From the NCBI GenBank assembly GCA_022646745.1, contig CP060262.1:180001-212000 (forward strand): a stretch of 32,000 nt of DNA. Reading direction: 5' to 3'. This DNA comes from Planctomycetales bacterium (GTDB lineage Bacteria > 4484-113 > JAFGCY01). Under the pieces are notes generated by a model, which was given only the letters and a program-made list of their open reading frames with translations, was not told where the DNA came from and searched no databases. The first letter of the stretch is position 1, and each line of letters begins with the position of its first letter. The translations under genes were made by a program, and so were the position numbers. Of this stretch, positions 1 to 32,000 are shown piece by piece.

Positions 1-1102
1 TGACAAGCTCAAGCAGGGACATCGTCATGGTCTTCATGCCGCTGCCCTGCCCGGTCTCGATCGCATTGATGATCTGGTGCACCTTGCCTTCACGGATCAG
101 GTTGCGCACCGCGGAGTTCGCGATCAGCAGCTCATAGGCCATCACACGCCCGCCGCCGATCTTGCGGCACAGGGTCTGGCAGAAGATGGCCTGCAGGCTG
201 TTCGCCAGCTGCAGGCGGATCTGGGCCTGCTGGTGCGGCGGGAACACGTCAATGATGCGGTCAATCGTCTGCGCCGTGTCATTGGTGTGCAGGGTGCCGA
301 ACACCAGGTGGCCGGTTTCCGCTGCGGTGATCGCAGTTGACATGGATTCGGTGTCACGCAGCTCGCCGACCAGGATCACATCCGGGTCCTGGCGCAGTAC
401 GTGGCGCAGTGCGCGGGCGAAGGACTCGGTGTCCGAGCCCAGCTCGCGCTGGTTCACCACGCACTTCTTGTGGTCGTGCAGGAATTCGATCGGGTCCTCG
501 ACCGTGATGATGTGCCCGCGGCGGTTCTCATTGATGTAGTCAATCATCGCCGCCAGGCTGGTGGTCTTACCGGAACCGGTCGGACCGGTGAACAGGATGA
601 TTCCGCGTGGACGCAGGGCGAGGTCCTTGGCGATCGGCGGCAGGCCGAGTGCCTCGATGGACTTCTTCATGGTCGGCACGCTACGTACGACCGCACCGAC
701 ACTGCCGCGCTGCATGAACACATTCACACGGAAACGGCCGACATTGAGCACGCTGTAGGCGAAATCGAACTCATGCTCGATCTCGAACACCTTGACCTGG
801 TGCTCCTTCATCATGGAGTAGATCAGGCTCTTCAGGTCCGAGGGGCGGTACTTGGGAAGGTTGAGCGGGATCAGCTGGCCGTCGATGCGCACATGCGGCG
901 GAGCGCCGGCGGTGAGGTGCAGGTCTGATGCACGGTGGTTGACCGCGTACACAAGCAGGTCGTGGATGGTGTGGTGCTCATCCAGCACACCGTCCGGCGT
1001 GGCCGGGCGGCTCGGTGCGTTGATGCCCGGGATGGCCTGCTTCTTCTCCTCCTCCTTGGTCGTCAGGCCGGAGGCAGCACTCATCTTCTCATGCTCGACC
1101 AT
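1..1102 (-). CDS. pilT: Type IV pilus retraction ATPase PilT (partial; last ~25-30 codons lie beyond the left edge)
   Basis: Absent from the ORF track because no stop codon falls inside the window. My own minus-strand translation from ATG 1102 gives MVEHEKMSAASG...HDLLVYAVNHRASDLHLTAGAPPHVRIDGQL...PRGIILFTGPTGSGKTTSLAAMIDYINENRRGHIITVEDPIEFLHDHKKCVVNQRELGSDTESFARALRHVLRQDPDVILVGELRDTESMSTAITAAETGHLVFGTLHTNDTAQTIDRIIDVFPPHQQAQIRLQLANSLQAIFCQTL...NSAVRNLIREGKVHQI. It shows Walker A (nt ~561-606), Asp box, Walker B, His box and the RNLIREGK motif typical of PilT. The frame stays open up to 1250, so GTG 1132 is an alternative start. Confidence 0.85.
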   Translation of the reverse strand, partial: MVEHEKMSAASGLTTKEEEKKQAIPGINAPSRPATPDGVLDEHHTIHDLLVYAVNHRASDLHLTAGAPPHVRIDGQLIPLNLPKYRPSDLKSLIYSMMKEHQVKVFEIEHEFDFAYSVLNVGRFRVNVFMQRGSVGAVVRSVPTMKKSIEALGLPPIAKDLALRPRGIILFTGPTGSGKTTSLAAMIDYINENRRGHIITVEDPIEFLHDHKKCVVNQRELGSDTESFARALRHVLRQDPDVILVGELRDTESMSTAITAAETGHLVFGTLHTNDTAQTIDRIIDVFPPHQQAQIRLQLANSLQAIFCQTLCRKIGGGRVMAYELLIANSAVRNLIREGKVHQIINAIETGQGSGMKTMTMSLLELV

Positions 1103-1249
1103 TGAAGGGCGCCCGGTATGGCGTTCCTCCACCTGGCCACGTTGCAGGTTGAGCCGGTCAAAACCACCCAGGCCGACCACTTCCTGCTCGTTCTGCACAT
1201 CCCGTTCTTCCAAGGGTTCCCTGCCTTTGGCCCTCAGGCCTGATGGTTC

Positions 1250-3058
1250 CTAGTTGTACTTGCGGCCCCAACCCTCAGCGTTGACACCGTGCATCTCCAT
1301 GATGAACTTTGTCACGTAGGGGAAGTAAGGGGGCGCCTTGCCGGTCTGGAAGCGGTCGTCATAGGTGAAGTCCCACTCGTAGCCGGTCTTGTGGCCGTTG
1401 CTGTAGTACACGCCGGTGGTCTGGTTGCGGTTCTCGATCAGGCCGCCAGTCAGCTGCAACTTGCCCTTGTTCGGATAGTTGTAGACGTAGTTGTTGCCCT
1501 GGATGATGCCCTCGGCGCCGAGGCCGTGGTCATTGCTGACCGCCATCATAGAAGCATCGATGTTCAGGTTGTTCGGGCCATCCTGGCGCAGCATGATGTT
1601 GCCGCCTGCGCTGAAGATGCCGAGGATGTTGTCAGCATCCGGGTTGTCAGCCGGGTCAACCGCATAGGTGATGTGGCCGCCGATCTTGATGTCGCCGGTC
1701 GCACTGACCGTGATCTCGGAACCGGCCGCGATGTCCGGGCTGTTAACACTGCCATCGCCGGTCAGGTTGAGGATGCTGCCATTCACGTGGATCATGCCGT
1801 TCATCAGCTGCCCAATGGTCTTGACGAGCGTGCCGTTCTTCCAGATCTCAGTCTGGCCGGTGGCCGGGCTCTCACGGAACTTCCAGTTGTTGGTGCCGCC
1901 GAACAGGCCGGTGCCAGCCATTGAGATCTCCGTGACCTGGGCCGTGCCGTCGGTGGACAGCCTGATTGTGTTGGCATCACCGTTGATGAAGATGCCGCCG
2001 AGCAGGGAGTCACCGCGGTTGTAGTCCGGACAGAAGTAGCAGCCCTTGTCCAGCAGGCCCGGCAGGCCGGTCAGCCCGAGGATGTCAATGTACTCGGCAA
2101 GGCTGGGCTGGGTGCCGAGGTCGATGTTGGCGTAGTCACCCATCGCGGCGCGCAGCTGGGACCAGCCGTTGCTGGGCAGGTCGATCTGGTCGACACCCCA
2201 TGTGGCGCCTTCGTTGAACTGCGGGTTGGCGCCACCGGCGAGGATGGACTCCTCGTAGCTGCCCTGCACTGCGGTGAAGGCCCCGTTGAAGGTCGGCTCC
2301 CCGTAGAAGGCGGCAACGCCTTCGCCATCACCCGCGTTGACATGCACCGGGCCGTCATAGACCTCGCCGTCGAAGAACCACAGCTGGTCATTGAACTGGT
2401 TCTGCATGGTCTGCGTGAAGTAGCCGTAGGTGGCGAAGTTCGGGCGCTTCACCTCCAGCTCGAAATTGCCGTTCTCGACTCGCGTGGCCTGGTTGTGCTG
2501 GTTGTTAAGGTCCGCCGCGCCCTCGCTGGTAACGCTCCAGTCATAGTGGAAGACGTGCTTCTTGGAGGCATCGCTGGCGGCCGGGCGCTCGACCTCGGTC
2601 GGCCAGATGTTGACCATCGTGTTGTAACCGACTGTCGGTGCCTGCACGCCGCTCGCGGGCTCCTCCAGCGTGACGGAAGTGGTGATCTGGTTACGCGGCA
2701 TCACGTCATCGATGTTCTCGCCGGTGTCCATGATGAGCGAGATGTCCTGGTTGCCACTCGGGTTCTCCGCCTCGGCATCCTGGGCATACTCCTCAACGTC
2801 ACCCGGTGTGGTGGCGGTCGGCATGTTCCAGGCCGACAGGGCATCTGACAGCACGCGCCGGCTGTGCACCAGGCCGGAATCGGCGGCCTGGAAAGCCTTC
2901 TTGTTGCGCGTGTGGTCATGCACCAGCTCAGCGTCAACCATTGTCAGGGACAGGGTTGCCGTGAACAGGATGGTGAGCAGCAGCGATACCATGATCGCGA
3001 GGATCGAGGTGGATCCCTTCCTGCTCAAGCGCTTGTCATGCCATTCCATAGTTCTCAT
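1250..3058 (-). CDS. Large (602 aa) PilX-N / GspK-position pseudopilin-like protein, possible pilus tip adhesin
   Basis: ORF track, ATG start with GGGAG about 8 nt upstream. The N-terminus SRKG-STSILAIMVSLLLTILFTATL is pilin-like and hydrophobic but has no acidic residue at +5, as in GspK/PilX. It is fourth in a pseudopilin operon. The C-terminal half is G/N/T/I-rich and periodic (GGIFINGDANTIRL, IHVNGSILNLTGDG, ITVSATGDIKIGGHITY), which suggests a beta-helix. Confidence 0.6.
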   Translation of the reverse strand: MRTMEWHDKRLSRKGSTSILAIMVSLLLTILFTATLSLTMVDAELVHDHTRNKKAFQAADSGLVHSRRVLSDALSAWNMPTATTPGDVEEYAQDAEAENPSGNQDISLIMDTGENIDDVMPRNQITTSVTLEEPASGVQAPTVGYNTMVNIWPTEVERPAASDASKKHVFHYDWSVTSEGAADLNNQHNQATRVENGNFELEVKRPNFATYGYFTQTMQNQFNDQLWFFDGEVYDGPVHVNAGDGEGVAAFYGEPTFNGAFTAVQGSYEESILAGGANPQFNEGATWGVDQIDLPSNGWSQLRAAMGDYANIDLGTQPSLAEYIDILGLTGLPGLLDKGCYFCPDYNRGDSLLGGIFINGDANTIRLSTDGTAQVTEISMAGTGLFGGTNNWKFRESPATGQTEIWKNGTLVKTIGQLMNGMIHVNGSILNLTGDGSVNSPDIAAGSEITVSATGDIKIGGHITYAVDPADNPDADNILGIFSAGGNIMLRQDGPNNLNIDASMMAVSNDHGLGAEGIIQGNNYVYNYPNKGKLQLTGGLIENRNQTTGVYYSNGHKTGYEWDFTYDDRFQTGKAPPYFPYVTKFIMEMHGVNAEGWGRKYN

Positions 3059-3086
3059 TTTCCGCTCCCGTCCAATTACCGGACGT

Positions 3087-3692
3087 TCAGTTCATCCTGC
3101 GGTTACGGATGGTCATCCGTCCGACCATCGCCTGCCCGCCGACCCTGCCGCCGGTGAAGGCAGTCTGGTCATTGCTCACATCCATCGTCATCTTCATTTC
3201 CACGGCCGTGATCGCATCCTCGTCAGCCGGCGCTTCATTGTTGTTGGCGTAGTAGATGAACTGGATGCTGCCAAGGTTGTCCATCATCACGTCGGTGCCG
3301 ATGTTTGTCCACGTGGCACCGTCGTCCGAGCTCTGGTCCAGCTCGCGGATCAGCTCCTGGGCATCCGCATCATAGTAGTAATGGATGCGCTCCCAGACGT
3401 CGTCATTGTTCAGGTCGCCGACATACATCAGTTCCTGCGGCTCGGCGATCTCGACGAAGGGTTCAACCACGCCGGAGCCCATCGTGACGATCTCGTCAGA
3501 CATGTATGAGATGCAGTCGCGCAGGTCAGCCTGGTTGAGCATGTTGCGGTTCTGGGTGGTGCTGAGCATGATCTGGCTCTGCATCACGGTCACGATCGTA
3601 CCGCCGACGATGGCAGCGATCACCAGTGAGACCAGCAGCTCAATCAGGCTGTAGCCCTGCCTCTCCATGTTGCGGGTGCGGATCATGCTCAT
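3087..3692 (-). CDS. Prepilin-type minor pseudopilin, PilW/GspJ-like by size and position
   Basis: The leader MSMIRTRNMERQG is followed by YSLIELLVSLVIAAIVGG (G-1, aromatic +1, Glu +5). 201 aa. The ATG overlaps the upstream stop as ATGA (3689-3692). Confidence 0.65.
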   Translation of the reverse strand: MSMIRTRNMERQGYSLIELLVSLVIAAIVGGTIVTVMQSQIMLSTTQNRNMLNQADLRDCISYMSDEIVTMGSGVVEPFVEIAEPQELMYVGDLNNDDVWERIHYYYDADAQELIRELDQSSDDGATWTNIGTDVMMDNLGSIQFIYYANNNEAPADEDAITAVEMKMTMDVSNDQTAFTGGRVGGQAMVGRMTIRNRRMN

Positions 3693-4105
3693 GGTGCCAC
3701 CACCCCGGTCAGGTCAAAGCTTGCCGTCTGGCCCATGCGGTCCCATGTCACGACCACGGTCACTTCCTTCATGCCATCGTCGGGGGCATCCTCAACCACG
3801 GTCCAGGAACGGCTGTATATCCCGCCGGCTTCTCCAAGCTCGTTGATGGTACCGTTGTCAGCACCGTTAACCACCTGGTCGAAGTCAATGTTGCGCAGTT
3901 CCTCGATCTTGACCTCCGCCAGATTGGCGGCGGAGGAGACGTACATGTTGGACTGGGTGACGCGGCTGGCCGCAATTGACACCTGCAGCCCGAACATCAG
4001 CGCCAGCGCCAGAAGCACCAGCCCGATCAGCACGTCCACGAGGCTGAAGCCGCGGTTGCGTCCGCGCAACGTGAGTCCACGCAATGCCTTTAATATCCTC
4101 TTCAT
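3689..4105 (-). CDS. Prepilin-type minor pseudopilin, PilV/GspI-like by size and position
   Basis: The leader ...LRGRNRG is followed by FSLVDVLIGLVLLALALMF, with Asp rather than Glu at +5. 138 aa. ATGA overlap with the upstream gene at 4102-4105. Confidence 0.65.
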   Translation of the reverse strand: MKRILKALRGLTLRGRNRGFSLVDVLIGLVLLALALMFGLQVSIAASRVTQSNMYVSSAANLAEVKIEELRNIDFDQVVNGADNGTINELGEAGGIYSRSWTVVEDAPDDGMKEVTVVVTWDRMGQTASFDLTGVVAP

Positions 4106-4611
4106 CGGAGATTGCCTCCCTCCCTGCTGAACCGGCCCGTCGTCAGGTTGCCGTTCAGTTCCAGGGTCTCTCCATTGCTTGCCGTCAGCTCAATCTTGCC
4201 GCCCACGAGCATCGAGCCGCGGGTCGTGTACTGGACCTGGTTGCTGGGGAAGGTGTTCGCGGAGATTGTCACGCCCTGTGGCAGGGTCTCCACCCCGCCG
4301 CCCGGCATGGCGTTCGACCAGTCCAGCGTGTCGCGGTCCTGGGCCTCTATCCAGTATGTTCCGGCACCAGCATCAAGCAGCACCCGGGTGTTCATTTCCT
4401 CGCTGCGTGCCTGGTTGCGTGCGATCATCATCACTTCAGCCATGCGCAGCTGTGCGGTTTCCAGCCTGGTATGCGGAATGGCGGAGTACAGGTTGGAGAT
4501 GGCGATGGTGGCAACAATGCCAAGAATTGCCAACACGATAACCATCTCGATCAGCGAGAAGCCCTCGCGGTTTCGCAGTCCCCTCTTCCTGTTGCGCGTT
4601 TCAGTATTCAA
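4102..4611 (-). CDS. Prepilin-type pseudopilin, GspH/FimT(FimU)-like, first gene of the operon
   Basis: MNTETRNRKRGLRNREG followed by FSLIEMVIVLAILGIVATIAISNLY is the canonical N-methylation motif. 169 aa. The start codon at 4611 is TTG, and no in-frame ATG or GTG lies between the upstream stop and the motif. AAGGCGG sits about 8 nt upstream. Confidence 0.75.
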   Translation of the reverse strand: MNTETRNRKRGLRNREGFSLIEMVIVLAILGIVATIAISNLYSAIPHTRLETAQLRMAEVMMIARNQARSEEMNTRVLLDAGAGTYWIEAQDRDTLDWSNAMPGGGVETLPQGVTISANTFPSNQVQYTTRGSMLVGGKIELTASNGETLELNGNLTTGRFSREGGNLR

Positions 4612-4709
4612 AGCATGACCGCCTTGCCAATTCCCCTTCGGGAAGCTGGCAATATTAGTTTACCCAAGCTGACAGATTCCGCCTGACTCCCGGGCAGGTT
4701 TAACCAGAC

Positions 4710-4715
4710 ATTATA
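4710..4715 (-). promoter_or_regulatory. Candidate -10 box (TATAAT on the minus strand) for the pseudopilin operon
   Basis: The minus strand reads ...gattttaacggtcttcaacgatgtTATAATgtctgg about 100 nt upstream of the TTG start. The -35 region is poor (ATTTTA/TTTTAA). Confidence 0.25.
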
Positions 4716-5065
4716 ACATCGTTGAAGACCGTTAAAATCTAACATCTGTTCCCCGGATGGCTAGATAAAATGTGCCTTAAACCCCGGTTAAGCCAATTCC
4801 GCCGTCAACAATTGTAATTATAGTGCAAAAGTACGGCAGTTTAAAGGCGTATTTGGGCAGAAGTCCAAAAATCACAATACTGTTCTATGGTTTGCGTGAA
4901 TTGCCGCACATGAAACGCAGCCAAACTTCCTGCAACCTGTAGGTTGTACCCACATAGGGTCGCCAATAACATGATTCCGGTAATAAACTGGAAGTTTCGG
5001 ACTCAGATATATCGTGACTTATTTAGCGTTATAATCAAAATTGGATTACTCAATAACGAGAACGC

Positions 5066-5749
5066 ATGGACGATAAAAACGACCTAAAGGAACCGATCAA
5101 GCGCAGCAGTTCCCTGTCGCGCAGCTCTGTCGAGCGCCTCTACAGCTACTACCTGCTGGCCAAGCGTGCCCGGGAACAGGGTGATACCCACATCAATTCC
5201 CGCCAGCTGGCGAGCTTCCTGCAGATCGGAGATACGCAGGTGCGCAAGGACCTGGCCGCAATCAACCTGGTCGGCCAGCCCAAGAAGGGCTATGAGATCG
5301 GGGCCACGATCGAAGCGCTGAGCAACACGATGGGCCTTGATGAGGTGCACCGGGCGGTGCTGTGCGGCGTGGGCAAGCTGGGACAGGCCCTGCTGCAGTA
5401 CAGCCGTTTCAGCGAATTCGGCTTCAAGGTGAGTGGGGCGTTTGACGTCAGCCCCGACATCATCGGGCAGGACATCGCCGGCACGCGTGTGCTGCATGTG
5501 GACCACCTCGCAAAGGTGATCGAGATCTTCAGCGTGGAGATCGGCATCCTCACCGTGAACGTCTGGGCTGCACAGGAACTGTGCAACAAGATGGTGGAAT
5601 GCGGCATCAAGGCGATCTGGAACTTCGCACCGATCCACCTGCAGGCGCCGAAGGGCGTGCTGATACGCAACGAGGACTTCGCCGGCAGCCTGGCCGTGAT
5701 TTCGCATTACCTGAAGGATCCGGCGGAACAGGATACGAAGAAGAGCTGA
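5066..5749 (+). CDS. rex: Redox-sensing transcriptional repressor Rex
   Basis: 227 aa. N-terminal winged helix (SSVERLYSYYLLAKRAREQGDTHINSRQLASFLQIGDTQVRKDLA), Rossmann motif GVGKLGQAL, and C-terminal IWNFAPIHLQAP, all characteristic of Rex. Confidence 0.9.
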   Translation: MDDKNDLKEPIKRSSSLSRSSVERLYSYYLLAKRAREQGDTHINSRQLASFLQIGDTQVRKDLAAINLVGQPKKGYEIGATIEALSNTMGLDEVHRAVLCGVGKLGQALLQYSRFSEFGFKVSGAFDVSPDIIGQDIAGTRVLHVDHLAKVIEIFSVEIGILTVNVWAAQELCNKMVECGIKAIWNFAPIHLQAPKGVLIRNEDFAGSLAVISHYLKDPAEQDTKKS

Positions 5750-5769
5750 GAAGAACACCCAATCGCAAT

Positions 5770-5802
5770 AAAAAAGGCGACCGGCATGCCGGTCGCCTTT
5801 TG
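5770..5802. terminator. Bidirectional rho-independent terminator between convergent rex and the lipoprotein gene
   Basis: AAAAAA-GGCGACCGG-catg-CCGGTCGCC-TTTT. A perfect 9-bp GC-rich stem (5776-5797) flanked by an A-run and a T-run. Confidence 0.85.
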
Positions 5803-5824
5803 CTATTCAGGGATCAGTGGACGC

Positions 5825-6532
5825 TTATTCGTCGCCCATACCGTCATCTTCATCGTCACCGCTGCCGCCGGCGACGCCACGGCTCGGCGGGGAACCACCC
5901 TTCTTGCCGCCCTTGCTGTCGCCGCCGCCGCCGCCCTGGGACTCTTCAACGGAGAGGCCTTCGCCCTCGGTGCGGCGGACCTGGAAGCTGATCGGCTGGC
6001 TGGTGCAGTAGAAACCGCTGAGCGCGATGATCTTCGGATAGGAGGACGGGATGGTCAGGTGCTTCTTGGTCTCACCGACAACCTCGCCGGCCTCATCAAA
6101 GGCCTTGATCTCCCAGATGCTGGGGGTCGGGACTTCCTCATCGCTCTGCACTTCGAGGCGGACCTCATACTTGGCTGCCCCTTCGTACTCGGGGATGCCG
6201 TTGTCCACGCTCTCGATGGTGATTTCCACCTTGGGCCCGGTGTAGTCGTCAACCGGCTCGCCGCAGGGGTTCTCTCCGCAGGGGTTCGCACCACAGGGAT
6301 TCCCACCGTCGGCACCCTTCAGCAGTGCGGCATTATCGCCGGCCGCCCCACGGGCCAGTCCGGCATCCGCCGCTGCGTCACCGCCCGCCGGAGTGCTCGG
6401 GGCACTCTTGGGCTTGTAGTCACGCAGCATCGCCTCGGCGGGATCCTCTCCCTGGTTGCAGCCCGCGGAGAACAGCAGCAGGCCAAGCAGTGCCGGGATG
6501 ACTAAGAGCAGGTTGTTGGTCTGATTTCTCAT
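5825..6532 (-). CDS. Secreted lipoprotein of unknown function with an internal NPCG repeat and a Gly/Asp-rich tail
   Basis: ATG with GGAGGA 7-8 nt upstream. Signal peptide plus relaxed lipobox LLLFSAG-C. Motif GNPCGANPCGENPCGE. C-terminus GGGGGDSKGGKKGG...GDDEDDGMGDE. Confidence 0.75.
   Translation of the reverse strand: MRNQTNNLLLVIPALLGLLLFSAGCNQGEDPAEAMLRDYKPKSAPSTPAGGDAAADAGLARGAAGDNAALLKGADGGNPCGANPCGENPCGEPVDDYTGPKVEITIESVDNGIPEYEGAAKYEVRLEVQSDEEVPTPSIWEIKAFDEAGEVVGETKKHLTIPSSYPKIIALSGFYCTSQPISFQVRRTEGEGLSVEESQGGGGGDSKGGKKGGSPPSRGVAGGSGDDEDDGMGDE
6257..6310 (-). repeat. Short 15-bp coding repeat (about 3 units) encoding NPCG[A/E]
   Basis: The plus strand reads ctcgccgca GGGGTTCTCTCCGCA GGGGTTCGCACCACA GGGATTCCCACCGTC. 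The first full unit is identical to units of the 16454-16663 array. Confidence 0.8.
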
Positions 6533-6750
6533 CTCACATCCTCCGCCGGTCCATCGACCTGGGGCAGCGCTTCAACAAATACCATGACTATGCAGATGCG
6601 CCGCCGGTTCACCGGCGAACTAATATTCTACAACCAGTAGCACAGATTAACACTGTGGAGGGTGTGCAGACGCATTCCCCACAAAGCAATAGACAATCGG
6701 GAGGGCCCAATTGTTACCGCTGGCACGGCAGGGATTTTACCGCAGCTTAA

Positions 6751-8319
6751 TCAGCCCAGCTCGAAGCTGATCCCCTGGGCCAGCGGGAGGTCGGTGCTCC
6801 AGTTGATCGTGTTGGTCTGGCGGCGCATGTAGGCCTTCCAGGCATCGCTACCGGATTCACGCCCGCCGCCGGTTTCCTTCTCACCGCCGAAGGCTCCGCC
6901 GATTTCCGCGCCGCTGGTGCCGATGTTCACATTGGCAATGCCGCAGTCCGAACCGCAGTGCGAAAGGAACTGCTCAGCCTCGCGCAGGTTGAGCGTGAAG
7001 ATCGCGCTCGAGAGGCCCTGGGGCACGTCATTGTGCCATTCGAAGGCCTGCTCCAGCTCGCTGTAGCGAATCAGGTAGAGGATCGGGGCGAAGGTCTCCT
7101 GCTGCACGACGGCCATGTCGTTGCGGGCCTCGGCGATGCAGGGCGTGACGTAGTGGCCGTTGCTGTACTGCTCACCGGTCAGCACGTCGCCACCGCACAG
7201 CACCGTGCCGCCGTTCTCACTGAGCAGGCGCAGCGAGGCCATCATGTTCTGGATCGCGTCCTTGTCAATCAGCGGGCCCATCAGGGTGCCCTCCGCCAGC
7301 GGGTCGCCGATGCGGACCTGGCTGTAGGCGTTCACGAGGCGGTTCTTCACGTCCTCGAACTGGCTATCGTGGATGAACACGCGGCGCGTGCTGGTGCAGC
7401 GCTGGCCGGCGGTGCCGCAGGAGCCGAACACAATGGCGGGGATCGCCATGTCGAGGTCGGCGGAGGGGCTGATGATGATCGCGTTGTTGCCACCGAGCTC
7501 GAGGATGGTATGCCCGAGGCGGGCCGCCACCACAGCGCCGACGCGCTTGCCCATCCGGGTGGAGCCGGTGGCGCTGATGAGCGGGATGCGCTCGTCATGC
7601 GTCATCAGCTCGCCGATGCCGGGGCCGTCGCCAATGAGCAGCGATGCCAGCGCCGGGTCGTAGCCGTTCCGCTCGAACACCATGGCGGCGATCCTCGTGC
7701 AGGCGATGGCGGTCAGCGGAGCCTTCTCACTCGGTTTCCAGACGCAGGCGTTGCCACAGACCCAGGCCAGCGCGGAGTTCCAGGCCCAGACGGCGACCGG
7801 GAAGTTGAAGGCGGAGATGATGCCGACCACGCCACGCGGGTGCCACTGCTCGTACATGCGGTGGCCGGGGCGCTCGGAGTGCATCGTCAGGCCGTAGAGC
7901 TGGCGCGAGAGGCCGACCGCGAAGTCGCAGATGTCGATCATCTCCTGCACCTCGCCCTCGCCTTCCGCGCGGATCTTACCCATCTCGATGGTGACGAGCG
8001 CGCCAAGCGCAGCCTTGTGCTGCCTGAGGGCCTCGCCGATCTGGCGCACAATCTCGCCTCGTCGCGGAGCCGGCACCATGCGCCACTGCTCGAAGGCGGC
8101 CGTGGCAGCCGCCATCACGCGGTCGTAGTCCGCCTTGTCAGCCTGGGCCACGCGGCCCAGCAGGCGGCCGTCGATCGGGCTGTGGCAGTCGATGCGGTCA
8201 CCACCGCCGCTCCACTCGCCGGCAAACGCGCCGGGGTTGTCCGCGGCGATGCCGAGCTGGCTGAACAGTGCTGCGAGGTCGATCTCGTTGATGCCACCCT
8301 TGAATGCGTTGTCAGTCAT
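6751..8319 (-). CDS. ALDH7-family aldehyde dehydrogenase (alpha-aminoadipic semialdehyde / L-piperideine-6-carboxylate dehydrogenase)
   Basis: 522 aa. Catalytic ELGGNNA and GQRCTS motifs. The C-terminus GGEKETGGGRESGSDAWKAYMRRQTNTINWSTDLPLAQGISF closely matches the antiquitin/ALDH7A1 signature. Confidence 0.85.
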   Translation of the reverse strand: MTDNAFKGGINEIDLAALFSQLGIAADNPGAFAGEWSGGGDRIDCHSPIDGRLLGRVAQADKADYDRVMAAATAAFEQWRMVPAPRRGEIVRQIGEALRQHKAALGALVTIEMGKIRAEGEGEVQEMIDICDFAVGLSRQLYGLTMHSERPGHRMYEQWHPRGVVGIISAFNFPVAVWAWNSALAWVCGNACVWKPSEKAPLTAIACTRIAAMVFERNGYDPALASLLIGDGPGIGELMTHDERIPLISATGSTRMGKRVGAVVAARLGHTILELGGNNAIIISPSADLDMAIPAIVFGSCGTAGQRCTSTRRVFIHDSQFEDVKNRLVNAYSQVRIGDPLAEGTLMGPLIDKDAIQNMMASLRLLSENGGTVLCGGDVLTGEQYSNGHYVTPCIAEARNDMAVVQQETFAPILYLIRYSELEQAFEWHNDVPQGLSSAIFTLNLREAEQFLSHCGSDCGIANVNIGTSGAEIGGAFGGEKETGGGRESGSDAWKAYMRRQTNTINWSTDLPLAQGISFELG

Positions 8320-8356
8320 GTGTTTCCCTGTCTCTCGTTGTCAGAATTGTCGAGCC

Positions 8357-9991
8357 TTACTCTTCCGCCAGGAAGGGATAGCGGTAGTCAGTCGGCGGCA
8401 CGAAGGCCTCCTTGATGGTGCGCGGGCTGACCCAGCGCAGCAGGTTCAGTGCGCTGCCGGCCTTGTCGTTCGTGCCGCTGGCACGCGCGCCGCCGAAGGG
8501 CTGCTGGCCGACCACCGCACCGGTGGGCTTGTCGTTGATGTAGAAGTTGCCGGCGCAGTCAGCCAGCGCCGCAGCCGCGTGGTTGATCACGCGGCGGTCG
8601 CGGGCGAAGATGCTGCCGGTCAGGGCGTAGGGGGAGGTCTCGTTGCAGATGCCGAGCATCTTCTCGTAGTCCTTCTCCTTATATACATGGATCGTGAGCA
8701 CGGGGCCGAAGATCTCCTCCACCATCGTGCGGTAGTCCGGCTTCTTCGCGAGGATCACGGTCGGGTCGATGAAGAAGCCGACCTTGTCGGAGAACTCGCC
8801 ACCGAACTCAATCGTGGCATCCTTGCTGCGCTTGGCGGCCTTGATGTAGCCCGTGATCTTGTCATAGGCGCGGCGGTCGATCACCGCGTTGACGAAGTTG
8901 CGGAAGTCACGCGGGTCGCCGACCTTGATCTCTGAAAGCATCTTCGCCATGTGCTGACGCACCTTGGGCCACATCCCGGCGGGGACATAGGCACGGCTGG
9001 CGGCGGAGCACTTCTGGCCCTGGTACTCGAAGGCACCGCGCACGAGTGCGACGGCGACTGCCAGCGGGTCAGCGCTTTCATGCACGAACACGAAGTCCTT
9101 GCCGCCGGTCTCGCCGACCACGCGCGGGTAGTTGCGGTACTTCGGCAGGTTGTCGGCGACCACGCGCTGGATGTACTGGAAGGTGGCGGTGGAGCCGGTG
9201 AAGTGCACTCCGGCGAGGTCCGGGTGGTGCAGCACGGCGTTGCCGATGGTCGGGCCGTCGCCGGGCAGCATGTTGACAACACCCTCCGGCAGGCCGGCCT
9301 CGTGCAGGATCTCCATGATCAGCGCGGCGCTGTGCATCGCGGTCTCGCTCGGTTTCCAGACGGCGACGTTGCCCATCAGGGCGGGGGCCGTCGGCAGGTT
9401 GGCCTGGATGCTCGTGAAGTTGAACGGCGTGATCGCGAAGATGAAGCCGTCCAGCGGGCGGTGCTCCAGCTGGTTCCAGATGCCACTCGGGCTGATTGGC
9501 GGCTGGTCGGCGTAGATCTGCTCGGCGTACCAGCAGTTGAAGCGCCAGAAGTCCGCCAGCTCGCAGACGGCATCGATCTCGGACTGGAAGATGTTCTTGC
9601 CCTGCCCGAGCATGGTGGAGGCGTTCATCTTCGCGCGGTATGGTCCGGCCAGCAGGTCGGCGGCCTTCAGGAAGACGGCTGCGCGGTCCTGCCAGGGCAG
9701 CGCGGCCCAGGCCGGGCGGGCCTTCAGCGCGGCGTCAATCGCGCGCTGGGCCTCCTTCGCACCGGCCATGTGGAACTTCGCAATCACGGTGGAATGCTCA
9801 TGCGGCATCACCACCTCGCCTGTCCTGCCGGTGCGCACATTGCGTCCGTTGATGATGCAGGGGATGTCAATCGCCTTCGCACTCTGCTTCTTCAGCTCAG
9901 CCTTGACCGCGGCCTTCTCGGCGCTGCCGGGGGCATAGCCCAGCACCGGCTCGTTGCCGGGTACGGGAATCTTCGGGATATAGTTGCTCAT
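8357..9991 (-). CDS. pruA: L-glutamate gamma-semialdehyde (1-pyrroline-5-carboxylate) dehydrogenase
   Basis: The ORF track gives 630 aa from 10249. The family-typical N-terminus MSNYIPKIPVPGNEPVLGYAPGS starts at ATG 9991 (544 aa, GAGG upstream). The longer version would overlap the divergent gene at 10143. Motifs: ETGGKDF, EYQGQKCSA, RWVSPRTIKE. Confidence 0.85.
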   Translation of the reverse strand: MSNYIPKIPVPGNEPVLGYAPGSAEKAAVKAELKKQSAKAIDIPCIINGRNVRTGRTGEVVMPHEHSTVIAKFHMAGAKEAQRAIDAALKARPAWAALPWQDRAAVFLKAADLLAGPYRAKMNASTMLGQGKNIFQSEIDAVCELADFWRFNCWYAEQIYADQPPISPSGIWNQLEHRPLDGFIFAITPFNFTSIQANLPTAPALMGNVAVWKPSETAMHSAALIMEILHEAGLPEGVVNMLPGDGPTIGNAVLHHPDLAGVHFTGSTATFQYIQRVVADNLPKYRNYPRVVGETGGKDFVFVHESADPLAVAVALVRGAFEYQGQKCSAASRAYVPAGMWPKVRQHMAKMLSEIKVGDPRDFRNFVNAVIDRRAYDKITGYIKAAKRSKDATIEFGGEFSDKVGFFIDPTVILAKKPDYRTMVEEIFGPVLTIHVYKEKDYEKMLGICNETSPYALTGSIFARDRRVINHAAAALADCAGNFYINDKPTGAVVGQQPFGGARASGTNDKAGSALNLLRWVSPRTIKEAFVPPTDYRYPFLAEE

Positions 9992-10142
9992 CACACAAGC
10001 CTCGTTTCTTTGGATGGCCCCGCGGGGCAGCACCAATGATAACAGTCGGGGCATGGCGGATTGAACAAAGTGCAGGCCGGACACGACTGAGCTGCCAAGC
10101 CCGGACCGCTGGAACCAGCCTCCGGCCCGGCAAGGAGTTGAA

Positions 10143-10958
10143 ATGAAGAGAAACGCGATCATGATTGCGGTTTCCGTGCTTTGTGCAGTGCTGCTGGCCA
10201 GTGGCTGCGACAAGGCTTCCAAGGCAGGCGAAAGCGCTGACAGCAACACCCCGCAGACGATCCCGGCCAGCGAGCAACACGGCAGTGCTGCCAGCAGCGA
10301 AGGACATGAGCATGCGGATGCTGACGGGCATCACATGGATATGCATGGCGACATGGACCATGGCACGGACGTGACCAAGAGCACCTCACCTGCGGTCGGC
10401 AGCCCCTACGCGCTGGCAAGCTGTCCGGTGTCCGGGGAGGAACTCGGGTCAATGGGCGATCCGATCCACTACAACTACCAGGGCCGTGACATTGAGTTCT
10501 GCTGCCAGAGCTGCGTGCCGAAGTTCGAGGCCGACCCGGCGAAGTACATCGCCGAGATCGACGCGAGGATGATCGAGCAGCAGATGGCGGACTACCCGCT
10601 GGACAGCTGCCCCGTCACCGGCGACAAGCTTGGTGCCGAGGGCGAGACGGTGGACATCATCTTTGACAACCGGCTGGTGCGCTTCTGCTGCGCCGACTGC
10701 GTGAAGGACTTCAAGGCCGACCCGGCAAAGTACCTGTCGAAGATCGATGAGGCTCTGATTGCCAGCCAGTCCGCCAGCTACCCGCTGGACAAGTGCGTGG
10801 TGACGGGAGACGCACTCGGCGAGGATGGCGACAGGATCAACTATGTCGTCGGTTCCACGCTGATCGAGCTGTGCTGCGAGGACTGCAAGCACGACGTTGC
10901 CGCCAACCCGGCCAAGTACCTTGAGATGGTGCACAAGGCCCGCGGCGACCAGGCCTAG
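10143..10958 (+). CDS. Lipoprotein with a His/Met/Asp-rich stretch and three tandem YHS/TRASH-like modules (putative periplasmic copper-binding protein)
   Basis: AAGGAG lies 7 nt upstream of the ATG. Lipobox LLASG-C. GHEHADADGHHMDMHGDMDHG at aa 53-74. Three ~60-aa repeats follow the pattern YPLxxCPVxGxxLGxxG...FCCxxCxxxFxADPAKY (Cys at 94/120/121/124, 156/182/183/186, 218/244/245/248). Confidence 0.7.
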   Translation: MKRNAIMIAVSVLCAVLLASGCDKASKAGESADSNTPQTIPASEQHGSAASSEGHEHADADGHHMDMHGDMDHGTDVTKSTSPAVGSPYALASCPVSGEELGSMGDPIHYNYQGRDIEFCCQSCVPKFEADPAKYIAEIDARMIEQQMADYPLDSCPVTGDKLGAEGETVDIIFDNRLVRFCCADCVKDFKADPAKYLSKIDEALIASQSASYPLDKCVVTGDALGEDGDRINYVVGSTLIELCCEDCKHDVAANPAKYLEMVHKARGDQA

Positions 10959-10990
10959 CCAATTCGCAACAAGATTCCCCTACATTGCCA

Positions 10991-11016
10991 GACGCGGGTC
11001 CCACGGGGCCCGCGTC
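10991..11016. terminator. GC-rich hairpin between the convergent lipoprotein gene and copA
   Basis: GACGCGGG-tcccacgggg-CCCGCGTC, followed by ctgcgTTTcc. The U-tract is weak. Confidence 0.5.
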
Positions 11017-11029
11017 CTGCGTTTCCGGC

Positions 11030-13558
11030 TCAGCGCTCCGACCTGGCTGAGCGCAGGCGCAGGGCATTGCCGATCACGCTCACGGATGACAGGGCCATGG
11101 CGGCACTGGCCACCATCGGGTTCAGCAGGTGCCCGGTCAGCGGCAGCAGCAGCCCGGCGGCCAGTGGCACTCCGAGCGAGTTGTAGATGAAGGCCAGGAA
11201 CAGGTTCTGGCGGATGTTGCCAACGATGTCACGGCTCAGCCTGCGTGCGCGGATGATGCCGTCGAGGTTGCCACGCACAAGCGTGATGCCACTGGACTGG
11301 ATGGCGATGTCCGTGCCGGTGCCCATTGCGATGCCGACCTCGGCCTGGGCCAGCGCGGCGGCATCGTTGATGCCGTCACCGGCCATCGCCACGGACAGTC
11401 CCTGCTGCTGCAGCTGCGTGACCTTGGCATGCTTGTCCTCCGGCATGACCTCAGCAAACACCTCGTCGATGCCCAGCTGCGATGCCACGGCCTGGGCGGT
11501 GGAGCTGTTGTCACCGGTGAGCAGCATGATGCGCAGGCCGTCGGCGCGCAGGGCGCGGATCGCTTCCGCAGCCCCCTCACGGACCGGGTCGGTGATGCCC
11601 AGCAGGCCCAGCAGGCGCCCGCCGCTGGCCACGTAGACAACCGTATGCGCTGATTGCTGCAGCCCATGGGCCACGTCGTCAAGCTCCGTGCCTTCGATGG
11701 ACTGTGATTCCATCAGGCGGCGGTTGCCAAGCGAGACCGGCTCGCCGCCCAGGCGGCCGCGCACTCCCTTGCCGGTGACGGACTCGAAGTCCTGCAGGCC
11801 GGATGAGTCAATATTGCGCTCCCGGCAATAATCCAGCACAGCCTGCGCCAGCGGATGTTCGCTGCCAGCCTCCAGGGCAGCTGCCACCCGCAGCAGCCTG
11901 GCTTCCTCAACACCATCGACCAGCTTTACGGCGCGCACGGCGGGCCGGCCCTCGGTCAGCGTGCCGGTCTTGTCAACCAGCAGCACGTCCACCGCAGCCA
12001 TCCGTTCCAGCGCTTCGGCGTCGCTGACCAGCACACCCTCACGGGCTCCGCGGCCCATGCCGACCATCACCGACATCGGCGTTGCCAGTCCGAGTGCGCA
12101 GGGGCAGGCGATGATCAGCACGGCGATCGCGCAGAATATCGCCAGGTCAATGCGCTGATAGTACAGCCACCAGACAAGGTATGAGAGCACGGCGACGGCC
12201 ATCACGGCAGGTACGAACCAGGCACTGACCCGGTCGGCGAGGTTCTGCAGCGGTGCGCGGCTGCGCTGGGCCTGCTGCACCATAGAGACGATGCGCGCGA
12301 GCATCGTGTCAGAGCCGACCCTGGTGGCTTCAATCACCAGGCCGCCGCGGCCATTGACTGTCCCGGCGCTGACCAGCTCACCGGGCTGCTTCTGCACAGC
12401 CAGCGGCTCACCGCTGAGCATTGATTCATCAACGCTGCTGCTGCCCTCGCGCACCTCGCCATCAACCGGCACCTTCTCGCCGGGCCGTACCCGCAGCCTG
12501 TCACCGACCTGTACCTCCTCCAGCGGCACTTCCTGCTCACCGCCCTCAGTGATGCGCAGCGCCGAGGGAGGAGCGAGGTCCAGCAGCGCGCGGATGGCGG
12601 ACCCGGTGCTGGCCCGGGCACGGGCCTCCAGCACCTGGCCGAGCAGCACGAGTGCGCTGATCACGGCCGCGCTTTCGAAATAGACGGAGGGCAATCCGCC
12701 CATGAATGCATTGTCAGGCAGGGTCTGCGGGAACAGCAGGGCGTAGAGCGAGTAGAGCCAGGCGGTGCTGACACCGATCATGATCAGGCTCCACATGTTC
12801 AGGCTGCGGTTGGCGAATGAGGCCCAGCCGCGGCTGAAGAACATCGCGCCGCTCCAGAAGACAACGGGCGTGGTCAGGGCAAGCTGGATCCACAGGCCGC
12901 TCATGCCGAGCTTCATCGCCAGGCCGTGGTGCATGCTGACAACTATCAGGGGCACGCTCAGCACGGTGGCAACGATGAAGCGCAGCAGCAGAGCACGGTA
13001 GGCCTGCTGCTCATGCTGGTCGGACTCGGCGCTGGCCTCCATCGGCTCCAGGTCCATGCCACACTTGGGACATGAACCGGGTTTGTCGCGAATGATTTCC
13101 GGATGCATCGGGCAGGTCCACTTGCCCTTGTATGACGTGCTGGCAGGCTTGCCGGCAGCGGCCTGGGCATGCCCAGCATGGCCGGAGTGCCTGCCGTGGA
13201 TGTACGTGTACGGTTCAGCATCGAACTTCTGCTTGCAGCCTGCGCTGCAGAAGTGGTAGTCCTTCCCTTCAAAGTGGCTGTGGTGCTGAGTGGCCTGCGG
13301 ATCGACGTCCATCCCACATACCAGGTCCTTAACCCTGGCCGGCATCGCAGCAGGCTCAGCCCCGTGGCCTGAATGGCCTGCATGTCCGCCATGCATGTAT
13401 CTGTGTGGATCAGCATCGAACTTCCGCTTGCAGCCAGCGCTGCAGAAGTGATAGTCCTCACCATCCACGCTCGTATGGTGCTGCGACTTGTGTGGGTCGA
13501 CGTCCATCCCGCAGACAGGATCCTTCACGTTTGTGATGTCTGTCATCTCATCCTGCAT
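11030..13558 (-). CDS. copA: Copper-translocating P1B-type ATPase with two YHS/TRASH domains and an HMBD at the N-terminus
   Basis: Motifs [37 protein letters not shown], the YN in FIYNSLGVP and MALSSVSV together give a Cu(I)-type P1B-1 signature. The N-terminus has DPVCGMDV...[19 protein letters not shown] twice, plus [22 protein letters not shown]. The track start at 13585 is TTG. I prefer ATG 13558 (MQDEM...), and ATG 13546 is also possible. Confidence 0.9.
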
Positions 13559-13670
13559 TGTTATTGGTATCCATGTAAATGACAATTAGCCTGATTGGAA
13601 CTGCGGGCAGCCCAGCGGATGCCGGCCCCACAGTGGAATACTGCTGATACTCAAAGTAGAATGTATATGG

Positions 13671-16055
13671 TTGGACACGGATCAGAAAACCCATGGCGGT
13701 GAGCACGGGGCGGGAGGCGATTCCCATCTCCACCTGAGTTTTGAGCGAAGTCTCGGCCTGTTCGATGCCACGATGCTCGGACTGGGCGTGATGCTCGGAG
13801 CCGGCGTGTTCGTGCTGGTGGGCGTGGCTGCCGAAATGAGCGGCCCGGCGGCGATCCTGGTGTTCGCCCTGAACGCGATCGTGACCATGTTCACGGCCTA
13901 CTCCTACATGGAGCTGTCCAGCGCCATCCCGGAGGCCGGAGGCGGCTTCAGCTACATTTCCAAGGCCTTCCCGCCCTGGGTCAGCTTCATCGCCGGCTGG
14001 ATGCTGTGGATGGCGATCGTGATCTCCTGCGCCCTGTTCTCGATGGGCTTTGGCGGCTATCTCTGGGAACTGGTGCACCTCTACCTGCCCGGCGTGTATG
14101 AATATGGCAACGAGCTGCTTTCCTTCTGGAAGGATGGGCCGGACATCCTGATGTCCGTGCTGGTCTGCCTCGGCTTCGTGCTGATCAACATCAAGGGCGC
14201 GGACGTGACCGGCAAGGCGGAGAACTGGCTGACGATCGGCAAACTGGCCACACTGGCAGTCTTCCTGCTGTTTGGTGCACTTTCAATCACAAAGCATCCG
14301 CAGGTCGCCATGCAGTCACTGGAACCCTTCCTGACGAATGGCCCGCTCAGCATCCTGATGGCGATGGGTGTGACCTTCATCGCGTTCGGTGGTTATGACC
14401 TGATCGCGGCGATGGCTGAGGAAGTGCATGAACCGAGGAAGACCATCCCGCGTGCAATCTGGCTGTCCTTCCTGGTCTCAAGCATAGCGAGAGTTGTCAT
14501 CGTGGCGATAGTGATCACCTGCCTGCCGGTGATTGACGGCGAACCGGGCTGGAAGCTGATCAGCATGCACGGCAAGACCGGCCTCGTGAAGGCCAGCCAG
14601 TACATCATGTCGCCGGCCTGGGTGTTCATCGTAGCGCTCGGCGGACTGATGGCAACCACCGGTGCGCTGAACGCCGCACTGCTGGCCGGCAGCCGTGTGT
14701 CCTATACGATGGGGCGGCGGCGAATGCTGCCATCGCTGTTCACGATCCTGCATTCCAGCAACCGCACGCCCTGGATGGCGATCGCGATCACCGGTGCGCT
14801 GACGGCGACCTTCTGCGTACTGTTTGATGTGAAGACGGTTGGCAGCGCCGCGAGCGTGATGTTCCTGTTCGTGTTCGCGCTGGCCAATGCCTCGCTGCTG
14901 GCGTTGCGCCGGCGCAGCAATTACCGGCCGCTGTACAAGGTGCCGCTCTACCCGCTGTTCCCGTTGCTCGGAGTGCTGACCTGCCTCGGGCTGGCCATCG
15001 GACAGTTCATGATGCCGCACACCGGCGCCGTGGATGTGGCGGTGACCTTTGGTTGGATCGTGCTAGGCCTGCTGGCCTTCTTCCTCTACTTCCGCCACCG
15101 GATGGACCCGGAGGAGGTCAAGGTGGCGATCCCCGACATCGATGCGCGCACCCTGCGCGGGCTGGAGCCGCGCTACCGCATCATGGTGCCCTGCCACAAC
15201 CCGCGCAACGTGCCATCACTGATCCGGCTGGCCGCCCGGCTGGCCCAGCCCTACGGTGACAACGCCGAGATCGTCGGAGTGACGGTGGCCGAGGTTCCGG
15301 TGCAGCTGGAGGTGCACCAGGGGATGGAGATCATCGCCGAGTATGAGGAGCTGCTGCACCGCGCTGAAGCCGTTGCCAGGGAACTTGACGTGCGCTTCCG
15401 GGCTGAGCTGCGGCTGGCCCACAACACTGCCAAGGCGATCACGCAGCTGGCCCGGCTGGAGCGTGTGGACCTGCTTGTGCTTGGCTGGAAGGGCTACGAG
15501 ACGCGCACCGAGGCGATCTTCGGCAGCCTGATTGACGACATCATCGAGAACGCGCCCTGCGACCTGCTGCTGGCGAAGATCACGCATGACTTCCACCCGC
15601 CCTTCGACCGCGTGCTGCTGACAACGGCAGGCCAGGAGAATGACATGATGGCGGCGCGCCTGACGGCGGAGCTGGTGAATGACGACGCCAAGGTCACGAT
15701 CTGCACGGTGACCAAGCCCGATGCCGGCAGCGACAAGATCCAGCGTGCCAGCAAGCGCCTGCTGCAGACCCGCGAGGCCTTTGAACAGGTCGGCGGACCA
15801 GAGATCGAGCTGGAGGAACGGATCCTCAGCGGCCGCGACATCCCGGGGGCGATCATTGACGAAGCCTGGGAGAGCCGCAGCGAGGTGATCATGGTCGGCG
15901 CGAAGGATGAAAGCTACTTCCGCCACGTGTTCGTTGGCTACGTGCCGGAGCGGCTGGCGCTGATGAGCGACCATCCGGTGATGCTCTACAAGCGCCACAG
16001 CGGGCCGCGCACCGTGCTCAGCCGCCTGCTCGGACCGCGCGCCCCGCGTGACTGA
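13671..16055 (+). CDS. APC-superfamily amino acid permease fused to two C-terminal universal stress protein (Usp) domains
   Basis: 794 aa. N-terminus SLGLFDATMLGLGVMLGAGVFVLVG plus about 12 hydrophobic segments. C-terminal Usp1 is YRIMVPCHNPRN...LGWKGYETRTEAIFGSLIDDI and Usp2 is FDRVLLTTAG...VGAKDESYFRHVFVGYVPERL. The start at 13671 is TTG and is uncertain. Confidence 0.8.
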   Translation: MDTDQKTHGGEHGAGGDSHLHLSFERSLGLFDATMLGLGVMLGAGVFVLVGVAAEMSGPAAILVFALNAIVTMFTAYSYMELSSAIPEAGGGFSYISKAFPPWVSFIAGWMLWMAIVISCALFSMGFGGYLWELVHLYLPGVYEYGNELLSFWKDGPDILMSVLVCLGFVLINIKGADVTGKAENWLTIGKLATLAVFLLFGALSITKHPQVAMQSLEPFLTNGPLSILMAMGVTFIAFGGYDLIAAMAEEVHEPRKTIPRAIWLSFLVSSIARVVIVAIVITCLPVIDGEPGWKLISMHGKTGLVKASQYIMSPAWVFIVALGGLMATTGALNAALLAGSRVSYTMGRRRMLPSLFTILHSSNRTPWMAIAITGALTATFCVLFDVKTVGSAASVMFLFVFALANASLLALRRRSNYRPLYKVPLYPLFPLLGVLTCLGLAIGQFMMPHTGAVDVAVTFGWIVLGLLAFFLYFRHRMDPEEVKVAIPDIDARTLRGLEPRYRIMVPCHNPRNVPSLIRLAARLAQPYGDNAEIVGVTVAEVPVQLEVHQGMEIIAEYEELLHRAEAVARELDVRFRAELRLAHNTAKAITQLARLERVDLLVLGWKGYETRTEAIFGSLIDDIIENAPCDLLLAKITHDFHPPFDRVLLTTAGQENDMMAARLTAELVNDDAKVTICTVTKPDAGSDKIQRASKRLLQTREAFEQVGGPEIELEERILSGRDIPGAIIDEAWESRSEVIMVGAKDESYFRHVFVGYVPERLALMSDHPVMLYKRHSGPRTVLSRLLGPRAPRD

Positions 16056-16283
16056 TCAGGCCAGGTACCACAGCACGTAGGGACCGATGCCGACAGCCGA
16101 GAGCAGCAGCACAGCGATCCCCAGCAGCAACAGCGCGCCGGCGTTGTCATGGACCTCCTGGGCCGGCCCCTGCTCCCAGACCAGCCTGCGTTCGATGCGG
16201 CGGCGGTAGCACGCTTCCGCCTGCCCCGGCGGCTTCCCTGCCACCGGCCTACGAAACATGCTTGTCACTGTGCTGTTGTCCAT
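16056..16283 (-). CDS. Hypothetical small protein with one C-terminal TM segment (doubtful)
   Basis: 75-aa ORF with the TM-like segment ALLLLGIAVLLLSAVGIGPYVLWYL. Its stop abuts the permease stop directly (TGA|TCA at 16053-16058). There is no recognisable motif. Confidence 0.3.
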   Translation of the reverse strand: MDNSTVTSMFRRPVAGKPPGQAEACYRRRIERRLVWEQGPAQEVHDNAGALLLLGIAVLLLSAVGIGPYVLWYLA

Positions 16284-16382
16284 CTCCGTACTCCCTTACT
16301 GGATCTGACAACAGCATGTTAACCGCGCCGGATGGCCACTGACAGGGCCACCGCAGCCTCTGTTCAGGAGTGACACTGGCGC

Positions 16383-16411
16383 AAAAAAAACCGGCGGGAC
16401 AAGCCCGCCGG
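16383..16411 (-). terminator. Rho-independent terminator of the binding-protein gene
   Basis: The minus strand reads CCGGCGGG-cttgt-CCCGCCGG-TTTTTTTT, about 30 nt after the stop at 16442. Confidence 0.85.
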
Positions 16412-16441
16412 TGGTTCAATTCGGTTCTTACTGACTGTGGA

Positions 16442-17917
16442 TCAGTGTCCGCAGGGGTTCTCGCCACAGGGGTTCTCACCGCAAGGGTTGTCACCACAGG
16501 GGTTCTCTCCGCACGGGTTGTCTCCACACGGATTCTCACCACAGGGGTTCTCTCCGCACGGGTTGTCTCCACACGGATTCTCACCACAGGGGTTCTCGCC
16601 ACACGGGTTTTCCGCACAGGGGTTGTCTCCACAGGGGTTGTCAGCGCAGGGGTTGGCATCCGCTTCAGCGGATCCACCCTCGGGCTCGAAGGTGTAGACC
16701 CACTTGAAGCTGCCGTCACCGGTGATCTCCAGCACGACCAGCTTCTTCTCGGCATTGTGCTGGGCGTTGATGGTCACGCTGCCGGCCGCGCCCTTGAAGT
16801 CCTTCAGGTTGGACATCGCCGTCACGAAGGCTTCCTTGTCAATGCTGCCGGCATCCTCATAGGCCTGCTTGACGGCGTAGACCGCGTCGTAAGCCAGGAT
16901 CGCCATCGCATCGGGGGTCTTGCCGCCGTTGCGCGCCTTGTAGCCCTTGACGAAGTTCTGCACCGCGGGGTCCTGGTCGTCAGCGGCGTAGTGGTTCGTG
17001 AAGTAGCTGCCGACGATGCTCTGCTGGGCGATGTCGAACAAGTCCGGGCTGTCGAAGCCGTCGCCGCCGAGCAGGGGCTGCTCGAGGCCGACTTCACGGG
17101 CCTGGTTGGCAATCAGGGCCACCTTGTCATAGTAACCGGGCACGATCAGCACGTCGAAGTCCTGGCTCTTGAAGCGGTTGAGCTTGGAGCGGAAGTCCGT
17201 CTCGGTGCTGGCGAGGAAGCTGTCCTCGCTCACGATCTCGACGCCGAGCTCCGGGGCCACGGCCTTGATGCGGTCGCGGATGCCGACGGAGTAATCACTG
17301 TCAGCATCGTAGAAGATCACGGCGCGTGAAGCGGCGATCGGGCCGTCCGGCAGCGCGGCGAAGGTGATCATGCGCTCCGCCTGGAAGTCATCGGTGAAGC
17401 AGGTACGGAAGATGTACTTGCGCACGCTGCCATCCTCATTGAGGGTCAGCGTGGTCTTGGTGCTGGCCGGGGTCACCATCGGGGTGTTGTTGTCCTCCGC
17501 CACCTTGGCGATTGCCAGCGAGTTGGAGCTGGCCACCGCGCCGATGATCACGTCCACCTTGTCCTGGCTGCAGTGCTTGGCAGCCACCTTGGCGGCCTCG
17601 TCGGTCTTGGAGGCGTTGTCATCCCAGATGGCCTCGATCTGGCGACCGAGGATACCGCCGGCTGCGTTGATCTCGTCCACCGCCATCAGCGCGCCGCTGT
17701 GGCTGGATGTGCCGAAGGACGCGATCGGGCCGGTTTCCTCGAAGTTGAAGCCGATCTTGACCGGGCCTTCCTCACCCCCGCCGCCGGCACCGCTGGTGCC
17801 GCCACCGGTGTTGCCACCGCCGGAAGTACCGCCGCCGCTGTCATCGGCGGGATTGCAGCCTGCGAGCGCTAGCAGCAGCAGGCCGAGTAACAATAGAAAT
17901 GCTGAACCCTGACGCAT
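16442..17917 (-). CDS. LivJ/Peripla_BP_6-type ABC substrate-binding lipoprotein (branched-chain/amino-acid type) with a C-terminal NPCG[E/D] repeat tail
   Basis: Lipobox LLLALAG-C and Gly-rich linker SGGGTSGGGNTGGGTSGAGGGG. Core PVKIGFNFEETGPIASFG...DEINAAGGILGRQIE...VDVIIGAV...TPMVTPASTK is typical of the LivJ family. The track start at 17926 is GTG. ATG 17917 has GAGGAG upstream and is preferred. Confidence 0.85.
   Translation of the reverse strand: MRQGSAFLLLLGLLLLALAGCNPADDSGGGTSGGGNTGGGTSGAGGGGEEGPVKIGFNFEETGPIASFGTSSHSGALMAVDEINAAGGILGRQIEAIWDDNASKTDEAAKVAAKHCSQDKVDVIIGAVASSNSLAIAKVAEDNNTPMVTPASTKTTLTLNEDGSVRKYIFRTCFTDDFQAERMITFAALPDGPIAASRAVIFYDADSDYSVGIRDRIKAVAPELGVEIVSEDSFLASTETDFRSKLNRFKSQDFDVLIVPGYYDKVALIANQAREVGLEQPLLGGDGFDSPDLFDIAQQSIVGSYFTNHYAADDQDPAVQNFVKGYKARNGGKTPDAMAILAYDAVYAVKQAYEDAGSIDKEAFVTAMSNLKDFKGAAGSVTINAQHNAEKKLVVLEITGDGSFKWVYTFEPEGGSAEADANPCADNPCGDNPCAENPCGENPCGENPCGDNPCGENPCGENPCGDNPCGENPCGDNPCGENPCGENPCGH
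16454..16663 (-). repeat. 14 tandem 15-bp in-frame units encoding N-P-C-[G/A]-[E/D]
   Basis: The plus strand reads (GGGGTTCTCNCCRCA)-like units at 16454, 16469, ... 16649. Positions 16499-16543 and 16544-16588 are identical 45-mers. All six frames are open here, which explains several spurious track ORFs. Confidence 0.95.
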
Positions 17918-18030
17918 GAACCTCACTCCTCAATCAATGTCCGTGCCACCCATTCTCACCCAGCACGGATCTTGGGGTAGAATGGCTATTCTAGCACTCC
18001 ACCCCGCCCGGGGCCCCGGGAGTGTGACCG

Positions 18031-18117
18031 GCCGGAGTGGCGGAATTGGCAGACGCAGCAGACTCAAAATCTGCCGGGGGTGACCCCGTGGGGGTTCGAG
18101 TCCCCCCTTCGGCACCA
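18031..18117 (+). tRNA. tRNA-Leu (anticodon CAA), class II with a long variable arm, CCA encoded
   Basis: GCCGGAG-TG-GCGGAATTGGCAGACGC-A-GCAGA-CTCAAAA-TCTGC-CGGGGGTGACCCCGTG-GGGGG-TTCGAGT-CCCCC-CTTCGGC-ACCA. The 7-bp acceptor stem has one G-U pair, and the T-loop TTCGAGT is present. Confidence 0.93.
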
Positions 18118-18155
18118 TCGACCCTGATCAGCAAGGCACATGAGATGATGCCTGC

Positions 18156-18584
18156 ATGCAGGACAGACCAGGCATCAGCGCAGTGCTGGAGACCATCCTC
18201 TATGTGGACGACATCGAGGCTGCGCGCGGATTCTACGAGGGATTGCTCGGGCTCAACCCGCATGGGATGCACAGCGAGCTTGGCGTCGGCTACCGGCTGG
18301 ATCGGCAGATGCTGCTGCTGTTCGTGGCGGAGCTGAGCAGCCGGCCGGGGCGGATCGTGCCCAGCCACGGCGCGAGCGGGCCAGGCCATGTGGCATTCAC
18401 GGCCAGCCCGGCGGAGATCGAGCAGTGGAAGCAATACCTGCTTTCCTGCGGCATCGGGATTGAGCAGGACCACCACTGGGACAACGGTGCGCGTTCGATC
18501 TACTTCCGCGATCCGGCAGGTAACTCGCTTGAATTCACCAGCCCGCAACTGTGGGGCCTGGAGCCGGCGGATTCGGGCGAATAG
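18156..18584 (+). CDS. VOC-family (glyoxalase/bleomycin-resistance/dioxygenase) protein
   Basis: 142 aa. ETILYVDDIEAARGFYEGLLGL ... GHVAF ... SIYFRDPAGNSLEF is the typical VOC pattern. Confidence 0.75.
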   Translation: MQDRPGISAVLETILYVDDIEAARGFYEGLLGLNPHGMHSELGVGYRLDRQMLLLFVAELSSRPGRIVPSHGASGPGHVAFTASPAEIEQWKQYLLSCGIGIEQDHHWDNGARSIYFRDPAGNSLEFTSPQLWGLEPADSGE

Positions 18585-18733
18585 CTGGCGAGCATCATCG
18601 CCAACACTGTTGCAGGCCTTATCAACGAGACCAGTTCTCATTTGTGGACAGATTTCCCCGTTTCACGGAAATAACCCGCGATATTGCCAAAAACCTATTC
18701 CAATCCTGCATGCCATCGGCATAGAATTGATTG

Positions 18734-19180
18734 ATGGGAATGATGGACACGCAAAGCCGCCGTGCCGCGCACGGCACATCCCGACTCCGCGGAAACATCC
18801 GCACACTGCAGTCCGTGTCCATTGAAGTGCGCAACCCAGACATCTCGCGCGACTTCTACATCGAGACCCTCGGCATGCTGCTGGCCAGTGACTACGACCG
18901 GCCCGGCGCACCGCTGCTGGTGCAGCCGATGGACGGCGGCGCCGGCATCCTGCTGTTCTGCCTGCAGGATGATGGCCCGTTCAGCAAGCGCCGGACCGAA
19001 TTACGCTGGACCGGCCTGAGCCTGACAACGGACGATGTTGACGCCGTGCATGACCGCCTGCTGGCGCGCAATGCACAGGTGCTGCAGGCCCCGCAGACCA
19101 AGCCCTGGGGTGTACGGGACTGCGTGTTCGCCGACCCCGATGGCAACGTGTTCAACCTCGTGCAGCTGCTGGCGGACTGA
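18734..19180 (+). CDS. VOC-family (glyoxalase-like) protein
   Basis: SVSIEVRNPDISRDFYIETLGM ... GLSLTTDDVDAVHDRLLARNAQVLQAPQTKPWGVRDCVFADPDGNVFNLVQ. The track start at 18731 is TTG. The first ATG is at 18734, and 18740 or 18743 are also possible. Confidence 0.7.
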   Translation: MGMMDTQSRRAAHGTSRLRGNIRTLQSVSIEVRNPDISRDFYIETLGMLLASDYDRPGAPLLVQPMDGGAGILLFCLQDDGPFSKRRTELRWTGLSLTTDDVDAVHDRLLARNAQVLQAPQTKPWGVRDCVFADPDGNVFNLVQLLAD

Positions 19181-19211
19181 CGCTGACCGGACAGGCTGTA
19201 TAACTTTCCCG

Positions 19212-20066
19212 ATGGAACGCAAACCCAGCCTGCTGCTGCTCGACGCCGACGGCGTGCTGTGGCGCGGGCAGAGCCCCCTGCCCCATTCCGCGGAATTCGT
19301 CAGCCGCGCGCAGGCCGCGGGGATCCGCTGCGTGCTGGTCAGCAACAATTCCACGAAGGACCGCGTGGCCTACAGCGCGCAGTGCTCGGCGATGGGCATA
19401 CCGCTAAACCGGGAGGACATCTTCAGCTCGAACTACATCGCCGGGCCCTGGTTGGCGCGCGAGCGGCCCGGCCGCAGCGTGCTGGTGCTCGGCAGCGAGC
19501 TGCTGCACCGCAGCGTGGCACAGCATGTCGAACAGTGCGTGCATGCACCGAAATGGCTGGGCCAGCGGGGACTGCTGGAGTACCGCGGAGGCAATGAGCT
19601 GTACAGGGTACTGGCCGGCCTGCGGCCGGACGTGGTACTGAGCGGGATGGACGTTGCCACCGACTACCTGAAGCATGCTCTGGCCTGCATCGCGATCCAG
19701 CAGGGGGCAGAGCTGATCGGCACCAATGACGACATCTCCTTCCCGGTGGAGGGAGGCTGGCTGCTGCCGGGCAGCGGTGCACAGCTGGCGATGTATTCCC
19801 TGGTCTGCAGGACAGAGCCGGTGGTGCTGGGAAAACCGGGACTGGCGATCCTGCAGCAGATAGAAATGGAGACGGGGATTGCGCGCAGTGAGATGCTGAT
19901 GATCGGGGACCGCCCGAACACGGATATCGCCATGGCGCAGAACGCCGGCATACCCTCCATGCTGGTATTGACCGGCGTCACTGACCGGGCCACGGCAGAG
20001 TCCCTTTCCCTGCCGGCGACCATCATTGCCGATCTCGAGGAGGCGGCTGCCATCCTCTCGATCTAG
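19212..20066 (+). CDS. HAD-IIA family hydrolase (NagD / sugar-phosphatase-like)
   Basis: The track ORF (from 19035) overlaps the preceding gene. The family-typical N-terminus MERKPSLLLLDADGVLWRG starts at ATG 19212. Also VLVSNNSTK and GDRPNTDIAMAQNAGIPSMLVLTGV. Confidence 0.8.
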   Translation: MERKPSLLLLDADGVLWRGQSPLPHSAEFVSRAQAAGIRCVLVSNNSTKDRVAYSAQCSAMGIPLNREDIFSSNYIAGPWLARERPGRSVLVLGSELLHRSVAQHVEQCVHAPKWLGQRGLLEYRGGNELYRVLAGLRPDVVLSGMDVATDYLKHALACIAIQQGAELIGTNDDISFPVEGGWLLPGSGAQLAMYSLVCRTEPVVLGKPGLAILQQIEMETGIARSEMLMIGDRPNTDIAMAQNAGIPSMLVLTGVTDRATAESLSLPATIIADLEEAAAILSI

Positions 20067-20120
20067 TGCCGCACGCGACGGCTTGCCCACGCGGGGCAGT
20101 TCAGCGGACGTGCCCGACCG

Positions 20121-20321
20121 CTACCTGGCGTGCCGACCGGATCGAAGAGAGGGGCTGAGCAGGACGAAAAGTCCGCCCAGCCCCACGAGGAAGAGGAAGG
20201 CATTTATAGATAGCTGGTTTGGTGCGGAACCGGATGACACGTACTCGCCCACTGCAAGGCAGATGTAGGCTGCGAATACGCCTCCCAGATACCGCAGGAA
20301 TCTCCTGACGTCGCTGAACAT
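20121..20321 (-). CDS. Small two-TM membrane protein, co-oriented 33 bp downstream of the XRE regulator
   Basis: 66 aa. GGGAG lies about 7 nt upstream of the ATG. Hydrophobic segments LGGVFAAYICLAVG and AFLFLVGLGGLFVLL. Confidence 0.5.
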   Translation of the reverse strand: MFSDVRRFLRYLGGVFAAYICLAVGEYVSSGSAPNQLSINAFLFLVGLGGLFVLLSPSLRSGRHAR

Positions 20322-20354
20322 CTCAACTCCCTAGCTCGACAACGCCCCGGATCC

Positions 20355-20582
20355 CTATTCCGTTTTCCTATCACCGTCGTTCCCGTCTTCCAGCTGGAAC
20401 AGCTCATCCACACTGAGTCCGAAGATGTCTGCCATCCTCATCGCCAGCGTCACCGATGGATCAGCCTTGCCACGTTCCACGGCGTGGATCGTCTGGCGGC
20501 TGACCCCGATGGCCCTTGCGAGCTGCTCCTGGGTCATATCCAGTCGCGCACGATGCATCCGGATGAAATTGACTAATTTCAT
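20355..20582 (-). CDS. XRE/Cro-CI family helix-turn-helix transcriptional regulator
   Basis: 75 aa. [56 protein letters not shown] is the canonical HTH_3 pattern. Confidence 0.85.
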
Positions 20583-20597
20583 TGGTTCAGCACTGGC

Positions 20598-20615
20598 AGT
20601 AAAGTTAGCTTTACT
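20598..20615. promoter_or_regulatory. Candidate operator: perfect 7-bp inverted repeat AGTAAAG-ttag-CTTTACT in the XRE 5' leader
   Basis: The palindrome lies between the predicted promoter (20638-20666) and the XRE ATG (20582). Confidence 0.45.
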
Positions 20616-20637
20616 TCCTGTACCGTGCGCTGGACAG

Positions 20638-20666
20638 AATATATATGGTTTTAGTCATTGTGTCAA
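20638..20666 (-). promoter_or_regulatory. Sigma-70-type promoter for the XRE/small-membrane-protein cassette
   Basis: The minus strand reads ctaaaaagcTTGACA-caatgactaaaaccata-TATATT. This is a consensus -35, an exact 17-bp spacer and a 5/6 -10, with an A-rich stretch upstream. Confidence 0.6.
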
Positions 20667-20774
20667 GCTTTTTAGATATTTGTCTAGTAATCTTTACATT
20701 GAGTGATGGGGGATGCGGGATGGAGGAAGAGCAGAAAAGAGGACTGCTTGTGGGAATGAGGCGGGGAATGCTTA

Positions 20775-21017
20775 CACAGAGCTCAACAGAATCCCTCAGA
20801 GATCCACAGAGGAAATGCCCAGGGACAATTCCGCTGCCAAGAACCCTGCGTCCCTGCGACTCTGCGTTCCATAAATCGGGGCATGCGTCCTCGCTGTTAT
20901 CACGCGCATGAGTACGTGGCCCTGCATTGTTCAACACAGAGGCACAGAGATCACAGAGAATACGTATCCAGGGAAAAGAGCCGCCAGATCCTCTGTGGAA
21001 CTCTGAGGATCTCTGTG
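20775..21017. repeat. Cluster of CACAGAG / CTCTGTG heptamers with an 18-bp inverted repeat pair
   Basis: CACAGAG occurs at 20775, 20805, 20935, 20943 and 20952, and CTCTGTG at 20991 and 21011. CTCAGAGATCCACAGAGG (20795-20812) matches the reverse complement of 20990-21007 at 17 of 18 positions. Non-coding, lower GC. Confidence 0.8.
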
Positions 21018-21124
21018 ATTGTCACACCCGCTCATGCTTCCATGATGCAACTACGCGGATGCGGTCGTTGGCAGAGTTGTGCGGCTGGCGCCGCAGGTCC
21101 CTCGCCTTGCTTGCGCAAGGCCTC

Positions 21125-21799
21125 CTAGGCCGTGCGGCTGCCGCCGACGAGGATCGGGGTGCGGCGGCGGATGTCCGTCTCCGGGATGATCTCGTCGTCA
21201 GGGAAGATGTAGGTTGTCAGCGAAAGGAATCTGTCCAGCAGTTCGGGGTCGAAGCCGAAGGCATTCTCGGAGGAATCCATCATGCGGCGGATCCTGCCGT
21301 AGGGCATCGCCTGGCGGTACGGGCGGTTGCTTGACAACGCATCCCACACATCGGCGATCTGCAGCACCTTGACCAGCAGCGGGTAGTCCGTCAGTCCGCT
21401 GGGGTATCCCTTGCCGTCCAGCCTTTCATGGTGCATCAGCGTGATGTCGAGCAGCTCCTGCTGGCAGAGTGGGCGCAGGATGTTGTAGCCGTAGAGCGGG
21501 TGCTTGCGGATCTCGGTGAACTCCTCATCCGTCAGCGGGCCTGGCTTGTGCAGGATGCGGCTGTCAACGCCAATCTTGCCGATGTCATGCAGGGTACCGG
21601 CGTCCTGCAGGATGTCCAGCTCCCGCGTGGACAGGCCGAGCTCAAGCCCAAGCGAGACACTCAGTGTGCCGACACGCTCGCTGTGGCCCCTGGTGTAGGG
21701 GTCCGCCAGCTCGAGGGCCTCAATCAGGCTGGTGAAGATCGCCTTGAGCTGGATTGTTTCCTCTGCGTACTTCATCTGCTGAAAGTCTATCCCGCCCAT
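21125..21799 (-). CDS. Standalone HD-GYP domain protein (putative c-di-GMP phosphodiesterase)
   Basis: 224 aa. ADPYTRGHSERV, GTLHDIGKIGV, HHERLDGKGYPSGL. There is no receiver or sensor domain. Confidence 0.85.
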   Translation of the reverse strand: MGGIDFQQMKYAEETIQLKAIFTSLIEALELADPYTRGHSERVGTLSVSLGLELGLSTRELDILQDAGTLHDIGKIGVDSRILHKPGPLTDEEFTEIRKHPLYGYNILRPLCQQELLDITLMHHERLDGKGYPSGLTDYPLLVKVLQIADVWDALSSNRPYRQAMPYGRIRRMMDSSENAFGFDPELLDRFLSLTTYIFPDDEIIPETDIRRRTPILVGGSRTA

Positions 21800-21880
21800 T
21801 TGGACGGACGGGCAAGGAAAGTTGTCAGAAACCGCAGTTAAGCGTGTTTTCGTGGACCTTTGACCGGGATTTGTGGACGC

Positions 21881-23014
21881 TCAGTATGGTTCGACCCGAC
21901 CGTTGGCAACCCGGTAGACCTGGCCTGCCGCACGCTTGATCTGGCCGACCTCGCGCGCACTGGCGGAGGTGATGAACACCTGGCTGTAGCGCCCGGCCAG
22001 CTCCATCAGGCGGCCTTTGCGCCCGTCGTCCATTTCTGACAACGCGTCATCAAGCATCAGGATCGGGTCGTCCTTCATGCGCTGGCGTGACAGTTCGCAC
22101 AGCGCCAGCCGGAAGGCCAGCGCGGCACTGCGCATCTGGCCCTGGCTGCCGAAGCGCTTCAGGTCACGGCCGTCCCCCAGCCGAAACAGCATGTCATCGC
22201 GGTGCGGGCCGACGCTCGTGTAGCGCAGGCTGCTCTCCGATGCCGCGGCAGCGGCCAGCACCTCACCGTAGCTGGCTGCGATGCCCTCCGGCGGGTCCAG
22301 GGTAACCTGCGAGAAGTAGTCCAGCGTGACCTGCTCACCGGCCTCACTGGCCAGCTGGCGGTGCAACGGGCGGAACAGGCCATCCAGCACGCGGGTGATG
22401 CCGAGCCGCTCGCGGACCAGCTGTGCGCCGCTCTGCACCATCTGCTCGCTGAATGCGGTGAAGCTCTGCTGCAGCTCGCGGTTGTCACGGGTCACACCGG
22501 GCTGCGGGTGGATCATCTTCAGCAGCTTGTTACGCTGCTCACGTGCCCGGCGGAAGTGGTTCATCACCTTGGTGAGCTGTGGCTTGAGGCGCAGCAGCTC
22601 AAGGTCCAGCACCTCGCGCCGCAGGGCCGGGTCGCCGGTGACGATGCCGAGGTCGCCGGGAAAGAAGAACTGGCTGTGCAGCTTGCCGATGTAGTCCTGG
22701 AACTTCTGCACGTCATCGCCGTTGAAACGCACAAAGCGCTTGCCGTCCTTCAGCACGAGGCGCACTTCGAAGTCGTGGCTCTGTTCATCGGAGAAGCGTG
22801 CGTCGATCACGGCATACGGCGCGCCGAATCGAACGATTTCCTTATCACGGCTCGTGCGGAAGGACTTCAGGTAGGAGAGGTAGTGGATCGCCTCCAGCAG
22901 GTTGCTCTTGCCGGCGCCGTTCTCCCCCGTGAGCACGATCACCCCACGCGGGAATTCAAGCTCGAGTATCCGGTAGTTGCGGTAGTCCCGCAGGGTGAGG
23001 GCGGCAAGATGCAC
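21881..23014 (-). CDS. recF: DNA replication and repair protein RecF
   Basis: 377 aa with a GTG start. LTLRDYRNY, Walker A GENGAGKSNLLEAI, signature FGSQGQMRSAALAFRLA, Walker B ILMLDDALSEMD. Confidence 0.9.
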   Translation of the reverse strand: MHLAALTLRDYRNYRILELEFPRGVIVLTGENGAGKSNLLEAIHYLSYLKSFRTSRDKEIVRFGAPYAVIDARFSDEQSHDFEVRLVLKDGKRFVRFNGDDVQKFQDYIGKLHSQFFFPGDLGIVTGDPALRREVLDLELLRLKPQLTKVMNHFRRAREQRNKLLKMIHPQPGVTRDNRELQQSFTAFSEQMVQSGAQLVRERLGITRVLDGLFRPLHRQLASEAGEQVTLDYFSQVTLDPPEGIAASYGEVLAAAAASESSLRYTSVGPHRDDMLFRLGDGRDLKRFGSQGQMRSAALAFRLALCELSRQRMKDDPILMLDDALSEMDDGRKGRLMELAGRYSQVFITSASAREVGQIKRAAGQVYRVANGRVEPY

Positions 23015-23044
23015 AGCCGCATTATAGCCGTGCCCGGCGCGGGA

Positions 23045-24409
23045 TCAGTCCCAGCTGCCGAAGCTGTGGATGGTCAGTTCCTGCCCAACCTCAAGTGCGG
23101 CAAGTGGATCGGTGGAAGAACCGTCCTGGGTTGCAATGCCAAGCAGCTCCAGCAGGCGGCGCTGGGCTGAGCTGGCGATCCAGCCGGCCACGCTGCCACC
23201 CCGGTCCGCCGCACGCAGCACGGCAGGAGCACTGCCGGGGATCTGCACGGTGCCGCTCGCTGCCCTGTCTGCGGATTCCCCGGACTGGCCGGCAACCAGC
23301 AGCTCACTGGCGTTCTCCACGATTCCACTGACGGGATCGGCACGGGAAATGGAGCTGGCCAGGTCGTCCATCGTGGGCGGCATCGGTGCCCCATTCAGGG
23401 CCGTACCGGGCCGGTACTCAGGCAGGATGAACTCCGTCACCTCGGTCAACACCGGAGCCTGGCCTTCACGGGACTCCCACCAGGCGGCAAAGCCCTCTGC
23501 CTGCTCACGCTGGGTCAGCCCAACCTCTTCACTCAGGACATAGATGGTGTCGCGACCCTCGAAGTAGAATCCGCCTTCATCGCGGCCGTGCAGCAGCAGC
23601 CAGTAGCCCTCATTCACGCCGTCACTGTCGATGTCGACGCTGTAATAGCTGAAGTCGCCGCTGCTCTTCTCCTCGAACTGCACGCTGCGCATCGGGCGGT
23701 CATTGAAGCCGCAGGGCGGATAGGTTGCGCCAAGCTTGTTGGAGTTGATCAGTTCATCGCGGCGGTTGTCGTCCCCCAGCAGGCGGAAGGGATAACCCTG
23801 GTTCTCCTGGTGGAAGGACTCCAGCGCCATCTGGATGCGAAACAGGCCCTGGCGTGCGATCAGCTCGCGACTGGCGAATTCGTCCCACTCCTGGCCACTG
23901 TATAGATAAGGACGGCGGCGGGCATCGGCCAGGCTGTCGAAGCTCAGGGCATCGAAGATGTCAATGCGCCAGGCCTTGCCTTCAAAGGCATCGGAATCAG
24001 TGTTGTTCTGCCGGATCAGGTAGTAGTAGATCCGCTCGGTGATGTCCACCCCATCTTCGGGGCTGCCATCGGAGAAGTCCACGGTGACGCGCATGGTTTC
24101 GCGGTCCGCATCCTCGAGTGGCGTGATCTCGCGGATCTCATAGCCACGGTCGATCTGCTCCCGGCGGGCGCGGTAGTAGGCGTTCATGCGTGCCACGTCA
24201 GCCTTGAAGGCTGAACGGAACTCGCGCGAGAAGTAGTGGTCGGCATCGACGTACTCCTCGGCGGCAATCGCCTTGAAGTGCTCCACCACCACCTCGCCCG
24301 GAGGCAGCTGCGCCAGGGCCAGGCCAGGCACAAGCAGGGCCAGCAGGCCGGCCGCAGCCAGCGCAAGAGCATAGATCGGTAACCTGTTGGAGAATCCTCG
24401 CATCAGCAT
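23045..24409 (-). CDS. Secreted protein of unknown function (454 aa)
   Basis: Signal peptide LPIYALALAAAGLLALLVPGLALA-Q. I recognise no catalytic motif. The central segment ARQGLFRIQMALESFHQENQGYPFRLLG resembles pilin/GspG-type globular domains, but this is weak. Confidence 0.6.
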   Translation of the reverse strand: MLMRGFSNRLPIYALALAAAGLLALLVPGLALAQLPPGEVVVEHFKAIAAEEYVDADHYFSREFRSAFKADVARMNAYYRARREQIDRGYEIREITPLEDADRETMRVTVDFSDGSPEDGVDITERIYYYLIRQNNTDSDAFEGKAWRIDIFDALSFDSLADARRRPYLYSGQEWDEFASRELIARQGLFRIQMALESFHQENQGYPFRLLGDDNRRDELINSNKLGATYPPCGFNDRPMRSVQFEEKSSGDFSYYSVDIDSDGVNEGYWLLLHGRDEGGFYFEGRDTIYVLSEEVGLTQREQAEGFAAWWESREGQAPVLTEVTEFILPEYRPGTALNGAPMPPTMDDLASSISRADPVSGIVENASELLVAGQSGESADRAASGTVQIPGSAPAVLRAADRGGSVAGWIASSAQRRLLELLGIATQDGSSTDPLAALEVGQELTIHSFGSWD

Positions 24410-24461
24410 TCAGCGTACACCGGCATAGTCCAGATACAGAGAATATCAGCGCGGGAACCCA

Positions 24462-24498
24462 GAAAAATAAATAGCCCACCCTGGGAGGGGTGGGCTAT
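24462..24498 (-). terminator. Rho-independent terminator of the sigma/anti-sigma operon
   Basis: The minus strand has ATAGCCCACCC-ctccca-GGGTGGGCTAT followed by TTATTTTTC. The stem is a perfect 11 bp. Confidence 0.8.
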
Positions 24499-24542
24499 CC
24501 AGCCAGGGCCTGCACATCGGCCCCGGTTCCATCCTTCTGGTG

Positions 24543-25412
24543 TTACGGCAGATCCACACCAATTTCGTCAATAAGAGTGTTATCAGCGTCGGGCCCGAGA
24601 TTGCCGGCGTTGTAGCCAAGCTCCCGGAGTTCAAGCAGGGACAGTTCGGAAGTGCTGCCCATGCCCTCAGGATCAGCCTGGACATCGATGCGCACCCTGC
24701 CGTCCTCGTTGCGCTTGATGTCGAGCCTGATATTGCTCAGTCCGGCTTCCTCGAGAACCTCGAAGACCAGCAGGCTGAGCTGGTTGTCGTCCATTTCGTC
24801 GATCTTCTGCGCACCACCGAGGCGGGAACCGACCTCGCGCAGCATGTTTTCGTGGATGCGGGCCTCGATCGGGTGCGCATCGTGGTGCACCGCAGCCAGC
24901 ACCGGGAAGTCCCCGGACAGGCCGTCGTAGTATGCCTGGGCAGATTCGCCGTCCACGCCGCGCATCACGATCACGAGCTGCTGGCCTTCGGCGGCGCCGA
25001 TCAGGAACAGCTTCATGCCGGACTGCGGGATCGCCATGTCCTCAAATTTCGACAGGCTGGCGGCCTTGAGCTCGGTGAACTGCGGGCTGTCATGGCCCCA
25101 GTCTGAAGGCAGGTCCGCCACGAGGGTGGTACCGACATTCACGGACTGGGCCGGCATCATCCACATCCCACCGACCATCAGCAGCACCAGCATCGGCGCA
25201 GCCGCATAGCGCAGCTGGCGCTGGTAGCCATCGAGGAACGCCAGGTACCAGGGCACACGCACCGGCGGAGCACTCTCCACCAGGGCCACCACCCTGTCCC
25301 ATGACATGATCTCCACGGAGGGCTGGGAGCTGCGCAGCAGGTCCCGGAGCTCAGCCGACAGGCCCTGCTCCGTCTCCGGAAGATCCCTCATGTTGCTGGA
25401 ACCATATTCCAT
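24543..25412 (-). CDS. Putative membrane-anchored anti-sigma factor (position-based call)
   Basis: 289 aa, starting 46 bp after the ECF sigma stop. Single TM AAAPMLVLLMVGGMWMM at about aa 70-88. There is no zf-HC2 motif, and the ~200-aa extracytoplasmic domain is unrecognised. Confidence 0.45.
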   Translation of the reverse strand: MEYGSSNMRDLPETEQGLSAELRDLLRSSQPSVEIMSWDRVVALVESAPPVRVPWYLAFLDGYQRQLRYAAAPMLVLLMVGGMWMMPAQSVNVGTTLVADLPSDWGHDSPQFTELKAASLSKFEDMAIPQSGMKLFLIGAAEGQQLVIVMRGVDGESAQAYYDGLSGDFPVLAAVHHDAHPIEARIHENMLREVGSRLGGAQKIDEMDDNQLSLLVFEVLEEAGLSNIRLDIKRNEDGRVRIDVQADPEGMGSTSELSLLELRELGYNAGNLGPDADNTLIDEIGVDLP

Positions 25413-25457
25413 TTTTCTTTTCCCGGTATCCCCGCTATATTTCAGCCTGGTCAGGGA

Positions 25458-25988
25458 TCATTCGTCAATCCCGTCCCTCTTCAATAGCTCCGACAGTCTC
25501 TGCCGCGACCGGTGCAGCAGGACCCTGACGGCGCTGTCCTTCTTGTCCATCACGCTGCAGATCTCCTTGATGGAGAGACCATGCACCTCGAACAGGAGCA
25601 ACGCCTGCCGCTGGTCCGGAGAAAGCTTCTCGACCGCTGCCCACAGCACCCGGCTGCGGGCTTCACGCTCGGTCCACTCCTCATCCCGGGGGGACCTGAA
25701 ACCCAGGTCCTCCGGTGGCATCGCTTCCGGTTGCCGCGACTCCCGCCGCAGGCTCTGCCTGAAGGTATTGGCGATTATCCGGAACATCCAGGACTTGAAT
25801 GCTCCATCCTCCCTGAGCTGGTGGATATTCACCAGCCCCGTGAGGATCGCCTGGGCATAAACGTCATCCGCTGAGACCTTGTCCCGCGTCAGGGTGTATG
25901 CCCACCTCTGGCAGTCCGTATTCACCGGCTCCAGCAGTCTCATGAACCGACGATTGCGCTCGTCTGTCAGATCCTGCTGCGACACCAT
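25458..25988 (-). CDS. ECF (group IV sigma-70) RNA polymerase sigma factor
   Basis: 176 aa. Region 2 is DDVYAQAILTGLVNIHQLREDGAFKSWMFRIIANTFRQSLRR. Region 4 is LSPDQRQALLLFEVHGLSIKEICSVMDKKDSAVRVLLHRSRQRL. Confidence 0.88.
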   Translation of the reverse strand: MVSQQDLTDERNRRFMRLLEPVNTDCQRWAYTLTRDKVSADDVYAQAILTGLVNIHQLREDGAFKSWMFRIIANTFRQSLRRESRQPEAMPPEDLGFRSPRDEEWTEREARSRVLWAAVEKLSPDQRQALLLFEVHGLSIKEICSVMDKKDSAVRVLLHRSRQRLSELLKRDGIDE

Positions 25989-26253
25989 TCCCGGACCACG
26001 CTTACTAGATCACTCAACACGCTGGAATGTTACTGTCCGTGCGCAGGAATTTAATGAAAAATGCATACCTATGTATTTCATCAGTTTCCTGGCCCGCAGC
26101 AGCTGGAACATTCCAGCGGAAATATAACATCCAGGCAACTATATTACAAGTGTGGTCATTTAACACAAACGAGACCGATTTGAAAACTGGCCTTATCCGC
26201 ACACCCGGTCATGAGATTCCCACGCTGTTATACTCGTTAAAAACGCCAGCCAG

Positions 26254-26757
26254 ATGGGGCTTATCGTGAATGCTGAAATCGTAAACAAGTTCTTTGGATC
26301 CACCGCAACCGTGCTGCGGGACTACTTCCACCTGGATGTATCAAGCGGCGGCAGCGCTTCCCTCGTGAAGATGCCTGCGGCCCTCGACCATGTATCGGTG
26401 ATCCTGTCCTTCACGGGCGACCTGACGGGCCAGTTCGTGATGGGATTCAGTTCCGAAATGGCCCTGAACATGGCACGCACCATGATCGGGAATGCCGAGT
26501 ATGAACGCTTCGACGAGCTCTGCCAGAGCGCGATCGGCGAACTCGGCAACATGATCTGCGGCATGACCAGCGCGGAGCTCACGACGATGGGCTACACCTG
26601 TGACATCGCCCCGCCGGTGGTGCTGGTCAACGAGCATGCCTCAATGAGTTTCGGAGTACCGACCCTGATCGCCCAGCCGATCAGCACGCCCAATGGAGCC
26701 TTCCGCATCTGCATCGGCATGTCGCCGAGCAAGAAGCGGGTCCCGGTTGCCAACTAG
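26254..26757 (+). CDS. cheX: CheX/CheC-family chemotaxis protein (CheY-P phosphatase-like)
   Basis: 167 aa. VSVILSFTGDLTGQFVMGFSSEMALNMARTMIG ... SAIGELGNMICG. It lies immediately upstream of cheA. GTG 26266 is an alternative start. Confidence 0.75.
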   Translation: MGLIVNAEIVNKFFGSTATVLRDYFHLDVSSGGSASLVKMPAALDHVSVILSFTGDLTGQFVMGFSSEMALNMARTMIGNAEYERFDELCQSAIGELGNMICGMTSAELTTMGYTCDIAPPVVLVNEHASMSFGVPTLIAQPISTPNGAFRICIGMSPSKKRVPVAN

Positions 26758-26769
26758 GGGAACAAACTG

Positions 26770-29184
26770 ATGTCCAACGACTTATCGCAATACATGGACA
26801 TGTTCGCGGCCGAGTCCCGTGAACACCTGCAATCCCTCAACCAGAGCCTGCTGAAGTTCGAGCAGGACACGGAAGACATTGACATCGTCAACGAGATATT
26901 CCGCAGCGCACACACGCTGAAGGGGATGTCCGCCACGATGGGCTTCAATGACGTCGCCGAACTGACGCACAACATGGAGAACCTGCTCACGCCGGTTCGC
27001 CAGTCGGAAATGAAGGCGACGGATGAGACGATCGAGCTGCTGTTCAACTGCCTGGATGCTCTGGAGAGCATGATTGACGCGCACATCGAGCAGGTTGAGC
27101 ATGACGTAGACATCAGCGGCCTCGTCAGCCAGATGGCGGAGATGGCAAAGGGCGTCGAGGGCACGGCCCGCAAGCTGGCGGCCTCCGGCAGTGAGGCGGA
27201 GGCGTCCACGGATGGTGCCTACCCGGCCCAGATCGGCGATGACCTGCTGGAGGAGATTGCCAGCTCCGCCAACAACGGCAAGCCCGCCTGGCATGTGCAT
27301 GTGGACATCGCAGAAGCCTGCGAGATGCTCAACGTGCGTGGCTACATGGTGATCGCCGCAGTCAAGGAGAACGGCCATATCCTGCACTGCGTGCCGGACG
27401 AGGACACGATCGTCAACGGCGAGGGTGCACGCACATTCGACCTGATCATGCTCGGCGATGCCGACCCTGAGTCGGTCAGCGCCACCCTGTGCAGCATTTC
27501 CGAGATCAGCAGCGCCAGCTGCACTCCCTTCGGAGAGGGTGGTCCTGCCCAGCCCGGCCTGCCGGACATTGCCAGGATATTCGGCCTGTCCGCCAACGAG
27601 CTGGCCCTGTTGAGCGGCGGGCTCGGCGAATCGCAGCACGCCCTGCTTGTGTCGGTCACCCTGGAGGAGGAGTGCGTGCTCAAGAGCGCGCGGATCTTCA
27701 TGGTGCACCGCGCGCTGGAGGAATGCGGCGAGATCGTGTTCGTCAACCCACCGGTCGAGGAAATTGAAAGTGACAATTTCGGCAGCACCGTGCATTTCAT
27801 GGCGGTCACCGAACATCCGCAGGAAGAGATCAGGCAGTCGCTTGCCAACGTGAGCGAGCTGGCCGGCTACAGCGTGCAGCAGGTTGACACCAACCCGCCG
27901 GCGGAGGAAGACAAGCCCGCGCAGGCGATGGCCAGTGCCGGGCAGGCCGCAGCGGCTTCCGCGGCCGGCAGCCAGGCTGAGGTGCCCCAGCAGGGACAGC
28001 AGCAGCAGGCAGCACGTGGCACCGAGAAAGTGCGCCACGCCCAGACGATCCGTGTTGACACTGAGCGCCTTGACATGCTGCTCAACCTCGTCGGTGAGCT
28101 GGTGATCGGCAAGACCCGGCTGCAGCAGCTGGCAACGGAGACCCGCAACCGCGAGATGGCGGACAGCATCGAGCACTTCGGGCAGGTCGTGTTCGACCTG
28201 CAGAGCGTCGTGATGCAGACCCGCATGGTGCCGATTGAGACCGTGTTCAACCGCTTCCCGCGCATGATCCGCGACCTCGCCAAGAGCCGCGACAAGAAGA
28301 TCAACCTCGAGATGAGCGGCGCCGAGACCGAGATGGACCGCACGGTGATCGACGAGATCGGCGACCCGCTGGTGCACCTGATCCGCAACAGCGTCGACCA
28401 CGGGCTGGAATCACCGGCCGAGCGCCAGGCGGCGGGCAAGGACCCGGAGGGGCACCTGCACCTTGCGGCCTTCCACGAGGGCAGCAACGTCTTCATCCAG
28501 ATCCGGGACGACGGCCGGGGCATCGACCCGGACATCATCCGGCGCAAGGCAGTCGAGAAGGGCATCATCAGCCAGGATGCCGCCGGCAAGCTGAGCAACC
28601 AGCAGGCGATCGAGCTGATCTTCGAGCCCGGCTTCTCCACGGCCGAGCAGGTGACCGACATCTCCGGCCGCGGTGTGGGCATGGATGCCGTGCGCAGCAA
28701 GATCGACTACCTCAACGGCGAAGTGAACATGACTAGTGAGACGGGCAAGGGCACGGTCGTCACGATCAAGCTCCCGCTCACGCTGGCAATCGTGCAGGCC
28801 CAGCTGGTTGACATCGCACGCGAGGTGTTCGCAATCCCGCTGGCCTACATCGAGGAGACGCTCAAGGTGGTCCCGACGGACATCAAGCGTGCCAACCAGA
28901 AGGACGTTATCATGCTGCGCGGCGACATCCTGCCGCTGGTGTACATGCGCGAGCTGCTGGGCAGCCCGGCGACGGAGGAGCGCAGCGACAGCATGTTCGT
29001 GATCGTCGTTGCCAGCGGCAAGCAGCGCATCGGCCTGGTGGCCGACCGCCCGCTGGCCCAGATGGAGATCGTGATCAAGAGCCTCGGCCGATTCCTGAAT
29101 GACGTGCCCTACATGGCAGGCGGCACGATCCTCGGCGACGGCCGGGTGGCGCTGATCCTCGACGTGGCCCAGCTGGCAGCCTAG
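26770..29184 (+). CDS. cheA: Chemotaxis histidine kinase CheA (P1, two P2-like domains, P3, P4, P5)
   Basis: 804 aa. HPt FRSAHTLKGMSATMGF, dimerisation region TIRVDTERLDMLLNLVGELVI, N box HLIRNSVDHGLE, G1 DDGRGID, G2 GRGVGMD, and a C-terminal CheW-like domain. Confidence 0.92.
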   Translation: MSNDLSQYMDMFAAESREHLQSLNQSLLKFEQDTEDIDIVNEIFRSAHTLKGMSATMGFNDVAELTHNMENLLTPVRQSEMKATDETIELLFNCLDALESMIDAHIEQVEHDVDISGLVSQMAEMAKGVEGTARKLAASGSEAEASTDGAYPAQIGDDLLEEIASSANNGKPAWHVHVDIAEACEMLNVRGYMVIAAVKENGHILHCVPDEDTIVNGEGARTFDLIMLGDADPESVSATLCSISEISSASCTPFGEGGPAQPGLPDIARIFGLSANELALLSGGLGESQHALLVSVTLEEECVLKSARIFMVHRALEECGEIVFVNPPVEEIESDNFGSTVHFMAVTEHPQEEIRQSLANVSELAGYSVQQVDTNPPAEEDKPAQAMASAGQAAAASAAGSQAEVPQQGQQQQAARGTEKVRHAQTIRVDTERLDMLLNLVGELVIGKTRLQQLATETRNREMADSIEHFGQVVFDLQSVVMQTRMVPIETVFNRFPRMIRDLAKSRDKKINLEMSGAETEMDRTVIDEIGDPLVHLIRNSVDHGLESPAERQAAGKDPEGHLHLAAFHEGSNVFIQIRDDGRGIDPDIIRRKAVEKGIISQDAAGKLSNQQAIELIFEPGFSTAEQVTDISGRGVGMDAVRSKIDYLNGEVNMTSETGKGTVVTIKLPLTLAIVQAQLVDIAREVFAIPLAYIEETLKVVPTDIKRANQKDVIMLRGDILPLVYMRELLGSPATEERSDSMFVIVVASGKQRIGLVADRPLAQMEIVIKSLGRFLNDVPYMAGGTILGDGRVALILDVAQLAA

Positions 29185-29229
29185 GGGCCGATGGCAGCGC
29201 TGCAGCGCGCCCAGGTGTGAAGAGAAAGG

Positions 29230-29260
29230 AAAAAGGGGCTGCCGCAGCAGCCCCTATGTT
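29230..29260. terminator. Hairpin terminator between convergent cheA and the PKD/propeller gene
   Basis: AAAAA-GGGGCTGC-cgca-GCAGCCCC-tatgttt. On the minus strand the stem is followed by TTTTT. Confidence 0.75.
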
Positions 29261-29278
29261 TCGATTCGATGTTGCCAG

Positions 29279-32000
29279 CTAGGGCAGGATCACATACTTC
29301 AGGTCAGCGTTTGAACTGTCCCCATAGCTAATGGCGGCATAGCCATCTACCACCACCAGCGAAGAATTCAATCCTACCAAGCCAGCTGTGTCAATTGACA
29401 ACGGTGAGATCCACGCGGTGCCCTGGGCATCACTGGCGCGGATGTATTCGAGGTCATCAGTGATGGTGTTGAAATAACTGATAGCGGGAAAACCGTCCAC
29501 CACAGCCATGGCAGCGCCATCGGATACACCGCCAATCTTGGCAATTACCGGCGGACTGCCCCAGGTTGAGCCCTGGGCATTGCTGGCCCTGACAAAAAGC
29601 AGATCACCATTGACAAAGTTGAGGTAACTGATGGCCGGGTATCCGTCAACGATTGCCAGTGTTGTAAACGTGCCGACAGATCCGGCAGTATCGACGCTGA
29701 TGGGAGTGTCCCATGCAGCACCCTGGGCATCAAGTGCCCGCACATACTTCAGGTCTCCAAGGTTTTCCTGCTCGTAACTGACCGCAGGAAAACCATCCAC
29801 AATGCCCAGTGATGAGAACTTGCCCACGAAGCCAGTGGAATCGAGAGTTAGTGGAGAATCCCAGCTGGATCCCTGGGGGTCAAGCGCGCGGATGTACCTC
29901 AGGTCTCCGTTTGTGCCATCGTAATAACTGATCGCCGGCTGGCCGTCCACTACAGCAAGCGAATTCGTGAAACCGGAATTGATGGCCGTATCAAGCGCGA
30001 CAGGCGTACCCCATGCCGATCCCTGGGGATCGCTGGCCCGTACATACCTCAGGTCGCTATCGTTTACATGGTAGTAACTGATGGCAGGGTTGCCGTCCAC
30101 GACCGTGAGTGATGTCCAGGTGCCCACATTGCCGGCTGTGTCAACCGGAATCGGTGTACTCCAGGCTGTGCCCTGTATATTCGTGGCCCTCACATATTTG
30201 AGGTCAAGGCTGCCGTAGTCGTGGTAGCTGATGGCCGGGTAACCGTCCACAACGGCCATTGAGGAGAAAATGCCGACATCGCCATCCGAATCGACTGCCT
30301 GGGACAGGGATTCGACGATGGTTACCGTTGCCGGTACGGTATCCTGCGCGCCGGTGTTGTCAGTCACACGTACAACGGGATGGAATTCTCCGGTTGAGTC
30401 ATAGGTGTGGGTTGCTGTGGCAGCCTCGCTGAAGCTGTCGTGGATCCCGTCGCTATTGAAGTCCCATTCATAGCTGACTATGCTGCCGTCGGGATCGCTG
30501 CTGCCGGATGCATCAAGCGTGACCTTGAAACCGGCGAAGCCGGGGTCCGGGCCGGCGGCCAGGGCTGCCACTGGAGGCAGGTTGCCAACCACATTCACCG
30601 TGATTTCGATGCTGGCTGTGGCGCGCGCACCGTCATTGTCCTCGACTCGGACCCTGACGAGAGGACTTCCGGCCTCAGTGAAGGTGTGCGAAATGATAGC
30701 GGTATCGCTGAAAGTGTCATAGCCGCCATCGCCATCCCAGTCCCAGGCGTACTCAATGATGCTGCCATCACTGTCGCTGGAGCCGGAGGCATCAAAGCTG
30801 ACAGCCAGCGGGGCATTGCCACTGTTCACATCGGCGGCGATATCAGCAGTCGGCGCCAGGTTCTCCGGGTCAGAGACCGGGCTGACCGTGATGCTGACAG
30901 TATCCACGTCCCAGGCTCCCTGGTCGTCAACGACACGCAGCTTGGCGTTGTATGTGCCGGGAGTGGTGTAAGTGTTGCCGGCGGAGGTCACATGCACGAT
31001 GTCCGTGTCATCCCACACGTCATATGTGCCGTCGCCGTCAAAGTCCCAGCCACCGCCGACGATGCTGCCGTCGAAGTCCATACTGCCGGAGCCGTCGAAG
31101 CTGACTTCCAGCGGGGCACTGCCGGATGCCAGATCGGCGAGGGCCACCGCCACGGGGCGGCTGTTGCCACTGATCACCAGGCTGACTGATCCAAGCGCTA
31201 CCGCCGTGCCCTCCGTACCGGTGGCACGCACCCGCGGGCGGATGATCCCAAGCCGGGATGTGTCAACCTGGGCTGAGCCGGAGGTGTCAGCGGTGATGTC
31301 ATATGTTCCGTCGCCATCCACGTCGAAGTCGTAGGACTCCGCGCCAGAGGCTGAGAGAGAGATGCCCTCAGCAAGTGAGCCACTGGGCTTGTCTATGGAC
31401 AGCACCAGGGCAGGTGCATCGCCTGCCAGCGGGAGTGCTGAAATGATGTCACTGAGCGCCGACTCATTGCCGGAGATGTCGATTGCGGAGATCCTGATGT
31501 ATGCCTGTCCTGTGGCTGCCAGCTGATGCTGCGTCAGTCCTTCCAGGCTGTCCACATGGCTGACTCCGGCTGAGCTGCCACTGATGAAGTCTCTTGTGGA
31601 GTAGTAGATCCGGTAGCCTGCCAGGTCACCCGCGATCACCGGCTGCCAGTTCAGCAGCAGGACGCCATCAAGCGATGTTGCGGCCAGGCCCGTGGGTTGG
31701 TCAGGAGCGGTAGTGTCAGCGGGATCTTCCGTGTTGACACCGATGCCGACCACGTCAGCTGCGCTGCCACCGTGCACAAGCACACTGACGAACAGGCTGC
31801 CGAGGCTGGAAGTGTACGGCCCCTGCAGGGCGGTGGAGAGGCGTACATGATTGTCAGTGAAGGGGCCGTGCCACTGCCAGCGGTTGCTGCCATAGTCGGC
31901 GAGGCCAATGTAGTAGCCCTTGCCGGCCAGCAGGTTGGCATCCACGCTCACCACACCGGGATGTCCACCGGCGAGCGGGATGCGGTACATAGCCTGTGCA
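29279..32000 (-). CDS. Large extracellular protein (partial, N-terminus off the right edge): FN3-like domain, four PKD-like domains and a C-terminal 7-repeat Asp-box-like beta-propeller
   Basis: The frame stays open past the ATG at 31990 to the window edge, and there is no signal peptide at MYRIPLAGG. FN3-like: PDQPTGLAATSLDGVLLLNWQP...YRIYY. PKD: PLEVSFDGSGSMDFDGSIVGGGWDFDGDGTYD and two or three more. The last 332 aa are seven ~50-aa repeats, SLxVVDGxPAISYxxxxxxDLxYVRAxDxQGxxWxxPxxVDTxG. Confidence 0.8.
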   Translation of the reverse strand, partial: AQAMYRIPLAGGHPGVVSVDANLLAGKGYYIGLADYGSNRWQWHGPFTDNHVRLSTALQGPYTSSLGSLFVSVLVHGGSAADVVGIGVNTEDPADTTAPDQPTGLAATSLDGVLLLNWQPVIAGDLAGYRIYYSTRDFISGSSAGVSHVDSLEGLTQHQLAATGQAYIRISAIDISGNESALSDIISALPLAGDAPALVLSIDKPSGSLAEGISLSASGAESYDFDVDGDGTYDITADTSGSAQVDTSRLGIIRPRVRATGTEGTAVALGSVSLVISGNSRPVAVALADLASGSAPLEVSFDGSGSMDFDGSIVGGGWDFDGDGTYDVWDDTDIVHVTSAGNTYTTPGTYNAKLRVVDDQGAWDVDTVSITVSPVSDPENLAPTADIAADVNSGNAPLAVSFDASGSSDSDGSIIEYAWDWDGDGGYDTFSDTAIISHTFTEAGSPLVRVRVEDNDGARATASIEITVNVVGNLPPVAALAAGPDPGFAGFKVTLDASGSSDPDGSIVSYEWDFNSDGIHDSFSEAATATHTYDSTGEFHPVVRVTDNTGAQDTVPATVTIVESLSQAVDSDGDVGIFSSMAVVDGYPAISYHDYGSLDLKYVRATNIQGTAWSTPIPVDTAGNVGTWTSLTVVDGNPAISYYHVNDSDLRYVRASDPQGSAWGTPVALDTAINSGFTNSLAVVDGQPAISYYDGTNGDLRYIRALDPQGSSWDSPLTLDSTGFVGKFSSLGIVDGFPAVSYEQENLGDLKYVRALDAQGAAWDTPISVDTAGSVGTFTTLAIVDGYPAISYLNFVNGDLLFVRASNAQGSTWGSPPVIAKIGGVSDGAAMAVVDGFPAISYFNTITDDLEYIRASDAQGTAWISPLSIDTAGLVGLNSSLVVVDGYAAISYGDSSNADLKYVILP

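Follow-up and report, generated by a model that had tools for sequence, protein, structure and literature searches.

Periplasmic copper trafficking is known mainly from proteobacterial proteins of the CusF, CopC and PcoE types, which rely on Met and His residues; CusF itself is an OB-fold protein with Met2His/Trp coordination. That thiolates can bind Cu(I) in the periplasm, and that copper-resistance clusters can contain accessory genes, has precedents in CopG (with its CxCC motif), CueP and the storage protein Csp1, the folds of which are unrelated to that of the family described here. The TRASH domain presumably includes the archaeal copper proteins CopM, CopT and CopR. According to the text of PMC5552934 that cites Ettema et al. 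(2003), this domain is a cysteine-based module predicted for metal sensing, trafficking and resistance. The YHS domain (PF04945), found at the N-termini of CopA, is reported as a probable Cu sensor, and a mycobacterial YHS domain has been proposed to bind copper through one Asp and three Cys (PMC4626032). In the E. coli CusCFBA system, CusF is the periplasmic Cu(I)/Ag(I) metallochaperone (PMC6235853).

We have analyzed a gene that shares features with several of these systems. Like CusF, the members of its family are small, exported and usually encoded inside CusCBA-type operons whose pump has the same Met-triad site; they differ from CusF in sequence and fold, and their sites are predicted to be all-thiolate and several per chain. 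Like TRASH domains, the family modules are small and cysteine-based, and the protein studied here passes the TRASH_HVO_1752_C model; the modules differ in their Cys1-Cys2 spacing (25 in this protein), in an extra Cys, and in being bacterial, secreted and arranged in tandem. YHS domains in CopA are cytoplasmic and occur in one or two copies on the enzyme, whereas the family is exported with three to five tandem copies.

A predicted lipoprotein with three cysteine-rich repeats

The window is a 32-kb stretch (32,000 nucleotides) from a Planctomycetales bacterium, and the gene under study (hereafter the window gene) has the following features.

10143..10958, plus strand: complete lipoprotein ORF with three tandem CCxxC-type YHS/TRASH modules, ATG start, 271 aa plus stop
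10143..10208, plus strand: SPase-II signal peptide and lipobox, aa 1-22, LLASG before C22, Asp at +2, as read from the sequence
10302..10364, plus strand: GHEHADADGHHMDMHGDMDHG, the His/Met/Asp-rich stretch (aa 54-74) of a tether (aa 23-85) that is predicted to be disordered
10422..10547, plus strand: core of module 1, aa 94-135, CPVSG...FCCQSC...PAKY, with loop Met in LGSMG
10608..10733, plus strand: core of module 2, aa 156-197, CPVTG...FCCADC...PAKY
10794..10919, plus strand: core of module 3, aa 218-259, CVVTG...LCCEDC...PAKY

The signal peptide of the window protein reads MKRNAIMIAVSVLCAVLLASG followed by C, with the lipobox LASGC and then CDK. Like an SPase II substrate, the protein has a positively charged n-region, a hydrophobic h-region and a lipobox of the type [LVI][ASTVI][GAS]C, and these elements, read from the sequence, support the prediction that it is exported. 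The lipobox together with the CDK motif was otherwise confined to P0002, P0006 and P0016, the three relatives closest to the window protein. Almost all family members have a signal peptide, mostly of an ordinary kind, the lipobox of the window clade being the exception. The composition of the His/Met/Asp-rich stretch is kept in close relatives, and His-rich N- or C-terminal tails are present in about 20% of 120 family members. Only the lipid anchor, with Asp at +2, and the N-terminal His/Met/Asp tether are special to the small clade of the window protein. In E. coli, Asp at +2 leads to retention of a lipoprotein at the inner membrane, and the Met/His-rich tether resembles periplasmic copper-binding Met/His motifs.

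The repeat period is exactly 62 aa (Cys94/156/218), and a Y-P/A-L linker stands before each repeat. Pairwise identity among the three repeats is 36-48%, and the weakest pair, R1 and R3, is still matched by BLASTP at E=1e-12. Thus, the lipobox, the stretch at aa 54-74 and the 62-aa period bear out the first-pass annotation, which had described a lipoprotein with a His/Met/Asp-rich stretch followed by three repeats. The pattern C-x25-CC-x2-C, which it had also reported, is present in every one of them (C94/120/121/124, C156/182/183/186 and C218/244/245/248), and all 12 Cys of the protein are invariant in an alignment of 31 sequences.

Kinship with YHS/TRASH domains and a changed set of putative ligands

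The proposed kinship of the repeats with YHS/TRASH domains held up in profile searches, in which the whole window protein scores 42.5 bits against the Pfam YHS model (PF04945; cut-off 30.3, E=6.5e-11) and 38.3 bits against TRASH_HVO_1752_C (cut-off 27). Its score against Arc_trans_TRASH is 24.4 bits, below the cut-off of 27, and among the NCBIfam models none fits, the best match reaching 16 bits against a cut-off of 45. When the repeats are scored singly against YHS, R1 reaches 30.6 bits (barely above 30.3), R2 18.8 bits, and R3 has no YHS match; all three are mutually homologous. Comparison by hhalign of 432 family modules with CopA-type YHS domains gave a probability of 97.8% (E=1.2e-12), pairing PVSGE with PVCGM and FCCQSC with FCSAGC. 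The residue-by-residue alignment with the YHS domains of CopA that had been claimed is therefore confirmed, and the same alignment displays the first Cys three residues ahead of the canonical one and the change from FCS to FCC. These results support the view that the window repeats are true YHS/TRASH relatives. Family and YHS domains appear homologous in both fold and sequence, sharing PV-x-G ... F-C-x-x-x-C ... F-x-x-DP-x-x-Y with the C-x3-C pair kept.

The first Cys, initially called displaced, seems better described as a ligand swap in a CxxC-type knuckle. Relative to YHS, position 1 of the knuckle has changed from Asp to Cys and position 4 from Cys to Ser, Gly, Thr or Ala, and the Ser after Cys2 has become an extra Cys. 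The swap together with the new Cys would turn a set of one Asp and three Cys into four thiolates. Of 466 family modules, just 2 carry a Cys where canonical YHS domains have theirs. The family consensus is V-R-F-C-C, as against Y-H-F-C-S in YHS domains, so that the name-giving Y, H and S are all unconserved. The Cys1-Cys2 spacing (25 in the window protein, 22-29 in the family) lies outside the TRASH pattern C-x19-22-C-x3-C, of which the C-x3-C part is present; the spacing rule is missed because a different knuckle position is used, and counted from the canonical position the spacing is 22. The Cys displacement, the CC doublet and the secreted tandem arrangement, at first presented as features of this one gene, are real but not peculiar to it, being family-wide in hundreds of clusters. 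A Met in the loop (LGSMG) is shared by 72% of family modules; in the window protein it is found in module 1 only and not in repeats 2 and 3.

A large family labelled as hypothetical

An exhaustive profile search identified 637 clusters (50% identity) at E<=1e-30, 2547 at E<=1e-10 and 7225 at E<=1e-3, and a word-indexed search identified 1574 clusters (90% identity) at E<=1e-3. The members found by the latter search come nearly all from metagenome-assembled genomes (MAGs) and are labelled 'hypothetical protein' or 'YHS domain-containing protein'. In 120 homologues we counted 466 modules, with three repeats in 56 proteins, four in 22 and five in 42, and about 92% of the modules have all four Cys in the pattern C-x22-29-CC-x2-C.

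The exceptions are informative about the role of these residues. In the 5-repeat members, the third module is without three of the four Cys (LANAEA replacing FCCxxC) and keeps Cys1 and the hydrophobic core. Because this degenerate module retains the fold-determining residues without three of its Cys, the family Cys look functional and are probably dispensable for folding. Repeat 1 of one homologue (P0115) has the form CxxC...CSxxC, taken to be ancestral, in which the ligand count is still four. Both the degenerate modules and the CxxC...CSxxC module would fit a four-ligand functional site that is not required for folding.

The domain itself is known, and annotation pipelines already label such proteins 'YHS domain-containing'. 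In the open-access texts that we searched on YHS/TRASH together with periplasm, efflux, Cus, Planctomycetes and P. mikurensis copper, this family is not described. We could not find, in the open-access literature, NCBIfam or the PDB, a description of the secreted tandem layout combined with the rewired four-Cys set and membership of Cus-type operons.

Predicted structure and its relatives

The AlphaFold2 model of the window protein, based on the alignment of 31 sequences, has a mean pLDDT of 81.6 and a pTM of 0.68. Residues 1-85 are predicted to be disordered, whereas the three modules and their connecting helices have pLDDT >90; each module is modelled as a β-hairpin followed by two helices. 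Searched against the sequences of the PDB, the whole protein gave no relevant match, and no family member has a solved structure there. With the module profile, the nearest PDB entry is the C-terminal domain of the phenol hydroxylase α-subunit at a marginal E=0.05. Foldseek returned zero matches at E<=0.001; its weak matches (E 0.2-1, not significant) are the phenol/toluene hydroxylase C-terminal domain and eL24/Rlp24, and the MYM zinc finger is also among the structural relatives found. The predicted family module is the same treble-clef-like hairpin-plus-helix unit as that of eL24/Rlp24 and the phenol/toluene hydroxylase α C-terminal domain, which are cytoplasmic and single-copy whereas the family is exported and in tandem. 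No CusF family is among the Pfam matches of the window protein, the predicted fold of which is TRASH-like, and homology to CopG, CueP or Csp1 did not surface in the searches of this analysis.

One alternative reading is a structural scaffold, in which each module would be a Zn(Cys)4 treble-clef stiffening a three-bead rod that acts as an adaptor or plug for efflux machinery, with any metal held transiently by the His/Met/Asp tails rather than by the Cys. We take eL24/Rlp24, the phenol hydroxylase C-terminal domain and the MYM zinc finger to have structural zinc sites; four invariant Cys suit tetrahedral coordination, and the confidence of the modules and linking helices, with the overall pTM, suggests a defined rod. 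A scaffold nevertheless seems unlikely to us. The degenerate module is stably kept in many 5-repeat members and the first module of the Phycisphaera mikurensis protein is Cys-less, and the retention of such modules implies that the fold seems not to need metal. Moreover, Zn(Cys)4 fingers would be uncommon for a periplasmic protein exported by Sec, and the association with Cu(I)/Ag(I) exporters described below points to a soft-metal function.

The window neighborhood

The surroundings of the window gene contain the following elements.

10027..10050, no strand assigned: invariant block of ~25 nt, GGGCAG..CCAATGATAACAGTCGGG, in the divergent promoter region upstream of the window gene
10991..11016, no strand assigned: GC-rich hairpin between the convergent genes, 11-bp stem, z = -2.75
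11030..13585, minus strand: Cu(I) P1B-1 ATPase of the CopA type; N-terminal region with two YHS domains and one HMBD; CPC motif

The start of copA is more plausibly the in-frame ATG at 13558 than the TTG given in the ORF list. The gene is convergent with the window gene across a gap of 71 bp, in agreement with the distance of about 70 bp given earlier. Since the two genes converge, their co-transcription is impossible, and the window gene is monocistronic. The hairpin between them is possibly a bidirectional terminator, which was missed by a consensus terminator scan because it has no T-run. The block upstream of the window gene is invariant in four genomes whose proteins share just 56-62% identity, and may be a promoter or operator. 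It occurs once in the 32-kb window and is absent upstream of copA, and no upstream motif common to both genes was found. Scans with promoter consensus sequences were uninformative.

Besides the window gene, copA is the only metal-related gene in the window, where no RND pump is encoded. The products of the other genes include CheA, two aldehyde dehydrogenases, a PKD-domain protein, an amino-acid permease-Usp fusion and a periplasmic binding protein. In the three closest relatives the order aldehyde dehydrogenase, this gene, copA recurs, with the permease too where contigs reach. We considered this synteny of the closest relatives (loci L001-L005, 56-62% identity) as a link to copA and rejected it, the whole region being collinear with aldehyde dehydrogenases and permease included. 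The adjacency of the window gene and copA carries little weight because the genes are convergent and the genomes that share it are collinear across the region. The window gene SPECIFICALLY is thus a minority case in its family: its partner is CopA only, convergent, and its local synteny is uninformative.

Association of the family with copper exporters

One genome per species was scanned with an 18-sequence subset of the alignment, and the best-scoring 80 of 254 matches were taken as loci. They come from Planctomycetota, Hydrogenedentota, Sumerlaeota, Acidobacteriota, Nitrospirales and several unclassified MAGs, and the set is dominated by Phycisphaerales, so that the loci are not all independent. 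Clustering of ORFs revealed three recurrent neighbors on the same strand: an OEP/TolC outer-membrane factor, a CusB-like adaptor (680 aa, with two HMBDs and a DUF3347 domain) and an RND pump of the CusA/CzcA family (761 bits against a model cut-off of 701). Among the 66 loci with at least 5 kb upstream (from the best 80 of 254), an HME-RND gene lies directly upstream on the same strand in 44, many with 4-bp overlaps, and at least one pump component is present in 53.

Counts were also taken from tblastn positions in the 47 loci with near-complete flanks, again among the best 80 of 254. A same-strand HME-RND pump is present in 40 of these 47 (85%), a P1B ATPase in 16 (34%), either of the two in 43 (91%) and both in 13; unlike most family members, the window copy does not lie in a cus operon. 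Across all the best 80 of 254 loci, tblastn places a P1B ATPase within 10 kb in 25. The synteny with P1B ATPases in other genomes that the first-pass annotation had anticipated is thus present, and its proposed link to an exporter stands in part: the family is tied to copper exporters, but its main partner is the CusCBA-type RND pump, usually in the same operon, rather than CopA. These neighborhoods support a genomic tie of the family to copper exporters far above chance.

The RND link spans at least three named phyla and is kept where gene order is altered, as in locus L026 and on the P. mikurensis plasmid; in Hydrogenedentota it is seen in just 2 of 8 loci. At an acidobacterial locus the family gene stands ahead of the OMF-MFP-RND genes, and in two loci it is directly ahead of CopA without an RND pump. 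Searches with E. coli CusF by tblastn found no CusF at the family loci, nor as a domain of the adaptor. A Metal_resist/LTXXQ stress-type protein is encoded near the family gene in 8 loci.

This stress-type neighbor, the multicopper oxidases near some loci, and the presence of vicinal and CxxC-spaced Cys in an exported protein could all be accommodated by a thiol-disulfide role, in which cycling of CC-x2-C would guard envelope proteins from mis-oxidation by copper or convert copper between its Cu(II) and Cu(I) states for the pump, similar to the role proposed for CopG. We consider such a role quite improbable, as the fold is TRASH/YHS and not thioredoxin-like, and Cys1, 25 residues away, is as invariant as the cluster and suits a four-ligand metal site better.

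Partner pumps, ATPases and a plasmid of Phycisphaera mikurensis

Aligned with E. coli CusA, the partner RND pumps are by their residues of the copper/silver type. The Met triad M573, M623 and M672 is kept, each residue in 48 of 51 pumps; E625 is found in 50 of 51, D405 and E412 in all 51, and position 399 is Ala or Ser in 50 of 51. The partner ATPases have either a CPC motif, most of them with a YHS and HMBD N-terminus like the window CopA, or a CPH motif with a His-rich N-terminus.

WP_014438594.1, a family member annotated 'hypothetical protein', is an independent, curated example carried by plasmid pPSMK1 (conjugative according to PLSDB) of the cultured Phycisphaera mikurensis. The gene overlaps the start of the TolC gene and heads a run of TolC, adaptor, RND, multicopper oxidase and CopB genes. 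This run lies in a copper-resistance island, which also encodes a second copper oxidase, a P-type ATPase, a metal-sensitive regulator and a copper-binding protein of the four-helix-bundle type. The RND pump shares 49% identity with E. coli CusA and has an intact Met triad.

The oxidase toward the end of this run could be read as a sign of cuproenzyme maturation rather than detoxification, whereby Cu(I) from CopA would be inserted into multicopper oxidases or oxidase subunits. CopA is the sole partner in the window, and in Rhodobacter a periplasmic multicopper oxidase is documented to depend on CopA for its maturation (PMC8456105). The family, however, occurs mainly beside a tripartite efflux pump, which removes metal from the cell, and no cuproenzyme gene lies within the 32-kb window; we therefore give maturation a low probability. 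It is also conceivable that the gene merely hitch-hikes in metal-resistance islands, which bundle many determinants, and that it handles a different soft metal (Zn, Cd, Hg or Au), thiolate sites not being copper-specific, or has no metal function. This we judge very unlikely, given copper signatures in every partner examined and the 4-bp overlaps with RND or TolC genes, which imply translational coupling within a Cus-type operon.

A putative all-thiolate copper chaperone or buffer

Homology, export signals, a four-Cys pattern kept across the family and the genomic link to Cu(I) exporters are the observations from which we infer metal binding by the window protein, together with the identity and stoichiometry of the metal, the direction of transfer and the location at the membrane. 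By analogy with CusF, the reading that we favor, at somewhat better than even chances, is that the protein serves copper exporters as a periplasmic all-thiolate Cu(I)/Ag(I) chaperone or buffer. It would be a Sec-exported, lipid-anchored chain in which three TRASH/YHS-fold modules are carried on a disordered, His/Met/Asp-rich tether of ~60 residues. Each module would bind a single ion of a soft metal, Cu(I) or perhaps Ag(I), at an all-thiolate site built from the knuckle Cys1 and the CC-x2-C cluster, to which the conserved loop Met may be added in most family modules. The protein would buffer Cu(I) released into the periplasm and then hand it to an exporter, as CusF does for E. coli CusCBA. In most relatives the receiving partner would be the CusCBA-type RND pump from the same operon. 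CopA is the one partner encoded nearby in this organism, where the protein may pick up Cu(I) as it leaves the ATPase on the periplasmic side. If the E. coli rule for Asp at +2 applies, the protein would remain at the inner membrane, and the lipid anchor, the Asp and the tether would fit a protein held at the outer face of that membrane, near the site of copper release by CopA.

Several observations weigh against the chaperone or buffer reading. The window gene is without an RND pump and convergent to copA, and repeats 2 and 3 are without the family loop Met. Exported Cys may oxidize to disulfides in the periplasm. In addition, the structural relatives are presumably zinc sites, and four Cys could equally mean Zn(Cys)4. 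The probability left by this reading and the four alternatives discussed above falls to possibilities that we have not named.

A broader proposal, which we put forward tentatively and at a little less than even chances, is that the tandem CCxxC-TRASH proteins form a widespread, previously unrecognized class of periplasmic all-thiolate Cu(I)/Ag(I) metallochaperones that would replace CusF in the Cus systems of Planctomycetota, Hydrogenedentota and neighboring phyla. Copper would move along their multi-site rod from CopA/CopB-type ATPases to the RND pump.

Implications

The function proposed for the family is a well-supported, testable prediction for a large family and not a new principle. The copy on pPSMK1 in the cultured P. 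mikurensis makes the hypothesis directly testable, and the family is an annotation marker for copper/silver efflux loci in metagenomes. If its members bind Cu(I) through thiolates, they would represent a non-homologous solution to periplasmic copper trafficking in several poorly studied phyla, and a function could be assigned to hundreds of clusters now annotated as 'hypothetical' or 'YHS domain-containing'. The TRASH/YHS fold would then widen in role, from cytoplasmic sensing to periplasmic trafficking, and copper would be handled by one domain in both compartments, by YHS in the cytoplasmic part of CopA and by CCxxC-TRASH in the periplasm.

Gene starts and the region upstream of the lipoprotein gene

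The lipoprotein gene and the second aldehyde dehydrogenase gene are divergently oriented, and the region between them depends on where the latter begins.

Window 8357-10249, minus strand: second aldehyde dehydrogenase, listed as a 630-aa ORF with a GTG start
Window 10027-10050: invariant block of about 25 nt (GGGCAG..CCAATGATAACAGTCGGG) in the divergent intergenic region

As listed, the ORF runs into the 5′ end of the lipoprotein gene. Its Aldedh domain does not begin until residue 142, and orthologues from related contigs are 544 aa long. Translation probably starts about 86 codons after the listed GTG, at the Met of MSNYIPKIP...; the divergent intergenic region would then be about 150 bp. 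The block within it is found once in the window and is invariant in four genomes, despite the encoded proteins being just 56-62% identical. It is a candidate promoter or operator for one or the other gene.

Window 13556-13585, minus strand: beginning of the copA ORF, with the listed TTG start at 13585

Translation of copA more plausibly begins at 13558, where there is an in-frame ATG, than at the listed TTG. The N-terminus of CopA contains two YHS domains and one HMBD, and a YHS+HMBD layout is common to 9 of the 14 CPC-type ATPases adjoining family members. The window also encodes another predicted lipoprotein, which has NPCGANPCGENPCGEP repeats and a C-terminus rich in Gly and Asp, and for which no family match was found.

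Window 5825-6532, minus strand: predicted lipoprotein, 235 aa

Conserved neighbors of the family

Two further genes recur around family members in other genomes.

L062:1983-2408 (a family locus), plus strand: conserved Cys-rich protein of about 141 aa, also at 28 other loci
L045:12355-13275 (a family locus), plus strand: Metal_resist/LTXXQ (CpxP/Spy-like) protein, also at 7 other loci

The Cys-rich protein is present in 29 of the 80 loci (the best-scoring of 254 hits), has a hydrophobic N-terminus and has no match in Pfam or NCBIfam. Its gene precedes the OMF-adaptor-RND efflux genes, on the same strand as the family gene and about 8 kb upstream of it, and the product is possibly a further metal-binding or regulatory component. 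The Metal_resist/LTXXQ gene lies downstream of the family gene (n = 8 loci), and its product bears an insert rich in Met, His and Gly.

Module fusion and degeneration

L031:10937-11854 (a family locus), plus strand: membrane protein of about 305 aa, also at 20 other loci
L087:11051-11635 (copper island of Phycisphaera mikurensis): DUF2231 gene

The gene of the 305-aa protein lies directly 3′ of the tandem-module gene, and its product comprises a signal peptide, one CCxxC YHS-like module, a His-rich linker and a DUF2231 transmembrane domain. Thus, the family module also occurs fused to a membrane protein. Among relatives with five repeats, the third repeat is degenerate in the homologs P0003, P0005 and P0011 and in about 20 others, with FCCxxC replaced by LANAEA and Cys1 and the core residues kept. 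The conservation of this degenerate module across many five-repeat proteins suggests that it serves as a spacer that binds no metal or mediates protein interactions.

Follow-up and report, generated by a model that had tools for sequence, protein, structure and literature searches.

A C-terminal array of N-P-C cysteine repeats on a periplasmic binding protein belongs to a wider exported module with a possible role in metal binding

The 494-residue substrate-binding protein encoded in the 32-kb stretch of DNA analyzed here (the window) ends in fourteen tandem N-P-C (NPC) pentapeptides, and this tail belongs to a wide, apparently unstudied cysteine-repeat module that extends the ends of exported proteins or is secreted in the form of small peptides. 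Within its own family, the tail is a lineage-specific, cysteine-based version of the acidic or His-rich low-complexity C-terminal tails of orthologues, carried by an orphan binding protein. The function that we favor, tentatively and at somewhat less than an even chance, is that of an exported, disordered, thiol-rich acidic arm that would offer a multivalent ligand to soft metal ions of the periplasm.

The host protein and its gene

The gene lies on the minus strand at 16442..17926 (positions are those of the window). As read from the ORF translation, its product begins with a signal peptide and lipobox (residues 1-24, ...LLALAG-C24; 17855..17926, minus strand, as are the parts that follow) and continues with a Gly/Ser/Thr-rich tether that would lead from the lipid anchor to the fold (residues 25-54; 17765..17854; pLDDT 44-54), a complete type I periplasmic binding fold (residues 55-405; 16712..17764), a short acidic spacer (…FEPEGGSAEADA; 16655..16711) and the NPC array (residues 425-494; 16445..16654), which is followed directly by the stop codon (16442-16444). 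The Pfam family Peripla_BP_6 (PF13458) matches residues 55-405 at 220.5 bits against a cutoff of 31.7 (E = 6e-65), with the match spanning profile positions 1-342 of 343, and the AlphaFold2 model has a pLDDT above 90 across residues ~51-415. By score and by its full-length fold, the protein is a type I periplasmic binding protein of the LivJ kind, and the statement in the first-pass annotation that the tail is appended to a complete binding-protein fold is upheld. AlphaFold2 also predicts a helix at residues 7-21, within the signal peptide, and the lipobox is kept in most homologues. Among relatives, P0274 is 98% identical and is named 'ABC transporter substrate-binding protein' by NCBI.

The gene is monocistronic and has its own terminator, an intrinsic-terminator-like hairpin and T-run at 16390..16412 (minus strand), 30 nt past the stop codon. 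No ABC permease or ATPase gene adjoins it; its flanks are a tRNA-Leu gene and a convergent amino-acid permease-Usp gene. Several neighboring or overlapping reading frames were rejected: the upstream ORF at 17991..18641 (minus strand) is spurious and overlies the tRNA-Leu, and the plus-strand ORFs 16370..17329 and 16437..16697 are shadow ORFs. A wrong-frame artefact was likewise ruled out for the tail, as its frame runs on from the Pfam domain and is conserved in orthologues.

Composition of the array and selection on the peptide

The fourteen 15-nt units, each encoding N-P-C-[G/A]-[E/D/H], bear out the tandem cysteine pentapeptides described earlier, which had been placed at 16454-16663 and thus 9 nt from their actual position. 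The protein ends in ...EADANPCADNPCGDNPCAENPCGENPCGENPCGDNPCGENPCGENPCGDNPCGENPCGDNPCGENPCGENPCGH, with NPCGH-COOH as the final unit; all fourteen units fit the pattern perfectly, the cysteines are set at 13 consecutive C-x4-C spacings, and cysteine makes up 20% of the tail. Tandem Repeats Finder reports a 15-nt period with 13.5 copies (score 210) and a 45-nt super-period (score 254). Two identical 45-nt blocks fill 16505..16594 (minus strand), where units 5-7 (16550-16594) match units 8-10 (16505-16549), which points to a recent internal 45-nt duplication.

N, P and C are invariant in 14/14 units, and their codons differ only synonymously, at the third position. Pairwise comparison of the units yields 174 synonymous and 77 non-synonymous codon differences, the latter restricted to the G/A and E/D/H positions. 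N-P-C is also strictly invariant in every unit across phyla, and the cysteine is followed by Ala in 77% of units and by Gly in 10%. When the loci are taken together, the three residues are encoded in all 16 synonymous ways, which argues that it is the peptide, rather than the DNA, that is under selection.

Structure prediction, suggested earlier as a check on the tail, returned pLDDT values of 37-56 and no secondary structure, and the tail is accordingly predicted to be disordered. Such disorder would be expected of a region that might fold upon metal binding. The Asn-Pro of each unit may form an Asx-Pro-type turn. A PDB sequence search with the tail gave no match. A pentapeptide-repeat beta-helix (A[D/N]LXX) was rejected on the basis of the AlphaFold2 result and the lack of a Pfam match.

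A second NPC lipoprotein and the copper genes of the window

The motif was also said to recur in an unrelated lipoprotein of the window, and it does. A 235-residue protein without a Pfam match (5825..6532, minus strand; lipobox FSAGC) has three NPC units (NPCGA NPCGE NPCGE; NPCGANPCGENPCGE) at 6257..6301 (minus strand), in its N-terminal linker. Both proteins match the lipobox pattern [LVI][ASTVI][GAS]C after a hydrophobic segment (LLALAG-C and LLFSAG-C) and are predicted lipoproteins. Six-frame translation of the window contains 20 NPC tripeptides, as compared to a mean of 3.2 and a maximum of 9 in 200 shuffles, and 17 of the 20 fall inside the two arrays. The UBP7 isolate HKST-UBA01 (locus L008) encodes a near-identical copy of the 235-residue protein.

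The window further contains Pfam-assigned genes for a His-rich YHS/TRASH lipoprotein (10143..10958, plus strand) and a CopA-like P1B ATPase (11030..13585, minus strand), and a functional link between the tail and this copper-export module had been raised. That link was downgraded: set against the AC1.30 genome, the YHS-CopA block of ~3.6 kb is an indel, and it is absent at the syntenic locus L046, which belongs to a relative in which the NPC-tailed protein is kept. This lack of conserved synteny also counts against a role in metal binding.

Distribution of the module among exported proteins

A scan of 185,579 species genomes for NPC repeats returned at least 118 stretches, and those listed come from at least five phyla (Proteobacteria, Cyanobacteria, Gemmatimonadota, Myxococcota and UBP7). 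Nearly every carrier is an exported bacterial protein. A strict heuristic calls a signal peptide in 85 of 107 NPC carriers as compared to 84 of 452 control neighbor ORFs, and in most of the remaining carriers a signal peptide was judged to be present by eye. The motif search proposed at the outset thus strongly favors signal-peptide and lipoprotein sequences over the control ORFs, and with many unrelated carriers in several phyla, the description of the repeat as a portable module on exported proteins holds. Carriers are either small stand-alone peptides, in some of which NPC units form the entire mature part, or proteins with terminal NPC extensions. Partner domains are YHS, DM13, SoxA/TsdA-type cytochrome c (haem c), cytochrome P460, thioredoxin and a cupredoxin-like domain, as well as cyclophilin and YceI. 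YHS-domain proteins, ArsR/SmtB-family regulators and FGE-like proteins recur among the neighbors of NPC genes. In 8 of 10 stand-alone acidic NPC peptides, the sequence X-[H/S]-H-E comes right after the AXA signal-peptidase site; if the peptide were cleaved there, the His at position 3 would create an ATCUN Cu(II)/Ni(II) motif.

Other searches were less informative. A word-indexed protein search with the tail retrieved 3 small peptides only, which served as leads but are far from a census, and a HMMER scan of 1.84 billion representatives produced 1952 matches, almost all of them to Cys-free, unrelated five-residue low-complexity repeats, which were left out of the NPC counts. Literature searches on NPC repeats, CefA/NF038108 and DUF6969 (PF22308) found nothing relevant.

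A possible soft-metal-binding arm

Under the favored reading, the tethered tail would capture or buffer metal ions at the membrane surface, with Cu(I)/Cu(II) as the first candidate metal and Zn, Cd or metalloids as further possibilities. The metal buffering suggested in the first-pass annotation stands to the extent that it is plausible and circumstantially supported by the His-rich inserts and tails of orthologues and paralogues, the ATCUN-like N-termini and the metallo or redox fusion partners; the binding itself is predicted, and we infer the identity of the metal and the free or modified state of the cysteines. The YHS-protein and ArsR/SmtB-family neighbors of NPC genes elsewhere and the near-confinement of the motif to exported proteins are in keeping with metal binding, as is the precedent of copper-binding peptides with five-residue cysteine repeats. 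On the other side, C-x4-C is neither a classical metallothionein nor a CxxC motif, some hosts (cyclophilin, YceI, the amino-acid-type binding protein) are not linked to metals, and thiols in the oxidizing periplasm might be disulfide-bonded or modified. If the arrays do bind or buffer metals, environmental bacteria would have a layer of metal homeostasis in the periplasm that has gone unrecognized.

In chemical terms, the nearest published counterparts are copper-binding exported peptides with a cysteine repeat of five residues (PMC12668002, PMC12452194). They include the captophorins, oxazolins (HvfA), fontiphorin and bufferins, all of which are exported cysteine peptides modified by MNIO enzymes (PMC12668002, PMC11252979, PMC12452194, PMC11626156). 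NPC proteins share with this group one cysteine per five-residue repeat followed by a small residue, a Sec signal peptide that is at times of lipoprotein type (predicted from LAG-C24 in the window protein), the occasional long multi-repeat protein and, as a candidate feature by analogy, a link to copper or metal stress. To our knowledge, all characterized copper-handling peptides of this recently recognized kind are MNIO-dependent. The NPC module differs in its motif, which is N-P-C-[GA]-x instead of E-G-K-C-G, Lys-Cys or Cys-Lys, in the absence of Lys from the tail, and in its conserved partner, which, where there is one, is DUF6969 (alone or together with an FGE-like protein) rather than an MNIO. 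The HvfA model NF050188 (cutoff 95 bits) does not match the tail, and the small NPC peptides P0001 and P0002 score just 19.8-23.8 bits. Among the ORFs of the window, a Pfam scan detected no MNIO (DUF692, MbnB_TglH_ChrH), DUF2063 or DoxX gene, and FonBC, the one MNIO tested on such repeats, rejects Pro at every repeat position (PMC12668002), whereas Pro precedes every cysteine of the tail. An identity with captophorins or oxazolins was rejected on these grounds. The module appears to be a second, apparently independent form of the design principle of the MNIO peptides, with one cysteine in every five residues, a small residue next to it and Sec export.

Two other groups of metal-binding sequences invite comparison. 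Like metallothioneins and phytochelatins, the tail is Cys-rich and probably unstructured without metal, and it shares the acidic Glu/Cys/Gly chemistry of phytochelatins. However, it lacks C-x-C, C-C and C-x-x-C, is exported and predicted to be lipid-anchored rather than cytoplasmic, and is gene-encoded with a strict five-residue period and an invariant Asn-Pro; a metallothionein identity was rejected, as there was no Pfam match at E up to 1 and C-x4-C is the only spacing. Periplasmic proteins with His-rich or acidic metal-binding tails or loops, such as the His-rich loop of ZnuA, resemble the window protein in having a disordered extension on a solute-binding protein, and its orthologues are His/Asp/Glu-rich at the same position. 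Here the ligand residue would instead be Cys in a strict tandem repeat, and the host is a cluster-B amino-acid-type binding protein, not a metal-binding one.

Possible cysteine modification and the DUF6969 partner

An alternative that we regard as unlikely is that the tail cysteines are substrates of a RiPP-like whole-protein modification by an enzyme encoded elsewhere in the genome, yielding a heterocycle, thioamide, sulfinate or formylglycine-like product, with the modified residues being the functional ones. One line of support is a database model: NCBIfam describes small peptides of this build as 'Cys-every-fifth RiPP peptide CefA' (NF038108), for which we found no paper. The Erythrobacter NPC peptide at locus L067 passes the model (33.7 bits vs a cutoff of 30). 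The window tail reaches 24.5 bits, its best NCBIfam match apart from the substrate-binding protein models, and the whole protein 17 bits. The tail likewise has tandem cysteines at every fifth residue downstream of a signal peptide; in contrast to the small stand-alone CefA precursor, however, its host is a 494-residue folded lipoprotein from a monocistronic gene, its units are of the acidic NPCG[ED] type, not NPCAA(K), and no candidate modifying enzyme is encoded nearby. The earlier remark that no named repeat family applies needs amending in that NF038108 describes small peptides so built and captophorins and oxazolins are published; it survives in that the tail fits neither.

A candidate enzyme comes from the gene neighborhoods. 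Among the matches listed, DUF6969 adjoins an NPC gene in 37 of 118 scan-derived loci, often as an apparent operon with gaps of 4-60 nt, and at 14 loci the operon also includes genes for FGE-sulfatase-like proteins with a signal peptide and for c-type cytochromes. DUF6969, a cytoplasmic protein, lacks a signal peptide and contains an invariant His cluster (H50, H68, H70, E79, H80, H82, H84, H116). Its AlphaFold2 model (pLDDT 91.6) finds nothing better than E = 0.7 by Foldseek against the PDB, and a PDB sequence search gives no match; these features would fit an uncharacterized metalloenzyme that acts before export. Should the arrays prove to be enzyme substrates, DUF6969 would be a candidate for a new enzyme that modifies peptides. 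Large Sec-exported cysteine-repeat proteins are known substrates of MNIO enzymes (PMC12452194). (A conserved 294-residue neighbor cluster, C2_294, proved to be an antisense shadow ORF of DUF6969 and was dropped.)

Against modification, DUF6969, FGE-like and MNIO genes are absent from the window and from the related loci L008, L039 and L046. Among the matches listed, DUF6969 accompanies just one type of array, the neutral or basic NPCAA(K) of Proteobacteria, and never the acidic NPCG[ED] type of the window tail, and when the search is started from DUF6969, an NPC-like peptide is present at only 1 of 3 sampled loci. The intolerance of FonBC for Pro argues in the same direction. At 81 scan loci without DUF6969, no recurrent MNIO, DUF2063 or DoxX was seen among 135 immediate neighbors (in the 25 commonest of 105 matched families). 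A broader proposal, which we hold to be similarly doubtful, is that N-P-C-small-x arrays form a widespread undescribed class of exported modules, that in Proteobacteria their partners DUF6969 (a novel fold), a periplasmic FGE-like protein and a c-type cytochrome make up a new cysteine-modification or metal-loading system independent of MNIO and captophorins, and that lineages such as UBP7 have placed the module on lipoproteins, a solute-binding protein among them, as membrane-tethered arms with metal or redox activity.

A possible redox or sulfur-carrier arm

It is rather improbable that the array is a redox or sulfur-carrier arm whose cysteines would switch among the thiol, disulfide and persulfide or thiosulfonate forms and so provide periplasmic redox enzymes with a flexible swinging arm or a redox buffer. 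The analogy is with SoxY, which has a single cysteine on a C-terminal GGCGG swinging arm. The window tail likewise is a flexible, cysteine-bearing arm at the end of a periplasmic protein. Elsewhere, SoxA/TsdA-type cytochrome c domains have NPC arrays on either side, cytochrome P460, thioredoxin and DM13 domains have them on the N-terminal side, and rhodanese, YedE/TsuA-like thiosulfate or selenium transporters, multihaem cytochromes and a redoxin occur among the neighbors of NPC genes. However, the window protein is LivJ-type and has no redox domain, neither sox nor other sulfur-oxidation genes are found nearby, and fourteen carrier sites per arm, as compared to one in SoxY, are without precedent; metal ligation is a better fit to the acidic and His-rich context. 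Cysteine counts per array show no even bias (69 even, 86 odd), which speaks against fixed disulfide pairs and, with regard to the disulfide cross-linking considered in the first-pass annotation, lends no support to obligatory pairing.

Orthologous tails and the spacer hypothesis

All orthologues of the 494-residue protein have low-complexity C-terminal tails of 30-80 residues, and the spacer that precedes the array aligns to the start of these tails. Their composition varies from acidic (Asp/Glu-rich) to Pro/Ala/Gly-rich or His-rich. NPC units are confined to the closest relatives, with copy numbers of 14, 8, 8, 6, 6, 4, 4, 1 and 1; in P0276 the units are broken up by DEAADEHAGHDHGEGEGHGEGEEHGED, and in P0289 and P0301 they are absent and the C-terminal ends are His/Asp/Glu-rich. 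The tails of more distant orthologues are Pro/Ala/Gly-rich without obvious ligand residues, which weighs against metal binding in that any sequence of low complexity may be tolerated at this position.

This variety, the labile copy number, the recent 45-nt duplication, the predicted disorder and the arrays that elsewhere occupy linkers between signal peptide and domain would all be in keeping with a low-complexity tail that merely spaces or tethers, as an entropic bristle or envelope-anchoring stalk whose precise chemistry would be of minor importance and in which NPC is one of several interchangeable, slippage-expanded repeats. We give this explanation little weight: a mere spacer would drift, whereas N, P and C are invariant with synonymous change only; cysteine is costly and reactive for an exported linker; an NPC array that constitutes a whole mature secreted peptide cannot be a linker; and many genomes have a conserved gene partner in DUF6969. 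The window protein also presents a clear case of tandem-repeat evolution, in which a generic disordered tail was replaced by a chemically specific one, accompanied by copy-number variation between close relatives.

Two further lipoproteins carry related arrays in a His-rich setting, which is in keeping with metal binding. L039, a 135-residue lipoprotein of the same UBP7 lineage, combines DEHAGHDHAAGEGHDD with 14 NPC units and likewise ends in NPCGH, and the metagenomic lipoprotein L122 mixes NPC units with Met, His and acidic runs and ends in HEGHDH.

The tailed lipoprotein and its cysteine array

The ORF at 16442..17926 (minus strand) encodes a 494-residue lipoprotein. Its signal peptide closes with the lipobox LLALAG-C24, and a tether rich in Gly, Ser and Thr (residues 25-54) leads to an entire type-I periplasmic binding fold (residues 55-405). 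A short acidic spacer then separates the fold from an array of 14 tandem N-P-C-[G/A]-[E/D] units, the last of which, NPCGH, is followed by the stop codon. The first-pass annotation described this fourteen-unit tail 9 nt away from its position at 16445-16654 (minus strand); the feature is the same, and the claim that it follows an entire binding fold is borne out by Pfam, as Peripla_BP_6 is matched over profile positions 1-342 of 343 (E = 6e-65). N, P and C are unvarying in 14/14 units, and their codons vary solely at synonymous third positions. Tandem Repeats Finder detects 13.5 copies of a 15-nt period as well as a super-period of 45 nt, and units 5-7 and 8-10 are identical in DNA, which indicates a recent duplication of a 45-nt block. 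In an AlphaFold2 model built from a 52-sequence alignment, residues 51-415 have pLDDT values above 90, and residues 420-494 lack secondary structure (pLDDT 37-56). The tail belongs neither to the metallothioneins (Pfam) nor to the pentapeptide-repeat β-helices (Pfam, AlphaFold2).

The gene is monocistronic; a terminator-like hairpin (16390-16412) lies 3' of it, tRNA-Leu(CAA) lies upstream on the opposite strand (18031-18117, plus strand), and no ABC transporter gene is adjacent. A 216-residue ORF upstream (17991..18641, minus strand) overlies this tRNA and was rejected as spurious. Convergent with the lipoprotein gene, here and in bacterium AC1.30, is an amino-acid permease gene fused to two C-terminal universal-stress-protein domains (13671-16055, plus strand).

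The motif recurs, as had been noticed, in an unrelated lipoprotein of 235 residues (5825..6532, minus strand) that has no Pfam match and carries NPCGA-NPCGE-NPCGE in its N-terminal linker (6257-6301, minus strand). Six-frame translation of the window yields 20 NPC tripeptides, as compared to 3.2 expected from shuffles, and 17 of the 20 fall within the two arrays.

Evolution of the tail

A contig of the MAG 'bacterium isolate UBP7 HKST-UBA01' matches the window at ~94% identity, and bacterium AC1.30 is syntenic with it at ~84% identity. One protein that is 98% identical, P0274, is called only 'ABC transporter substrate-binding protein'. Homologues down to ~50% identity are all lipoproteins, and each carries after the same last β-strand a low-complexity C-terminal tail of 30-80 residues that is rich in Pro/Ala/Gly, Asp/Glu or His/Asp/Glu. 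NPC units are confined to the closest relatives, in 14, 8, 8, 6, 6, 4, 4, 1 and 1 copies, and in the orthologue P0276 they are broken up by DEAADEHAGHDHGEGEGHGEGEEHGED. The NPC tail is therefore a lineage-specific substitute for a generic disordered tail, and its copy number rises and falls by repeat slippage. Many NPC tails close in Cys-x-His-COOH (NPCGH, NPCAH or NPCDH), as in the window protein (His codon at 16445-16447), P0276, P0279, P0286 and the proteins of loci L039, L046 and L060.

NPC arrays on exported proteins of other lineages

A degenerate DNA pattern for NPC[GA][EDA]-NPC[GA][EDA]-NPC, scanned against one genome from each of 185,579 species, matched at least 118 stretches; 9 further loci came from metagenomes searched for the acidic version. 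The matches listed include Alpha-, Beta-, Gamma- and Zetaproteobacteria, Cyanobacteria (Leptolyngbyaceae and others), Gemmatimonadota, Myxococcota, 'Deltaproteobacteria' MAGs and UBP7. Among them, NPCAA or NPCAAK is the most frequent unit; the acidic NPCG[ED] type of the window is found in UBP7, in Myxococcota and in some delta-type MAGs. Cys is followed by Ala in 77% of units and by Gly in 10%, and successive cysteines lie mostly 5 residues apart (843 cases), then 6 (329) and 3 (263). All 16 synonymous codings of N-P-C are in use among these matches, so the constraint acts on the peptide.

The proposal that the motif is a portable module on exported proteins is upheld, as is the suggested enrichment among secreted proteins. 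A strict heuristic finds a signal peptide ahead of the array's first unit in 85 of 107 complete carrier ORFs, as compared to 84 of 452 conserved neighbour ORFs, and a signal peptide is visible in most of the remaining carriers. Two architectures are found among the matches listed: small proteins of ~60-130 residues that consist of nothing but a signal peptide and an array, and arrays at the terminus of a folded periplasmic domain. The latter lie on both flanks of a SoxA/TsdA-type cytochrome c, N-terminal to cytochrome P460, YHS, DM13, thioredoxin, cyclophilin, YceI or cupredoxin-like domains, and C-terminal in the binding protein of the window.

Comparison with named systems

A single name for this repeat came to light, NCBIfam NF038108 ('Cys-every-fifth RiPP peptide CefA'), for which the literature yielded no publication; against its cutoff of 30, the window tail scores below (24.5) and an Erythrobacter NPC peptide (L067) above (33.7). 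The closest published systems are the copper-binding peptides that depend on MNIO modifying enzymes (bufferins, oxazolin/HvfA, fontiphorin and captophorins), which, like the NPC module, have Sec signal peptides and repeats of five residues in which a small residue follows the single Cys, and which sometimes take lipoprotein or very long forms (PMC12452194, PMC12668002, PMC11252979). The module differs from them on defining points. FonBC, the MNIO enzyme tested, accepts Pro at no position of the repeat (PMC12668002), whereas NPC units have Pro immediately before Cys, and NPC peptides score far under the cutoff of the HvfA model. MNIO, DUF2063 and DoxX genes are absent from the window, and the 25 most frequent of the 105 families matched by 135 immediate neighbours of the 81 listed scan loci free of DUF6969 include none of them. 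The tail is a new form of a class recognised only recently, that of exported peptides whose Cys repeats span five residues; it stands apart in its motif and in its candidate partner in other lineages (DUF6969), and its host, an orphan LivJ-type lipoprotein, is unusual. The searchable literature gave no account of it.

Genes adjoining NPC arrays

Clustering of the ORFs around arrays identified DUF6969 (PF22308) as the dominant partner. Of the 118 scan-derived loci listed, 37 (L011, L017, L041, L065, L067 at 1299-1964, L075 and 31 others) have it beside the NPC gene, irrespective of the fused domain and often downstream after a gap of only 4-60 nt. The protein is cytoplasmic, lacking a signal peptide, and has an invariant cluster of H50, H68, H70, E79, H80, H82, H84 and H116. 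Its AlphaFold2 model is confident (pLDDT 91.6) and matches nothing in the PDB by sequence or fold; NCBIfam gives it no name, and we found no paper that mentions it. DUF6969 may be a new enzyme or a partner in metal handling. In a sample of three loci taken from the DUF6969 side, one has an NPC-like peptide upstream, one a homologous secreted small peptide that has lost its Cys repeats, and one neither. Two small secreted peptides upstream of DUF6969 (L133:3698-3997 and L134:3643-3915) share a homologous signal peptide; NPC-like units are kept in one genome, and in the other the Cys repeats have been lost and the tail is rich in Ala and Lys.

FGE-sulfatase-like proteins with signal peptides neighbour arrays at 14 of the loci listed. 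Together with the 'RiPP' label of CefA, the DUF6969 and FGE-like associations would suit post-translational modification of the array cysteines, which we judge unlikely for this tail since no such gene lies near acidic-type arrays; DUF6969, FGE-like and other array-partner genes are absent from the window and from three related UBP7/AC1.30 loci. Other recurrent neighbours are monohaem and MtrC-like multihaem cytochromes, YHS-domain proteins, YedE/TsuA-like transporters, rhodanese and a methyltransferase fused to an ArsR/SmtB-family regulator domain. The immediate adjacency of MtrC/MtrF-like multihaem cytochrome genes to NPC genes at eight loci of different lineages (L026, L036, L045, L058, L060, L087, L089 and L120) hints at a link to extracytoplasmic electron transfer. 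A redox or sulfane-sulfur carrier arm, to which SoxA/TsdA, thioredoxin, rhodanese and YedE associations in other genomes point, is somewhat less probable still, as the window protein has no such context.

A putative metal-binding arm

Our preferred reading, a tentative one, is that the tail is a disordered, membrane-tethered arm rich in thiols and carboxylates that would bind soft metal ions, with copper as the first candidate. The invariant Asn-Pro probably forms an Asx-Pro-type turn that presents each thiol. Support for this best available hypothesis is circumstantial and comes from several independent directions. Orthologues show His-rich inserts or replacements at the same tail position, and a paralogous UBP7 lipoprotein (L039) joins DEHAGHDH...GHDD to 14 NPC units and shares the C-x-H-COOH end with the window protein and several orthologues. 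One lipoprotein from a metagenome intersperses Met/His/acidic runs among its NPC units. Of 10 stand-alone NPC peptides of the acidic type, 8 (P0001, P0002/L128, L057, L071, L095, L119, L126 and L129) have X-[H/S]-H-E directly after an AXA signal-peptidase site, at which cleavage would leave an ATCUN-type N-terminus with His at position 3. Finally, YHS, cupredoxin-like and haem proteins and ArsR/SmtB-family regulators occur as fusion partners or neighbours of arrays.

Against the metal-binding reading, C-x4-C spacing is unusual in metal sites, more distant orthologues carry ligand-free Pro/Ala/Gly tails, and the nearby copper module, whose possible link to the tail had been raised, offers no support. 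This module pairs a 271-residue lipoprotein (10143..10958, plus strand), in which three YHS/TRASH-like units accompany the His-rich run EGHEHADADGHHMDMHGDMDHG, with a CopA-like P1B ATPase that carries an HMBD and, at its N-terminus, two YHS domains (11030..13585, minus strand). The syntenic AC1.30 locus (L046), which retains the NPC-tailed protein, lacks the whole block of ~3.6 kb (about 10053-13651); the block is therefore a lineage-specific indel, and its proximity is no evidence of a link.

That the tail is a chemically indifferent spacer, as the variation among orthologue tails might suggest, is likewise improbable: it is contradicted by N-P-C being absolutely conserved and by secreted peptides that consist of an array alone. 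Fixed intramolecular disulfide pairing is argued against by Cys counts per array, which are even in 69 and odd in 86 arrays among the matches listed and so show no even bias.

Elsewhere in the window, several short tandem repeats and an inverted repeat of 28 nt, whose arms are 86% complementary and separated by 175 nt, lie at 20786-21016 within a gene-poor stretch of lower GC; no Rfam family matches there, and a 75-residue XRE-type HTH gene (20355..20582, minus strand) adjoins. Type II secretion/type IV pilin-like pseudopilin genes (N_methyl, GspH) and a DUF4900 protein, unrelated to the array, occupy 1250-4611 (minus strand).
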